From an uncultured Dehalococcoidia bacterium (lineage in GTDB: Bacteria > Chloroflexota > Dehalococcoidia > Bin125), in contig CAYFZI010000001.1 in the NCBI GenBank assembly GCA_964347635.1, forward strand, positions 29,322 to 93,321: a stretch of DNA of 64,000 nucleotides, given 5' to 3'. Under the pieces are notes generated by a model, which did not search any database, was not told the origin of the DNA, and saw only the letters and a list, made by a program, of their open reading frames with translations. Below, one piece after another: positions 1 through 64,000 of the stretch (positions are counted from its first letter, which is position 1; the number at the start of each line of letters is the position of its first letter). A program made the translations under genes and the position numbers.

Positions 1-1488
<1,488 letters not shown>

Positions 1489-2901
1489 TTAGAGCCGCAG
1501 CCGCGAGCGGATGTCGGAGACGACGCGCTGGGTCTCGGCCTTCGGCGGTTTGCCGCGGCTGGGGTCGCCCTCGAGCTCGCCGAGAATTTTGCGGTAGCCG
1601 TGCAGGATCGTGGTGTGGTCGCGGTCGCCGAAGTGCGCGCCGATCTCCTTGTAGGAGAGGCCGGTGTGTTCGCGGGCCAGGTACATCGCCAGGTGCCGCG
1701 CGCGCGCCGCGCGCTGGTCCTTGCGCTTGGTTGTGAAGACTTCGGGCGGCACGCCGGCCGCCTCGCAGGTGGCGCTGATGATTTCGCCGATCGTCGGCGG
1801 AGCCCGCTCGGCGTCCTCGAAGCGGTAGCCCTCGAGCGAGCGCAGCGCCAGGGCGGACGTGACCGGTGCGCCTTCGATGTCGGCGAAGAGCTGCACGTGG
1901 CTGAGCACGCCTTCGAGCTCGCGCACGTTGTGCGAGGCGCGCTGTGCGAGCAGCCGCAGCACATCATCGCCGATCTGCAGGCCGCGCTCGATGCACTTCT
2001 GGCGCAGGATCGCGAGCCGCAGCTCAAGGTCGGGCTTGCTGATCTCGACGACCAGGCCCCACTCGAAGCGCGTCACAAGGCGTTCGGGCAGCCCGCGCAG
2101 CCGGCGCGGCGGCGTGTCGCTGCTCAACACGATCTGCTTGTCGGCCATATGCAGCGCGTTGAAGACGTTGAAGAACTCGTCCTGCGTGCGCTCTTTGCCG
2201 GCCAGCTCCTGGACGTCGTCCACGATCAGCACGTCGGCCTGCTCGTATTTGTTCTGGAAGTCGGTGCGGTTGCCGGTGCGCACCGCCTCGACATACTCGC
2301 GGACGTAGGCCTCGGTCGAGATGCAGTAGGTCTGTGCGCTGCGCAGCGTGATGTGCGCGACGCCCTGCAGCAGGTGCGTCTTGCCGAGGCCCGAATCGGC
2401 GTGGATGAAGAGCGGGTTGTGCGAACGCCCGGGGCGCTCGGCGACGGCCGAGGCTGCTGCATAAGCGATCTGATTGGAGGGGCCGACGACAAAGCTGTCG
2501 AGCGTGTAGGAACGTTTGAGCACGGGCCGGGTGCGGGCCGCACTGGGCAGCAGCGGCGCGTTTTCGCCGCCGACGCCCAGCGTGGCCTCGGGCGCTTCCC
2601 CGGTGTGCGGGCCGGGATCGACGATCACATTGACCTCGATCCGCCGCCCGGCCGCTTCTTCGACGGCGATCGCGATCGTCGAGTAGTAGTTCGAGAGCAG
2701 CGCTTCGCGCTTGTAGACGTTGTCCACGCTGACGATCAGCTTGCCGGAGCGCATCTCGACGGCGCGGGTGCGGGCGAACCAAGTGTCGTAGGTGTTGTTC
2801 GGCAGCGTGCTGCGCAGCTGCACGAGCGCGCGGCGCCAGATCTCTGCGGCGCCGGCCGGCTGCGGCGCGTTTTGAAACGACCGCGCCTCCCGTGAACTCA
2901 T
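1489..2901 (-). CDS. dnaA: Chromosomal replication initiator DnaA
   Basis: Carries the AAA+ Walker A (HADSGLGKTHLLQGV), VLIVDDVQELAGKERTQDEFFNVFN, and a C-terminal DNA-binding helix-turn-helix (KRKDQRAARARHLAMYLAREHTGLSYKEIGAHFGDRDHTTILHGYRKI). Start chosen at the internal ATG (MSSREARSF) preceded by GGAGGGG. An upstream ATG at 2943 is also possible. Confidence 0.93.
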   Translation of the reverse strand: MSSREARSFQNAPQPAGAAEIWRRALVQLRSTLPNNTYDTWFARTRAVEMRSGKLIVSVDNVYKREALLSNYYSTIAIAVEEAAGRRIEVNVIVDPGPHTGEAPEATLGVGGENAPLLPSAARTRPVLKRSYTLDSFVVGPSNQIAYAAASAVAERPGRSHNPLFIHADSGLGKTHLLQGVAHITLRSAQTYCISTEAYVREYVEAVRTGNRTDFQNKYEQADVLIVDDVQELAGKERTQDEFFNVFNALHMADKQIVLSSDTPPRRLRGLPERLVTRFEWGLVVEISKPDLELRLAILRQKCIERGLQIGDDVLRLLAQRASHNVRELEGVLSHVQLFADIEGAPVTSALALRSLEGYRFEDAERAPPTIGEIISATCEAAGVPPEVFTTKRKDQRAARARHLAMYLAREHTGLSYKEIGAHFGDRDHTTILHGYRKILGELEGDPSRGKPPKAETQRVVSDIRSRLRL

Positions 2902-3096
2902 CGCCCCTCCCCCCTCCCCGCGTTCCTGGCCAAGCGCTGGCACTGTGAGGGTCGACAGCGCGGCTGAGCGACCGTTGGATCAGTGCGAGGCGCCCCCTGA
3001 AGCGGGCGCGTTTGAACGTATCAATGCGCCTGGCGGGAGGCAACGCAAAGCGACAATAAGGCGCCTGACCAGATAGACATCCAATCTCTCCACGAG

Positions 3097-3105
3097 TTAT
3101 CCACT
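3097..3105. promoter_or_regulatory. DnaA box TTATCCACT (8/9 to the E. coli-type consensus) in the dnaA/coaX divergent promoter region, followed by TTGACA at 3111-3116
   Basis: Read directly. A box in this position is typical of dnaA autoregulation. Confidence 0.4.
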
Positions 3106-3170
3106 ACTTGTTGACACTGCGTGCGCTGCGCAGCGCGTGTAGCCTGCCGCTCTATGAAGGGCGGCCCGCC

Positions 3171-3947
3171 ATGCTGCTCGCGATCGACATCGGCAACACC
3201 ACGCTGCAAGTCGGCATCTATGCCGACCGCCGGCTCGGGCCCACCTGGCGGCTCGCCACCGACCACGGGCGGCTGGCCGACGAATACGGCATCCTGGTCG
3301 TCTCGCTGCTGCGCGCGGAGGGGATCAATCCGCGCGAGATCGACGGGGCGATCATCTCCAGCGTCGTGCCTGAGCTTTCGGGCGTCTTCCGTGATGTCGT
3401 GCGGCGCTTCCTCAAGGTCGATCCGCTCTTCGTCAGCAGCCACATGCGCAAGCCGCTGCGGATCGGCATCGAGCACGCCGAGGAGCTGGGCGCGGATCGC
3501 ATCGCCGACGCGGTCGGCGCGATGGCGCGCCACGCGCCGCCGCCGCTGATCGTGGTCGATTTCGGCACCGCGACGGTGTTCGACGCGATCAACGAGCGCG
3601 GCGTCTACGTGGGCGGCGCGATCAGCCCCGGGATCGGGATCTCCACCGATGCGCTGTTCGACCGCGCCTCGCGGCTGGCGCGGATCGATCTCGAGCGCCC
3701 CCCGAGCGCGATCGGCACGCGCACCGAGACGGCGGTGCAATCGGGCATCCTGTTCGGCTACGTGGGGCTTGTGGAGGGCATCATCGCGCGGTTTCAGGCG
3801 GAGCTGGGCGAGGCCAAAGTGGTGGCCACGGGCGGCTGGGCCAAGCGGATCGCGCGCGAGACGCCGGCGCTCGACACGGTCGATGAAGACCTGATCCTGC
3901 ACGGGCTGCGCGAGCTCTACTACCTCAACGCCGAAGGTACGCCGTGA
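3171..3947 (+). CDS. coaX: Type III pantothenate kinase
   Basis: N-terminus MLLAIDIGNTTLQVG and the overall CoaX/Bvg accessory factor fold (PLIVVDFGTATVFDAI, ISPGIGIS). ATG at 3171 is in frame with the track ORF. Confidence 0.9.
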   Translation: MLLAIDIGNTTLQVGIYADRRLGPTWRLATDHGRLADEYGILVVSLLRAEGINPREIDGAIISSVVPELSGVFRDVVRRFLKVDPLFVSSHMRKPLRIGIEHAEELGADRIADAVGAMARHAPPPLIVVDFGTATVFDAINERGVYVGGAISPGIGISTDALFDRASRLARIDLERPPSAIGTRTETAVQSGILFGYVGLVEGIIARFQAELGEAKVVATGGWAKRIARETPALDTVDEDLILHGLRELYYLNAEGTP

Positions 3948-5182
3948 GCGCCGCCGCACCGCGCCCGCTGGCCGGGCGGCGCGTCGTGCTCGGTGTGACA
4001 GGCTCGATTTCGGCCTACAAAGCGGTCGAGCTGGCCCGCCGGCTCGAGGACGCCGGCGCGATCGTCGATGTCGCGCTGACGCCGTCTGCGGCCCGCTTCA
4101 TCCCCGCGCTGACGTTCCGCAGCCTGGTGCAGGGCGAAGTCGCCGCGGATCTCTGGGACCCGGCGGCGCCCGCGGAGCAGCACGTCGCGATGGGCCGCCG
4201 CGCCGACGCGGTGGTTGTCGCGCCGGCCTCGGCCACGACGCTGGCCAAGCTGGCGCAAGGGATCGGCGACAACGCCGTCACGCTGACGGCGCTGGCCAGC
4301 GCTGCGCCGTTGATCGCCGCGCCGGCGATGGATCAGGTGATGTACGGCCAGCCTGCGGTGCAGGCCAATCTGGAGCAGCTCAAGGCGCGCGGCGTGCTGC
4401 TGGCCGGCCCGGCCGAGGGGCGGCTCGCCAGCGGCGCGCGCGGGCTGGGGCGGCTGCTGGAGCCGCCGGAGCTGGCCGGTGCGGTCCGCTCGGCGATCGG
4501 CCGCCGCAGCGGGCCGATGCGCGGCCGGCACGTGATCGTGACGGCCGGCGGCACCCGCGAGCCGATCGACCCAGTGCGCTTCGTGGGCAACCGCTCGAGC
4601 GGCAAGATGGGCTTCGCGCTGGCCGAGGCGGCGCGCGACCGCGGGGCCGTGGTCACGCTGGTGACCACGCAGCCGCCGCCGCCCGGTCTCTTCGGCGTCG
4701 TGCTGCGGCGCGTCGAGACGGCGGTCGAGATGCAGGCCGAGATCGTCAAGGCCGCGCCCGGCGCCGACGCGCTGGTGATGGCCGCGGCGGTCGCCGACTA
4801 CCGCCCCGCCGAAGCCGCCGCGGAGAAGCTCAAAAAGACCGCCGCCGGCGGCAGCACACGCTCGCTCGAGCTCGTCGAGAACCCCGATGTCGTGGCCGGC
4901 ATCGAGGGCTCGCTGCTGAAGATCGGCTTCGCTGCGGAAACTGAGGACCTGCTCGAAAACGCCGCCGCCAAGATCGAAAAGAAGGGCCTGCGCTTCATCG
5001 CCGCCAACGATGTCTCCCAAGCGGACGCCGGCTTCGCCGTCGACACCAACCGCGTCGTGCTGCTCGACGGCGCCGGCGGGATCGAGCGGCTGCCGCTGCT
5101 GCACAAGTACGACGTCGCGGCGGCGATCTACGACCGCCTGGTGCGCGAGCCGGGCTGGCGCCGCGCTGCGCCGCCGCTGTAA
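3944..5182 (+). CDS. coaBC: Bifunctional phosphopantothenoylcysteine decarboxylase / phosphopantothenate-cysteine ligase
   Basis: N-terminal flavoprotein domain (VVLGVTGSISAYKAVELARRL) and C-terminal DFP/CoaB domain (HVIVTAGGTREPIDPVRFVGNRSSGKMG). It overlaps the coaX stop in a GTGA arrangement, indicating translational coupling. Confidence 0.92.
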   Translation: MSAAAPRPLAGRRVVLGVTGSISAYKAVELARRLEDAGAIVDVALTPSAARFIPALTFRSLVQGEVAADLWDPAAPAEQHVAMGRRADAVVVAPASATTLAKLAQGIGDNAVTLTALASAAPLIAAPAMDQVMYGQPAVQANLEQLKARGVLLAGPAEGRLASGARGLGRLLEPPELAGAVRSAIGRRSGPMRGRHVIVTAGGTREPIDPVRFVGNRSSGKMGFALAEAARDRGAVVTLVTTQPPPPGLFGVVLRRVETAVEMQAEIVKAAPGADALVMAAAVADYRPAEAAAEKLKKTAAGGSTRSLELVENPDVVAGIEGSLLKIGFAAETEDLLENAAAKIEKKGLRFIAANDVSQADAGFAVDTNRVVLLDGAGGIERLPLLHKYDVAAAIYDRLVREPGWRRAAPPL

Positions 5183-5373
5183 CGCCGCGGGCCGCGCCTG
5201 GCGCTTGGGCCCGTTCGCATTCAGCCGAGCGGGCCGCAGCGGATGTCAGCGTTGCGGAGGCCCGTGCGAACGCCCCTCTGCCCCTCCCCGCTTGCGGGAG
5301 GAGCGGCCGCGCAACGGCTGAGGAGGTTCCGCCGCCCCTGCCCCGATCCTGCCCTGATGAGGCAGCCTGCCCG

Positions 5374-5715
5374 CTACAAGTCCGCCATCAAGTCCTCTTT
5401 GAGCGGCTTCTTGCCTTCGGGCAGCGTGAAGAAGTTGCAGAAGCAGGTGCCCTCGAAGTCGACCAGGCCGTTGATGACGGGCTCGCAGACGCAGATCGTG
5501 TCGTCGTTGTTGGCCGGCTGGCAGGGGCAGTAGAACTTGCCGAAGCGCAGCCGCATCGAGACGAAGTCCTCGATCGTCTGGTCCCCGTTCATCAGGATGT
5601 AGCCGCGCTCCTCGCAGAAGCGGTCGGCCAGCTCGCGCATCTCTGCGCGGTACCGGCCGCGCAGGCGCGCCTCTTCTTCGGGCGGCAGGTCCGTGATCTG
5701 CTCTTCGGCGCTCAT
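5374..5715 (-). CDS. Ferredoxin:thioredoxin reductase catalytic-subunit-like protein (variant CPC/CVC/CFC motif)
   Basis: Protein MSAEEQITDL...FYCPCQPANNDDTICVCEPVINGLVDFEGTCFCNFF has three CxC pairs with FtrC-like spacing, but CFC replaces the canonical CHC. ATG at 5713-5715 with GGAGG upstream. It overlaps the pepA start by 4 bp (ATGA). Confidence 0.65.
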   Translation of the reverse strand: MSAEEQITDLPPEEEARLRGRYRAEMRELADRFCEERGYILMNGDQTIEDFVSMRLRFGKFYCPCQPANNDDTICVCEPVINGLVDFEGTCFCNFFTLPEGKKPLKEDLMADL

Positions 5716-7223
5716 GCTCCATCCTCCTCTGCTCGAGCCTGTGCGAAGCGCACCAGCGAGCGCACGGGGATGCCCGTTGCGCCTTTGACAAACACGCCGC
5801 GCGTCTGGCTGGCGTCGTCGGTGCCGGCCATGTCGAGGTGCGCCCAAGGCGTGCCGCCGGCGAACTTGGCCAGGAACTTGGCCGCCGTGATCGCGCCGGC
5901 CAGGCGGCCGCCGGTGTTCTTGACATCGGCGACCTGGCTGCGGATCTGTTCGTCGTACTCGCTGAACATCGGCAGCTGCCAGAATTTTTCGCCCGCCGCT
6001 TTGCCCGCCTCGATCACCTCCTGCGCCAGGCCGTCGTCGTTGGCCATCACGCCGGTCGCGACGTCGCCGAGCGCGACGGCGCAGGCGCCGGTCAGCGTGG
6101 CCACATCGATTAGCGGCGAGAGGCCGAGGTGGTTGGCGTAGGAGAGCGCGTCGGCGAGCACGAGGCGGCCTTCGGCGTCGGTGTTGATCACCTCGATCGT
6201 GGTGCCGTTCATCGCCGTCAGAAGGTCGCCGGGCTTGATCGCGGCGCCGCCCGGCATGTTTTCGGTGCAGGGCGCGAGCGCGGTCACGTTGAGCGGCAGG
6301 TTGAGGTCGGCGATCGCGCCCATCGCGGCGACAACCGCGGCGGCGCCGCTCATGTCCTGCTTCATCGCCTCCATATTGGCGGCCGGCTTAATCGAGATCC
6401 CGCCGGTGTCGAAGGTGATGCCCTTGCCGCAGTAGCCGATGCCCGGCTGATCGCCGCCGCCGCGGTGGCGCAGCACGAGGAAGCGGGCCGGCTGGTGCGA
6501 GCCGGCGGCGACGCCGAGGAACGAGCCCATGCCCAGCTCGCGGGCGGCGGCCTCATCGAGGATTTCGATCTCGACGCCGTGCCCGCCGGCCCAGGCTTCG
6601 GCGCGGGCGGCCAGCTCCGTTGGCGTCAGCAGGTTGCTCGGTTCGTTGGCGAGATCGCGGGCGAAGTTGGCCGCTCCGGCCAACGCGCGCCCCTGCGCAA
6701 CGCCGCGCGCCAGCGCCGCCGGCTCGCTGCCGTAGAGCACCGCCGCGCTGAGGCTGTTCGGCGCCTTGTCCGGCGCTCCGCCCGGCGTCTTGTGCCGGTC
6801 GAAGCGGTAGAGGCCCAGCTCGAGGCCTTCGGCGATCGCCGAGCCGAGCTGTTCGCGGGTCCAGCCGCAGCCTTCGCCGTCGACCGCGACGCCGAGCGTG
6901 CCGCCGGCGATCGCGCGGGCGCGCCGCGCCGCCCGCGCCGCCGCGTTGCGCACGTCGTCGAGCTCTGCCTGCTCGGGCGCGCCGATCCCGGCGAGCACGA
7001 CGCGCCCGGCCGGGATTCGGCCGAACGTGTGCAGCAGCACGGTCTCGCTGCGCGCGCCGCTGAGCTCGCCGCAGTCGGCCAGCGGAGCCAGCCCGCCGTC
7101 CAGCGCGTCGTTCAGCGCGCCCGCCGTGCCGCTCGTGATCAGCTCGCCGCCCTTGGTAGTGAAGACGATGAGGTGATCGAGCTCGGCCTCAAGCGGCGCC
7201 GCGCCGCTGGTGGTGATGTCCAT
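5712..7223 (-). CDS. pepA: Leucyl aminopeptidase (M17 family)
   Basis: M17 signature NTDAEGRLVLADAL and the GKGITFDTGGISIKP and MKQDMSGAA motifs are present. Confidence 0.93.
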   Translation of the reverse strand: MDITTSGAAPLEAELDHLIVFTTKGGELITSGTAGALNDALDGGLAPLADCGELSGARSETVLLHTFGRIPAGRVVLAGIGAPEQAELDDVRNAAARAARRARAIAGGTLGVAVDGEGCGWTREQLGSAIAEGLELGLYRFDRHKTPGGAPDKAPNSLSAAVLYGSEPAALARGVAQGRALAGAANFARDLANEPSNLLTPTELAARAEAWAGGHGVEIEILDEAAARELGMGSFLGVAAGSHQPARFLVLRHRGGGDQPGIGYCGKGITFDTGGISIKPAANMEAMKQDMSGAAAVVAAMGAIADLNLPLNVTALAPCTENMPGGAAIKPGDLLTAMNGTTIEVINTDAEGRLVLADALSYANHLGLSPLIDVATLTGACAVALGDVATGVMANDDGLAQEVIEAGKAAGEKFWQLPMFSEYDEQIRSQVADVKNTGGRLAGAITAAKFLAKFAGGTPWAHLDMAGTDDASQTRGVFVKGATGIPVRSLVRFAQARAEEDGA

Positions 7224-7301
7224 ATCGTCCGTCTCGTTCTAGCGCCTGAGGCGTGAATGCGCTGACGATGGTACAGCGCGCGCGCTCGGTACTGTGCAGG
7301 G

Positions 7302-8177
7302 ATGATGCTGCGCCGGCTGTGCGCGAACCGTTGGGCGGCGCTGCCGGCCGGCCGCCGCGAGTTTCTGCGCGAGCTCGCCCTCGCGGCTGCGGCGGCGCTG
7401 CTCTATTTCCTCGTGCGCGGCGCGGTGCAGGGCCGCGCCGATGAGGCCTTCGCGCGCGCGCGCGGCCTGCTCGAGCTCGAGCAGGCGCTGGGGCTCGCCT
7501 GGGAAGCGGCGGTTCAGGAGGCGGCGCTGAGCGCCAACGCGCTGGTCGACCTGGCCAACGGCGTCTACTTCTGGGGCCACATGCCGCTGCTGATCGCGCT
7601 CGCGCTCTGGCTCTGGGTGCGCTCTCGGCCGGTCTGGCGCTGGCTGCGCGCGGCGGTGCTGGCCTCCGCGTTGATCGGGATCGCCTGCTACGCCCTCTGG
7701 CCGACCGCGCCGCCGCGGTTGATGCCCGAGCTGGGCTATATCGACACGCTGGCCTGGCGCGCGTCGGCCTCCTACCAGGCGCAGGAAGTCGGCCCGTTCG
7801 TCAATCCCTACGCGGCGCTGCCCAGCCTGCATGTCGGTTGGGCGCTGCTGGCCGGCTGCGCCTGCTGGCGCGCCGCGCCGTGGCGGCGCGGCGCCCCCCC
7901 CGCGGCCGGGCGGGTGCGGGCAGTGCTGGGTGCCCCCGCGCAAATCTGGGCGGTGCTGGCGACCGCCAACCACTGGCTGCTGGATGCGGCCGCCGGCGCC
8001 GCGGCGGCCGCGCTGGCGGCGCTGCTCGTTTGGCTGCTGCGGTCCGCGCCGCGCCTGCGGGCTACCATTGCCGCCCGCGCCGCCGGGCGGCCGCGCCCAA
8101 CCGTGCGCCGCTGGATGCTTGGAGATAGAGATGCAGATCGTCACGACGCAGTCGGTGCCGGGCCGCGAGATCGATGA
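7302..8177 (+). CDS. PAP2-family membrane phosphatase-like protein
   Basis: Several TM helices plus PAP2-like PSLHVGWAL and NHWLLD motifs. The C-terminal ~40 aa are Arg/Ala-rich and overlap the next gene, so the true end is uncertain. Confidence 0.55.
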   Translation: MMLRRLCANRWAALPAGRREFLRELALAAAAALLYFLVRGAVQGRADEAFARARGLLELEQALGLAWEAAVQEAALSANALVDLANGVYFWGHMPLLIALALWLWVRSRPVWRWLRAAVLASALIGIACYALWPTAPPRLMPELGYIDTLAWRASASYQAQEVGPFVNPYAALPSLHVGWALLAGCACWRAAPWRRGAPPAAGRVRAVLGAPAQIWAVLATANHWLLDAAAGAAAAALAALLVWLLRSAPRLRATIAARAAGRPRPTVRRWMLGDRDADRHDAVGAGPRDR

Positions 8178-8460
8178 GTCGCTCGGCCTGGTCGTCGCCA
8201 ACACCGTGCGGGCGCGGAATATCGGGCGCGATATTCTGGCCGGCCTCAAGGGACTGGTCGGCGGCGAGATCGGCGCCTACCGCCAGCTGATGATCGAGGC
8301 GCGCGAGCAGGCCCTAGCCGAGCTGGAGCAGGAAGCGGCCGCGCGTGGCGCGGACGCGGTCGTCGCCGCCCGCCTGATGACCTCCAACATCGCCGACTAC
8401 GTGGCCGAGGTCTACATCTACGGCACGGCCGTCACGCTCAAGGACAAGGCCGGCGACTAG
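8131..8460 (+). CDS. UPF0145/YbjQ-family protein
   Basis: MQIVTTQSVPGREIDESLGLVVANTVRARNIGRDILAGLKGLVGGEIGAYRQLMIEAREQALAELEQEAAARGADAVV... matches the YbjQ_1 domain. ATG at 8131 with GGAG upstream. Confidence 0.8.
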   Translation: MQIVTTQSVPGREIDESLGLVVANTVRARNIGRDILAGLKGLVGGEIGAYRQLMIEAREQALAELEQEAAARGADAVVAARLMTSNIADYVAEVYIYGTAVTLKDKAGD

Positions 8461-8508
8461 GGCCTATTCACGTTCGCGGGCAGCCCGGCGCTCAATCTCC
8501 GCCGCCGC

Positions 8509-8847
8509 TCAGTTGTGATGCTGGAAGATCGGCAGCGGCGCGAGCGGGGCGTAGATCTCCACGCTCAGTTCGTAGACCTGGTTGGCCCAGCTCTCCCAAT
8601 CGCGGCGCGCCAGCTGCGCCTCCTTGGACGACAGCGCGGGCTGCACGGCCGACTCGCTTTCGAATGTGTAGCCCATCAGATGGCTGCCTGCGATCGGGTC
8701 GCGGCCGCGCACCCGGAAGGCCGAGACGATGCCGGGGATTTCAAGCACATGCGGCAGATGCGTCTGGCGGTGCCAGGCTTCGAACTCGTCCAGCACGCCG
8801 GGGTCGAGGCGGGCGCGCACGATCATGATCGGGTGTGTCTGTATCAC
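8509..8847 (-). CDS. Hypothetical protein (112 aa; possibly an alpha+beta barrel stress-responsive fold)
   Basis: Clean ORF with non-artefactual composition. I recognise no confident family. Confidence 0.45.
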   Translation of the reverse strand: MIQTHPIMIVRARLDPGVLDEFEAWHRQTHLPHVLEIPGIVSAFRVRGRDPIAGSHLMGYTFESESAVQPALSSKEAQLARRDWESWANQVYELSVEIYAPLAPLPIFQHHN

Positions 8848-9038
8848 TGCGGCTCACCAGCTTCCGGCGCTTGATCCGTGCGCCGCTGCCGCCTCAGTGT
8901 CCCACGTTGCGCAAGATCGTTCGAGCCGCCCGCCCCTGTGCGGGCGGGCTGTGGTACATTCGCAGCGTTCAAGCGGCGCCGATAGGGTGAGTCAGGACGG
9001 CTCCCCGGCCACGGTGCAGCACTCGTAGAGACGCACGG

Positions 9039-9305
9039 ATGCTGAGCACGGAAGAAAAAGCCGCTCTCGCGCGCGAACACGGCCGCCACGAGCACGACAC
9101 CGGCTCGCCCGAGGTGCAAGTCGCACAGCTGACCGAGCGGATCACCAGGCTCACGGCGCATCTGCGGGAACACCGGCACGACTACGCCACGCGGCGGGCG
9201 CTGATGAAGCTGGTCGGCCGGCGCCGGCGCCAGCTCGCCTACCTGAACCGCGAGGACGTAGATCGCTACCGCGCGCTGATCGCCGCGCTGGGGCTGCGCC
9301 GCTAA
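9039..9305 (+). CDS. rpsO: 30S ribosomal protein S15
   Basis: [69 protein letters not shown] is a clear S15. Confidence 0.97.
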
Positions 9306-9489
9306 GCCGCGCGCCGCGGCCGCCGCACGGCCGCGCGGGCAGGGATGAGAGACATCGACCCCGACACAGCATTGGGTCGCAGACAGCGCCGCGGGTCTGC
9401 CCCGCCGCCGCGCAGGGTTCGCAGCATTGCGCAGCCAGGCGCGCCGGCGCGCCCCGCGCCGCGCGGCATGAAGAGCATGAGGAGCAGGA

Positions 9490-12303
9490 ATGACACACAA
9501 GGTTGAGGCGGAGATCGCGGGCCGCACGCTCACGATCGAGCAGGGGCGGCTGGCCCAGCAGGCCGGCGGGGCGGTCACGGTGCGCTACGGCGACACGATG
9601 ATGCTGGGCACGGCCACAGCTTCGAAGCCGCGCCCAGGGATCGACTTCTTCCCGCTCTCTGTCGAGTTCGAGGAGCGACTCTACGCCGCCGGCCGCATCC
9701 CCGGCTCGTTCTTCCGCCGCGAGGGCCGGCCGACGACCACCGCAGTGCTTTCGGCGCGGCTGACCGACCGCCCGATTCGCCCGCTCTTCCCCCAGGGCTA
9801 CAACGACGATACGCAGCTGATCATCACGATCTTCTCGGTCGATATGGAGAACCCGCCCGACACGCTGGGCACGATCGCCGCCAGCGCGGCGCTCTGCGTC
9901 TCCGATGTCCCCTTCGAAGGTCCGGTCGCCTCGGTGCGGATCGGCCGCGTCGACGGCGAGCTGGTCCTGCAGCCAACCTTCGCGCAGCTCGAACAGAGCG
10001 ACCTGAACCTGATCGTCGCCGGCACGCACGACGCGATCACGATGGTCGAGGCGGAGGCCGGCGAGGTGCCCGAGTCGCTGCTGGTCGACGCGCTGGCGCT
10101 CGGCCAGGAAGCGATCACGGTGATCTGCGGGCTGCAGCAGGAGCTGGCCGCCGCGGTCGGCGCGGCCAAGCGCGAATTCACGCCGGCCGTGATCGACGCC
10201 GGGGCGCTGGCCTTCGTGGACGAGCGCGGGCGCACGGACCTCGAGGCCGCCTTCGCGGCGCGGCTCAGCAAAGCCGAAACAGACGCGCGCCGCAAGGCCG
10301 TGCAGGCCGCCGTGCTCGAGGCTGCGCCCGAAGGCGAAGACGAGGAGCGGTATCGGGACGCGTTCGGCGAGCTCGAGAAGCAGATCGTGCGCGCCAACAT
10401 CCTGGAGCGCGGGGAGCGGCCCGACGGGCGCAGCACGACCGACCTGCGCGCGCTCAGCGCCGAGACCGGGCTGGTGCCGCGCACGCACGGCTCGGGGCTC
10501 TTCCAGCGCGGCGAAACGCAGGTGCTCTCCTTTACCACCTTGGCCGGCAGCGGCATGGCCCAGCGCCTCGACGACCTCACGCCCGAGGACAGCAAGCGCT
10601 TCATGCACCACTACAACTTCCCGCCGTTCTCGACCGGCGAGACCGGGCGGGTCGGCAATCCGAGCCGCCGCTCGATCGGCCACGGGATGCTCGGCGAACG
10701 CGCGATGCAGGCGATTCTGCCGCCCTTCGAGGAATTTCCCTACACAATTCGCGTCGTCTCCGAGGTGCTCGCCTCCAACGGCAGCACCTCGATGGCCAGC
10801 GTGTGCGCCTCGGTGCTTTCGATGATGGACGCCGGCGTCCCGATTCGCGCGCCGATCGCCGGCGTTGCGATGGGCCTGATCAAGGGCGAAGACAACGTCG
10901 CCGTCCTGACCGACATCGCCGGCCTCGAAGACCACCTCGGCGATATGGACTTCAAGGTCGCCGGCAGCCGCGCCGGCGTCACCGCGCTGCAGATGGATAT
11001 GAAGGTCAAGGGCATCGACCTCGAGATCCTGGCCCGCGCGCTGGAGCAGGCCCGCGAGGCGCGGCTCGAGATCATGGATGTGATGACGCAGTGCATCGCC
11101 GAACCGCGCGGCGAAATGTCGCCACACGCGCCGCGGATTCTGCGGATCGATGTGCCGGTCGAGAAGATCGGCCAGCTGATCGGCCCGGGCGGACGCTCGA
11201 TTCGCGCGCTCGAAGAGGAAACCGGCGCCGATATCAGCATCGAGGACGACGGCGTGGTCTTCATCACCGCCGTCGACGCCGCGTCGGGCCAGGCCGCCTT
11301 CGAGCGGATCGAAGGGCTGACCCGCGAGATCGAGCCGGGCCAGATCTACACCGGCAAGGTCGTGCGCATCCTGCCCTTCGGCGCGTTCGTCGAGATGGTG
11401 CCCGGCAAGGACGCGCTGGTGCACATCTCCGAGCTGGCCGACCACCACGTCGATCGCGTCGAGGATGTCGTCAACATGGGCGATGTGGTGACCATCATGG
11501 TCACCGAGATCGACAACCTGGGCCGAGTCAACGCCTCCTGCAAGGCGCTGCTCGACGGCGCGGAGGGCGGCGAGGGCCGCCCCCGCCCCCCGCGCGAACG
11601 CGGGCCGCGCGAGCGCGGAGCGCGCAGAGAGGGCGGCCGTGGCGGCGACGATCGCGGGGAGCGCCGCCCGCAGCGTGAACGCCGCCCGCGCCAGCGCCGC
11701 GGCGACGCTCCCGCCGAGCGCAGCGGCGGCGCCGACGAGCCGCCGCGCCAGCGCCGCGAAGCGCCGCGCGAAATCCAGCGCAGCACCCCGCCTGTGGTAC
11801 CCGCCAAGAGCATTGAGAGCGTCGAGAGCGTCGAAACGGCTGAGTCGGAAGCCGCGCCCGCGCTGGCTTCGGCTGAACCCGCTGAGCGCGGCGAACACGG
11901 AGAAGGCTCCGCCGCGCCGGCGATCGTGCAGCCGCGCGAGGCCGGCGCCCGGCCGCGCCGCCGCCGCCGCCGGCGGCGCCAGGGCGGGCCCGGCGGGCCG
12001 GACAGCCAAGCCAATCAAACCAATCAAGCCGATCAGTCTGAGCAGTCTGAGCAGGATGGTCCGCGTGAAGACGCGGAGAGCTCGGCGCGGCCGCAGCGCG
12101 AGGAGCGCGAGGACGACGACAAGCGCGGCAAGCGCGAGGAACGGGGGGAGCGCGAGGAACGGCAGCCCGACAGCAACGTTGGCAACCGCCGCACCGGGCG
12201 CGGCATTCTCTCCCGCGTCGGCCTGCGCCGCGAGGAGCGGAGCGACGGCCCGCCCCCGCCGCCGCCCCCGCCGCGCTCCGATTTCGGCGCGCCCCGCCGC
12301 TAG
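9490..12303 (+). CDS. pnp: Polyribonucleotide nucleotidyltransferase (PNPase) with a ~230-aa low-complexity C-terminal tail
   Basis: Two RNase PH domains, a KH domain ([27 protein letters not shown]) and an S1 domain ([20 protein letters not shown]) end near residue 705. The ORF continues for ~230 residues of R/E/G/P/Q-rich sequence to the stop at 12303. The standard rpsO-pnp arrangement is preserved. Confidence 0.93.
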
Positions 12304-12366
12304 CCGCGAAGCCGCTGCCGCTCGGCGCCGAGCGGCGGCCCTGCACGCTGTCGGAGGAGGTGCGCG

Positions 12367-13167
12367 ATGGCTGCGCGAGCCGCCACTCGAGTCGTAATGA
12401 GCGGTGCCGGCAACATGGGGCGACAGATCATGGCTGCGGTGGAAGCGGCCGATGATCTCGAGCTGGTCGGCGCGCTCGACGGCCTGGCCGGCGCCGAGGC
12501 GATCGCGATCGGCGCCCGCGAAGTGCCGCTCAGCCGCCGGCTTGATGCGCTCAGCGCCTGGTCGCCCGATGTCGTGGTCGACTTCAGCCACGTCGACTGG
12601 ACCAGCCGGCTGCTGCCCGCGGCGATCGCCGCGGGCATACATCCGGTGATTGGCACCTCCGGCCTGCCCGGCGAACTGATCGCCGCGGCGGAGCGCGCCT
12701 GCAGCGAGCGCGGGCTGGGCGGCGTGGCGGCGGCCAACTTCGCGCTCGGCGCGGTGATGATGATGCACCTCGCGCGCGTCGCCGCGCCCTTCTTCGATTC
12801 GGTCGAAATCATCGAGCAGCATCACGACGGCAAGGTCGATTCGCCCTCCGGCACGGCGATCGCGACAGCGCAGGGGATGCGCGAAGCGCGCGTCGCCGAT
12901 TTCGTCCGCCGCGCGTCGGAGCGCGAGACGCTCGCGGGCGGGCGCGGCGCCCAGCTCGGCGGCGCCAGCCTGCACTCCGTGCGCCTGCCCGGCCTCGTCG
13001 CCCACCAGAGCACGATCTTCGGCGGCGTCGGCGAAACGCTGACACTGCGCCACGATTCGATCAGCCGCGAGTCGTTTCTGCCCCAAATCCTGCGCGCCGT
13101 CCGCGCGGCGCCCGCGCTCGACCGCCTCGTGATCGGGCTCGATCGCCTGCTGGGGCTGCGCGAATAG
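12367..13167 (+). CDS. dapB: 4-hydroxy-tetrahydrodipicolinate reductase
   Basis: NAD-binding N-terminus (VMSGAGNMGRQIM) and DapB C-terminal domain (EIIEQHHDGKVDSPSGTA). GGAGG RBS upstream. Confidence 0.9.
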   Translation: MAARAATRVVMSGAGNMGRQIMAAVEAADDLELVGALDGLAGAEAIAIGAREVPLSRRLDALSAWSPDVVVDFSHVDWTSRLLPAAIAAGIHPVIGTSGLPGELIAAAERACSERGLGGVAAANFALGAVMMMHLARVAAPFFDSVEIIEQHHDGKVDSPSGTAIATAQGMREARVADFVRRASERETLAGGRGAQLGGASLHSVRLPGLVAHQSTIFGGVGETLTLRHDSISRESFLPQILRAVRAAPALDRLVIGLDRLLGLRE

Positions 13168-13301
13168 GCGCCGCGCCTATCTGCGGCCTGCGCAGCACGC
13201 CGCAGTGCCGCCGCCGCGCCGTCCGCGCCGCCCCCTGTCTACGCTGCTGAGTGAGCTGTGCACAGTGAGCAGTGACCGTGCATTGCCGTGAGGAGAGACG
13301 G

Positions 13302-14327
13302 ATGAGCCGCGAATCGCGCGAACTGACGGTGGCGCTGGTGGGGGCGACGGGCGTGGTGGGCGCTGAATTCCTCAAGTGCATGGAGGAGCGCCGCTTCCCC
13401 GTCGGCGAGCTGCGGCTGCTGGCGACCAAGCGCTCAGCGGGCCGCGGGCTGACCTTTCGCGGCGAAACGCTGACCGTCCGCGAGACGACTCACGACGCCT
13501 TCGAGGGCGCCGATATCGCCTTCATCTCCGCCTCCACCGCCGCCTCGAAGGAGCTCTGCCCGGTTGCCCGCGAGCGCGGAGCGATCGTCTTCGACGACTC
13601 CTCCGCATTTCGCCAGCAGCCCGATGTGCCGCTGGTCGTGCCGGAGATCAATCCCGAGGATCTGCGCGAACACCGCGGGATCATCGCGACCCCGAATTGC
13701 AGCACCGTGCCGCTGGTGCTGACGCTCGCGCCGCTGCTGCGGGCGCGCGGCCTGACCCGCGTGATCGCCGACACCTATCAATCGGCTTCCGGCGCGGGCG
13801 CTGCAGCGGCCGCCGAGCTGCACGCGCAGAACGCCGCCGTCGCCGCCGGCGCTGCGGTCGCCGTCGCCGAGCACCCGCGCCAGCTCGCCTTCAACGCGAT
13901 TCCGCAGATCGATGTCTTTCTCGAGGACGGCTACACCAAAGAAGAGTGGAAGATGCAGGTCGAGAGCCGTAAGATTCTGCACCAGCCGCAGCTGGCGCTG
14001 AGCGCGACCTGCGTGCGGATTCCGACCGAGATCTCGCACGCCGCCGCCGTGCACGCCGAGTTCGATCGCCCGCTTTCGACCGCCGAAGCCTGCGCGCTCT
14101 GGGAGCAGCAGGCCGGTCTGACGGTGTTCGACGGCCGCGCACCCGGCCAGTACCCCACGCCGCTCGACGCGGCCGGCGTCGACGACGTGTTCGTCGGCCG
14201 CCTGCGCCGAGACGCCTCGCACCCCAATGGCCTCGCCTGGTGGTGCGTCGCCGACAATCTCCGCAAAGGCGCCGCATTGAACATGATCCAGATGGTCGAG
14301 TGGATGCTGAAGGACGGCTGCCTGTAG
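13302..14327 (+). CDS. asd: Aspartate-semialdehyde dehydrogenase
   Basis: LTVALVGATGVVGAEFLK Rossmann motif, and the active-site region GIIATPNCSTVPLVLTLAPL. ATG at 13302 after AGGAGAG. Confidence 0.92.
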   Translation: MSRESRELTVALVGATGVVGAEFLKCMEERRFPVGELRLLATKRSAGRGLTFRGETLTVRETTHDAFEGADIAFISASTAASKELCPVARERGAIVFDDSSAFRQQPDVPLVVPEINPEDLREHRGIIATPNCSTVPLVLTLAPLLRARGLTRVIADTYQSASGAGAAAAAELHAQNAAVAAGAAVAVAEHPRQLAFNAIPQIDVFLEDGYTKEEWKMQVESRKILHQPQLALSATCVRIPTEISHAAAVHAEFDRPLSTAEACALWEQQAGLTVFDGRAPGQYPTPLDAAGVDDVFVGRLRRDASHPNGLAWWCVADNLRKGAALNMIQMVEWMLKDGCL

Positions 14328-14531
14328 GCAGCAGGGAGCAAGACCGCCGGGCGCGGCCCCGCCCGCGCTCGCAGCGGGTTCTCCTGCCAGCGAGGGCATG
14401 TGCAGCTTCCGTTCAGACAGGCCCCCGGCGGCGCGGACATTGCCGGCGCCGACGCTCCTCCGCGGGCAGGCTCTAGTAGCCTTGAGCAGCAGCTCGAGGC
14501 AGCAGCTCGAGACTGCGGGAAGGCTCGGATC

Positions 14532-15443
14532 ATGACCGACACGACCAATTGGGGGCGCCTCTACACCGCCATGGTCACACCGATGCGCGAAGACGGCTCG
14601 ATTGATGTCGAGCAGGCGCAGTCCCTGGCGGCCGCGCTGATCCAGAGCGGCTCCGACGGCGTCGTTGTCGCCGGCACGACCGGTGAATCGCCCACCCTGA
14701 CCCATGAGGAAGAGCGGATGCTCTTCCGCGAGCTGTTGCCCGTTGTCCACGCACTCGGCGCCACGCTGATCGCCGGGACCGGCTCGAACAGCACCGCCAC
14801 CGCCGTCGAAGCCTCGGAGCTCGCGGCCGCGCTCGGCGTCGACGGCCTGCTCCAAGTCGTCCCCTACTACAACAAGCCCTCGCAGGAAGGCCTCTACCAG
14901 CATTTCCGCGCCGTCGCCGAAGCGGTTGATGCGCCGATCATGCTCTACAACGTGCCCGGCCGCACCGGCGCCAACATGAGCGCCGCCACCACCGTCCGCC
15001 TGGCCGAAGACTGCCCGAACATCGCCGGCGTCAAGGAGGCCAGCGGCGACCTCGAGCAGATCGCCGAGATCATCCGCAGCGCGCCGCCCCGCTTCCGCGT
15101 CTGGAGCGGCAACGACGGCGATAACCTGGCGATCCTCTCGCTGGGCGGCTACGGCGCGGTCAGCGTGCTCTCGCACCTTGTCGGCGGCCAGATCAAAGCG
15201 ATGTACGAGGCCTGGGCGGCCGGCGACACAGCCAAGGCGGGCGAAATCCAAGTGCGCCTCGCGCCGCTCGTGAAGGCGATGTTCCTCGTCGGCAACCCCG
15301 TCCCGGTCAAGTGGGCGCTGAATGAAGTCGGCTTCCGCGTCGGCCCGCCGCGCGCGCCGCTGGTCGAGCCCGACGACGCGCTCCAGGAGCAGATCCGCGC
15401 CGTGCTCGCGAATACCGAGGTCGACCTGGTGCAGGGGAACTGA
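14532..15443 (+). CDS. dapA: 4-hydroxy-tetrahydrodipicolinate synthase
   Basis: TAMVTPMREDGSIDVEQ..., the GTTGESPTLTHEE motif, and YNVPGRTG. Sits in a lysine cluster with dapB and asd. Confidence 0.92.
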   Translation: MTDTTNWGRLYTAMVTPMREDGSIDVEQAQSLAAALIQSGSDGVVVAGTTGESPTLTHEEERMLFRELLPVVHALGATLIAGTGSNSTATAVEASELAAALGVDGLLQVVPYYNKPSQEGLYQHFRAVAEAVDAPIMLYNVPGRTGANMSAATTVRLAEDCPNIAGVKEASGDLEQIAEIIRSAPPRFRVWSGNDGDNLAILSLGGYGAVSVLSHLVGGQIKAMYEAWAAGDTAKAGEIQVRLAPLVKAMFLVGNPVPVKWALNEVGFRVGPPRAPLVEPDDALQEQIRAVLANTEVDLVQGN

Positions 15444-15450
15444 ACGCTCG

Positions 15451-16020
15451 GTGCCGGAGCCCGACGCCGAGGCCTACGGCTACGCGCTGCTGCTGACGCG
15501 GCGGCTGCTGACGCAGGCGCTGGCCGGCGCGCCGCCCGAGCTGCTCGCGCGCCGCCCGCCCGGAGTCACCGAGGTCAACGGCGGGCCCGCCACGCTGCGG
15601 GCCTGCGCCGAACGCTCCTGCAGCCGCGAGCGCTGGTGGATCTGGCCGCGCGAACTGCCGCCGCCCAATCTGCCCCCGCCCAACGGCCTGGCCGACCTGC
15701 TCTACGCGCTGGTGCGGCACCGCGCGGTGACCGAGGAGCTGCTGATGACGGCGGACGCAGACGATCTGGCCGCCGCCTGGCACACCGCCGCGCGCGGCGC
15801 TGTCACGCCAAGGCCGATCAGCTTCGCCGCCGCGCTGCGCGCACTGGCCGCGGAAGAGCTGCAGATCGGCGCGGCCGCGCTCGACCTGCGCGCCGCGCTG
15901 CAGCCCGGCTGGCGCGGGCCGCCCGATCTGCGCGAACGCGCCGCCGCCGCTGTCGCGAACGTCCAATCATCTGCGGCCGCCCACTCGAGGCAGCACCACC
16001 CGAGGCAGGCAGAACGATGA
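15451..16020 (+). CDS. Hypothetical protein (190 aa)
   Basis: In-frame GTG start 8 nt after the dapA stop. The composition is protein-like rather than Arg-artefact. Its stop overlaps the next gene's ATG (ATGA), which suggests coupling. No family recognised. Confidence 0.4.
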   Translation: MPEPDAEAYGYALLLTRRLLTQALAGAPPELLARRPPGVTEVNGGPATLRACAERSCSRERWWIWPRELPPPNLPPPNGLADLLYALVRHRAVTEELLMTADADDLAAAWHTAARGAVTPRPISFAAALRALAAEELQIGAAALDLRAALQPGWRGPPDLRERAAAAVANVQSSAAAHSRQHHPRQAER

Positions 16021-17579
16021 GCTGGGAACCGGAGCTGGAAGAGCTGAAACGCCGCCGCGAGCTGGCCAAGGGCCGCGGCGGCGCGGAGGGCGTCGCCCGC
16101 CAGCGGCGGCGCGGCAAGCTGCTCGTCAACGAGCGGATCGACGGCCTCGCCGACCCGGGCAGCTTCCGCGAGTTCATGGGCCTGGTCGGCAGCGCCGCCT
16201 ATGACGATCAGGGTGCGCTCGCTGCGTTCACGCCGAAAGGCTCGATGGAGGGCTTCTGCAAGGTCGAAGGCCGCAAGATCGTCGTCAGCGCCGGCGATTT
16301 CACTGTGCGCGGCGGCTCCGGCAGCGGCTCGGGCGGCGGCAACCTGGGCCGCGAACTGCACTCCAACGAACGCGCGCTCGAATGGCGCCTGCCCTATGTA
16401 CGCATGCTCGACGCCGCCGGCGGCAGCGTGCGCGGCTTCGAAGAGATCGGCCGCACCTACCTACCCGACGGCAACATCTGGTCCACCATCGATACCGACC
16501 TGCTGCGCGCCGTGCCGGTCGTCTCCGCTGTGATGGGCTCCGTCGCCGGGCTGCCCGCCGTCAACGCCTGCATGGCCCACTTCACGCTGATGGTCAAAGG
16601 CATCAGCCAGCTCTTCCCCGGCGGGCCGCCGGTCGTGCGCGCCGCGCTGGGCTACGAGATCAGCAAGGAAGACTTGGGCGACGAGCGCATCCACGTGCAC
16701 CAGAGCGGCTCTGTGGACAATCTGGCCGAAACCGAGGCCGACGCCTTCCGCCAAATTCGGCAGTGGCTCAGCTATCTGCCGTCGAATGTCTGGGAGCTGT
16801 CGCCGCGCGCCGAGCCGAGCGATGATCCCAACCGCCGCGACGAGCGCCTGCGGCGGCTCGTGCCGCGCGACCCGCGCCGCGCCTACAACGGCCGCAAGGC
16901 GATCGAGTCGGTCGTCGATCGAGGCTCGTTCTTCGAGATCGCGCCGTTCTACGGGCGCGCGCGAATCACCGGGCTGGCGCGCCTGAACGGCTATGCCGTC
17001 GGCGTGATGGCGAATAATCCGCTGCACGCGGGCGGCTCAACCGATGCCGCCGCCGGCGAGAAGGTGATCCGCCTGATTCAGCTCTGCGACACGTTCCACC
17101 TGCCGCTGATCTCGTTCGCCGACGAGCCCGGCTTCATGGTCGGCGTCGAATCCGAGAAGCGGGGGATCGAGCGCGCCGGCGCGCGGCTGGTGATCGCCAC
17201 CTGCGAGAGCCGCATGCCCTGGCTGACCGTGGTGATGGGCCGTGTCTTCGGCGTCGCCGGCCAGTGCCAGCACCGCCCCACAGGTATGTTCCAGCGCTAT
17301 GCCTGGCCGTCGGGCCGCTGGGGCTCGATGCCGATCGAGGGCGGCGCGTACGCCGCCTACCGGCGCGAGATCGACGCTGCTGCGGACCCGCAGGCGAAGC
17401 GCGCGGAGATCGAAACCCGCCTGCGCAGCCTTGCCTCGCCGTTCCGCACCGCCGAGGCGACCGGCCAGGACATCATCGATCCCGCCGACACCCGCCGCCT
17501 CGCCTGCGAGTTCGTCGAAGAGGCCCAACCAATCCTCGCCGCCCAGCTCGGCCCCAGCCCCAATCCGTACCACCCCTGA
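16017..17579 (+). CDS. Acyl-CoA carboxylase carboxyltransferase subunit (propionyl-CoA carboxylase beta / methylmalonyl-CoA carboxyltransferase family)
   Basis: Two crotonase-like carboxyltransferase domains. Typical motifs: GGSGSGSGGGNLGRELHSNE, MGSVAGLPA, LPLISFADEPGFMVG. Confidence 0.88.
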   Translation: MSWEPELEELKRRRELAKGRGGAEGVARQRRRGKLLVNERIDGLADPGSFREFMGLVGSAAYDDQGALAAFTPKGSMEGFCKVEGRKIVVSAGDFTVRGGSGSGSGGGNLGRELHSNERALEWRLPYVRMLDAAGGSVRGFEEIGRTYLPDGNIWSTIDTDLLRAVPVVSAVMGSVAGLPAVNACMAHFTLMVKGISQLFPGGPPVVRAALGYEISKEDLGDERIHVHQSGSVDNLAETEADAFRQIRQWLSYLPSNVWELSPRAEPSDDPNRRDERLRRLVPRDPRRAYNGRKAIESVVDRGSFFEIAPFYGRARITGLARLNGYAVGVMANNPLHAGGSTDAAAGEKVIRLIQLCDTFHLPLISFADEPGFMVGVESEKRGIERAGARLVIATCESRMPWLTVVMGRVFGVAGQCQHRPTGMFQRYAWPSGRWGSMPIEGGAYAAYRREIDAAADPQAKRAEIETRLRSLASPFRTAEATGQDIIDPADTRRLACEFVEEAQPILAAQLGPSPNPYHP

Positions 17580-17699
17580 ACCACTGCAAAGCCCGCTGCG
17601 CCAGTTTCGCGTTCCTCTCTCCCGCCTGCGGGAAGGAGCGCCTGCGGAATGCTCCGCCGCGCCTGCTGAGCAGGTGTACGGTGAAGATGCGGGGTAGGA

Positions 17700-18845
17700 G
17701 TGGGGTATGAGAGGAGGGTTGCGGTGCTGCAGTCTCGAGCGGCAGTTTGGATTGGCGCCTTGCTGGCAGCCTGCGCGCTGGCGGCTTGTTCGGACGATGC
17801 ACAGCAGGAGGCGCCGCAGCTGCAGGCGGCGGTCGAATCCGAGCCGCAAGCGGCAGCCGCAGCACAACCAGCCCAGGCAGCGCAGCAGCAGGCAGCTGCA
17901 GCGGGCCGGCAGAGCGGTTCGGCTGCACAAGCAGCTGAGCAGTCGGCGCAGTCTGCCGTGCAGCAGGCTGCACGTTCAGACGGAGCCGAGGGCGGGGCGC
18001 CGCCGGCGGACGCCGAGCAGGCGGCGCAGCTCAAAGCAGTGCAGGCGCTGTACGACGGCTGGGCGGCGGCGCTGACATCGTTCGTGGTGGAGTTTGATAT
18101 CGCGACCGAGGTGCATGGCCAGCGCATGCTCGAGCAATCCTTCATGATGCAAGCGCAACTTGAGCCCCTGGCGCTGCATTACCAGATTGAGCTGCCTCCT
18201 TTGCTTGCAGGCATGATGGACGACGGCAGCCAGGCAGACGCGGCGGACGCGCAGGCGGCGGGATCGCCGACAGCCCCGCTGACAGACTTCCTGTTGATCG
18301 ACAACAGCGTCTACATCTCGCTGCCCGAAGAAGGCGGCTGGTTTCAGGCCCCGCTTGACCAAAACTCCGATGCGGCGCTCACGGAGATCTTCGGCAGCGG
18401 CAGGGATAGTCTCGACAGCGCATTCTTGGGGCGGGCGGCGCTGCTCTGCGCTGAACTCACGGGCGCCGCCGTGATCGAAGGCGAGCGCGACGGCCGCGCG
18501 GTCTGGGTCGTCGTTTGCGAGGCGGACGGCGTCACCTTCGAGGCCGTGCTCGCCGCGCTGGCCGCTGCCGGCCAGACCTTGCCGCAGGTGCTGGGCGCCC
18601 CGCTCGGTGGAGAAGGCGTCTACATCGAGTCGATGGCCGCCACAGTCTGGATCGATCAGCAGGAGGGCGCCGCGTTGGGGTACGAATCGGCGATGATGGT
18701 CCGCGGAGACGCGTCGGCTGCGGGCAACAGCGCCGACGGATATACGCTCACCACCGTCGGCCGAACGCTCTCCTGGAATCAACCGCTCGACCTGCCCACC
18801 CCCGAGCCGCTGCTCGAGGATTTGGATTCTGGCGCCTACGAGTAG
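17700..18845 (+). CDS. Putative secreted lipoprotein with an Ala/Gln-rich low-complexity linker
   Basis: Signal peptide with lipobox (WIGALLAACALAAC), then an AQ-rich tract, then a globular C-terminal region of unknown family. Confidence 0.6.
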   Translation: MGYERRVAVLQSRAAVWIGALLAACALAACSDDAQQEAPQLQAAVESEPQAAAAAQPAQAAQQQAAAAGRQSGSAAQAAEQSAQSAVQQAARSDGAEGGAPPADAEQAAQLKAVQALYDGWAAALTSFVVEFDIATEVHGQRMLEQSFMMQAQLEPLALHYQIELPPLLAGMMDDGSQADAADAQAAGSPTAPLTDFLLIDNSVYISLPEEGGWFQAPLDQNSDAALTEIFGSGRDSLDSAFLGRAALLCAELTGAAVIEGERDGRAVWVVVCEADGVTFEAVLAALAAAGQTLPQVLGAPLGGEGVYIESMAATVWIDQQEGAALGYESAMMVRGDASAAGNSADGYTLTTVGRTLSWNQPLDLPTPEPLLEDLDSGAYE

Positions 18846-18865
18846 GGCAGTAGGGTGGGGATTCC

Positions 18866-20329
18866 TTACGCTCCGTTCGCTGCATGCTCCTGCGCGAGTG
18901 CGGCTGCGGCCGCGTCCTCAACGATGGTGCCGCTGAAAAAGTCGGGGTTGGGGCCGGCGTAGAGGCGCAGCTGGTTGGTGAAGGCGAAGTCGCGGAAGTC
19001 GCCGGGGCTGAGAATGCCGGCCTCGACCGGCGCGTAGGCCTCGGCGACGGCCTCGGCCATGTCGGGTACATCCCAGTGGCCCAGATCGGTGCTCATGATC
19101 GCGCGGATCTTCGCGCCGAAGGGGTTGACGCGGTCATTGAAAGCCCAGGCCGTGATCGGGTCGTCCGCCTCGCAGCCGAAATAGAACGAGGGCACGAAGC
19201 GGTCGTAGAAATCTTCGGCCTGCTGAATCTGCATGGCCGCGAAGTTGTCCTTGACCAGCGGGTCGATCTCCTGCCCGTTCATGAAGAGCGTGTTGGCCAG
19301 GTTGTCCAGCTTGCCCTCGGTCAGCGCGCCGCCGTAGCGGCTGAACAGGTCCTGGGCCAGCTCGATATCGATATTGGCTGGGTCGAGCCGTTCGATCTGT
19401 TCGAGGCTGCGCTTTTCCCAGCGGCCGATGATGTCAGCGTAGAGCCGCACGCCGTGCGCCGCGCCGCCCTCCAGCAGCGCCACCCGCAGGTCGGGGAAGC
19501 GGGCCGTCACGCCGCCCATCAGCAGCGACTTGCAGAGCACCTCGCCGGCCGCGGCGAAGTGGCCCATGTGGTTGTACATGTAGTTCGAAATCGAGGCGCG
19601 GTCCGTGAAGCCCATGCCGGAGGAATGCGAGGCCACCGCAAAGCCCAGCTCGACGCAGCGCTGCCAGAATGGGTCGTAATCGTGCTCGCTGTCGATCCCG
19701 AACGAATCGAGCCAGGTGACCCGCTGCGCCAGCTCCGGATACTGCTCGGCCACGGCCGCGACCGGGCGCCGCACGAAGGCCGGGATCTGGGCCGCCTTGA
19801 GGCCCAGCGCGTGGGCGTGTTCGAGCTCTGCGATGCCTTCCTCGGGCGTGTGCAGCGGGATCAGCGCCGCGACGGTCATGCGGTTGGCAAACTCGCCGTA
19901 ATGGTCGGCGGTGAACTGATTGAAGGCGCGGCAGGCGGCTTGGCGCAATTCGCCGTCCTGGATGTGCGGGAAGCCCAGCCCCACCGTGGGGTAGAGCACG
20001 ACGAAGTCCATCCCCACTTCGTCCATCCGCTCGTGCAGCAGGCGCGGCAGCATCGCTGTCGCGCGGTCCAGCGTGTTCTTGGTTGGCAGCGCCCACCAGG
20101 GCGGGATCGCCGCCCGCTCGGCGCGCCGCTCATCCCAGCTCATCCGCGCCCAGGCGCGGCTCACGCTCGAGGCGCGGTAACGCTCGACGATCGCTGCGCC
20201 GCCCGTGTCCTTGAGGTAATCGAAATAGGCGGGCATAAACTCGACGATGTGCGAGTCGCCGTCGATGATCGGGTGATCGAGGCGCGCGCGCACCGCCGCG
20301 GAGGGCGATTCGCTGCTAATGCGGGTCAT
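18866..20329 (-). CDS. Amidohydrolase-2 family metal-dependent hydrolase
   Basis: IIDGDSHIVEF..., a HxH-type metal-site region, and the overall ACMSD-like TIM barrel. ATG at 20329 with GGAGAT upstream. Confidence 0.8.
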   Translation of the reverse strand: MTRISSESPSAAVRARLDHPIIDGDSHIVEFMPAYFDYLKDTGGAAIVERYRASSVSRAWARMSWDERRAERAAIPPWWALPTKNTLDRATAMLPRLLHERMDEVGMDFVVLYPTVGLGFPHIQDGELRQAACRAFNQFTADHYGEFANRMTVAALIPLHTPEEGIAELEHAHALGLKAAQIPAFVRRPVAAVAEQYPELAQRVTWLDSFGIDSEHDYDPFWQRCVELGFAVASHSSGMGFTDRASISNYMYNHMGHFAAAGEVLCKSLLMGGVTARFPDLRVALLEGGAAHGVRLYADIIGRWEKRSLEQIERLDPANIDIELAQDLFSRYGGALTEGKLDNLANTLFMNGQEIDPLVKDNFAAMQIQQAEDFYDRFVPSFYFGCEADDPITAWAFNDRVNPFGAKIRAIMSTDLGHWDVPDMAEAVAEAYAPVEAGILSPGDFRDFAFTNQLRLYAGPNPDFFSGTIVEDAAAAALAQEHAANGA

Positions 20330-20504
20330 GGCGGGATCTCCAGATGGTGCAGCCAGACAGTGCAAATGGTGCAGATAGTGCTTGGGCGTCGGCTGGCTGA
20401 GGCTGAGGGTAGAGCGTTGCGCGGGCGCCCGTCGGCGCTGCGCCGCTGTCGGTTCTCTCCGCAGCCTGCGCCGCGCGCGTTAGGCTTGTTCGGTTAGCAG
20501 GCGT

Positions 20505-22262
20505 ATGCACCAGACCGCCGTCGAGCCAGCCCAAGACGCCGCTGCCGCCACCGCCGCGACAGTCGGCTTCGCGCTCCCGCACCGCACCAAGTTGCTGATT
20601 CTGAGCAGCGCCGTGGTGGCGATGTTTCTCTCCGCGGTGCAGCACTCGATCGTGGCCACAGCGACGCCGGTGCTCGCCGCCGACCTGGGCCGCATCGACC
20701 TGATCGCGTTCATGGAATCGGCCTTCATGGCCACCTCGGTGCCGGCCGTCGCGATCGCCGGGCGGCTCTCCGATGTCTACGGCCGCAAGCCGTTTCTGCT
20801 GGCCGGGTTGGTGATCTTCGCCGGCGCGACGGCGCTCTGCGGCTTCGCCAGCTCGATGGAGATGCTGATCGGCTTCCGCGCGCTGCAAGGGATCGGCGGC
20901 GGCATCCTGATGGGCAACGCCTTCTCCGTCACCGGCGACCTCTTTCCGCCCTCGGAGCGGGGCAAATACATGGGCATCTTCGCCGCCGTCTTCGGGATCG
21001 GCGGGTTGGTCGGCCCGCTGCTCGGCGGGCTGATCGTCGATGCGCTCAGCTGGCGCTGGGTCTTCTGGGCGATCCTCCCGCTGGCTCTGCTGGCGTTCGC
21101 CTCGATCGCGCTGATCATGCCCTGGCTGCGCCCCCCGCCGCGCCGCGTCGTGATCGACTGGCTGGGGATCGGCGCGATGCTGCTGGGCCTGATGCCGGCG
21201 ATGCTGGCGCTGGCGCTGGTCTCCACCGGCAGCGCCTGGCTCGACGCCAGAGTGCTGGGATTGTTCGGCGTCTCCGTGCTCGGCGTGCTGGCCTTTACCG
21301 CCGCCGAACGCCGCGCCCGCGAGCCGATCCTGCCCGGCGCGCTGTTCCGCAGCCACACCTTCCGCGTCGCGGCGCTGGTGATGGCCGTGATCGGCGGCGG
21401 ACTCTTCGGCGTCTCGTTCTTCCTCGCCTACTTCATGCAGGGCGTGCTGGGCTACACGCCGACCGCCTCCGGCCTGCTGCTCAGCACCGAGATCGTCTCG
21501 ATGGTGATCACCGCAACGGCCGCGGGCCAGATCATCTCGCGCACCGGCCGCTACAAGGCGGTCTCGCTCATCGCCGCCGTCGTGATCACCGTGGGCGGCT
21601 ACCTGATGACGCAGCTCAGCACTGAGACCGGCGCCGTCGACGTCATTTGGCGCCTGGTCGTGTTCGGCTGCGGGCTGGGGCTGCTCTACCCCTCGCTGAT
21701 GGTCGCCGCTCAGAACGCGCTGCCGCAGAGCATGCTGGGCACGATCTCGGGCGCGACCCAGTTCTTCCAGGAGATCGGCGGGATTATCGGCGTCACGCTG
21801 GTTGGCGCGCTGGTGACCGGCCGGCTGGCTGCCGAGCTGGCTGCGCGGCTGCCGGCCGACCTCGCCGCCCGCGCCGACCCCACCCAGCTGCTCAACGAGG
21901 AGGCCAGCGCCGGCCTGCTCGCCGAGGTCGGAGAGGACGGCTTCCTACAGATCATCGCCGCTTTGCCGGAGTCGCTCGCCGTTGCCATCACCAGCAACTT
22001 CTGGATCTCCGCTGCGGTCGGCCTGATCGCCGTCCTGGCCGTGCTCACGCTGCGCGAAAAACGACTCCGCACCGGCGAGCACGACGACTCGGAAGGGCAG
22101 TCGGGAGAACAGCCGCCGCCGCCCCGCACCACTGTCACCGCCCCCAACGGCGCTAGCAACTCAGCAGCAGCCGACGGCATGGCCTGGGTCGCGCGGACGC
22201 GTCCGCAGCGTTCGCTGCATAATCTGGAGCGCGGCTCCGAAGCGGGCCGCCGCCAGTTGTAG
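20505..22262 (+). CDS. MFS transporter, DHA2 (EmrB/QacA) drug-efflux family
   Basis: About 14 predicted TM segments, MFS motif A-like GRLSDVYGRKP, and an extended soluble C-terminus. Confidence 0.85.
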   Translation: MHQTAVEPAQDAAAATAATVGFALPHRTKLLILSSAVVAMFLSAVQHSIVATATPVLAADLGRIDLIAFMESAFMATSVPAVAIAGRLSDVYGRKPFLLAGLVIFAGATALCGFASSMEMLIGFRALQGIGGGILMGNAFSVTGDLFPPSERGKYMGIFAAVFGIGGLVGPLLGGLIVDALSWRWVFWAILPLALLAFASIALIMPWLRPPPRRVVIDWLGIGAMLLGLMPAMLALALVSTGSAWLDARVLGLFGVSVLGVLAFTAAERRAREPILPGALFRSHTFRVAALVMAVIGGGLFGVSFFLAYFMQGVLGYTPTASGLLLSTEIVSMVITATAAGQIISRTGRYKAVSLIAAVVITVGGYLMTQLSTETGAVDVIWRLVVFGCGLGLLYPSLMVAAQNALPQSMLGTISGATQFFQEIGGIIGVTLVGALVTGRLAAELAARLPADLAARADPTQLLNEEASAGLLAEVGEDGFLQIIAALPESLAVAITSNFWISAAVGLIAVLAVLTLREKRLRTGEHDDSEGQSGEQPPPPRTTVTAPNGASNSAAADGMAWVARTRPQRSLHNLERGSEAGRRQL

Positions 22263-22331
22263 CGCATTCAGCTGCCCTGCTAACTTCGCAGAATGCCCTG
22301 CACTAGGAGGCGGGCAAAGGAGAAGACCCGA

Positions 22332-24137
22332 ATGGCACGAGCGAACTATTGGAACCGCATGCGGCGTGCACGGATGAGCCGCCGCTCACTGCTTAGCGCG
22401 TCGGCGCGGGCCGGCGTCGGCGCCGCTGGGCTGGCGCTGGTCGGCTGCGGCGACGACGACGACGGTGAACAGCAGGCCGCTGCGCAGGCCGCCGTCCAGC
22501 AGCAGCAAGAACAGCCCGCGATGGAGCAGCAGGCCCAAACGCAGCAGGAGGAGCAGGCTGCCGTCGCCCAGGCGGCCCCCAGCGGGCCGGCGCTCGCGCC
22601 GGTCTGGAGGGCCGGCATCCACCTGAACACGACCTCGCTGGACCCCCACACCGGGACCAGCGGCACTGACGCCTACTTCTTCCAGCCGTTCCACGACTAC
22701 CTGGTCATGCATGATCGGGAGAACGTCCAGCGCAGCGACATCTCGCTGGCGGAGTCTTGGGAGTTCCCCGACAACACGACGATCAACTTCACGCTCCGCG
22801 AGGGCGTGAGCTTCCACAACGGCGAGCCGTTCAGCTCGGAGGATGTGCGGCTCAACCTAGAGCGTGTCACCTCGCACCCGGCCTCGACGCCGAAGGCGAA
22901 CTTCGAGGTCGTGCACACGGTCGACACGCCGGACGAGCGCACCGCCATCTACCGCCTCTCCGAGCCCTCGGCGGCGGTGATGCACCTGCTCGGCGACCGC
23001 GCCGGGGCGATGATCCACGTCCCCACCGCCGACGAGCTGGGCGACGAGTACGGCCTCAACCCGGTCGGGACGGGCCCCTACCGCTTCGTGGAGTGGGTCG
23101 ACCAGTCGCACGTGCTCGGTGCGCGCAACGGCGACCACTGGATGCACGGCCCTGAGGTCGGCTCCCAGACCGGCAGCCCGCTGCCCTACTTCGAGGAGCT
23201 GCGCTACGGCATCATCACCGAGAACTCGACCCTGATCGCGACCGGGCTCGCCGGGGACCTCGACACGATGTTCATCCCCGAGCCGCAGTTCATCCCGCAG
23301 GTCGAGGAGGACCCGAACTGGCGCATCGTCACGATGGAGGGCGCCTTCGTCTCGGAGATTCTGGTCTTCAACTCGAAGAAGCCGCCGCTTGACAACATGA
23401 GCCTGCGCCTCGCGCTGATGCATGCGCTCCACCCTGAAGCGGTCAACCAGGCGGTGCACGACAACCTGATGATCCAGGCCTTGGGCGGGCAGTGGCCGAA
23501 CGGCACGTTGGCCTACAGCGAGGTGCCCGGCAATCCGCAGGTCGCCTACCCCGCCATCGCCGACCGGCGCGCGCGCGCCAACGAGCTGCTCGCTGAGTCG
23601 GGCGTCGACGTCGACGCGCTCAACGCCGAGGGCGGGCTGACCCTGACCACGTACGTGAACCAGGTCAAGATCGACGCCGGCAACATCTACGTTCAGCAGG
23701 TCAAGGAAGTGCTCGGCATCGACGTGCGCTTCGAGCCGCTGGAGCTGGTCGAGTTCATCCCCGCGTTCTTCGAGAACGGGGAATACCACATGACCCTGAC
23801 GGGCTGGAGCCGCTACCCGGAGCCGGACTGGATCGCCTCGCTGGCCTACACCGAGACAGGCGTCTACAACCCCACCGCCGATCAGGAGACCGCCAGCCCG
23901 ATCCACCCCGACCTCGATCAGCTGGTGGCGGATGCCCGCTCGACCTTCGATGTCGAGGAGCGGCGCCAGCTCTACAGCCAGGTCAACGACATCATCGTCG
24001 GCGAAGGGCACTTCTACACGATGCTCTACGGCGTCAACTTCACCGGCGTCCGCAACGCGATCCAGAACGCCGAAGAGACGCTGTTCAACGGCGAGGGCAA
24101 GTGGCAGAGCCGCTGGCTGCACAGCGACGAAGCCTAG
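22332..24137 (+). CDS. ABC transporter substrate-binding protein, family 5 (peptide/nickel, DppA/OppA-like), Tat/lipoprotein signal
   Basis: Twin-arginine-like signal (RRSLLSASARAGVGAAGLALVGCG) and an SBP_bac_5 fold. AAGGAGAAG RBS. Confidence 0.88.
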   Translation: MARANYWNRMRRARMSRRSLLSASARAGVGAAGLALVGCGDDDDGEQQAAAQAAVQQQQEQPAMEQQAQTQQEEQAAVAQAAPSGPALAPVWRAGIHLNTTSLDPHTGTSGTDAYFFQPFHDYLVMHDRENVQRSDISLAESWEFPDNTTINFTLREGVSFHNGEPFSSEDVRLNLERVTSHPASTPKANFEVVHTVDTPDERTAIYRLSEPSAAVMHLLGDRAGAMIHVPTADELGDEYGLNPVGTGPYRFVEWVDQSHVLGARNGDHWMHGPEVGSQTGSPLPYFEELRYGIITENSTLIATGLAGDLDTMFIPEPQFIPQVEEDPNWRIVTMEGAFVSEILVFNSKKPPLDNMSLRLALMHALHPEAVNQAVHDNLMIQALGGQWPNGTLAYSEVPGNPQVAYPAIADRRARANELLAESGVDVDALNAEGGLTLTTYVNQVKIDAGNIYVQQVKEVLGIDVRFEPLELVEFIPAFFENGEYHMTLTGWSRYPEPDWIASLAYTETGVYNPTADQETASPIHPDLDQLVADARSTFDVEERRQLYSQVNDIIVGEGHFYTMLYGVNFTGVRNAIQNAEETLFNGEGKWQSRWLHSDEA

Positions 24138-24262
24138 CCGCGCTCAGCGCGCCGGACGGCGGCGCACCCCCGCACAGGCTCCGGACTCTCCGGCGCCTGT
24201 GCGGAGGACTGGGCGGGCCGGCCCGCAGCAACGAAGCACCGAGGGAGTAGCACGGGGCGCCC

Positions 24263-25216
24263 ATGTGGACGTACATGTCGGTGCGGGTGCTGCAGGCGCT
24301 GTTCGTGGTGGTGCTGGTCGCGCTGGCTTCGTTCGGCATCTTCCGCCTGCTGCCCGGCGACCCGGTCGCCGCGCTCTCGGGTGAAGGCGAGGCGATCTCC
24401 GCCGAGCGCCGCGCCCAGATCGAGGAGCGGCTGGGCTTGAACAGGTCGGTGCCCGAACAGCTCGGCAGCTGGCTGGGCGACATCCTCCTCCGCGGCGACT
24501 TCGGCCAGTCCACGCTCACCAACCGCGATATCGGCACCGAGCTGGTCCAGCGCTTGCAGAACACGCTGCATGTCGGCGTGCTGGGAATCGTGTTTGGGAT
24601 GTTGATCGGCGTACCGGCCGGGGTGGTGAGCTCGATGCGGCCCGGTTCGATGGGCGACCGCGGCGTCACCATCCTGAGCGTCGGCGGCGTCTCGATCCCC
24701 GACTATCTGATCGGGCTGATCTTGATCCTGATCTTCACGGTGACCTGGAACGTGCTGCCGGCGGCCGGCTTCGCCCGCATTTGGGACGATCCGCTGCAGA
24801 GCATCAAATCGCTGATCATGCCGACGCTGGTAGTCGGTTGGGTGCTTTCGGCGATCGTCGCGCGGCAGACCCGCTCCTCGATGCTCGAGGTGCTGCGGCA
24901 GGACTACGTGCGCACGGCGCGGGCCAAGGGCCTGCGCGAGCGGCGCGTGATCGTGCTGCACGCCCTGCGCAACGGGCTGCTGCCCGTCGTCACGATCGTC
25001 GGCCTGCTGCTGGCCCGCGTCTTCGCCGGCGCCGTGATTGTCGAGCAGATCTTCAACATCCCCGGGATGGGCCGCTGGCTCGTGCAGGCCGCCCTGCAGC
25101 GCGATCTGCTGATCGTGCAGGCGATGATCCTGATCATCGCGATCGCGATCGTCATCGCCAACCTGCTAACCGATATCTCCTACGGCATCCTTGATCCGAG
25201 GATCCGCTATGGCTGA
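24263..25216 (+). CDS. ABC transporter permease (DppB/OppB family)
   Basis: Six TM segments with the BPD_transp_1 EAA-like motif region (RTARAKGLRERRVIVLHALRN). Confidence 0.88.
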   Translation: MWTYMSVRVLQALFVVVLVALASFGIFRLLPGDPVAALSGEGEAISAERRAQIEERLGLNRSVPEQLGSWLGDILLRGDFGQSTLTNRDIGTELVQRLQNTLHVGVLGIVFGMLIGVPAGVVSSMRPGSMGDRGVTILSVGGVSIPDYLIGLILILIFTVTWNVLPAAGFARIWDDPLQSIKSLIMPTLVVGWVLSAIVARQTRSSMLEVLRQDYVRTARAKGLRERRVIVLHALRNGLLPVVTIVGLLLARVFAGAVIVEQIFNIPGMGRWLVQAALQRDLLIVQAMILIIAIAIVIANLLTDISYGILDPRIRYG

Positions 25217-26150
25217 GCCGGCGGCCGCACCCGCGGTGGACTCTCTGAGCAGCGCTGCGCAGGGCGGCGGCGCGCTGGAGGAGTTCCGCACCTTCATGCG
25301 CCGCTTCCTGCGCGTCCGCCTGGTCAAGCCGGCGCTGTTCATTCTGGTCGCGTTCGCGATCATCGCGATCTTCATCGACGTCTTCCCGCTGCCCGGCTAC
25401 GAAGAGCAGGCCACCGACGAAAACGGCCTCTATCTGTCCTGGAACAGCCCGAGCTGGGACCACCCCTTCGGCACCGACAAGATCGGGCGCGACACCTTCT
25501 CGCGCGTGCTTCACGCGACCCGCCTGGCGCTGGCGGTGGGCTTCGGTGCGTCGCTGTTCGGCGCGGTCTTCGGCCTGCCGATCGGGATCGCCGCCGGCTA
25601 CGCGCGCGGCGCGGTCGACGAAGTGCTGATGCGGATCATGGATGCCGTGCTGGCCTTTCCCGGCCTGATTCTGGCCTTGGCGCTCGTCTCCGTGCTGGGG
25701 CGCGATATCGGCAACATCATCGTCGCGGTTGGGATCGCCAATATCCCCTGGATCGCCCGCATTGCGCGGGCTATGGCGCTATCCGTGCGAGAGCAGGACT
25801 ATGTGCTGGCGGGGCGCACGATCGGGGCTGGGAATCTGCGAATCATGCTCCGCTACGTGCTGCCCAACTCATTCCAGCCGGTGATCGTGCAGGTCTCGCT
25901 CGGCGCCGGCTTCGCGATCATCGCCGAGGCCGGGCTGTCCTTCCTCGGCCTCGGGATCCGCCCGCCGGAGCCAACCTGGGGCGGGCTGGTCTCGGAGGGC
26001 CGCCAGGTCATCATCACCGGCAGCGGCTGGTGGCTCTGGGTCTTCCCCGGCGCCTGCATCGCGCTGCTGGTGTGGTCGCTGAACATCATCGGCGACGGCC
26101 TCCGCGACGTGCTCGACCCGCGCCTGCGCGGCGCGCTCGAAGGCGACTAA
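25209..26150 (+). CDS. ABC transporter permease (DppC/OppC family)
   Basis: BPD_transp_1 permease. An 8-bp overlap with the upstream permease indicates an operon. No ATPase gene follows. Confidence 0.85.
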   Translation: MAEPAAAPAVDSLSSAAQGGGALEEFRTFMRRFLRVRLVKPALFILVAFAIIAIFIDVFPLPGYEEQATDENGLYLSWNSPSWDHPFGTDKIGRDTFSRVLHATRLALAVGFGASLFGAVFGLPIGIAAGYARGAVDEVLMRIMDAVLAFPGLILALALVSVLGRDIGNIIVAVGIANIPWIARIARAMALSVREQDYVLAGRTIGAGNLRIMLRYVLPNSFQPVIVQVSLGAGFAIIAEAGLSFLGLGIRPPEPTWGGLVSEGRQVIITGSGWWLWVFPGACIALLVWSLNIIGDGLRDVLDPRLRGALEGD

Positions 26151-26298
26151 CCGCGCCCAACGGCGGCGCCTCTAGCTGTTCAGCTTTTCATGAGCGGTCC
26201 GCGCCCCCTGGTGGAGGCGTGGGTCGGCGTCGCAGTCCGCGCTGCGCGGTACCCTCTAGTCGGCGTGGAACTGCGTGAACGATTGGCGGGGAGCCGAC

Positions 26299-27105
26299 AT
26301 GACCAGCACACTCGAGACGACGGGCGGGACGCTCGTGTACGACGTCTTCGGCGAGGCCGAGGAGACGATCGTCTTCGTGCACGGCGGGGGCGGCAATCAC
26401 CTCAGCTGGTGGCAGCAGATCCCTCATTTCCGCGAACGCTTCCGCTGCGTCACCTATGAGGTGCGCGGCTGGGGGCAGAGCAAGGATCTGTCGGGCGAGG
26501 GGCGCAGCGCGTTTCGGCGCGATCTTGAGGAGCTGATCGACCATTTGCAGATCGCCGATGCTGTGCTCGTGGGCCAGTCGATGGGCGGCTTCTCGATCCT
26601 GCCCTACGCGGCGGCGCACCCCGCGCGCGTGCGCGGGCTGCTGATGGCCGACACATTCCTGGGCATCTACGAAGAGCAGCTCATGCGCGAGCTGGCTGAG
26701 GCGCTCGGGCGGGCGCAGGAGGCGCTGAACGACACCGCGGCCGGCGCCCGGCCGATGATGGTCGGCGCCGATTTCATCGAGCGGGATCCCAACGGCCTGT
26801 TTCTCTACCAGCAGGTGCGCGGCCTCAATCCGCCGCTTGAGAGCGGCGGGCCGCTGAGGTTCGGCCTCGAGGAAGGTGCGGTCGCCGTCGAGGATCTCGC
26901 GGCTCTGACCATGCCGACGGTCTTCCTGGCCGGCGAGTTCGACGCGATTCTCCCGCCGCGGCTGATCAAGGCTGCGAGCGGGTACATCCCCGGCGCCCGC
27001 TACATCGAAGTTCCAAAGGGCGGGCACTCGGTCTACTGGGAGCTGCCCGACGAGTTCAATGCCATCCTCGATGAGCTGCTCGCGGAGGCCTATCCGGGCA
27101 AGTGA
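26299..27105 (+). CDS. Alpha/beta-fold hydrolase
   Basis: Oxyanion HGGGGN and nucleophile elbow GQSMGG. Confidence 0.8.
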   Translation: MTSTLETTGGTLVYDVFGEAEETIVFVHGGGGNHLSWWQQIPHFRERFRCVTYEVRGWGQSKDLSGEGRSAFRRDLEELIDHLQIADAVLVGQSMGGFSILPYAAAHPARVRGLLMADTFLGIYEEQLMRELAEALGRAQEALNDTAAGARPMMVGADFIERDPNGLFLYQQVRGLNPPLESGGPLRFGLEEGAVAVEDLAALTMPTVFLAGEFDAILPPRLIKAASGYIPGARYIEVPKGGHSVYWELPDEFNAILDELLAEAYPGK

Positions 27106-27203
27106 GTGCGCAACAATGAGTTCGCAAAGGGCTGCGGCGTCTTCCGCCGTAAGTGAGTGAGAGGGAAGCGCCTGCGGGCCGTTGCTGTGGGGAAGTGCTG
27201 CGC

Positions 27204-27806
27204 TCAGTTGGCGGCGAACTGGCCGATGTTTTCGTGCCCCAGCGCGTCGTTGTTGGGGTCGATCAGCTCATCCGGCAGCGGCAGTGTTTGCAGCCAGGCC
27301 CAGACGTCGGCGATGTCTTCGACCGGGATCTGCTCAGCGGTGAAGCGCTGCATGACACCGCGCGGACGGCGGTATTGGCTGAGTACGCCGTGGATGTCGA
27401 GCCCCGTTTGGGCGATGGTCGGCCCGACGATCCCTTCGCCGACGTCGCCGTGGCAGACCTGACAGCCGTTTGCGATAAAGAGCTCGGCGCCGCGCACCGG
27501 GTTGGCGCCGGCCCGCATCGCTTCCTCATCGATCTCCTCGATTGGCAGCGGTGCGGCCTCGGCGCAGGTTTCCGGCGAGCGGTCGACCAGTTCGAGCGAC
27601 GGGTCGGCCTCCTGGCCGGCCTCGATGCAGAAGAGGCCGGTGGCCCACAGCTCGGCGGTCGCCGCGTTGGACTCGACTCGCCCGCCCAGCTCGTGCCGGT
27701 CGGCGCCTTTGGCGATCGCATAGCCGACCAGCGCGAAGATGCCGGCGATCAGCAGCCCGAAGACCATCAACAGCCCGAACGATTGAGGAATTCCCTGGGT
27801 TGGCAT
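27204..27806 (-). CDS. Membrane-anchored c-type cytochrome
   Basis: N-terminal TM helix and a single haem-binding CQVCH motif. Confidence 0.75.
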   Translation of the reverse strand: MPTQGIPQSFGLLMVFGLLIAGIFALVGYAIAKGADRHELGGRVESNAATAELWATGLFCIEAGQEADPSLELVDRSPETCAEAAPLPIEEIDEEAMRAGANPVRGAELFIANGCQVCHGDVGEGIVGPTIAQTGLDIHGVLSQYRRPRGVMQRFTAEQIPVEDIADVWAWLQTLPLPDELIDPNNDALGHENIGQFAAN

Positions 27807-27894
27807 CTCGGCTCACCTCGGCCCGGCGCGGCGCACCTGGCCGCGCAGCCCGCACACATGGTAAGCGCGCTCCGCGTTAGGGGGAAACGCCGCG

Positions 27895-28782
27895 CTACTG
27901 CTTCGGGGCGCTGGGGCGGGTCTTCGCAGCGCCGTAATCCTGGAATGGACCGTCGCGCCAGTCGAGCGCTGCCTTGAGCCCCTTTTCGCGGGCGATCATG
28001 CCGAACTCGCCGGCGCTGCCGCGGTAGGTCGAAAGCGCCTGAATGTCGGCGCCCACCGCCAGTGCAGTGCGGATCCCCATCACTTCGTAGGCGCGGTTGA
28101 TCCCGCGCTTGCTCATTTGCACCATATCCGGCGCGATGTTCGCGATCCGCTCCGCGAAGGCCTCCGTCTCGGCGGCCAGATCATCGACGGGGAAGCAGCG
28201 GTTGGCCCAGCCCAGCTCGACCGCTTCGGCGCCCGTAACCGAGTCGCCGGTGTAGGTCAGCTCGCGCGCCTTGCGCATCGACATGTGCCAGGGGTGATAG
28301 AGCACATCGACGGTCGTCATCGCGCGCACCGGCGGGTAGCCGATGATCGCATCGTCGGCGACAAACATCATGTCGCACATGCTGGCCAGCTCCGAGCCGC
28401 CGGCCAGACAGTAGCCGTGCACCTGGGCGATGACCGGCTTGGTCAGCTCCCAGATTTGCCAGTAGCCGCTGAGCAGATGCTGCGGCCACTGCCCCTGGCC
28501 GGGATGAATCGGGCCGACGCTGGGCAGGCCCGAGCGCAGGTCGAGGTAGTCCGACTCGGAGAGGTTGGGTACGGGGGTGATGTCGTAGCCGGCCGAGAAG
28601 GTGCGGCCCGCGCCGCGGATGATCACGACGCGCACGTTGGCATCGGCCTCCGCGTCCTTCAGCGCGCTGAACATCTCGGCGCGCAGCCGGTGGCTGAGCG
28701 CGTTCATCTTCTCCGGCCGATTGAGCGTGACGATCGCCAAGCGGCCCTTGGTTTCGTAGAGGATGTCTTCAAAATCGGTCAT
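27895..28782 (-). CDS. Enoyl-CoA hydratase/isomerase (crotonase) family protein
   Basis: LAIVTLNRPEKMNAL..., RVVIIRGAGRTFSAGYDI and HGYCLAGGSELA motifs. ATG at 28782 with GGGAGA RBS. Confidence 0.85.
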   Translation of the reverse strand: MTDFEDILYETKGRLAIVTLNRPEKMNALSHRLRAEMFSALKDAEADANVRVVIIRGAGRTFSAGYDITPVPNLSESDYLDLRSGLPSVGPIHPGQGQWPQHLLSGYWQIWELTKPVIAQVHGYCLAGGSELASMCDMMFVADDAIIGYPPVRAMTTVDVLYHPWHMSMRKARELTYTGDSVTGAEAVELGWANRCFPVDDLAAETEAFAERIANIAPDMVQMSKRGINRAYEVMGIRTALAVGADIQALSTYRGSAGEFGMIAREKGLKAALDWRDGPFQDYGAAKTRPSAPKQ

Positions 28783-28822
28783 CAGCGGTCTCCCTGATTG
28801 AGCGGGTCGGAACGAGGGCAGT

Positions 28823-29734
28823 TTACGGTACGGCTCCGCGTGTGCGGGCGACGGCGGCGGCGAGCGCCGCTGCATCCGCCGCGCCCGTCAGCCGTTCGCG
28901 GTAGACGCCGCTGCGGTCGATCAGCAGCAGCTCCGGCAGGCCGTCGATGCGGTAGTGGACGGCCGCGGCCGCCTCGCGGTCGATCACGCTGGGGATGCCC
29001 AACGCGGCTTCGACAAAGGCCCGCGCGGCTGCGCCCGGTGCGTCGTAGACGTTGATCGCCAGCACGGCCAGATCGCCCTCGGCGCCGCCAAGGCGGCGCC
29101 ATAGCTCGTCGAGCTGCCGCAGCAGCTCGAGATCACCCGTGTTCCAGGAGGCCCAGAAGACCAGCACGACCGTCTTGCCCCGGAAGTCGGAGAGCGCCGC
29201 GCTCCCTTCGCCTTCCAACCGCGGCAGCGTGAAGTTGGGCGCCGGCTGGCCGCGCTGCAGCCGCGCCGCGCCCGCTTCGATGCTGGGCGGGATCTGGTCC
29301 GCTGCAGCCCGAATCGAGGCCGGCGAGCTGCGCAGCCAGCGATCGACGGCCGCCGCCTGCCAGCTGAAGAAGCGGCGCTCCGGCATGATCGTGCGCACCG
29401 CGCCGCCCAGCTGCACGGACAGCGCGACTTCGACTCGGCCGTCGGCGTTGCGCCGCACCCGCACCCGCAGCGAGGCTGCGCCGTGCTCCACCGCCGAGGA
29501 CTGCAGCCAGCGGTCAACGGGCGCCTGCGCGTAGGGGAAGAAGCGGGCGCGGGGGCAGCGCCGCTGCGACTCTTCGGTCAGCTCGAGGCAGAGCTCGACA
29601 CGGCCGTCCTGCGCTTTGCGGGCAGCGATGCGCACCTCGACGGTATCGCCCTGCGCGTCGACTGCGGCGCCGCCGAGCAGCGCGGCCAGCAGGCCGAGCA
29701 GCGCCGCCGCCAGCGCCAGCCGCGCCATGCTCAA
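28823..29734 (-). CDS. Secreted protein: 2x novel N-repeat + redox-inactive TlpA-like thioredoxin-fold domain
   Basis: Signal peptide, then two copies of the EVRIAARKAQDGRVELCLEL...FFPYAQAPVDRWLQSS repeat, homologous to the N-terminal domain of the 38683-42984 array. The C-terminal domain aligns to TlpA/ResA (PAPNFTLP...GKTVVLVFWASWNTGD...GLPELLLIDRSG), but the WCxxC active site is replaced by WNTGD. Confidence 0.7.
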   Translation of the reverse strand: MSMARLALAAALLGLLAALLGGAAVDAQGDTVEVRIAARKAQDGRVELCLELTEESQRRCPRARFFPYAQAPVDRWLQSSAVEHGAASLRVRVRRNADGRVEVALSVQLGGAVRTIMPERRFFSWQAAAVDRWLRSSPASIRAAADQIPPSIEAGAARLQRGQPAPNFTLPRLEGEGSAALSDFRGKTVVLVFWASWNTGDLELLRQLDELWRRLGGAEGDLAVLAINVYDAPGAAARAFVEAALGIPSVIDREAAAAVHYRIDGLPELLLIDRSGVYRERLTGAADAAALAAAVARTRGAVP

Positions 29735-30264
29735 GCGGGGTTCATCGAGAAGTTGTGGTTGCCCAGGAATGCGCCGGCCCCGGCCACCGCGATGGTCAGC
29801 AGCAGCCCCGTGATCGAGAGCACGATCGTCAGCCGCCGCACTCGGACCAACTCAGTGCTGTCATCGGCCGCGGCCGCGGCTTGCCGCGCCAGCTCGAGCT
29901 GGCGCGGGCCGAACACGAACTGGTGCAGCCCGATCGCCGCGATCATCGCCGCCCACAGCGCCATCTTCACGACAAAGATGATGCCCCAGCGGGCATCGTA
30001 GATCGATGCGCCGAAATTCTCCGCCTGGTCGAGCCGCGGGTCGACCATCGCGCCCCCGCTGACCACGATGATGATCATCGCTGCGATCCCGAGCCGGCCG
30101 AAGCGCCGCGTGAAACCCTCCATCACATGGAGCCAAAACTCGCGGTCGCCCGCGGCGCGCAGCGCGGGAACCACCGCCGCGGCGGTCAGCACCTGGCCGC
30201 CCAGCCAGACCGCGACAGCGATCACGTGCAGCCAGATCAGGATCGAAAGCACTGACTCCGACAT
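29731..30264 (-). CDS. CopD-like / DUF2269-like integral membrane protein
   Basis: Four TM helices. The stop overlaps the downstream start (ATGA). Start is ambiguous between ATG 30264 (GGAG 9 nt upstream) and GTG 30273. Confidence 0.55.
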   Translation of the reverse strand: MSESVLSILIWLHVIAVAVWLGGQVLTAAAVVPALRAAGDREFWLHVMEGFTRRFGRLGIAAMIIIVVSGGAMVDPRLDQAENFGASIYDARWGIIFVVKMALWAAMIAAIGLHQFVFGPRQLELARQAAAAADDSTELVRVRRLTIVLSITGLLLTIAVAGAGAFLGNHNFSMNPA

Positions 30265-30314
30265 CGCCAACACTCCGCTCGAGAAGGCCCTGAGAAGGTT
30301 ATCCGAGCGCCGCG

Positions 30315-32316
<2,002 letters not shown>

Positions 32317-32325
32317 ACTGCCGCA

Positions 32326-33279
32326 ATGGCGAAGCCGTTCCTCAAGTGGGCGGGCGGCAAGACGCAGCTGCTCCCGCAGCTGCTGGCGGCTGCGCCGGCC
32401 CAGATCAGCACCTACTACGAACCGTTCCTCGGCGGCGGCGCACTCTTCTTCGCGCTCGATCGTCAGAATCGCTTTGAACGCGCAGTGCTCTCCGATCTGA
32501 ATGCAGATCTGATCAATGCATTCGTCCAGGTCCGTGACGCTGTCGACGACGTGATCGTGGCGCTCCGGACGCATGAGGCACAATACGTCGGAAAGACAGT
32601 GCGACGTGCTGACTATTTCTACAACGTGCGGGGGCAGACATACATGTTTGCTCCTGAGCAGGCAGCCCGGATGATTTTTCTCAACAAAACCTGCTTCAAT
32701 GGCCTATATCGCGTCAATAGCCGCGGCGAGTTCAACGTCCCTCACGGCCGCTATGCCAACCCTACTATCTGCGACGAGGACGGCTTGCGCGCCGTTTCCG
32801 AAGCCCTGCAAGGCGTCGAGATCCGCCTGTCAGATTTCGAAGATGCGGTCCGCGACGTCAACCGTGGGGACTTCGTCTATTTCGATCCGCCATATATCCC
32901 CGTAAGCGACACGTCTAGTTTCACGGCGTACACGGCAGACTCTTTTGGTCTCGACGAGCAGCATCGGCTCGCAGACATCGCAATGGAATTGACCGCGCGT
33001 GGTGTCAGCGTTTTGCTTTCAAACTCCAACCACCCTGATGTGCAAGCTCTCTACCATGCACGGGGAATGTCAACGAAGGCTGTTGCCGCTGGGCGGGCGA
33101 TCAACTCTGTAGGCACAGCTCGTGGCTCGATCACTGAATATCTCATTCGCCCCAAACAAGCCTCGCGCTCACGACGAACACCAGCGTCTATTCGAGATCG
33201 CGCCCGAAAAACGACCGAAGCCAGACGTCCAATTCGCCAATTTCAATGGCGAAGCCGGTTGCGCGCAAGAAGCCTTTGA
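32326..33279 (+). CDS. dam: DNA adenine methyltransferase, Dam family (GATC-type N6-adenine MTase)
   Basis: MAKPFLKWAGGKTQLLPQLL..., EPFLGGGALFF (motif I) and DPPY (motif IV). The gene lies in a ~55% GC island. The last ~35 aa are Arg-rich and overlap a convergent ORF, so the true stop may be earlier. Confidence 0.88.
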   Translation: MAKPFLKWAGGKTQLLPQLLAAAPAQISTYYEPFLGGGALFFALDRQNRFERAVLSDLNADLINAFVQVRDAVDDVIVALRTHEAQYVGKTVRRADYFYNVRGQTYMFAPEQAARMIFLNKTCFNGLYRVNSRGEFNVPHGRYANPTICDEDGLRAVSEALQGVEIRLSDFEDAVRDVNRGDFVYFDPPYIPVSDTSSFTAYTADSFGLDEQHRLADIAMELTARGVSVLLSNSNHPDVQALYHARGMSTKAVAAGRAINSVGTARGSITEYLIRPKQASRSRRTPASIRDRARKTTEARRPIRQFQWRSRLRARSL

Positions 33280-33570
33280 ACTCGATAGTGAATTTATCGC
33301 CGGCAAGCACGACGATCCCGCGGATTGGCCAAGTGCGCATGTCTTCGATCTGCGCTGGAATCTTCTCATACGTCGTCCCACTGGTTCCCTGATACCGACA
33401 CAGAATGCCGAGGCGTTCGCCAGTCTCGGGATCAGAGGCGACCACATCAATGACCCGATTGCTTCCCCAGACGGTCTTCCCAACAGGCACTTTGCGTTGC
33501 GCGAGCAGCTGAAGGCTCTCTACCGTTTCAGCGACCGTTTTCACGAGTTCGTTGTGTGACTTGACCATCA
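32450..33570. mobile_element. Low-GC (~55%) island carrying a Dam-family MTase and a small coupled ORF; putative horizontally acquired module
   Basis: Composition drops from ~70% to ~55% GC across the 3' two-thirds of dam and the whole 33188-33568 ORF. No integrase or inverted repeats were seen. Confidence 0.4.
33188..33568 (-). CDS. Hypothetical small protein (127 aa) within the low-GC island
   Basis: ATG at 33568 sits immediately after the maoC-like stop, with a GGAGGAG RBS inside the upstream gene's last codons (ccGGAGGAGtgaGTGATG). About 55% GC. No family recognised. Confidence 0.5.
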   Translation of the reverse strand: MVKSHNELVKTVAETVESLQLLAQRKVPVGKTVWGSNRVIDVVASDPETGERLGILCRYQGTSGTTYEKIPAQIEDMRTWPIRGIVVLAGDKFTIEFKGFLRATGFAIEIGELDVWLRSFFGRDLE

Positions 33571-33571
33571 C

Positions 33572-34039
33572 TCACTCCTCCGGCCGCTTCGGGATCATCA
33601 CCGCGCGGGTGAATTCCAGCACCGTCTCGCCGCGCTGATTGTGCCCGGTTGTGTGCACCGTGACGATCCCGCGGTCGGGCTGGGAGCGCGATTCGCGTAT
33701 CTGCGTCACTTCTGTCCGCGCGCTCAGCGTGTCGCCGTGGAAGACCGGCGCCGTGTGGCGCAGGTCCGTCGTGGCCAGATTGGCGATCGCTTTGCCGCTC
33801 ACGATCGGCACGGTCATCCCGAAGACCAGCGAATAGACGAACGGCCCCGAAACGATCCGCCGCCCGAACTGCGTGTCCTCCGCATACTCCCGGTTCGTGT
33901 GCAGCGGGTGGTGATTCATCGTCAGCATGCAGAACATCAGGTCATCGGCTTCGGTCACGGTGCGGGCCGGCCAGTGCTCGATGATCTCGCCCGGTTCGAA
34001 CTCGTCGAGATAGCGGCCAAACAGTTCTTTGGTCGGCAT
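33572..34039 (-). CDS. MaoC-like (R)-specific enoyl-CoA hydratase, hotdog fold
   Basis: Hotdog-fold hydratase motifs (NHHPLHTNREYA...GRRIVSGPF). Confidence 0.85.
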   Translation of the reverse strand: MPTKELFGRYLDEFEPGEIIEHWPARTVTEADDLMFCMLTMNHHPLHTNREYAEDTQFGRRIVSGPFVYSLVFGMTVPIVSGKAIANLATTDLRHTAPVFHGDTLSARTEVTQIRESRSQPDRGIVTVHTTGHNQRGETVLEFTRAVMIPKRPEE

Positions 34040-34056
34040 CTGCGTCCTCCCTGCGC

Positions 34057-35244
34057 CTAATCGACGCGGTACAGCTCGAGCAGTCGGCGTGCGATCACGA
34101 GCCGCTGAATCTCGTTTGTGCCTTCGGCCACCGCCATCAGCGGGGCGTCGCGGTAGTAACGCTCAATCGGCAGCTCTTTCGTGTACCCGACGCCGCCGTG
34201 GACGCGCATCGACTCCAACGTGCACTCCAGCGCCACTTCGGTGGCGAAGAGCTTGGCCATACCCACATCGAGGTCGGAGCGCTGGCCGCTGTCCTTTTTG
34301 CGGGCCGCGTCGCGCGTGAGCAGCCGTGCCGCCCGAATCTTCGTCGCCATCTCCGCCAGCTTGAGCTGAATCGCCTGATGCTGGGCGATCGGGCGGCCCA
34401 TCGTTTCGCGCTGCTGCGCATAGACGATCGCGTGGTCGAACGCGGCCTGGGCGACGCCGGTCGCACGCGAGGCGACGTTGATCCGCCCGATCTCCAGCCC
34501 GCTGATCATCTGCTGGAAGCCGCGCCCTTCGCGGCCCCCGAGCAGGTTTGCCGCCGGTACCCGAGCGTCCTCCAGGAACAGCTCCGCCGTCTCCGGCCCT
34601 TTGTAGCCGAGTTTGTCGATCGTCCGCGCAATCGAGAAGCCGGGCGTGCTGCGCTCGACCAGGAAGGCCGAAATCCCGCGGTGGCGCGGGTTCGCCTCGG
34701 GGTCTGTCTTGGTCATCGCTAGGTAGACGTCGCCGCGATCGCCGTTCGTCACGAACAGTTTGTTGCCGTTGAGCAGGTAGTCGTCTCCGTCGCGCGCAGC
34801 GGTGGTGCGGATCGCCTGCGCGTCGGAGCCGGCGTTGGGCTCGGTGATCGTGAAGCAGCCCTGCAGCTCGCCCGAAGCGAGGCCGGGCAGAAAGCGGCCG
34901 CGCTGCTCATCGGTGCCGTGCTGCTCGATGATCCAGCCGTCGATCACGTTGGTGTTGATGATTCCCGCCAGCCCCATCCAGCCGCGCGAAATTTCCTCGA
35001 TCACCGCCGAGTAGGTTTCGAACGAAAGCCCCAGCCCGCCGTAGGCCTCGGGAAAGGTGATCGCGAAGAGCCCCATCTCGCACATGGCGCGGTGGATCGC
35101 GGTCGGAAACTCGCCGGCCTGTTCGAGCGCGTTGGCCTGGGGGATGACCTGTTCATCGACCCAGCGGCGCACATTGCGAACGATCTCGATGCCCGCCTCG
35201 CCGTCGCCGCTGATGATCTCCCGTACATCGCTCGCCGCGGCCAT
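34057..35244 (-). CDS. Acyl-CoA dehydrogenase
   Basis: Classical ACAD: GCFTITEPNAGSDA, QHQAIQLKLAEM and the C-terminal GGVGYTKELPIERYYRDAPL. Confidence 0.92.
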   Translation of the reverse strand: MAAASDVREIISGDGEAGIEIVRNVRRWVDEQVIPQANALEQAGEFPTAIHRAMCEMGLFAITFPEAYGGLGLSFETYSAVIEEISRGWMGLAGIINTNVIDGWIIEQHGTDEQRGRFLPGLASGELQGCFTITEPNAGSDAQAIRTTAARDGDDYLLNGNKLFVTNGDRGDVYLAMTKTDPEANPRHRGISAFLVERSTPGFSIARTIDKLGYKGPETAELFLEDARVPAANLLGGREGRGFQQMISGLEIGRINVASRATGVAQAAFDHAIVYAQQRETMGRPIAQHQAIQLKLAEMATKIRAARLLTRDAARKKDSGQRSDLDVGMAKLFATEVALECTLESMRVHGGVGYTKELPIERYYRDAPLMAVAEGTNEIQRLVIARRLLELYRVD

Positions 35245-35320
35245 ATGCGCTCCTCCCAGCTTTGGTCCGCCTCAGTGTACGCACGAGTAGGCTGAACGCT
35301 CCGAGGAAGGAGGCGCAGCG

Positions 35321-36520
35321 ATGAGTCGAACCCCGGTGCCCCACAGCGAGTGGCTCGAGGCCGCGGAAGCAGTTGGGCCGACCCTGCGCGGGCATGCCGA
35401 GCAGAACGAGCAGCTGCGCCGCCTGGCCCCGCCCGTGGTCGAGGCGCTGCGTGCTGCGCGGTTGTTCTCGATCTTCGCGCCGACCGAGGTTGGCGGCGGC
35501 AACCTCGATCCCGCTGGGCACCTCGAGGTCATCGCGGCGCTGACAGCGCACGACGGCTCGGCCGGCTGGTGCGCGATGATCGGCGCGCACGAATCGGCCT
35601 GGCTCGGCGCGCGTCTGCCCGAGTCCGGCATCGAGCGCGTCTTTGGCGCCGCGCAGTGGCCGATCACAGCAGGGCAGCCCTTTCCCGGCGGCGAAGCGCG
35701 GCCCGCGCCGGGCGGCTGGCGGCTCAGCGGACGCTGGGGCTGGGGCTCCGGCATCCACCACGCCGATTGGGTGATAGCGCAGGCGCGGATCGTCGATGGA
35801 CCTGGCGCAGAGCCAGGTGCAGAAACAGGCGCGGCCGAGAGCGAGGCGGGGCCGCCTGAACTGCTCACCGCCGTTGTCCCGCGCGCGCAGGTCGAAATCG
35901 AGGACACCTGGCATGTCGCCGGGATGCAGGGCACAGGCAGCAGCCACTACCGGCTCGAAGACGAATTCGTCAGCGCGGATTTTCGCCTGCAGCCCTTTGA
36001 GCAGCCGCCCCTGCGCGGCTCCGGCTGGGTCGCGCGGCCGACCCTCACCTTCCTCTGCCCGGCAGCCTTCGGGATCGCGCTGGGGCTGGCGGAGCGCGCG
36101 ATCGAGGAAGCGGCGGCGCTCGCCGCGACGCGTGTGCGGCTCGGCGCGCGCGCGCCGCTGGCCGAGCGCGAGCTCTTCCAGCGCGAGCTGGGCGAGCTGG
36201 CCGCAACCGCGCGCGCGATCCGCGGGCACGGCCTCGAGCTCTTCCGCGGGCTGGCTGAGGCGCCCGTGCGCAGCGTCTCCGACGCCGTGCAGATGGACGA
36301 CACCGCACGCAGCGCCGCCGCCTGGGCGACGCGCAGCGCCGAGTCGGTCGTGCGCACCGCCCACCGCGCCGCCGGCGGCGACGCCGTCTTCCTCGATCAC
36401 CCCCTCCAGCGCCTGCTGCGCGATGTGCAGACCGCCTCCCAGCATGTGGTCGTTTCCGACAACGCCTTCCAGCGCCTCGGCCGCCACACGCTCGGCCTGC
36501 CGGTGCGGCCCGGCCTGTGA
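35321..36520 (+). CDS. Acyl-CoA-dehydrogenase-like flavin-dependent monooxygenase/hydroxylase (group D), paralog 1
   Basis: ACAD type-2 fold without the CoA-thioester catalytic base pattern. TWHVAGMQGTGSSHYRLEDEFV is typical of HsaA/DszC/HpaB-like two-component monooxygenase oxygenases. Confidence 0.7.
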   Translation: MSRTPVPHSEWLEAAEAVGPTLRGHAEQNEQLRRLAPPVVEALRAARLFSIFAPTEVGGGNLDPAGHLEVIAALTAHDGSAGWCAMIGAHESAWLGARLPESGIERVFGAAQWPITAGQPFPGGEARPAPGGWRLSGRWGWGSGIHHADWVIAQARIVDGPGAEPGAETGAAESEAGPPELLTAVVPRAQVEIEDTWHVAGMQGTGSSHYRLEDEFVSADFRLQPFEQPPLRGSGWVARPTLTFLCPAAFGIALGLAERAIEEAAALAATRVRLGARAPLAERELFQRELGELAATARAIRGHGLELFRGLAEAPVRSVSDAVQMDDTARSAAAWATRSAESVVRTAHRAAGGDAVFLDHPLQRLLRDVQTASQHVVVSDNAFQRLGRHTLGLPVRPGL

Positions 36521-36582
36521 CCCGCCGAAGAGCGTGCGGATCGCTATGCTGGGTACCTGCTGAGAACCGAGGAGTGCTGGCG

Positions 36583-37116
36583 ATGCGCACTGCACTCGAG
36601 GTCGCTAAGTACTTTCTCAGCCTCGCCGCTGAACAGGGCGACGAGCTGAGTCAGCTGAAGCTGCAGAAACTCTGTTACTACGCGCAGGGCTACAACCTGG
36701 CGATGCGCGGCCAGCCGCTGTTCGACGACCCGATTGAGGCATGGGAGAAAGGCCCGGTCGTGCGGGGCCTGCGGCGTCATTTCGGGCCTCACGGTGAGAA
36801 CCCCATCCCTGCCGATCCGACGTTTGACCGAGAGGAGGCCTGCGGCGTTCGGGAAAGCGCGCTGCTGCACGCCGTCTACCGCGAGTTCCGCGCTGCGAGC
36901 GGCTCCGATCTCGTGACCGCGACTCACGGCGAACGGCCGTGGCAAGAGGCGCGCCAGAATGATGCGAACCTCTGCACCAATACCATGCGCGACCACTTCC
37001 TGCAGCGGCTTGAGTGCTCCGAGCGGCCCGCGCCGGTCTACCGATACTCACTGGAAGAGTCCTTGGCGCGCTCTGCAGCCGATATCGCCGCAGGCCGCTA
37101 CCGGCCGCTTCGGTGA
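36583..37116 (+). CDS. Panacea (DUF4065) domain protein, SocA/PanA antitoxin-like
   Basis: MRTALEVAKYFLSLAAEQGDELSQLKLQKLCYYAQGYNLAMRGQPLFDDPIEAWEKGPVV matches the Panacea domain signature. GAGGAG RBS. Sits between the two monooxygenase paralogs. Confidence 0.7.
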   Translation: MRTALEVAKYFLSLAAEQGDELSQLKLQKLCYYAQGYNLAMRGQPLFDDPIEAWEKGPVVRGLRRHFGPHGENPIPADPTFDREEACGVRESALLHAVYREFRAASGSDLVTATHGERPWQEARQNDANLCTNTMRDHFLQRLECSERPAPVYRYSLEESLARSAADIAAGRYRPLR

Positions 37117-37453
37117 CATCGCCGCCGCGCGGCTACGACTACGTCATCACCGATAAAGAGCTTAAAGAGCTGGATCTATACCACTGCTGCCGCGTACTGA
37201 CATGCGCGCTCAACGCGCCCTGGACGACTTGCCCGCTGATCCCACACTGAGGCGCCCAACCATTTCCAGGCGGTCAGGGGGAGAGTCGTCGAGCTTTGTG
37301 CTCAACGTTGGTGGCGTCGCGGTCTATTTCGACATGCTGAACGCGTACACCGCGGCCGTGCGTGCAATCCGTGTCGAGCGTTGATGCTCACATCGCCCGG
37401 CGCACCGCGGTACCCTGTGCGGGATCTCGGGGCCATGCGGCTGGGGGTGCGCC

Positions 37454-38641
37454 GTGAGCCGAACGACTCCGCAGCGCCGGCGCGAGCGCAGCGACTGGCT
37501 CGGCCGCGCTGAGGCGATCCATTCGACCCTGCGCGGGCACGCCGCCGAATCGATTCAGCTGCGCACCCTCGCGCCCGCCTCGGTCGATGCGCTGGAGGCG
37601 AGCGGCATCTTCGCCGTCTCCGGCCCCGAGGAAGTGAACGGCTTCGCCGTTCATCCGACAACGCAGCTGGAGCTGTTCGCCGAGCTTGCGCGCGCCGATG
37701 TCTCAGCCGCCTGGTGCGCGATGATTCAGGCGCAAACGACCGGCCTGGCCGCAGCCCACTTGCAGGACGGTGAACCACTCGACACCGTTTTCGGACCGTC
37801 CTACCCGCGCACCGCCGGCACCGCGAATCCGGAGGGCGAAGGGCTGCCCTGCGCGGGCGGGCATCGGCTCTCGGGGCGCTGGTCGTTCGCCAGCGGGATC
37901 CGCCACTGCGGTTGGGTGCTGGCCAATGTGCGCCTGCTCGACGCCGACGGCCAGCCGCGCCGGCTGGAGAGCGGGGCGCCGCGCATCACAGCGGTCGCCG
38001 TGCCGACCAGCGAGCTGGATATTGAAGACAGCTGGCACGTGATGGGGCTCGAAGGCACCGGCAGCTCGCATTACCGCATGCACGATCTGTTCGTGCCCAG
38101 CGAGTTCGAGCTGCCCTTCGGCGGGCCCAACCCGCGGCGCGGCAGCGCCTGGTTTGATGTGCCCACGATCACCTTCCTCAGCCCCGGCCACGCCACGATC
38201 CCGCTCGGCGCGGCGGAGCGCGCGCTCGAGCTGCTGCGCGAGGCTGCGACGCGGGTGCGCTTCGGGACCAGCACCTCGATCGGCGCGCGCGGCGCCTTTC
38301 AGCGCGATTTCGGGGTCGCCTCGCACCGCTGCGAAGCGGCCCGCGCCCACGCGGTCGACGTGCTCGACGGCGCTATGGCGCAGCGCGAGCGCGGCGAACC
38401 GATCACGCCGGCCGACGACGCCCGCATCCGCGGCATGGTCGCTTGGGTCACCGACACCTGCCTCGAGGTGGTGCGGTTCGCCCACCACAGCCTCGGCGGC
38501 GCGGCCGCCTTCCGCGAACACCCGCTGCAGCAGATCCTGCGCGATCTCAGCGCCGCCGCGCAGCACATGTTCGTCGCCGACACCGCCTACGAGCGCAGCG
38601 GCGCGCTGCGCCTCGGCCAGCGCCCGCCCGGCGCGCTCTAG
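37454..38641 (+). CDS. Acyl-CoA-dehydrogenase-like flavin-dependent monooxygenase/hydroxylase, paralog 2
   Basis: Homologous to 35321-36520 from the N-terminus (VSRTTPQRRRERSDWL vs MSRTPVPHSEWL; SWHVMGLEGTGSSHYRMHDLFV). GTG start. Confidence 0.7.
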   Translation: MSRTTPQRRRERSDWLGRAEAIHSTLRGHAAESIQLRTLAPASVDALEASGIFAVSGPEEVNGFAVHPTTQLELFAELARADVSAAWCAMIQAQTTGLAAAHLQDGEPLDTVFGPSYPRTAGTANPEGEGLPCAGGHRLSGRWSFASGIRHCGWVLANVRLLDADGQPRRLESGAPRITAVAVPTSELDIEDSWHVMGLEGTGSSHYRMHDLFVPSEFELPFGGPNPRRGSAWFDVPTITFLSPGHATIPLGAAERALELLREAATRVRFGTSTSIGARGAFQRDFGVASHRCEAARAHAVDVLDGAMAQRERGEPITPADDARIRGMVAWVTDTCLEVVRFAHHSLGGAAAFREHPLQQILRDLSAAAQHMFVADTAYERSGALRLGQRPPGAL

Positions 38642-38682
38642 GGCGCCGCGCCTGCCCCGCGCTGCGGCGGCAGCGCAGCAGC

Positions 38683-39678
38683 TCAGTAGTGGCCGCAGCG
38701 CGCGATGTTCTGCTGCAGCGGCGAGTCGAACAGCCCCAAGATCTCGAAGAACACTGTGAACCGCTCGCCGCGGATCTCGACGTGCATCCGCACATCCGAA
38801 GCGCCGCGCAGCTGTCCTGCGAATGCGCGCGGCGCGTCAGAGCTCACCGCGCCGCGGGGTTCCTCGGGGCCGCCGTGGATGTGCCATTTCGCTGAGCTGA
38901 GCGCTCCGCCGTCCACCGCCCAGAACACGGACGCCTCCGGAAACTCGACCTCGCCCAGCGGCGGCAGCCAGTACAGCTGCGCTATGAACTCCCGGTTGCT
39001 GCAGATCAAGGCCAGCCGGGCCCGCTCGTGCCCCTCGACGCCGGTCTTCTCGGAGATCACAGCGACGATCGTTGTCAGGTCCCTCTGCCCTCCGTCGTAG
39101 ACGGTGCCGTAGAGGATGCCGTCGGCCGTGGCGTCGCTGTCGACCGCGATCGGCTTGAACGCCGGGTCGACGGTCGTCGCCCACCAGGATTCCGCTGCTG
39201 CTGCGGCGGGGTCGAACTGCAGCGCGATCGGCGACGTCCGCAGCCAGCGGAAGTGCCTCGTATTGGAGGGGAAGTAGCGCCTGGGGGGCAGCATCAGCGC
39301 GCTCCACCAACCGTCGTTCCGGAGCTGCTGGAGGCCGAATTCCACGCGCCCGCCGCCGTCCCGCCGCATCGCGATTCGCACCTCGGTGATCGAGACGCTG
39401 CCGCCGCTCTCGATCCGCAGCTGGATCGGCGTGCCCTTATACCAGCGCGCGTGCGCCGCGTCTGCCCCAAACAGCCAGGTGCCGTGCTCCTCGTAGCTGC
39501 CCCAGGCGCCCCCGGCGCCGCGCCGCTGCAACCCCAATTCATAGCCGCCGCCAATGTGGTTGCGTGCGGCGACCCGAACCTCCAGCTCCAGCGGTGCGGC
39601 CGCCGCGCGCTCCGCAAGCGCCGCCGCAGCAAGCGCCGACAGCAGCACAAACACGGCCAGCAGTACGGCCTGCCCCAT
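38683..39678 (-). CDS. Novel secreted paralog A: signal peptide + 2x N-repeat + C-domain ending CGHY
   Basis: Signal peptide MGQAVLLAVFVLLSALAAAALA. Two N-repeats: EVRVAARNHIGGGYELGLQRRGAGGAWG... and EVRIAMRRDGGGRVEFGLQQLRNDGWW...RRYFPSNTRHFRWLRTSPIAL. The C-terminal domain (LTTIVAVIS...LICSNRE...FEILGLFDSPLQQNIARCGHY) is shared with the three upstream genes. Confidence 0.75.
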   Translation of the reverse strand: MGQAVLLAVFVLLSALAAAALAERAAAAPLELEVRVAARNHIGGGYELGLQRRGAGGAWGSYEEHGTWLFGADAAHARWYKGTPIQLRIESGGSVSITEVRIAMRRDGGGRVEFGLQQLRNDGWWSALMLPPRRYFPSNTRHFRWLRTSPIALQFDPAAAAAESWWATTVDPAFKPIAVDSDATADGILYGTVYDGGQRDLTTIVAVISEKTGVEGHERARLALICSNREFIAQLYWLPPLGEVEFPEASVFWAVDGGALSSAKWHIHGGPEEPRGAVSSDAPRAFAGQLRGASDVRMHVEIRGERFTVFFEILGLFDSPLQQNIARCGHY

Positions 39679-39806
39679 CCGCAGTACAGCTCCAACAGCC
39701 CTAGGCCTGCACGCACGCATCGGCGCACTCCTATTCAAGCTCACAGCCAGGCAGCGCCCTACCCTACCGCGCCTGCGCAGCGCGGCGGCGCGCCTATTTC
39801 CTGTCG

Positions 39807-40829
39807 TCAGTACTCGCCGCAGCGATCGAGGTTGGGCTGTATGGGGGTGTCGAAGAGGCGGGCGACCGCGAACTCGAATGTTTCGAGGTCGCCGTCGTTG
39901 TCGCGGCCGCGGATCACGACCGTTTCAGCGTTGCGCAGCTGTTCCGCAAAACCGCGGTCATCGGGCGGGCTGGCCGCGGTGCTGAGGTTGCCGTCATCGA
40001 CGATCTCCCATTTCGCCGCGACCGCGTCTGCTTGGTTAATCCGATACTCCATGTCGAGTTCCCGCTCCAAAAACGTGAACGGCATGCCGGTCACGACGAC
40101 CTGAAAATCACCCTCGAAACAACCGAGCAGGAGCATTGCGGGCTCGATTTCGAACGAACTGGCCTCAGTGTGCCGGACGCTGATCAGGCTGGTCAGAGCG
40201 TCGTCGATCGGGTCGCGGGTGGTTGTGTAGAAGACATACTCGCCGAGTTGTGTAACGCTCTCGTCCTCGTAGGGGGCGAACGCTTCGTCCTCCTCGGATC
40301 CCGCCGCATCTTCTGCATCCTGAGCCGCTGCTGCTTCGTCTTGCTCCCCATCCTGCTCATCGGCCCCCGGCAGCGGGTCGCCGGCGGCCCAGTCTGCAGG
40401 CGGTATCAGAATCTCGCGGCCGATATTGAGGATAGTGTCGAGCTCCAGATCCTCATTGAAGGCGAGCAGATTGTTGATGTCGACGCTGTACCGCCGGGCG
40501 AGCCGATAGAGCGTGTCGCCGGCGCTGACGGTGTGCACGGCGGCGGGCTGTATCGGTTCGGGCTGGGGCTGTTCCTGCTGAACGGCCGCGTCCGCCTGCC
40601 CGCCCGCATCCTCGGCAGCAGGCTGCGGCTGCTCCTCCGCGGGTTGAGCCTGTTCCTGCGGTTCGGGCTGCGGCTCCGGCGCGGGGCGCTGCGACTCGAT
40701 CCGCGTCTGCTCAGCGCCGTTCTGCTCCTCATCGTCGCCGCTCCTGCCGACGATCACCACCAGAGCAACAAAGCCGACCAGCAAGAGCAGCCCGATCGCC
40801 GCGATGATGCCGAGGCAGCCCTGCGCCAT
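39807..40829 (-). CDS. Novel paralog B: TM anchor + Pro/Gln/Glu-rich linker + LysM domain + C-domain ending CGEY
   Basis: N-terminal TM helix (IIAAIGLLLLVGFVALVVIV). LysM (HTVSAGDTLYRLARRYSVDINNLLAFNEDLELDTILNIGREILIPP). C-domain (LTSLISVRHTE...LLLGCFEG...FAVARLFDTPIQPNLDRCGEY). Its ATG overlaps the upstream gene's stop as TGATG. Confidence 0.78.
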   Translation of the reverse strand: MAQGCLGIIAAIGLLLLVGFVALVVIVGRSGDDEEQNGAEQTRIESQRPAPEPQPEPQEQAQPAEEQPQPAAEDAGGQADAAVQQEQPQPEPIQPAAVHTVSAGDTLYRLARRYSVDINNLLAFNEDLELDTILNIGREILIPPADWAAGDPLPGADEQDGEQDEAAAAQDAEDAAGSEEDEAFAPYEDESVTQLGEYVFYTTTRDPIDDALTSLISVRHTEASSFEIEPAMLLLGCFEGDFQVVVTGMPFTFLERELDMEYRINQADAVAAKWEIVDDGNLSTAASPPDDRGFAEQLRNAETVVIRGRDNDGDLETFEFAVARLFDTPIQPNLDRCGEY

Positions 40830-42040
40830 CAGTACTGCCCGCAGTAGTCCAAATTGGCCTGAACCGGCGTCTCAAACAGGCCCGCCAGCGGCAACTGTAT
40901 GTGCTGGCTGCCGCTGCCTGGGTTGATGTGGAATTCGAGCACGCGCGCTTGGCGCAGCTGCGCGATGAACGCAGCGTCGTCATCCGGGCTGATCCCTGAC
41001 TCTACCGAGAAGACAAACATCCAACGATGCGTGGTCGCTGCTCGACCGTCAAGTCGAACACTCGTAACTGGCGTACTTTCTATCTCGGTGATCCAGAGCC
41101 AGAGCGCGCTGTCATTGAGAATGATATCAAGCCGATCGACGTCACAGATCATGTGCAGTGTGCCACTGCCTCTTCTGAGAGTGACGCCTGTGGTCAGGGC
41201 TGTTGGATCCAGATGCGGGCTCACCCAGTATTCGATATCGATGAAGACGAGACCGTTTGTCTCGCCCAAGAGGGCAACCCCTCCAGGTGTGGAACGTCCG
41301 CAGTAGTCGATGTTCGGCTGGGCCGGCGTAGTGAAAAGCCCGGCCAAATCTATCGTCGCACCGCCAGAGCTCCCTCCTCCGAATTGAACGGTCAGCGTCT
41401 GTGAACGCTTGAGCCGTTCCACAAACGTCGCATCGTCGTCGGGGCTGTACCCAGAGGTGGCACCGCGGTAGGAGCGCCAATTGACAGTTTCGATTTCGCC
41501 CCCGTCGAAGCGCAGCAAGATCACTTCACCGTCGCCGTAGAAAAACCGATAGTCCCAGTCAACCAATACATCAAACTTGCCTTGGGCGCAGACCAGTTCA
41601 ATCGAAAAATCGTTGGCATGCGTGCGGACGATGGTGGTGAGCGTGTCGCTCAGGGGGTCGCGCTCGACTTCGTACCAGAGATCCGCTTCGCCCGTGCCGA
41701 TCGTCTCTCTGGCGGGTTTCCAGCCCGCCGGCGGATTCGGCCCCGGCTGCGGGCGCGCCGCAACAGGCGCCGGCGCCGGCGCGCCGACTGTGAGCGGCGA
41801 GCTGTTCAGCCAGCGATCATGGTCGATTTCGGCGGGGAGGTAGCGGGCTTGCGGGAGTTGGCGCTCGCCCCAGTCGCCGCCGCCGTGGCGCTGCTGCAGG
41901 CCGAACTCAGTGCGACCGTCGTCGAGGCGCCGGACGCTGATCCGAACCTCGGTGTCCCCCTCCACAGCGCGGACTGTGAGCGTCGCGATGCCGGCGATCA
42001 GCGCCAGCACCACCAAGCCGATGACGCTGTTCCTGGCCAT
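40829..42040 (-). CDS. Novel paralog C: signal/anchor + N-repeat + Pro-rich linker + 2x C-domain (ending YCGRS / YCGQY)
   Basis: MARNSVIGLVVLALIAGIATLTVRAVEGDTEVRISVRRLDDGRTEFGLQQRHGGGDWGERQLPQARYLPAEIDHDRWLNSSPLTV. Two tandem C-domains: ...LTTIVRTHANDFSIELVCAQG...DLAGLFTTPAQPNIDYCGRS and ...HMICDVDRL...LPLAGLFETPVQANLDYCGQY. Confidence 0.78.
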   Translation of the reverse strand: MARNSVIGLVVLALIAGIATLTVRAVEGDTEVRISVRRLDDGRTEFGLQQRHGGGDWGERQLPQARYLPAEIDHDRWLNSSPLTVGAPAPAPVAARPQPGPNPPAGWKPARETIGTGEADLWYEVERDPLSDTLTTIVRTHANDFSIELVCAQGKFDVLVDWDYRFFYGDGEVILLRFDGGEIETVNWRSYRGATSGYSPDDDATFVERLKRSQTLTVQFGGGSSGGATIDLAGLFTTPAQPNIDYCGRSTPGGVALLGETNGLVFIDIEYWVSPHLDPTALTTGVTLRRGSGTLHMICDVDRLDIILNDSALWLWITEIESTPVTSVRLDGRAATTHRWMFVFSVESGISPDDDAAFIAQLRQARVLEFHINPGSGSQHIQLPLAGLFETPVQANLDYCGQY

Positions 42041-42174
42041 AGCCCGCGCCTTTCCAGCAGCTCACTCGCCGAATGGAGGAGGCAAGCGGGAAAGCTACAG
42101 CCCGAAAGCTGCGCGATCAACCGCCGCCGTGCTCTGCATTGCCGCCGCCCGGATGAACGCGGGGCGGCCTTGGC

Positions 42175-42984
42175 TCAATTGGCGCCCGCAGTGCTCTGCC
42201 CGCAGTTAAGAAGGTTGCGGTGCACCGGAGTCTCAAGCAGGCCTTCAATGTCCAGCGTGATTGGGCTGGGAGATCTCGACCACAATCTGATCGTGAGTGT
42301 GGAGCGGCCCCGCAAGCTGTTCAGAAATGGCCCGGCATCGCTTGGCCCATAACCTGCAGTGCCTATGGCCGGCCATGTGCTCTGCTGCAACGGGCCGTCG
42401 TCAATGCGCCACTCAACCTCTTGGGTGCCGCTGACGTAGTACCAGTCGTCATCGGCTACATACACACGCAGTCGGTCGCTGCACAAGATTATCAACTCGA
42501 GCGGATCCTCCAGAAATCCAGGGCCAGGGTCTTCCTCACTAGTCCGAACTATGGTGCTCACCGTGCCATCAAACGGATCTCGGGATACGAAGAATCGAAT
42601 ATTCTCGCTGGTCTCTCCACCGGCCCACACCAGCCCTTCCGTCGGCAGTAGGGAGATGCCCCCTTCCAGCAAATGGCCGTGGATCGCGGAGGCCGCGCTG
42701 TCGGCCGTCAGCTCATCCTCGGCGGGGCCCAGCGTGAGCGGTGAGCTGTTCAGCCAGCGATCGTGGTTGACTTCGGCGGGGAGGTAGCGGGCTCGCGGGA
42801 ATTGGCGCTCGCCCCAGTCGCCGCCGCCGTAGCGCTGCTGCAGGCCGAACTCGGTGCGGCCGTCGTCGAGGCGCCGGACGGTGATCCGAACCTCGGTGTC
42901 CCCCTCCACAGCGTGGACTGTGATCGTCGCGATGCTGGCGATCAGCGCCAGCGCGAGCAAACCGATGACGCTGTTCTTAACCAT
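42175..42984 (-). CDS. Novel paralog D: signal/anchor + N-repeat + C-domain (ending NCGQS)
   Basis: MVKNSVIGLLALALIASIATITVHAVEGDTEVRITVRRLDDGRTEFGLQQRYGGGDWGERQFPRARYLPAEVNHDRWLNSSPLTL is ~90% identical to the N-terminus of C. The C-domain is ...VSTIVRTSEED...LIILCSDRL...DIEGLLETPVHRNLLNCGQSTAGAN. ATG at 42984. Confidence 0.75.
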   Translation of the reverse strand: MVKNSVIGLLALALIASIATITVHAVEGDTEVRITVRRLDDGRTEFGLQQRYGGGDWGERQFPRARYLPAEVNHDRWLNSSPLTLGPAEDELTADSAASAIHGHLLEGGISLLPTEGLVWAGGETSENIRFFVSRDPFDGTVSTIVRTSEEDPGPGFLEDPLELIILCSDRLRVYVADDDWYYVSGTQEVEWRIDDGPLQQSTWPAIGTAGYGPSDAGPFLNSLRGRSTLTIRLWSRSPSPITLDIEGLLETPVHRNLLNCGQSTAGAN

Positions 42985-43119
42985 ATTTTGTGTTCTCTCA
43001 ACCGTTCGCACGCCGAATCGCAGGCGGCAAGCGGGAAAGCTACAGCCCGAAAGTTGCGCGATCAACCGCCGCCGGCGCAGCGAGCAGGAGGGGCGCTGGG
43101 GCGCGGCGCGCCTGCGCTG

Positions 43120-44688
43120 TTACTCGTTTTTGGCTTCCCCGTGCGTTTTGCGCAGGTCGTTCTTCAGCACTTTGCCCATGTGGTTGCGGGGCAGGCTTTC
43201 GACTACAGCCAGGTAGGTCGGCGCTTTGTAGCTGGCCAGCTGCGCTTTGGTGTAGGCGACGGCGTCGTCGAGCGTGAAGCTGCGGCCTTCATGCAGGATT
43301 ACAACGGCCTTGACAACTTCGCCCCACTCGAGGTCGGGCGCGCCGATCACCGCGGCCTCCGCCACCGCCGGGTGGCCCTCCAGCACCTGCTCGATTTCGC
43401 CCGGCGCGATGTTCTCGCCGCCGCGGATGATCAGATCTTTGGTGCGGCCGGTGATGAATAGGTAGCCCGCGTCGTCGAGGTAGCCGACATCGCCGGTGTG
43501 CAGGATGCCGTTGCGGATCGCTGAGGCGGTTTCCTCTTCCTGCTTGTAGTAGCCGGCCATGATGCGGTCGCCGCGGACGCAGATTTCGCCCTCTTCGCCT
43601 GGCCCAACGGGGTTATCGGCGGGGTCCAGGATCAGCACCTCGATATCGGGCATGACCTTGCCGACAGAGCGCAGGCGGTGCTCTTTGAGCGCGATCTCCT
43701 CGGCCGAGCCTTCGAGCCGGTGGTCGTCGGGGCCGAGGAAGGAGATGGAGCTGGTCGACTCGGTCTGGCCGTAGGCGTTCATAAAGCCGACGTTGGCGGG
43801 GAAGAGATCGACGGCGGCGCGGATCACGTCGTAGGGCATCGGCGCCGCGCCGTAGGTCAGCAGCTCGAGCGTTTCACCGTTGAACTTGGCGAAGTCCTCG
43901 TGCTCCATGGTGCGCTTGAGCATCGTGGGCACGATCATCGAGTGGGTGATCCCGTGCCCGTCGACGGCGTCGATCCAGGCGGTAGGCGAGAACTGGGGCA
44001 GAATCACGAGCGTGCGCCCGCCCCAGATCGAGGAGATCATCGTGGTCGCGCCGGCGATGTGGAAGAGCGGGACGCTCAGCAGCGTCTTCTGGTGCGGCGC
44101 TTCGGGATCCGCCGGCGACATCGTGTTGGTCACGTAGACGGTTAGATCCTGGTAGGTGACCTGAACGCCTTTGGGCATCGCGGTGGTGCCGGAGGTGTAG
44201 ATGATCACGGTCGGGTCTTTATCGTCGACCTCCGCCCAGACGAAGTCTTCGGAGCCCATCGCCATCAGGTCGTTGTAATGCTTCTGGGTGAGGTGCTGCG
44301 ATTCGAGCGAGATGTAGTGCTCGACGCTGGGGCAGCGCTCGGCGATCGCGTCGACCAGCGGCTGATAGCGGTCGGAGACGAAGATCAGCTTCGTCTCGGC
44401 AGTGTTGATCATGTACGTGAGCTCTTCGCGCTTGGCGCGGTAGTTGAGCGGTACGAACGTGATCCCGAGCTTGGCGCAGGCGTAGTAGATGATCACATAC
44501 TCGGCAGAGTTGACAGACATCACGCCGACATGGTCGCCGCGGCTCAGCCCGAGCCCCTGCAGCGCGTTGGCCAGGCGGGTCACCTCGGCGGAGAGCTCGG
44601 TGTAGGTCTTGACCGTGCCCCCGCAGATCAGCGCTGCTCTATCGGGCACCATGGCGGAGCTGAGTTCGAGGAAGTCGGCGGTATTCAT
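43120..44688 (-). CDS. Long-chain-fatty-acid--CoA ligase (AMP-dependent synthetase)
   Basis: AMP-binding motif IIYTSGTTAMPKGV, YGQTE, and the C-terminal GEI/GK region (ASYKAPTYLAVVESLPRNHMGKVLK). Confidence 0.92.
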   Translation of the reverse strand: MNTADFLELSSAMVPDRAALICGGTVKTYTELSAEVTRLANALQGLGLSRGDHVGVMSVNSAEYVIIYYACAKLGITFVPLNYRAKREELTYMINTAETKLIFVSDRYQPLVDAIAERCPSVEHYISLESQHLTQKHYNDLMAMGSEDFVWAEVDDKDPTVIIYTSGTTAMPKGVQVTYQDLTVYVTNTMSPADPEAPHQKTLLSVPLFHIAGATTMISSIWGGRTLVILPQFSPTAWIDAVDGHGITHSMIVPTMLKRTMEHEDFAKFNGETLELLTYGAAPMPYDVIRAAVDLFPANVGFMNAYGQTESTSSISFLGPDDHRLEGSAEEIALKEHRLRSVGKVMPDIEVLILDPADNPVGPGEEGEICVRGDRIMAGYYKQEEETASAIRNGILHTGDVGYLDDAGYLFITGRTKDLIIRGGENIAPGEIEQVLEGHPAVAEAAVIGAPDLEWGEVVKAVVILHEGRSFTLDDAVAYTKAQLASYKAPTYLAVVESLPRNHMGKVLKNDLRKTHGEAKNE

Positions 44689-44740
44689 CTGGGCATCCTC
44701 CGCGTGGACGTGGTTGGTGCGGCCGGGGTGGTCGGCGTGG

Positions 44741-45483
44741 TCATGGTGAACAATCAGTGAGTTTAGAACGGAGCCGCCGTGCGGTCTGCGCGTCGCGCTC
44801 GACAGCCGCGGCGAGGGGCAGCTCGAGGCCGCGGCGGATGCTCCGCTTGACGGCGGCGGTGACGGCCGGGTCGGCGGCGGCGATCCGCGCGGCGGCGCGG
44901 TTCACGGCCGCCTCGAGCTGTTCAGAGGCGCAGACGCGGTGCACGATCCCCCAGGCGAGCGCCCGCTCGGCATCGATCGGCAGCCCGCTCAGCACCAGGC
45001 CGGCCGCGCCGCCGGCCGCGCCGATGCGCGGCATCAGCTGCGTGCCGCCGGCCGAAGGGATGTAGCCCAGCGTGACCTCCGGCAGCGCGATCCGAGTGTC
45101 GGCGGCGGCGATCCGCAGGTCGCAGTAGAGCGGCAGCTCGATGCCGGCGCCGAAGCAGAATCCGTGCAGCGCGGCGATCGTCGCGATCGGCAGCGCTTCG
45201 AGCAGCGCCCAGAGGTCGCGCCGGCGGCGCGCCTCGCGCGCCTCGTGCAGCGAGGGTGCGCTGCCGAACTCCGTGATATCGGCGCCGGCCGAAAAGGCGC
45301 GCGGCCCGGCTCCGGCGAAGATCAGCACGCGCACATCGGGGTCAAGCTGCGCGGCCTGGATGTAGGTCCACAGCTCATCGCGCATCGCCAGGTTGATCGC
45401 GTTCAACGCCTCCGGGCGCTGCAGCGTGATCCGCGCCACCCCGGGCGCCGGCTTGGCGTAATCGACGAGCGCCGCAGCGCTCA
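44741..45483 (-). CDS. Enoyl-CoA hydratase/isomerase family protein
   Basis: ARITLQRPEALNAI, RVLIFAGAGPRAFSAGADI and HGFCFGAGIELPLYCD. GTG start at 45483 chosen so the N-terminus matches the crotonase fold. Confidence 0.8.
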
Positions 45484-45638
45484 CCGGCGCATCCCCGCGC
45501 TGCACAGCTGCGGGCCGGCCCGCAGCCGTCCCCCGCCTGCGGCATCTCCCTCCGCAAGCGGAGGGCGAGCGGACGGAGGCCGCTGCAGCGCCGCCTTCGC
45601 AGGCGGGCAGCAGATCGGCGGGAGAGCGGGCACGGCGC

Positions 45639-45881
45639 TTAGCGCCAGTCGGGGCGGCGGATCTCGCTCTTGCGGCGCACTTCCCACAGCCGTTCGATGT
45701 CTGCGTTGATCTTCTCGTGCAGCGCATCCATCTCTTCGCGGCCGGGGCGCATCTCGTTGGATTTCCAGCGGCGCACGGCAGCGCGATCGGACTTTTCCAG
45801 CTCGGTTTCGTCCAGCATGCGGCTGATGATGCGGTTCATCACCGCCCACGCCTCTTCGATATCAAGCTCGACTTTGACCAT
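45639..45881 (-). CDS. Small hypothetical protein (80 aa), paralog of 45893-46141
   Basis: MVKVELDIEEAWAVMNRIISRMLDETELEKSDRAAVRRWK... shares EEAW..M.......LD..EL......A.R.W......GR with the adjacent ORF. Confidence 0.5.
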   Translation of the reverse strand: MVKVELDIEEAWAVMNRIISRMLDETELEKSDRAAVRRWKSNEMRPGREEMDALHEKINADIERLWEVRRKSEIRRPDWR

Positions 45882-45892
45882 GGCGGGCGCTC

Positions 45893-46141
45893 CTAGCGAA
45901 CGGTGCGGTAGTAGTCGCGGCGGCGGATCGTGCGGGTCAGTTCAGCGTCGATCGTGTTGCCGAGCGCTTCGTTGACGGCGGCGGCGAATTCGACCATCGC
46001 CGGGCGGCCCTCTTCGAGCCCGGCGCGCCACTCGCGGATCGCTTTGACGCCCGCGTCGCTCAGCTCGACTTGGTCGAGCACTTGCGCGGTGACCAAGGTC
46101 ATCAGCGACCAGGCCTCTTCTTCGTCGAGCATTAGGCGCAT
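45893..46141 (-). CDS. Small hypothetical protein (82 aa), paralog of 45639-45881
   Basis: MRLMLDEEEAWSLMTLVTAQVLDQVELSDAGVKAIREWRAGLEEGRPAMVEF... is a tandem paralog of 45639-45881 in the same orientation, inside the crotonase gene train. Confidence 0.5.
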   Translation of the reverse strand: MRLMLDEEEAWSLMTLVTAQVLDQVELSDAGVKAIREWRAGLEEGRPAMVEFAAAVNEALGNTIDAELTRTIRRRDYYRTVR

Positions 46142-46198
46142 CGTGTGTCCTCCGTGTCCCCTGCTGCTGTGCGGGGCCTCGTGCTGAGCGCAGCTTAG

Positions 46199-46954
46199 CT
46201 ACGCGCCGCGGAAGCGCGGTTCGCGCTTGGCCGCAAAGGCTTCGACGCCCTCGGCGCGGTCTGCCGTCTGCTGCAGCAGGATGGTGAGTTCGGTCTCGTA
46301 GTGCAGCGCCTGGCTGAGCGGCATCTCGGCGCCGTGGCGAAGCGCGTCTTTGGCGTAGCGCACGGCGATCGGGCCGCGCTGTGCGATCGCTGCGGCGAGC
46401 GCCCGCGCGGCGGCGGCGGGGTCCGCGGCGGCGGCGTTGAGCAGCCCCCAATCGAGCGCGCGCGCGGCGGGGATGGACTGCTCGAGCAGGGCCAGCTGGC
46501 TGGCGCGCGCGCGCCCGACCGCGCGGCTGAGGCGCTGCAGCCCGCCGGCGCGGCAAAACTCGCCCTTGGGGTCGAGCAGGTTGGGCAGCCCGAGCCGAAT
46601 CTCGGCGCCGCCGACGCGGATGTCGGCGGCCAGCGCCAGCTCAAAGCCGCCGCCGAAGCAGGGGCCGCGAATGACGGCGATGCATGGCTGCGGCAGCTCG
46701 GCCAGCGGGCGGAAGAGGTCGCCGGGCGCGGGCGCACCGCGCTGCGCCCAGCCGCTCCAGAGGCTCGGCTCAGGGTCGAACAGCAGCACGCGCACAGCGG
46801 GCGTTTCGGCGACCGCTTCGCAGATCGAGGCGAGGTCGTCGATCAGCGCCGCGTCGAGCCGCTCAGCGCCCGCGGCGGCGGCAATGGGGCCGTCGATCGA
46901 AAGCGTCAGTCGGGCGTTGGTCTGCGTCGCAGTGCTCACTCGCGGCTCACTCAC
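46199..46954 (-). CDS. Enoyl-CoA hydratase/isomerase family protein
   Basis: VRVLLFDPEPSLWSGWA..., the oxyanion region IAVIRGPCFGGGFELALAADIRVG, and a typical C-terminal helix. Confidence 0.85.
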   Translation of the reverse strand: MSEPRVSTATQTNARLTLSIDGPIAAAAGAERLDAALIDDLASICEAVAETPAVRVLLFDPEPSLWSGWAQRGAPAPGDLFRPLAELPQPCIAVIRGPCFGGGFELALAADIRVGGAEIRLGLPNLLDPKGEFCRAGGLQRLSRAVGRARASQLALLEQSIPAARALDWGLLNAAAADPAAAARALAAAIAQRGPIAVRYAKDALRHGAEMPLSQALHYETELTILLQQTADRAEGVEAFAAKREPRFRGA

Positions 46955-49461
46955 GCGCCGGTCGACGGGTCGGCTGACGGGTTGGCGGATGCGTCTGCGG
47001 CGCTGGCGTCCGCGCCGCCCAGTCTAGCCGCGGGGCGCGGTTGGTCGGACCAGCGCGGCTGCAGCTGCAGGCGGCGGGGGCGTTCGCGCTGAATCGCGCC
47101 GCGATCGCGCAGCAGCGGCAGGCGGCGGCCCTGCAGCCAGGCGTCGGTCATCGCGCCGGCCGGGTGCAGCGCGTCGCTCGCCTGCTCGCCGGCGAGTACA
47201 AACTCTGCTTGGGGCGGATCGGTCAGTTCGACGATCAGCCGCAGGGCGGGGATCGCAGTCGCCGGTTGGGCGGGGTCGAAGCCCAGCACACCCGATTGCG
47301 CGATGCTGTCCGCGTCGCCGCCGAAGGGCCACGGCCCGGCGCTGAGCAGCGCGCCGATGAAAGGCGCTTCGGCGAGCGCGTGGGGCAGCAGCAGCGGACG
47401 GCAGGCGCCCCACGTCCAGGCGCCGCTGTCGGGCCCGAAGCGGCTCTGCAGCTGGCTGAGCGCCTCTCCGAATGCGCTTGCCAGATCGGCGCCGGCGCGA
47501 TCGCGGTGCGCTGCCAGGCGCTGCAGCACCCACGAGCCGGCGCGCGCACCGAACAGGTCAAGCGTTGGAATCGCTAGCAGGCCGCCCAGCAGCTTGCCCG
47601 CATCGGCGCCCAGAATCTCGCGCAGCGCCGCGCGGCGGTAGGCGGCGAAGCTCAGCGCGGCGAGCGCGGCGGGGCGCGAACGCGGCGCCATCGCGCCGTC
47701 CCAGGCCGCGATCTCCGCAATCAGCGGCGAGATGCGTGCGCGGTCTGCGCCGCTGCCGAGATCGGCCTCGAGCAGCTGCGCGGCGAAGGCATGGAGCGGG
47801 CCGGAGTATTGATCGAGCTGCATTGCGGCAGAGCGTTCGCGGGTCTGCGGCGTCTGATCATCATCGAGCAGCGCGCCGATCCGCTGCGCGCGCCAGGCGT
47901 CCAAAAACTCCGCGCCGAAATTCATCGCGCCGGCCGGCGTGAGCGGATTGTTGGCGCTGACGACGATTCCGCCGGCTCCGTTGGCCGGCTCAAGCGTGTG
48001 GGGCAGATCGTCGCCGCGCAGCACCGCGCGGGGCGCGCCGCCCTCGGCGGGCGGCAGCCAGCCGGGCACCGGCAGCCGCAGCGCCTGCGGCTCGCCGGCG
48101 GGCACGGCGCCGGAAACGCGCAGGCCGATCGCGCCGCTGCGATCGGCGTAGGCGAAGGCGAGGTTGAAGTCTTCGATCTGCTTTGCTGCGGCCGAAAAGC
48201 TCTGCCAATCGGCCGCCTGCATCAGCTCGACGATCGCCGCGCCGCTCTGCGTCGGCTCGAGCACCGTGGAGTACAGGCTGATCGCGCGGTTGGGCTCGAA
48301 GCGCGGCGCGCGGTCGGCGGCGAGCAGCGCGGAAACAATTGGCCCGTGCACGCTGCGGCGCAGCTCCAGCGTCTCGGACGGGTGGCCGCGCACGTCGATC
48401 CGTTCGCTGCTGCATTCGAGCGGGGCCCAGCCCTCGGGCGTGCGCGCGGCATCGCCGTCTGCGTTGAGCTGCTCGACCACGGCGATCTGCATCGCCTGCA
48501 TCGCGGCGGTGGGGCCCCAGGCGATCTGGTCGTTGCAGCCCCACACGATGCCCGGGAGGCCGGGAATGGTGGCGCCCGCGGCGTCGAATTCGGGGCAGTG
48601 CAGATGCGCGAAGTAGGCGTGCGGCGGCGTGACCGGGTTGAGGTGCGGATCGCAGGCGAGGATCGGCCGGCCGCTTGCGGTGCGGCGGCCGGCGATCGCC
48701 CAGTTGTTGCTGGCCGCGCCGTGCAGCCCGAGCAGCTTGCTGAGGCCCTGCAGCGCCTCGTCGAGCGGCTCCGCGAGCCGGCCGTAGGCGGCCTGCGGCG
48801 GCGTCGCCGCGGCAGCGTCGCTGGGCAGAGGCGGATCGAGCGCCTGCAGCGCTTCGGGGCCGGCCTGCTCATAGATGCGCGCACGCAGCAGCTGCTGCTC
48901 CCAGGCCGGCGCGAGCAGAAACGACAGCAGCTTGCCCCAGGCGATCGAGTCCGTTGCCTGCCAGGGCTGCATCCGATCCTCGAGCATCACCGCTTCGAAG
49001 GGTGTCGGCGTCCGCGCGGCGCCCGCGTTGATCCCGGCGATATAGGGCGTCAGCTCGCCGCGCTGATGCTGGCCAGTCGCGTCCCAGGCCTCGCGGGCGA
49101 CTCGGCCGAAGCCGAGCGTGCGGGTCAGCCGGTCGGCGGGCAGCGCCGCCGGGCCGGCGATCCCGGCCAGCCGTCCCAGCGCCGCGCGGCGGTTCCAGCG
49201 CAGCTGCCAGAGCCGATCCTGCGCGTGCACGTACCCGAGCGCGAAGAGCGCATCGGGGACTGAACCGGCGAAACAGTGCGGCACCCCCCAGCGGTCGCGG
49301 ATGATCTCCAGCGGTGCATTGATCCCGGAGACGGTTTCGCGCCCGCGCCGCTTCGCCCGCGCGCGCCAGGGCGCGGCCTCAACCGCCAGCGCGCGGAGCA
49401 GCCCCGCCCCCCGCCGCAGCGCCAAGGCGGGGGCGCGCCAGACATCGTTCATCAGCTGCAT
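46951..49461 (-). CDS. Penicillin amidase / acylase family (Ntn hydrolase, S45) protein
   Basis: GINAPLEIIRDRWGVPHCFAGSVPDALFALGYVHAQDRLWQL (alpha subunit). The SNNWAIAGRRTASGRPILACDPHL site is the catalytic N-terminal Ser of the beta subunit. Start at the internal ATG (MQLMNDVW). The stop overlaps the downstream crotonase start by 4 bp. Confidence 0.85.
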   Translation of the reverse strand: MQLMNDVWRAPALALRRGAGLLRALAVEAAPWRARAKRRGRETVSGINAPLEIIRDRWGVPHCFAGSVPDALFALGYVHAQDRLWQLRWNRRAALGRLAGIAGPAALPADRLTRTLGFGRVAREAWDATGQHQRGELTPYIAGINAGAARTPTPFEAVMLEDRMQPWQATDSIAWGKLLSFLLAPAWEQQLLRARIYEQAGPEALQALDPPLPSDAAAATPPQAAYGRLAEPLDEALQGLSKLLGLHGAASNNWAIAGRRTASGRPILACDPHLNPVTPPHAYFAHLHCPEFDAAGATIPGLPGIVWGCNDQIAWGPTAAMQAMQIAVVEQLNADGDAARTPEGWAPLECSSERIDVRGHPSETLELRRSVHGPIVSALLAADRAPRFEPNRAISLYSTVLEPTQSGAAIVELMQAADWQSFSAAAKQIEDFNLAFAYADRSGAIGLRVSGAVPAGEPQALRLPVPGWLPPAEGGAPRAVLRGDDLPHTLEPANGAGGIVVSANNPLTPAGAMNFGAEFLDAWRAQRIGALLDDDQTPQTRERSAAMQLDQYSGPLHAFAAQLLEADLGSGADRARISPLIAEIAAWDGAMAPRSRPAALAALSFAAYRRAALREILGADAGKLLGGLLAIPTLDLFGARAGSWVLQRLAAHRDRAGADLASAFGEALSQLQSRFGPDSGAWTWGACRPLLLPHALAEAPFIGALLSAGPWPFGGDADSIAQSGVLGFDPAQPATAIPALRLIVELTDPPQAEFVLAGEQASDALHPAGAMTDAWLQGRRLPLLRDRGAIQRERPRRLQLQPRWSDQPRPAARLGGADASAADASANPSADPSTGA

Positions 49462-49608
49462 CCGCTGATCGTACGCGCTGCGCCGCTCCCGCCCGATCAC
49501 CGCCTGATATCTGCAGCCCTGCACCTGCGGCTCTGTATCTGCAGCTCGAGTCGCCCCATACACTGGCGCCCGCCGAGCACCAGCAGCCGAGCGGGCGGGA
49601 GATGCGCA

Positions 49609-50388
49609 ATGGACCTGGGATTGAGCGGCAAAGCGGCCCTGATCACGGGCGCCTCAGAGGGCATCGGTCTGTACTGCGCCCTCGCTCTCGCTGCCGAAGG
49701 CGCCGACGTGGCCGTCTGCGCGCGCCGCCCCGATGTGCTGGCCGCGGCGGTCGAAGCGATCGGCGCCGCGGGCGGCGGCCGCGTGTACAGCGCGGCGGCC
49801 GACCTGGGCGAGGCCGACGCCGCTGAGCGGGTGGTGGCCGGCACCGTGCGCGCGTTTGGCCGCCTGCAGATCATCGTCAACAACATGGGCGTCTCGCTGC
49901 GCGGCGAAGGCGATGACGTCTGGCAGCAGATGTTCGAGCTCAATCTGATGGCCGCGGTGCGCACCACGCGCGCGGCGCTGCCGCATCTGACCGCCGCGGC
50001 GGCCGGCACGGGCGCGGACAGCAGCAGCGTGATTCACATCGGCTCGATCTTCGGGCGCGAGGCGGGCGGCTCGGCGCAGTACAACGCGGTGAAGGCCGCC
50101 GTGCACAGCCACGCCAAAGCGCTGGCGCTGGAGCTCGCGCCGCGCAACATCCGCGCCAACGCCGTTGCGCCCGGCTCGATCGCCTGGCCCGGCAGCCGCT
50201 GGCAGCAGCGCTACGACGCCGATCCCGAAGGCATCCAGCGCAGCGTGCTGGATGGAATCGCCTTCAACCGCTTTGGGCGGCCCGAAGAGGTCGCCGATGT
50301 GGTCGCGTTTCTGGCCTCGCCGCGCGCGTCCTGGGTGACGGGCGCCTGCCTCAACGTCGACGGCGGCCAAACGCGCTCTAACATTTAG
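49609..50388 (+). CDS. SDR-family oxidoreductase
   Basis: Rossmann TGASEGIG, NNMG, and the catalytic YNAVKAA (YxxxK). Confidence 0.88.
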   Translation: MDLGLSGKAALITGASEGIGLYCALALAAEGADVAVCARRPDVLAAAVEAIGAAGGGRVYSAAADLGEADAAERVVAGTVRAFGRLQIIVNNMGVSLRGEGDDVWQQMFELNLMAAVRTTRAALPHLTAAAAGTGADSSSVIHIGSIFGREAGGSAQYNAVKAAVHSHAKALALELAPRNIRANAVAPGSIAWPGSRWQQRYDADPEGIQRSVLDGIAFNRFGRPEEVADVVAFLASPRASWVTGACLNVDGGQTRSNI

Positions 50389-50414
50389 CCCGCAGCCCGG
50401 CGGGAGGCGCAGCA

Positions 50415-50894
50415 ATGGCAGACGAACAGGCTCGCGAGCACGCGCGGCGGCAGCTGGGTGCGGCCCCGGTGCGCGCCTTCGAGACGATCGGGCCGCGCCT
50501 GTTCCGCCCCCTCGCGGGCGGCGCGGTCGGCGCCGCGATCGTGGTGCTCTTCCTCAGCCTGCGCGGCGGCGCGCCGCTCGAAGCCGTCGACGAGCTGACC
50601 GGCACCCAGCGCGGCGGCTGGAATCGGCTCGAAGATGTGCACCTGCTGATCGTGGTCAACGCCGCTGTGGTGGTTGCAATCGCGGTCAACTTCGCCGCCG
50701 AATGGATCCATCACTGGCTCGCCGTCGCCCTCGCCGGCCTGACCGCCGGCATTCTGCTGGCCGTGCGCCAATTGGGGGATGTGGGCGGTACCGGTTCGGC
50801 GGTGCTGCTGGTGCTGATCATCATCAGCGTCGCAGCGATCGCCACAATTGCAGCCTGGGATGTGCTGCGCGTGGGCAGGCGCAGCGGGTATTAG
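50415..50894 (+). CDS. Hypothetical integral membrane protein
   Basis: Three to four hydrophobic helices. No family recognised. Confidence 0.5.
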   Translation: MADEQAREHARRQLGAAPVRAFETIGPRLFRPLAGGAVGAAIVVLFLSLRGGAPLEAVDELTGTQRGGWNRLEDVHLLIVVNAAVVVAIAVNFAAEWIHHWLAVALAGLTAGILLAVRQLGDVGGTGSAVLLVLIIISVAAIATIAAWDVLRVGRRSGY

Positions 50895-50988
50895 GCGTCG
50901 AGAGCTGCACGCCCTTGCGTGCAGCTGAGCCGCAGCGTTGGATTTCGGGCCTCAGCCGCAGCAGCGCCGGCCGCGCTGCGCTCGGCCG

Positions 50989-51375
50989 TTAGTCCTCCGT
51001 CAGCTCCGTCACGCTGTCGCGGCGCGTGATCGCGAGGTGCGACATTGGCGAGCCGGTGTCGCCCGCGCCGTGCCAGTGATCCTCGCCGGCCGGGATGATC
51101 ACGAAATCGCCGACGCTGATCGTGTGCTCGCCCTCGGCGTTGCCGACCTTGCCGATCCCGGAGACCACGTACAGCATCTGCTCCGATGAGTGCGTATGCC
51201 TTTTGGTGCGGGCGCCGGCGCCGAATTGCACTACGGCAAGGTTGAAGTCGGCGTCGTCGCCGCCCTGCTGGCCGCCGATCGCGCCGGCCAGAGCGCGCAC
51301 CCACACGTCGCCGCCGCTGAAGATCGGCGCCTGGGCCTGGTTCGTCTCGCCGTCCGATGCGTGAGTCACGCGCAT
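50989..51375 (-). CDS. Cupin-domain protein
   Basis: Cupin motifs (HTHSSEQMLYVVSGIG...GDFVIIPAGEDHWHG). ATG at 51375. Confidence 0.75.
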   Translation of the reverse strand: MRVTHASDGETNQAQAPIFSGGDVWVRALAGAIGGQQGGDDADFNLAVVQFGAGARTKRHTHSSEQMLYVVSGIGKVGNAEGEHTISVGDFVIIPAGEDHWHGAGDTGSPMSHLAITRRDSVTELTED

Positions 51376-51406
51376 GCCGCTGCTCCTCCCGGTTGTCTGG
51401 CTGTGC

Positions 51407-52072
51407 TTAGCTGTTGGCGGAAATGAACGCTTGCACGCGCGTCCAAGCGTCGGCGCAGGCTTCCTGGTGGTCGTCGTAGCTGCGGTCAAAGAACGAGTGC
51501 GGCGCGCCCTCGTAGGTGATGAACTCGTTGGCGGTGCCGCGCGCGTCGAGCGCCGCGGCGAACTTGTCGACCTCAGAGCGCGGGATGCCGTCGTCGGCCC
51601 CGCCCATCAGGCCGAGCAGCGGCGCCGAGACGTCGTCCACCCGCCCCAGCGGCGAGGCACCGCCGTTGAGGCCTTCGCGCGTGGGGTGGCCGTAGAACCC
51701 AATCGCCCCGCTGAGCCCGTGCCCGGCCGCGGCCACATCGGCGGCGATCCCCTCCGGCGAGGTGCTGCGCACGTGCGGCCAGAAGTCGAACTCGGCATCG
51801 CGCTTGCCGACTCCGTCGGTGCGGCCGAAATAGTCGATCGCGACCGCTTCGACGCCCGCCTCGGCGAAGCGCACCGCCAGCTCTTCGTAGAAGTGGAACA
51901 ACCCGCGCACATCGGGCAGTACGACGATGGCGGGGCCGCCGGCCGTTTCGGCGCGCGCGCGGAAGGCGGCGAACTCAACGCCGTCGGAGGCGGTCAGGGT
52001 GAGATCCTCAACATCAACCGCCGCTCCCGCAATCGGCGGGACGGCGGGCAGGGCTTCGTAACGGTGGCACAT
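51407..52072 (-). CDS. Dienelactone hydrolase family protein
   Basis: The DLH fold with IGFYGHP and the C-terminal ...GAPHSF region. Confidence 0.75.
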   Translation of the reverse strand: MCHRYEALPAVPPIAGAAVDVEDLTLTASDGVEFAAFRARAETAGGPAIVVLPDVRGLFHFYEELAVRFAEAGVEAVAIDYFGRTDGVGKRDAEFDFWPHVRSTSPEGIAADVAAAGHGLSGAIGFYGHPTREGLNGGASPLGRVDDVSAPLLGLMGGADDGIPRSEVDKFAAALDARGTANEFITYEGAPHSFFDRSYDDHQEACADAWTRVQAFISANS

Positions 52073-52269
52073 ACTGCGTCCTCTCTGAGCACGGTGCAGG
52101 ATACGGCCTTGCCGGCTCGGTGTACCGCCTCGCCCTTCGTGTCAATAGGACACGAAGGGGCATCTTGGCCCGCAGGCGGGGAGGGGGGGCGTGCGTACAG
52201 GTTCCCGCTGCGCCGGCTTCTGTTCTGAGCCGCCCGACTGCTGGCGGCTGGCTGCATGCGAGGCAGTCC

Positions 52270-53511
52270 CTAGATCACGCCTTCCGCGCGCAGAGCGGCG
52301 CGTTCTGCGCTGCTCAGGCCGAGCAGTTCGCCGAAGATGTAGTCGTCGTGCTCGCCGCGGTTCGGCGTCGGGGCGCGCAGCGCCGCGGGTGTGCGCTCCA
52401 TCTTCCAAGGCGCACCGACGTAGAGCGCGCCGCCGCGCGCGGGCGCGGCAGCCTCCGCCGATAGGTCGATCGCGGCCGCCGTCAGCGCGGCGAAATCGGG
52501 GTCGACCAGCAGGTCGATCGGGCTCATCAGCGGAAACGCGGGGATGCCTTCGCTCTGCAGCAGTTCGGCCAGTTCGGCGGCGGCGTGTTGGCGCGTCCAC
52601 TCGCCCAGCGCGGCGTCGAGCGCGTCCTGGCTGTGCAGCCGATTGAGCGCGCGATCCCAGCGCGGGTCGTCGAGCGCCGGCTGCGCGAGCCCGCGCAGGC
52701 GCGCCCACTCGGCGTCGCTGCGCACCACAATCGCCAGCCAGGCGTCCTCGCCGCGCGCGGGGTAGACGCCGTGCGGCGCCAGCCCGGCTGAGCGGTTGCC
52801 CTGCGGCCCGGCGTCGCGCTGGTTGAGCAGATAGTCCATCAGCGGCTCGGCGGCGCGCTGCAGCGTCGCCTCGCCCTGCGCGAGGTCGATGAACTGCCCC
52901 TCTCCGCTGCGCTCGCGGTACTCGAGCGCTGCCAGCACCGCCGTAAAGGCGTGCCCGGCCGCGGTCGGGTCGAGGTCGGCGGTGTCCTCGCGCGGCTGCG
53001 GATCGTCCGGGTAGCCGAGCAGGCTCTTCAGCCCGTACAGCGCGGCCAGCGACGGCCCGTAGGTGACGAGGTCGCGCCAGGGGCCGTCGGTCGCGCCCGC
53101 GGCCGAGAGCGAGGCCATGATCAGCCGCGGGTTGACGGCGCGCAGCGTCTCCCAGTCGAGTCCGAGCGCAGGCATCACGCGCGGCGCGAAGTTGTCGAAC
53201 ACGATGTCCGACACGGCGATCAGACGCAGGTAGAGCTCGACCCCGCGCGGGTCGCCCAGGTGCAGCGCGATGCTCATCTTGCCGCGGTCGAGCCCGTGAA
53301 ACGCGCGCGGATCGTCGATCGCCGTCGTGCCGCGGTCGCCGCCCAGCGATCCGACCGGCGACTGCCGCCCGCCCATCGAAATCCCCGACTGCCGGTGCGG
53401 CGGCCCCACCTTGATCACCTCCGCCCCCAAGTCGGCCATCATCATTCCCAGCAGCGGCCCGGCCCACACATGGCCGTGATCGATGACCCGAATACCCTCG
53501 AGCGGCGGCAT
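52270..53511 (-). CDS. CoA-transferase family III (CaiB/BaiF) protein
   Basis: MPPLEGIRVIDHGHVWAGPLLGMMMADLGAEVIKV N-terminus plus the overall CaiB fold. The track ORF carries a 93-aa Arg-rich artefactual extension. Confidence 0.85.
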   Translation of the reverse strand: MPPLEGIRVIDHGHVWAGPLLGMMMADLGAEVIKVGPPHRQSGISMGGRQSPVGSLGGDRGTTAIDDPRAFHGLDRGKMSIALHLGDPRGVELYLRLIAVSDIVFDNFAPRVMPALGLDWETLRAVNPRLIMASLSAAGATDGPWRDLVTYGPSLAALYGLKSLLGYPDDPQPREDTADLDPTAAGHAFTAVLAALEYRERSGEGQFIDLAQGEATLQRAAEPLMDYLLNQRDAGPQGNRSAGLAPHGVYPARGEDAWLAIVVRSDAEWARLRGLAQPALDDPRWDRALNRLHSQDALDAALGEWTRQHAAAELAELLQSEGIPAFPLMSPIDLLVDPDFAALTAAAIDLSAEAAAPARGGALYVGAPWKMERTPAALRAPTPNRGEHDDYIFGELLGLSSAERAALRAEGVI

Positions 53512-53659
53512 GGGGCAGATGCTAGCGGCCGGCTTCACCGTTCCACTCCCCTTGCCCTCTTGTATGCGGAGGGGGGCTGAGTGCGGGCGTTGTGCGCCAG
53601 CTGTCGGCCGCCGAGCAGCTGCGGTTGATTCAGGTACCCTCAGCAGGCGGGAGCGCGCG

Positions 53660-54490
53660 ATGCAGGTCACATTCTGCGGCACCGGTGCGGGCGGATCGAT
53701 CTCCCGCCGGCGGGCCAACGCTTCGATCCACCTGGCGCACGGGGAGGCGCGGCTGCTGCTCGATTGCGGGCCGGGCTTTCTGGAGCGCATGGTCGAGGCG
53801 GGGCTGAACCCCGACAGCGTCGGCAGCGTCGTCTACTCGCATCTCCACTTCGACCACGCGATGGGCATCGTCGATCTGTTCTGCCGCTTGCTGGTGCGCA
53901 GCGGCCCCCCGGTCACGGTCTACGGACCGCGCGGCAGCGACGCCTACATCGAGGCCGCCCTCGGCTTCGCGCGCCAGAACGTGACGCGTCCGTCGATGCA
54001 GGAATGGCTCGACGGCGTGCGCGTCGAACTGACGCGGCCCGGCGACGAGCGCGAGATCGGCCCCTTCGCGGTGCGCTCCCTGGAAGTGCCCCATGCGCCC
54101 TACCTCGAATGTCTCGCCCGCCGCTTTGAGCTGGGCGGGCGCTCGCTCGTCTACAGCGGCGACACCCGCTACGCACCCGACGTGCTCGTTCCCCTCGCCG
54201 ACGGCGCAGACCTGCTGATCCACGAGGCCTACACCGACCGCGCGATCGACCGCGCCGCGCAGCAGGCGGGTATGAGCGAGGCCGCGCGCGAGCGGATGCG
54301 CGCCGCGATCGCCGCCACCCACTCGCAGGCCGAGGAGGCAGGCTGCATCGCCCGGGCCGCGGGCGTGAGGCGCCTCGTGCTCACCCATCTGCTCAGCAGC
54401 GAAACCGAGCAAGAGCTGCTCGCCGCGGCCGGCCGGGAGTTCGACGGTGAAATCAGCGTTGCCGCCGATGGATTGGCCTTCGAGGTCTGA
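53660..54490 (+). CDS. MBL-fold metallo-hydrolase
   Basis: HLHFDHAMG metal-binding motif (HxHxDH). GGGAG RBS. Confidence 0.8.
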   Translation: MQVTFCGTGAGGSISRRRANASIHLAHGEARLLLDCGPGFLERMVEAGLNPDSVGSVVYSHLHFDHAMGIVDLFCRLLVRSGPPVTVYGPRGSDAYIEAALGFARQNVTRPSMQEWLDGVRVELTRPGDEREIGPFAVRSLEVPHAPYLECLARRFELGGRSLVYSGDTRYAPDVLVPLADGADLLIHEAYTDRAIDRAAQQAGMSEAARERMRAAIAATHSQAEEAGCIARAAGVRRLVLTHLLSSETEQELLAAAGREFDGEISVAADGLAFEV

Positions 54491-54494
54491 TCCC

Positions 54495-54854
54495 GTGCAG
54501 GTACGCGAACTGACGCTGATGATCGGCACCGAGCAGCCCGCCGCGCTGGCCCGCTTCTACGGTGATCTGCTCGGCCTGCCGCGCGTCGAGCGCTTCGCCG
54601 ACCCGGTCTTCGAGGCTGCCGGCGGCTTCATCCGCATCCTCGGGCATTCGGAGATCGCAGGGCCGACGCGGGAGCCGGCGCGCCTGCAGATCAACCTGTT
54701 CGTGGATAATGTAGCGGCGGAGTTCGCCAGAGTGCTGGCAGCGGACGGTTCGATCGATGTGCATCGCGCCCCCGCACGTGAGTCGTGGGGCGGCCAGGTC
54801 GCGACCCTGCGCGACCCCGACGGCAACTTCGTGCAGCTGCTGGAGATGCTGTAG
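54495..54854 (+). CDS. Glyoxalase/bleomycin-resistance/VOC-family protein
   Basis: VOC-fold motifs. GTG start immediately after the upstream stop. Confidence 0.65.
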   Translation: MQVRELTLMIGTEQPAALARFYGDLLGLPRVERFADPVFEAAGGFIRILGHSEIAGPTREPARLQINLFVDNVAAEFARVLAADGSIDVHRAPARESWGGQVATLRDPDGNFVQLLEML

Positions 54855-54972
54855 GCAGACTGTAGTCAGAGGGGTGCGCCGCCCGCATTCGGCGGCCGCC
54901 GCGCAGCCGCTGCACGGCGGCCCGCTCCGCCAGCGGGCAGGCGGTCAGCGCGGGCGGCGGGCATCCTGCTGC

Positions 54973-55785
54973 CTAACTGTCGTCGGCCGCGATCATCTCC
55001 ATGTCTTCAGCGCCGAGCGCGTCTAGCTCGCCGCGGCGGTAGGCGTTGTAGAGCTGGAACAGCTCGCGCTTGTGCGGGCGCTTGCGCCCGATCGGGCAGG
55101 CCTCCCAGTCCTCGTAGGTCTCATCGCAGTAGCCCATGCGCCGCTCGCCGCACTTCGGCTGCAGCGCGCGGCCCAGCTCGGGCGCGGCCTTGACCACCGC
55201 GGCGCGCATCAGCGAGACGACCTTGCGGAACTCCCACTGCGCGCGCATGCAGAGCCGCAGATCGGCGATGTGCAGCAGCGAAGCGAAGTTGACCGTGATT
55301 TTGAAGTTGGTGCTGGTCGCGTTGGGCAGCAGAAAGCGCGCGTCTTCAGCGGGCACGCCGGCCGCGACCATCTTCTCGTAGAGCGCTCCGGCCTCCGCGA
55401 ACAGCGCCGCCATCTCACCGCCCAGCCCGGCCCGCTCGACGGTGCGCGGAACCGTGTAGGGAAACTCGCCGCTCTTATACGTCACGTAGCGCTGCGACTG
55501 CTGCTCGAAGGAGATGCCGATCCGGTGCCGCACAAACTGGTGCGAGAAGGCGCGCGAGACGCCGCTGATCCCGAACTCGAAGACAACCTGTTCAAGCGGC
55601 GAGATATGCCCCGTGAGCAGCCGCGCCTCGACGAATTCGAGCATCTTGGCCGGCGGGATGCGTTCATCAGCGATCCGCGCGAGCACCTGCTCAGGGGTGA
55701 GCGCCGAGTAGCAGACGCGGTACGCCATGTAGAGCGCCCGAATCGGGTCTTTGGTGTGGTCGATCAGTGTGACCCGGATCGCCAT
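54973..55785 (-). CDS. thyX: FAD-dependent thymidylate synthase
   Basis: ThyX motif HQFVRHRIGISFEQQSQRY (RHRxxxxxQxSxRY). Confidence 0.93.
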   Translation of the reverse strand: MAIRVTLIDHTKDPIRALYMAYRVCYSALTPEQVLARIADERIPPAKMLEFVEARLLTGHISPLEQVVFEFGISGVSRAFSHQFVRHRIGISFEQQSQRYVTYKSGEFPYTVPRTVERAGLGGEMAALFAEAGALYEKMVAAGVPAEDARFLLPNATSTNFKITVNFASLLHIADLRLCMRAQWEFRKVVSLMRAAVVKAAPELGRALQPKCGERRMGYCDETYEDWEACPIGRKRPHKRELFQLYNAYRRGELDALGAEDMEMIAADDS

Positions 55786-55964
55786 CGGGTGCCCCCTCGC
55801 ACTATGCGGTCAGTTTGCCTCCTAACTACTCTGCGAGCCGGGCGACAAATAGAGGTCAGACGGGAGACAAAAAATCGAAGGGAAACACAGCCGAGAGCGT
55901 GCCCCGCTCTCCACTGTCCCTGGTGCCGCCGATCCGCCGCGTTCGCCCGAGCCGCGGGGCGGCC

Positions 55965-56390
55965 CTAGTTGAACGTGGTTTCGATCCGTGCGCTGGCGTC
56001 GAAGAAGTCCTGCAGGGTCTGATTGAAGCGGTAGAACAGGTCGCGCCGCGTGTAGTCCTCGCCTTTGGCCAGTTCTTCGGGGCTTTCCAGGTCGATCGTG
56101 TTGAGCGTGTGGTGCAGGTCGGCGTGGCCGTTGGTCTGGATGTTCTCCAGCATCTCCCGCCAGCGCTCCGGGGCCATCACCAGCGTGAAGTCCAGATCGG
56201 CGTCGTTCGGGTTGTCGGAGATGTCGGCGATTTCGGGGATCTCGTAGCCGTCGAAGACGACTTTGATCGTGCGCTCTCCGACATTCACGCCCATCGCGCA
56301 GTCCATCATTCCGAAGTCGTGCCAGTGCGGATCGTCGAGCACCTGGTCGCGCAGCGCTTCGAACCAGTCGACTGTGGGAAACGCGGGCAT
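55965..56390 (-). CDS. Hypothetical protein (141 aa; possibly SCP2-like)
   Basis: Internal ATG (MPAFPTVDWFEALRDQVL...). The track ORF has a 105-aa Arg-rich extension. Family assignment is weak. Confidence 0.45.
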   Translation of the reverse strand: MPAFPTVDWFEALRDQVLDDPHWHDFGMMDCAMGVNVGERTIKVVFDGYEIPEIADISDNPNDADLDFTLVMAPERWREMLENIQTNGHADLHHTLNTIDLESPEELAKGEDYTRRDLFYRFNQTLQDFFDASARIETTFN

Positions 56391-56503
56391 CGTGGCTGTC
56401 CCCTCATCATGCGGCGCACCGGACCCGACTGCGGCGTGCGCCAAGGCAGTGCTGACGTAATGGTAAAACAGGCCGCGCCTAATCGCGCCTACCGCCGGCG
56501 CGC

Positions 56504-57442
56504 TCAGGATTGGGCCTCGCGCGGGTCGAACAAGCGGTGCCAGATGGACGGGTCGGCGCTCCAGCTGTTGGCGCGGCGCTGCGGCCCGAGCAGCTCGACC
56601 GCAGCGATCGCCAGCGCGGTCGCCGCGGCGAGCACCCCGAGTGTGCGGAGCGCCAGGCGGGCGGCGCGGCGCAGGTCGCTGCGGTCGGGCGGCGGGCGCT
56701 GCCAACCGCTGATCCGGCCGTTCCAGACCATTCGGCGGTCAAGCGCGACGGCCATCGCGGTCACCGCCAGCGGCGTCTCGGCCGAATCGACGATGTCGTC
56801 GAGGTGCAGCGAGAGCGATTCACCGCCGCGCCCGGCGACCAGCGTTGCGCCGCCCGCGATCGCGTCGCGCGCCTGCTGCACGGCGGCCAGCTGGCCCGAA
56901 GATTCGAGCACAGCGGCGAGCGGGCCGTCGGCGCCGCCGCCGATCCCACCGATGCTCTCGGCGGCGGCCCAGGCGACGGCGCCCGGCAGGTCGGCCACGG
57001 CGTAGGCCGCCCAGGGGCCGATGACGCTCTCACTGGCGCCCTGCGCGAGCCGCCCCAGCTCGAGTTCGACGGTGCCGGTGACGGCGGCCGAATCGTGTGC
57101 GGAGGCCAGCTGGCGTTCAGCTAGGCGGGCCGCGCGCAGGCTGCGCCAGGCGTCGAAGGTGGTGGACAGCAGCAGCGCCTGCGCAGTGATCCAGGGCCAG
57201 CGCCGGCTGCGCCCGCCGGCAGCGCGGCTGAGCAGCGCCGCGCCGCGCGTTGCAGCGACAGCCAGCAGCAGCGGCGCGGCCGCACGCAGCCGCGCCGCCG
57301 CGGCGCGCGCCGAGAGGCGCTCAAGCGCCCAGGCAAACCAGGTCGCGTGCGGGGCCGGCGGCGGGCCGATGAGCGCCTGCAGGGCGGCATCGATCAGCAG
57401 CGCGAGCGCAAAGACGGCGATTCGATCGGCGATCCGGCGCAT
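56504..57442 (-). CDS. CobD/CbiB-like membrane protein (adenosylcobinamide-phosphate synthase family, tentative)
   Basis: Multi-TM protein with an N-terminal LLIDAALQALIGPPPAPHATWFAWALERL segment, resembling CobD LLLD...GEP..HP. Only moderate confidence in the family call. Confidence 0.5.
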   Translation of the reverse strand: MRRIADRIAVFALALLIDAALQALIGPPPAPHATWFAWALERLSARAAAARLRAAAPLLLAVAATRGAALLSRAAGGRSRRWPWITAQALLLSTTFDAWRSLRAARLAERQLASAHDSAAVTGTVELELGRLAQGASESVIGPWAAYAVADLPGAVAWAAAESIGGIGGGADGPLAAVLESSGQLAAVQQARDAIAGGATLVAGRGGESLSLHLDDIVDSAETPLAVTAMAVALDRRMVWNGRISGWQRPPPDRSDLRRAARLALRTLGVLAAATALAIAAVELLGPQRRANSWSADPSIWHRLFDPREAQS

Positions 57443-57678
57443 GGCACCTCGCATGCCCATACGGTGCGGCCAGATTAGGCGCGCAGCCGCCGAACCGCCT
57501 CTGTAATGCGAGATACAGAAGCGGTTCGGCGGGCTTGGGGGCAGTTGCGCGTGCTTGACAAGGTGCAGGGCGCTCCCCACAATGTGCAAGGTTTCACAAA
57601 CGAAACAGCGTGCTGGAATTCACAAACCCCCGCCAGCCATCCACAGGGCGTACACCGGGCGCCCAGGAGGAGCACGAG

Positions 57679-57888
57679 ATGCCAGTCACTCCGCCGTCGA
57701 AATGCCCCCGCTGCAGCGGCTCGATGTTGGTTGAGTCCGATGCCCACAGCGTCTATTCGAGCTGCCTGGCCTGCGGCTACGTCTATGAGAGCAGCATCAT
57801 CTCGGTCTTCGAGCTGGAGCGCGAGCAGGCCGTCGAAGAGGGCCGCCAGCGCCGCCGCCAGCCCTCCCACGGCAAGCTGCGCCTCTAG
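57679..57888 (+). CDS. Small zinc-ribbon protein (69 aa)
   Basis: CPRCSGSMLVE...CLACGY gives a CxxC-x17-CxxC pattern. Strong AGGAGG RBS. An upstream TTGACA-N17-CACAAT promoter-like element lies at ~57566-57594. Confidence 0.6.
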   Translation: MPVTPPSKCPRCSGSMLVESDAHSVYSSCLACGYVYESSIISVFELEREQAVEEGRQRRRQPSHGKLRL

Positions 57889-58151
57889 CAGCCCGCACCC
57901 AACCCGTCTGCTTACGCTTACGCACTCTGCACCCAGCCCCGCTTGCCCGAAGCGCCGCCGCGCAGCGGCCGGCGGATCCCCGCTCCCGTCTCGCTTGCAG
58001 GGGAAGATGGGGATCGCGGGGTTTCTCCTCCCTACAAGCAACTGGGTAAGGGGAAGCGGCGCAGTGGGTCTTGCCCGCCGGCGCGGCGGATAAGCGCTGA
58101 CGCGCCTGTCTCGCGCCGAGTTCGCCTGCTGCCGCCAGCTGGCTATTGCTG

Positions 58152-58652
58152 CTAGGGCAGCCGGACGTCGCCCGAGCGGCCGCCGCGCTTTTCGCGCAGG
58201 CGGATGTCTGTAATCCGCATCCCGCGGTCAACCGCTTTGGCCATGTCGTAGACCGTGAGCGCGGCGGCGCTGACCGCGGTCAGCGCTTCCATCTCGACTC
58301 CGGTCCGCCCCTCGCAGCGGACGCTGGCGCGGATTTCGATGCGCGGCGGGTCGGCGTGCGGCGTCAGCGCCAGATCGATGTGCGAGAGGGCGAGCGGGTG
58401 GCAGAACGGGATCAGCTCGTGGGTGCGTTTGGCGGCCATCACGCCGGCGATCTGGGCGGTGGTCAGCACGTCGCCCTTTTTCAGCTGCGCGCTTTCGATC
58501 AGGCGCAGCGTTTCGGCCTGCATCCGTACGCAGCCTTCGGCCGCGGCGCTGCGCTCGGTGATCGCTTTGCCGCCGACGTCGACCATGCGGGCGCGGCCGG
58601 CCGCGTCGACGTGGCTGAGGCCTTCGGGCGCTGCCTCGGGCGGGTCGGGCAA
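58152..58652 (-). CDS. moaC: Cyclic pyranopterin monophosphate synthase accessory protein
   Basis: ...LSHVDAAGRARMVDVGGKAITERSAAAEG...TGVEMEALTAVSAAALTVYDMAKA. Start is ambiguous: the TTG at 58652 gives a canonical-length N-terminus (LPDPPEAAPEGLSHVD...). The first ATG at 58586 would truncate it. The track ORF runs 158 bp into moaA. Confidence 0.8.
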   Translation of the reverse strand: MPDPPEAAPEGLSHVDAAGRARMVDVGGKAITERSAAAEGCVRMQAETLRLIESAQLKKGDVLTTAQIAGVMAAKRTHELIPFCHPLALSHIDLALTPHADPPRIEIRASVRCEGRTGVEMEALTAVSAAALTVYDMAKAVDRGMRITDIRLREKRGGRSGDVRLP

Positions 58653-58668
58653 GTCCGCTGCCAAGGTG

Positions 58669-59718
58669 TCAGCCGCCAATGTGGGACATCTCGATTTTGG
58701 GCAGGCCGCTGGTGGCGGCGCTGCGGAGCTCGGAGTAGCGATCGGTGCGGCGCCGCCAGATGCTGCTGATCCGCTCGGCGAGCTGCTGATCGGTCTGGCC
58801 GCTGCGCAGCGGTGCGCGCAGATCATGCCCCGCAGCGGCGAACAGGCAGGTGTAGAGCTTGCCTTCGGCGGAGATGCGCGCGCGTGTGCAGTCGCCGCAG
58901 AAGGGCTGCGTGACCGAAGTGATCACGCCGAGCTCGCCGGAGCCGTCGCGCCAGCGCCAGCGCCGCGCCACCTCGCCACGGTAAGCCGGCTCGATCGGCT
59001 CCAGCGGCAGCGCCGACTGCAGACGCTCGATGATCTCGGCGGCGGGCACGACGTCGTCGAGCTTCCAGCCGTTCGATGCGCCGACATCCATGTACTCGAT
59101 GAAGCGCACGATCTGGCCCGTGCCGCGGAAATGCTCGGCCAGGCGGGTGATTTCGCTCTCGTTGACCCCGCGCTGAATCACCGCGTTGATCTTGACCGGG
59201 GCCAGGCCGGCCTGCGCGGCCGCCTCGATCCCTTCCAGCACGCGCTGGAGGGGAAAATCGACGCCGTTCATCTGGCGGCTCACGCCGGAATCGATCGCAT
59301 CGAGGCTGACGGTGACGCGGTCGAGCCCGGCTGCGGCCAACGGCTGCGCCAGCGAGGCCAGCCGCGAGCCGTTGGTCGTGAGCGCCAGGTCGACGCCCGG
59401 CAGCGCGCGGCGCAGCATGCCGACCAGCGTCGGCAGCTCGGCGCGGACGGTCGGCTCGCCGCCGGTCAGGCGCAGCTTGCGCAGCCCCAGGCGGGCGAAG
59501 ACTGCGGCCAGGCGGACGATCTCCTCGAAGCTCAGAATGTCGGCGCGGGGCAGGAACTGATAGCCGGCTCCGAACACCTCTTTGGGCATGCAGTAGGGGC
59601 AGCGGAAGTTGCAGCGGTCGGTGATGGAGACGCGCAGGTCATGCAAGACGCGGCCGAACTGATCGCTCGCGGGCGCGGCGGCCGGCTGCAGCGTGCGGCG
59701 CTCGGCGGGGGCGGTCAC
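58669..59718 (-). CDS. moaA: GTP 3',8-cyclase (radical SAM)
   Basis: Radical SAM CNFRCPYCMP motif, a C-terminal CGDC cluster, and the typical ...KIEMSHIGG ending. Confidence 0.93.
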   Translation of the reverse strand: MTAPAERRTLQPAAAPASDQFGRVLHDLRVSITDRCNFRCPYCMPKEVFGAGYQFLPRADILSFEEIVRLAAVFARLGLRKLRLTGGEPTVRAELPTLVGMLRRALPGVDLALTTNGSRLASLAQPLAAAGLDRVTVSLDAIDSGVSRQMNGVDFPLQRVLEGIEAAAQAGLAPVKINAVIQRGVNESEITRLAEHFRGTGQIVRFIEYMDVGASNGWKLDDVVPAAEIIERLQSALPLEPIEPAYRGEVARRWRWRDGSGELGVITSVTQPFCGDCTRARISAEGKLYTCLFAAAGHDLRAPLRSGQTDQQLAERISSIWRRRTDRYSELRSAATSGLPKIEMSHIGG

Positions 59719-59726
59719 GGCGGCGC

Positions 59727-60362
59727 TCAGCGTTTCACGGTGAGCGCCGCGTGCAGCGCCGCGAGCGCCCAGTGCGCATGCTCGAGCGCATGCGCGCGGT
59801 GGCTGATTCGATTCTTCTCGTCCATACTCAACTCCGCCATGCGGCGGCCGTCCGGCAGCTCGAAGATTGGGTCGTAGCCGAAGCCGAGGCTGCCGCGCTC
59901 GTCCACAGCGATTCGACCTTCAACGGCGCCTTCACCCACGCGCACGTTGGTCGTGAAGGGGAAGGCGAGCGCGACGACGCAGCGGAAGCGGGCGCCGCGC
60001 TCGGCGGCTGGAACCCCGTCCAGCGCGGCGAGCAGTTTGGCTCGGTTGGCTGCGTCGTCGGCCTGAGCGCCAGCATACCGCGCGCTGTAGATGCCGGGCG
60101 CGCCGTCGAGCGCGTCCACCTCCAGCCCCGAGTCGTCGGCCAGCGCAGGCAGTGCGGCCGCGTTGGCGTAGGCGCGCGCCTTGCGCGCCGCGTTGGCTTG
60201 GTATGTGCCGCCGTCCTCAACGACCTCGAAATCGGCCAGGCCGACATCGGCCGGCGCAGCCAGCCGCCACTCGCCCGCGCTGCTCGGGAGCTGCTCGAAG
60301 AGGTGCGCAAACTCGCGCAGCTTGGCGCGGTTGCCGCTGGCGATCAGCAGGCGTTGGGGCAT
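59727..60362 (-). CDS. rdgB: dITP/XTP pyrophosphatase (RdgB/HAM1 family)
   Basis: LLIASGNRAKLREF... and FGYDPIFELPDGRRMAELSMDEKNRISHRAHAL. Confidence 0.9.
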   Translation of the reverse strand: MPQRLLIASGNRAKLREFAHLFEQLPSSAGEWRLAAPADVGLADFEVVEDGGTYQANAARKARAYANAAALPALADDSGLEVDALDGAPGIYSARYAGAQADDAANRAKLLAALDGVPAAERGARFRCVVALAFPFTTNVRVGEGAVEGRIAVDERGSLGFGYDPIFELPDGRRMAELSMDEKNRISHRAHALEHAHWALAALHAALTVKR

Positions 60363-60372
60363 CGGCGCGGCG

Positions 60373-61413
60373 TTAGACGGCCCCGCCCTCTTGCTCGAGG
60401 GAGGGCGAATATTCGCCGCGCCGCGCGGCGCTGGTCAGGCGGGCGCGCTGCTGGAACGCGGCCTGCGCGGCCGCCGCGTTGCCGGCTTCACCGCTCCAGA
60501 CGGCCAACGGCGTCGCTTGCAGGCCGCGCCCGTAGGAGAAGCTCAGCTCCCAGGGCGCGCCGCCTTCGGCGGCGGCCAGGCGGTTGATCGCGTCGAGGTT
60601 GATCGTCGCTTCAGCGTCGCTCTGCCCGCCGGAGAGGAAGACGCAGCCGGGCACCGCGGCCGGCACCGTATTGCGGAAGACGCGCAGCGTCTCGGCGGCG
60701 ACCGTCTCGGCCGGCGCGCGGTTGGCGGCGCTTTTGCCCGAGAGCACCATGTTCGGCTTCAGCAGCGCGCCGGCGAGGTCGACGTGCTGCGCGGCGCAGG
60801 CCGCGAAGGTTGTGCGCAGCGCTGCTTCTGTGGCCGCCGCGCAGGCCGCGATGCCGTGCCCGCCGTCCATCAGCACTTCGGGCTCAATAATCGGCACCAG
60901 CCCCGCTTCCTGCGAGAGCGCCGCCATGCGCGCCAGCGCGTGCGCGTTGACATCGAGGCAGTACTCGGTCGGAATGCCTTCGCCGATCGCGATCACGGCC
61001 CGCCACTTGGTGAAGCGTGCGCCCAGATCGCGGTACTCATTGAGCCGCTCGCGCAGCCCGTCGAGCCCTTCAGTGACTTTCTCCTGGGGCGAGCCGGCCA
61101 AATCTTTCGCGCCCTTATCGATCTTGATGCCGGGAATCACGCCGGCTGCGGCCAGCACTTCCACGAGCGTGCGTCCGTCGGAGGCTTGCTGGCGCAGCGT
61201 CTCATCGAATAGGATCACGCCGGAAATGTAGTCGCCGATCCCATCGGCGGTGAAGAGCAGCTGGCGCCAGTCGCGGCGGTTGGTTTCGGTCGATTCGACT
61301 CCGATCCCGTCGAAGCGGCGTTTAATCGTCGGCGCCGATTCGTCGGCGGCGAGAATGCCCTTGCCGGGCGCAACGAGGGCGCGGGCGGTGGCGTGCAGGT
61401 CGGCGCTGGTCAT
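60373..61413 (-). CDS. fba: Fructose-bisphosphate aldolase, class I
   Basis: GKGILAADESAPTIKRRF and the overall class I aldolase TIM barrel. ATG at 61413 with AAGGAAG RBS. Confidence 0.88.
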   Translation of the reverse strand: MTSADLHATARALVAPGKGILAADESAPTIKRRFDGIGVESTETNRRDWRQLLFTADGIGDYISGVILFDETLRQQASDGRTLVEVLAAAGVIPGIKIDKGAKDLAGSPQEKVTEGLDGLRERLNEYRDLGARFTKWRAVIAIGEGIPTEYCLDVNAHALARMAALSQEAGLVPIIEPEVLMDGGHGIAACAAATEAALRTTFAACAAQHVDLAGALLKPNMVLSGKSAANRAPAETVAAETLRVFRNTVPAAVPGCVFLSGGQSDAEATINLDAINRLAAAEGGAPWELSFSYGRGLQATPLAVWSGEAGNAAAAQAAFQQRARLTSAARRGEYSPSLEQEGGAV

Positions 61414-61459
61414 ACGGCTGCTTCCTTCATTCGGTTGCGCGGCGGCGCCGCGCGCGGCG

Positions 61460-62422
61460 TCAGCCGCTGTTGAGGCGCTGGACGACGGACTGGACGACAT
61501 CGGCGTTGCCGACGATCAGCGGGGTGCGTTGGTGCAGCCGCTCGGGGGGCAGATCGAGGATCCGCTGCAGGCCGTCGCTGCCCGCACCGCCGGCCTGTTC
61601 GGCGATGTAGCAGAGCGGGTTCGCCTCGTAGCCGAGGCGCAGCTTGCCCTGCGGGCTCTTGCGGTCGCCGGGGTAGAGAAAGATGCCGCCTTTGAGCAGG
61701 CCGCGGTGAAAGTCGGCGACCAGCGAGCCGACGTAGCGCAGCCCGTAGGCCCCGCGCAGCTGTGCGACCGCCGCCTGCATCGGCGCTTCCCAGTTGCCTG
61801 CGTTGCCTTCGTTGACGCTGTACGCCGCGCACTTCGCGGGAATCGTGATCTCCGCATGGCTGTGCACGAACTCGCCCGAGTCAGGGTCCAGCGTGAAGCC
61901 GTCGACGCGGCCGGCAACCGCCGCGACGAGCACGGTGCAGGAGCCGTAGCCCACAAAGGCCGCTGCGATCTGCTCCCGCCCGCTGCGCAGCAGCGACTGC
62001 TCGCTCACGGGGCTGCCGCCGCTGCGCCGGTAGATCGCGAAAATCGAGCCGATCGTCACCGCAACATCGATGTTGCTGGAGCCGTCGACGGGGTCGAAGA
62101 GTGCGAGGTACGGGTGGCTGGGCGCGTCGCTGACGAAGACCGCCTCCTCAAGCTCCTCGCAGGCGAGCGCTGCGACGCGCCCGCACCCGCTCAGCACCTC
62201 GACGAAGGTGTCGGTGCCGGCCGCGTCGAGCCGCTGCACGATCTCGCCCTGCACGTTGACCTCGCCGGTATCCCCGGTCAGATCGAGCAGCGCGGCGCGG
62301 CGGGTCAGCGCGTCGACCCGCTTCGCGCCGTCGGCGATGGCCTCGATCACTTCGATCAGGCCGTCGACGCCGCTGCGGCCGGCCAGCGCCGCTTCGAGCA
62401 CGCTCCGCAGGGATCCGTCCAT
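61460..62422 (-). CDS. fbp: Fructose-1,6-bisphosphatase, class 1
   Basis: FBPase motifs (DPVDGSSNID, GYEANPLCYIAEQAGG). Forms a gluconeogenic pair with fba. Confidence 0.9.
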   Translation of the reverse strand: MDGSLRSVLEAALAGRSGVDGLIEVIEAIADGAKRVDALTRRAALLDLTGDTGEVNVQGEIVQRLDAAGTDTFVEVLSGCGRVAALACEELEEAVFVSDAPSHPYLALFDPVDGSSNIDVAVTIGSIFAIYRRSGGSPVSEQSLLRSGREQIAAAFVGYGSCTVLVAAVAGRVDGFTLDPDSGEFVHSHAEITIPAKCAAYSVNEGNAGNWEAPMQAAVAQLRGAYGLRYVGSLVADFHRGLLKGGIFLYPGDRKSPQGKLRLGYEANPLCYIAEQAGGAGSDGLQRILDLPPERLHQRTPLIVGNADVVQSVVQRLNSG

Positions 62423-62580
62423 CGGCGGCTCCTCTCGCTCGATAGGGTAGCTGTTGGGCGATCGTTGCAGCGGCGCCGAGCGCGATCAAGCCGCTGGCCG
62501 TGAACAACACTGCGGCTGCGCAGCGGCATGGCAGGGCGTACGATGATTGGGGAGACGCTGATGCGGCGGAGCGCGCTGGC

Positions 62581-64000
62581 ATGACCTACGACGACGCAAT
62601 CGCCTGGCTAATGAGCTTCGCCGATTTCGAGCGCGGCTCGCTGCCGCGCCGCTCGCGCCCCCAATTCGCGCTCGAGCGGATCCGTTCGCTGCTGCGCCGC
62701 CTCGGCGATCCGCAGTTGGGGCGGCGCACCGTGCACATCGCCGGGTCGAAAGGCAAGGGCTCGACCGCGGCCATGATCGAATCGGTGCTGCGCGCCGGCG
62801 GACAGCGGACCGGCCTGTTCACCAGCCCCCACCTGCACTCGTTCTGCGAGCGCATCCGGATCAACAGCGCACCGCTGCCCGAAGAGCACTTCGCCGACCT
62901 CGCCGCCCAGCTCCGGCCGCACGTGGAAGCCGAGCTGGCCGAACAGCCCGGCCACATCAGCACCTTCGAGCTGCTCACCGCCCTCGCCTTCTACGCTTTC
63001 CGCCTGCACGAAGTGGACACGCAAGTCGTCGAGGTCGGACTCGGCGGGCGGCTCGACTGCACCAACGTCTTCGCCGAAAAAGACGTTGCCGTGATCACTT
63101 CGCTGTCGCACGAGCACACCGAGATTCTGGGCGAGCGGATCGAGCAGATCGCGGCTGAAAAGGCGGGCATTCTGACCGCCGGCACGCACGCCGCCGTGCT
63201 TGGCCCGCAGCGCGCGCCCGAAGCGGCCGCCGTTGTCCGCAACGCTGCCGACGACGTGCCGACGCCGCTGGTTGATACGGCCGCGTCCTACAGCTGGGAG
63301 CCGGCCGGCGTCGAACCCTGGGGGCAGTGGTTTCGGATCATGCGCCGCGCGCCGCGGCCGGGCGAGTCGGCTCAGTTGCTGCTGCTCATGCCGCTCTTGG
63401 GGCAGTTCCAGATCGAAAACGCCGCCGCCGCGCTGGCCGCTGTGGACCTGCTGCGCGCGCAAGGCTTCGAGCTGTCGGACAGTGCGCTGCACACTGGCTT
63501 GGCCACGGTGCGGTGGCCGGGGCGGCTCGAAGAGCTGCAGTGGCCGTCCGCGTTCGGCGGCGGCCGCGCGGCGCCGCGGCTGGTCATCGATGGGGCGCAC
63601 AACGGCGAATCAGTGCGCCGCGCGCTGGACGCGCTCGACCAGTATTTCCCCCACGAGCGGTTGATCGCCGTGCTGGGCGTGCTGGGCGATAAGGCGCTCG
63701 ATTCGATCGCGGCGGCGCTGATGGAGCGGGCCGATGCGCTGGTGCTGACCGCTTCGGACCACCCCCGCTCGCGGCCCGCCGATGATCTCAGCTCGGCCTT
63801 TGCCGCCTGGGAAGGGCCGCTCACCGTTGCCGCGTCCGTGCCGGCGGCGCTGGCGGCGGCGCGCGGGCTGGCCGGCCGCGATGCGGACTTGGTCGCCGTG
63901 CTCGGTTCGCTCTCGCTGGCGGCGGAAGCGCGCGCGGCTATCCGCGCCGCCGCGGCCGAGCCGGCCGCAGAGGCAGGGGCGGCCGGCGATCTCGATCCGC
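62581..64000 (+). CDS. folC: Folylpolyglutamate synthase / dihydrofolate synthase (partial; continues beyond the window end)
   Basis: MTYDDAIAWL..., the HIAGSKGKGSTAAM P-loop, and the Mur-ligase middle and C-terminal domains. Not in the ORF track because no stop lies in the window. Confidence 0.85.
   Translation, partial: MTYDDAIAWLMSFADFERGSLPRRSRPQFALERIRSLLRRLGDPQLGRRTVHIAGSKGKGSTAAMIESVLRAGGQRTGLFTSPHLHSFCERIRINSAPLPEEHFADLAAQLRPHVEAELAEQPGHISTFELLTALAFYAFRLHEVDTQVVEVGLGGRLDCTNVFAEKDVAVITSLSHEHTEILGERIEQIAAEKAGILTAGTHAAVLGPQRAPEAAAVVRNAADDVPTPLVDTAASYSWEPAGVEPWGQWFRIMRRAPRPGESAQLLLLMPLLGQFQIENAAAALAAVDLLRAQGFELSDSALHTGLATVRWPGRLEELQWPSAFGGGRAAPRLVIDGAHNGESVRRALDALDQYFPHERLIAVLGVLGDKALDSIAAALMERADALVLTASDHPRSRPADDLSSAFAAWEGPLTVAASVPAALAAARGLAGRDADLVAVLGSLSLAAEARAAIRAAAAEPAAEAGAAGDLDP

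Follow-up and report, generated by a model that had tools for sequence, protein, structure and literature searches.

The question raised by this locus is why two neighbouring genes, here called C and D, begin with nearly the same DNA, and whether the non-coding part of that common sequence is a promoter, a regulatory RNA or a trace of gene-family evolution. The locus lies in a window of 64 kb, the whole stretch of DNA that was analysed. Two otherwise very different genes have the same front end because it was copied fairly recently between them. We consider it likely that the copied unit is a ~347-bp expression-and-export cassette, passed between adjacent ancient paralogs, and that its upstream core is promoter DNA. 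The C/D cassette is ordinary gene-family evolution and involves no new regulatory RNA.

A repeat search identified a direct repeat on the minus strand with ~347 nt in common between the 5' ends of the two genes (Table 1). It consists of a coding part of 259 nt at 91% identity (41783-42041 against 42727-42985, spacing 944) and an upstream part of 53 nt at 96% (spacing 945). MAFFT alignment agrees with the search, so that two methods return one repeat and confirm its existence as reported in the preliminary description. There it had been given ~315 bp and ~93% identity over the first ~240 bp; the block is in fact longer, and its coding identity is 91-92% over the first ~255 nt. The identity had also been traced ~75 nt upstream of each ATG, which holds for the core at positions -89 to -37 and fails as a continuous match, since positions -35 to -1 agree at only 54% and there are further differences in the first three codons. 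Because identity breaks off before the ATG, the block has three parts: the core (-89 to -37, 96%), an island (-35 to +11, 60%) and coding sequence to about +255 (92%). Outside the block identity drops to ~50% (49-55% over 45-60 nt at each edge), giving sharp boundaries and bearing out the earlier picture of a conserved leader with diverging flanks. The 3' edge coincides exactly with the boundary between the N-terminal domain and the linker. The 45-nt core occurs exactly twice in the 64-kb window at 0 mismatches, and not at all in 100 dinucleotide shuffles.

Table 1. Features of the C/D locus, in coordinates of the window.
Feature	Position	Strand	Remarks
Shared 5' cassette, D copy	42727..43074	-	repeat search and alignment; flanks ~50% on both sides
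Shared 5' cassette, C copy	41783..42129	-	repeat search and alignment
53-nt core upstream of D, probable promoter	43022..43074	-	TTGATC 43060-43065, TAGCTT 43037-43042
53-nt core upstream of C, probable promoter	42077..42129	-	TTGATC 42115-42120, TAGCTT 42092-42097
Diverged island of D (-35..+11)	42973..43019	-	A-rich, 68% AT at -16..+9; predicted open
Matching island of C	42029..42075	-	GC-rich, typical of genome
Gene D, 269 aa	42175..42984	-	ORF; Sec signal peptide (putative), conserved N-terminal domain, linker, one beta-rich C-terminal domain, end ...NCG
Signal-peptide coding part, D	42910..42984	-	MVKNSVIGLLALALIASIATITVHA/VEG, read from sequence; C equivalent 41966-42040
Conserved ~55-aa N-terminal domain, D	42730..42900	-	EVRITVRRLDDGRTEFGLQQR...RWLNSSPLT; C equivalent 41786-41956
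GC-rich hairpin after D stop	42141..42168	-	conserved in L001; weak terminator candidate, no U-tract, z +0.9
Gene C, 403 aa	40829..42040	-	ORF; N-terminal cassette as in D, Pro-rich linker, two C-terminal domain copies
Gene B, older paralog downstream	39807-40829	-	LysM and C-terminal domain
Gene A, older paralog downstream	38683-39720	-	two diverged N-type repeats and C-terminal domain

The block is no assembly artefact. A near-identical independent assembly (L003) also has it, with 3 SNPs in 4097 nt, and it is present at the syntenic locus of a sister lineage (L001) whose genome is 95.4% identical over 12.8 kb. There the genes stand in the same order (D', C', B', A'), and both D' and C' carry the block, so that the leader does recur in a related genome. 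The core of the block is represented by three independent sequence sources only.

The exact gene D protein is found in the public collection (P0001), and the AF2 model of D gives its C-terminal domain a pLDDT of ~90. The paralogy of C was mapped by tblastn; P0003 is the gene C product of a near-identical strain (S35T), and the stop of C overlaps the start of B. The young cassette is absent from both B and A (38683..40829, minus strand). By inspection, each N-terminus of C and D is a putative Sec signal peptide with n-h-c regions, comprising MVK or MAR, a 19-residue hydrophobic stretch and the cleavage motifs VHA/V and VRA/V; homologs have AxA-type sites (AWA, ALA, VQA) at the cleavage position. 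The upstream neighbour of the pair is an AMP-binding gene, and the surroundings are acyl-CoA metabolism genes. Scanning both intergenic regions on the minus strand found no intrinsic terminator. The hairpin following the D stop was rejected as a D-C terminator, lacking a U-tract and being no more stable than shuffles.

Outside the block D and C differ by a saturated dS of 3.3 and a dN of 0.76, and inside it by a dS of 0.12 and a dN of 0.074. C and D are ancient paralogs carrying a young 5' block, and the sharp tract edges together with the dS of 0.12 in the tract against 3.3 elsewhere identify a segmental copy. Orthologs in the sister lineage differ by a dS of 0.14 within the block and of 0.06-0.12 in adjacent genes. 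Since block dS is about equal to ortholog dS and the sister lineage has the block in both genes, the 5' cassette was copied shortly before the lineage split; the copy predates the split from this ~95%-identical relative. Gene-family expansion or conversion, offered earlier as an alternative, thus stands as regards the segmental copy and not as a recent duplication, given paralogs this old and a copy that precedes the split. The copy may have arisen by gene conversion, or by duplication followed by 3' replacement, and may have run in either direction between C and D. Within the block, nonsynonymous and synonymous changes number 12:3 on the internal branch and 4:12 on the terminal branches (Fisher p=0.004), the internal branch thus holding 3 synonymous changes.

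According to the preferred explanation, a cassette made up of a sigma-70-type promoter (TTGATC-17 nt-TAGCTT), 5'UTR, Sec signal peptide and first conserved ~55-aa domain would have been moved from one gene onto the other by homologous recombination, shortly before the split from the ~95%-identical sister lineage. Its protein part would then have undergone a brief burst of amino-acid changes followed by strong purifying selection, while the translation-initiation region of D would have changed drastically.

A different history, in which repeated gene conversion between C and D is still under way and homogenises the promoter and N-terminal coding part, with the initiation region and a few residues kept apart by selection, appears unlikely. 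Direct repeats spaced by 944 nt lend themselves to recombination, the D-C dS in the window is slightly lower than the ortholog dS (0.12 against 0.14), two synonymous sites group the paralogs within each genome (CTG/TTG, CGC/CGT), and one of only 3 SNPs in the near-identical assembly turns codon 35 of C into the D state (41937). Against this, 15 of the sites in the 249 nt of block coding sequence group the orthologs and 2 group the paralogs, D-D' and C-C' are 96% identical compared with 92% for D-C, and in the core the A/G difference follows the orthologs. Two such sites against 0 'cross' sites are within the range of homoplasy, and the SNP could reflect read mixing in a short-read metagenome, contig ends of which carry adapter sequence. 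Since the orthologs group together, the C/D copy is a past event and not a demonstrable case of ongoing concerted evolution. Segmental gene conversion between bacterial paralogs, with concerted evolution (for example PMC6053082), is alike in its low-dS tract, sharp edges and old paralogs; the difference is that the C/D paralogs do not group within each genome.

No regulatory function has to be invoked for the conservation of the core. Identity of 96% is as expected for a copy with a synonymous-site difference of 11-20%, and the near-identity of the core is chiefly due to the youth of the copy. The preliminary description had itself allowed that identity uniform across coding and non-coding sequence would leave nothing regulatory to explain; as applied to the core, such uniformity is what was found, 96% being what the age of the copy predicts. 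The strict 45-nt core has one mismatch, slightly fewer than expected (p from 0.03 to 0.0005, according to the rate assumed), and at the internal-branch rate (~5% per site) its conservation is as expected. Conservation beyond neutrality cannot be shown. Comparison of the core with 80 homologous loci of other genomes by blastn-short gave chance-sized matches only, and exact scans of JGI metagenome contigs with a 24-specified-base pattern and a 20-mer gave 0 matches.

The case for a promoter comes from the position and make-up of the core. The TTGATC-N17-TAGCTT arrangement pointed out earlier was recovered in both copies, and a search of the 64-kb window for TTGA-N18-20-TAGNNT returned two matches only, the C and D cores. 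Housekeeping promoters of high-GC bacteria have the form TTGACn, 16-18 nt, TAnnnT, with TAG..T-type -10 elements as in Streptomyces and mycobacteria. Compared with these, the C/D element keeps T1, A2 and T6 of the -10, 4/6 positions of the -35 and the optimal spacing. Against TTGACA/TATAAT, TTGATC scores 4/6 and TAGCTT 3/6 (including A2 and T6), a consensus that may not be the host's. A consensus promoter scan made no call at the C/D locus because TAGCTT matches TATAAT at only 3/6, and the best TTGACA/TATAAT score over family upstream regions (7.28 observed, 7.15 shuffled) was uninformative; positional analysis of TANNNT was informative.

In both copies TAGCTT ends 51-52 nt ahead of the ATG. 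A set of 63 regions preceding family genes in other genomes contains 61 TANNNT hexamers, of which 30 are found at a distance of 40-59 nt from the ATG, a peak confined to 2 of 20 bins, drawn from about 10 independent sequence groups and made up largely of TAGNNT (23/30). In the window, 20 of 33 TANNNT matches fall 20-59 nt before predicted starts, which were chosen heuristically, and are mostly gTA..(C/T)T with no clear -35; most of these candidate -10 elements thereby depart from the high-GC housekeeping pattern. In gene A, TAGGGT precedes the ATG by 40 nt. The -10-like hexamer of the core falls inside both the family-wide and the window-wide peak. Furthermore, C' of the sister lineage carries 7 clustered changes in the spacer while both hexamers and their 17-nt spacing are intact, a single event in which the spacer varied and the putative functional parts were kept.

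Transcription of D would start near 43028-43032 and that of C is predicted to start at ~42083-42087, 5-9 nt downstream of TAGCTT. We regard promoter DNA, and not an RNA leader, as the most likely identity of the core, most of which is probably untranscribed and gives C and D the same transcriptional input. Sigma-54 and ECF-type promoter motifs, compared by eye, did not fit the core. A coding role of the core, as an upstream ORF or as an extended N-terminus, was also rejected: the TTG at 43065 lies in the D reading frame, the distance to the ATG is 80 nt in one copy and 81 nt in the other (a 1-nt indel that puts C out of frame), the extension is not signal-peptide-like, and homologs of gene D align from M1.

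It is quite improbable, in our judgement, that the core is a neutral passenger of the young copy, with some other source of expression for C and D, such as read-through from the AMP-binding gene. Core identity close to what synonymous divergence predicts, ortholog comparisons too close to reveal constraint, and the lack of convincing terminators between the genes would all agree with it. What speaks against it is that a -10-like TAGNNT stands at the same place in distant family members and in other genes of the window, and that C' retains the hexamers and spacing despite its scrambled spacer. Moreover, the block extends a further 8-9 nt on the 5' side of the -35-like hexamer and therefore holds a complete promoter-sized unit.

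The core might instead be, or contain, a transcription-factor operator co-regulating C and D, a proposal compatible with the promoter reading but one to which we give little credence. The conserved stretch exceeds the hexamers, taking in GGCGGCGG ahead of the -35-like element and TCCCGCTTGC beyond the -10-like one, and TTGATCGCGCAA in D forms a partial inverted repeat (TTG-N6-CAA). The extra conserved length follows from the youth of the copy, however, and the inverted repeat is broken in C (CAG); there is no adjacent regulator gene, the neighbours belonging to acyl-CoA metabolism, and the motif occurs nowhere else in the window.

A cis-regulatory RNA leader common to both mRNAs (riboswitch, attenuator, thermometer or small-RNA target) is very improbable: small stems can be drawn (CAGC/GCTG around CTTTCGGG) and the 5'UTR proposed for C is slightly more stable than shuffled sequence (z -1.97, marginal), but cmscan of 36000-46000 gave no Rfam match at E up to 10, the full leaders of C, D and their orthologs had z of 0.0 to +1.35 with four unlike MFE structures, the consensus fold of 4 sequences, at low power, had a covariation term of -0.75, and the core helix consists of invariant pairs whose innermost ones break in C'. 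A promoter in the core would leave most of it untranscribed, and the transcribed leader is the least conserved part of C/D (54%). The two GAAA-loop stems proposed earlier found no support either, their plus-strand version having z of -0.7 and -0.9. Of the two possibilities originally left side by side, a shared promoter or a regulatory RNA, the former is thus favoured by the retained hexamers and the 40-59 nt peak, and the latter is disfavoured by Rfam, folding and covariation.

The hyper-diverged island at the start codon is a real anomaly of the locus. C and D differ there at 19/47 nt, as against 22/289 nt elsewhere in the block (Fisher p=5e-8), and the composition of the D island is an outlier against 36 gene starts, again chosen heuristically. 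About 12 GC-to-AT changes appear to have made the D island A-rich and unstructured, which may affect translation. For the C island, folding predicts a pairing with the core's 3' end (CCCGC..GCCU with AGGC..GCGGG) that would cover the ribosome-binding region. Because the cassette is common to both genes and the initiation region of D appears drastically changed, D and C probably have the same promoter and different translation efficiency.

In the lipoprotein-like (lpl) cluster of Staphylococcus aureus, the intergenic region evolves as one unit with the 5' end of the ORF that follows it (Tsuru and Kobayashi 2008, PMC2568036). Both lpl and C/D are tandem exported-protein genes whose variable parts are reshuffled through recombination in a conserved internal stretch, and in both the intergenic promoter DNA moves with the 5' coding region as one block. 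The conserved recombination site of lpl is central, with variable 5' and 3' parts, whereas in C/D the 5' part is conserved and only the 3' part varies. The C/D case, resting on three sequence sources, is also below population-level reconstruction.

The vsp genes of M. bovis and vlp genes of M. hyorhinis have near-identical promoter/5'UTR and signal-peptide regions followed by a divergent body. C and D resemble these clustered paralogs in having a conserved cassette of probable promoter and putative signal peptide before divergent, fast-evolving exported domains. In vsp genes the cassette comprises a 150-bp promoter region and a 75-bp signal-peptide region each (PMC10504702). The putative C/D signal peptide differs in being Sec/SPase I-like and not lipoprotein, and the C/D cassette also includes a folded domain. 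Nor is there evidence of phase variation or its switch machinery in C/D: syntenic annotation shows no site-specific recombinase within ~6 kb on either side, and no inversion sites, homopolymer or short tandem tract are visible in the core or 5' coding region.

Similar mosaics were found in other genomes, where L022 and L074 share -68..+306 at 84.6% and nothing beyond, L012 and L079 share -129..+460, and L029 and L061 share -189..+472. The N-terminal domain family of C and D is unannotated and has >1,200 cluster representatives. Many of the genomes with this family are bins whose names look like those of sponge-metagenome bins. As a tentative extension, which we hold to be rather less than probable, the cassette may represent a portable promoter/signal-peptide/anchor-domain module of this >1,200-representative family, repeatedly recombined onto fast-evolving, compositionally atypical C-terminal payloads in Dehalococcoidia-like and Acidimicrobiales-like genomes.

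For annotation, the upstream element is to be described as a probable promoter common to two paralogs, not as a candidate regulatory RNA. The C/D locus is a clean, datable case in which promoter, export signal and domain appear to form one recombination unit between old paralogs, and its island is an unusually sharp directional divergence that might serve as a natural test of how expression is retuned after duplication. Also of interest are the N-terminal domain family, large and unannotated, which occurs in secreted proteins of uncultured Chloroflexota and Actinomycetota, and the payload domains, which are fast-evolving and of atypical composition. If the portable-module proposal is true, such exchange would place differently tuned secreted proteins under common transcriptional control, and the A-rich island of D would be an instance of fast retuning following the exchange, driven either by selection or by a local cluster of deaminations.

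The block shared by the 5' ends of C and D, two of four neighbouring minus-strand paralogs (A to D), is a real and well-delimited feature. The two genes lie head to tail, with a 134-135-nt intergenic region upstream of each. Repeat search identified a direct repeat at their 5' ends and a separate repeat, the core, further upstream; pairwise alignment of C and D agreed with this search. The shorter 45-nt core of the preliminary description occurs exactly twice in the window, with 0 matches in 100 shuffles, and the reported duplication of the 5' ends and upstream core was thereby recovered. The identity said to extend upstream of the ATG holds for the core, and not for the stretch between core and coding repeat, where -35 to -1 and the first three codons are only ~54% identical. 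Identity falls to 49-55% in the flanks on either side. At its 3' end the block coincides with a domain/linker boundary; at its 5' end it extends 8-9 nt beyond the -35-like hexamer.

Positions of the C/D block, the paralog genes and other features in the window
Feature	Position	Strand	Description
Gene D	42175-42984	minus	269 aa
Gene C	40829-42040	minus	403 aa
Gene B	39807-40829	minus	LysM domain; downstream of C
Gene A	38683-39720	minus	downstream paralog
Direct repeat	41783-42041 (C), 42727-42985 (D)		259 nt, 91% identity
Core repeat	42077-42129 (C), 43022-43074 (D)		53 nt, 96% identity
Start-codon island	42029-42075 (C), 42973-43019 (D)		-35 to +11
N-terminal module	42730-42984 (D), 41786-42040 (C), 28823-29728, 38683-39720
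Variable C-terminal parts	40829-41785 (C), 42175-42729 (D)
-10-like TAGGGT of A	39761-39766		40 nt upstream of the ATG (39720)
Single ORF	~36517-37116	plus
Tandem small ORFs	45639-45881, 45893-46141	minus	80 and 82 aa

The sequence beyond the block marks C and D as ancient paralogs (dS 3.3, dN 0.76); within the block, over 83 codons, dS is 0.12 and dN 0.074. A syntenic locus from another assembly, L001 (ENA ERZ25070760), contains the same four genes at 95.4% identity over 12.8 kb, and its orthologs D' and C' carry the same block. Ortholog dS between the window and L001 is 0.14 in the block and 0.06-0.12 in neighbouring genes. Four-sequence site patterns in the coding part of the block group the orthologs at 15 sites (3 of them synonymous), the paralogs at 2 and the "cross" pairs at 0. 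The dS contrast, the presence of the block in L001 and these site patterns therefore indicate a single copy event, somewhat before the window/L001 lineage split and long after C and D diverged. Such a copy would have arisen by gene conversion, or by duplication followed by 3' replacement. The internal branch carries 12 nonsynonymous to 3 synonymous changes and the terminal branches 4 to 12 (Fisher p=0.004), a burst of amino-acid change after the copy and then strong constraint.

The repeat had also been proposed as a trace of ongoing gene-family expansion or conversion. A young copy between paralogs fits this proposal in part, but concerted evolution that is still under way is not shown, since the site patterns predominantly group orthologs. 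Continuing exchange between C and D is a weak reading, to which the two paralog-grouping sites, both synonymous, lend something. So does L003, a near-identical strain with 3 SNPs in 4097 nt, one of which gives C codon 35 the D state (ACC for AGC, window 41937 and L003 2817). L003, however, was assembled from short reads, and its contig has Illumina adapter sequence at the ends; the SNP could be either micro-conversion or read mixing. Similar mosaics were found in paralog pairs of other Dehalococcoidia, with the upstream region, signal peptide and N-terminal domain(s) 85-90% identical and the 3' parts divergent. L022 (2927-3301) and L074 (2928-3301) have -68 to +306 in common at 84.6% and nothing beyond, L012 and L079 have -129 to +460, and L029 and L061 have -189 to +472. 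These alignments suggest repeated exchange of 5' cassettes in this gene family.

All four paralogs have a C-terminal domain ending ...TP.Q.N...CG.Y, while the N-terminal module is common to C, D and A. This module consists of a putative Sec-type signal peptide, recognised by eye (MVKNSVIGLLALALIASIATITVHA/VEG), with which the proteins would be exported, and a ~55-aa domain with the pattern EVRI..RRLDDGRTEFGLQQR..W..R..P..RY.PA....RWLNSSP, also given as EVRI...DGR.EFGLQQR...RWLNSSP. No Pfam or NCBIfam model matches the ~55-aa domain. It was matched in 1,216 cluster representatives (50% identity clusters), mostly with 2-5 copies in tandem. These proteins are 137-4152 aa long, and the domains joined to it are diverse and include LRR, RCC1, CAP and solute-binding domains; the window copy at 28823 is fused to a TlpA/ResA-like thioredoxin domain. 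Nearly all homologous loci belong to MAGs of Dehalococcoidia, Chloroflexota and Acidimicrobiales, the genomes carrying several copies each. The C-terminal domain of D has a confident, beta-rich AlphaFold (AF2) model (pLDDT ~90), for which a PDB fold search gave no significant match. The C-terminal parts of C and D, which are variable, have a GC3 of 0.69-0.70; that of the 5' cassette of the two genes, and of the genes nearby, is 0.87-0.88. In the comparison of the window with L001 the C-terminal parts have dN of 0.13 and 0.056 (neighbours 0.006-0.012), nonsynonymous evolution 5-20x faster. B begins where C ends, its start codon overlapping the stop of C (ATGA at 40829), so that the two genes are probably transcribed together.

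The preliminary description suggested a shared promoter or a regulatory RNA for the conserved core. With synonymous change of ~5% on the internal branch, the 53 nt should have collected 2-3 changes; they have 4, one of them in the strict 45-nt core. The core is thus about as similar as so young a copy would be, and conservation alone says little. Three independent observations, on the hexamers and on their position, favour the promoter reading, and the core is most probably a promoter. TTGATC, TAGCTT and their 17-nt spacing are unchanged in L001 C', although 7 clustered changes (CTTTCGGG to TCTGACAG) fell in the spacer. These seven substitutions (L001 6868-6884) create a perfect 8-nt palindrome, ACAGCTGT, and would seem to have arisen together, by one templated multi-nucleotide mutation, and not as separate point changes. 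In a set of 63 sequences upstream of family members in other genomes, 30 of 61 TANNNT matches fall in two of 20 bins, those covering 40-59 nt before the ATG; TAGNNT accounts for 23 of the 30, with ~10 unrelated sequence groups represented. TAGCTT of C and D ends 51-52 nt before the ATG. In the window, TANNNT is concentrated 20-59 nt before predicted gene starts, mostly as gTA..(C/T)T and usually without a -35 element. The C/D element agrees with this pattern and also has a -35 hexamer (4/6) at the optimal distance, a pairing of -35 hexamer with spaced -10 that occurs only in these two places in 64 kb. The element was not reported by a consensus promoter scan, since TAGCTT shares only 3/6 positions with TATAAT. 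Upstream of paralog A, the -10-like element has no recognisable -35 partner.

The regulatory RNA reading failed: an Rfam scan gave no match at the core, leader fold z-scores were 0.0 to +1.35 with four different structures, the plus-strand version of the proposed GAAA-loop stems folded insignificantly, and the leader alignment had no covariation, its innermost stem breaking in L001 C'. A coding core was dismissed, its frame being broken by a 1-nt indel between the copies and homologs starting at M1.

The diverged start-codon island differs between C and D at 19 of 47 nt, the remainder of the block at 22 of 289 (Fisher p=5e-8). Transitions make up 15 of the 19, and in 13 of the 19 D carries A/T and C carries G/C; the island is therefore homologous sequence diverged by point changes, which rules out an old unconverted patch. 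D is 68% AT (48% A) at -16 to +9 and C a typical 32%; at 36 other gene starts of the window AT is 34% (standard deviation 8%, maximum 48%). D is therefore the outlier and its island the derived state, fixed before the window/L001 split since D' has it too. Predicted accessibility at -15 to +4 is 0.58-0.61 in D and D' and 0.36-0.38 in C and C'; the predicted fold of C has the core's 3' end paired with sequence adjoining the ATG. Either a local mutational cluster or selection for an open initiation region may have produced the island. We infer that translation initiation was retuned after the copy, which would have kept the promoter and made translation different.

Elsewhere in the window, the plus-strand ORF is flanked by two acyl-CoA dehydrogenase genes, and its syntenic counterpart in L001 has PF13274 (SocA/Panacea antitoxin-like domain). 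The tandem small ORFs look paralogous from a common EEAW..M...LD..EL...R.W pattern, have no Pfam match and occupy a syntenic position in L001; they lie between two enoyl-CoA hydratase genes.

Variable lipoprotein families of mycoplasmas carry a conserved promoter and signal-peptide cassette (PMC10504702). The C/D block is like them in this respect, and segmental gene conversion in general is also among its closest analogues. The phase-variable class was rejected, the locus being without recombinase, inversion sites or simple-sequence tracts. The C/D feature is a young, recombination-derived 5' cassette common to two old paralogs, an ordinary kind of gene-family evolution; slightly more notable are the translation-initiation island and the large unannotated domain family to which it belongs.
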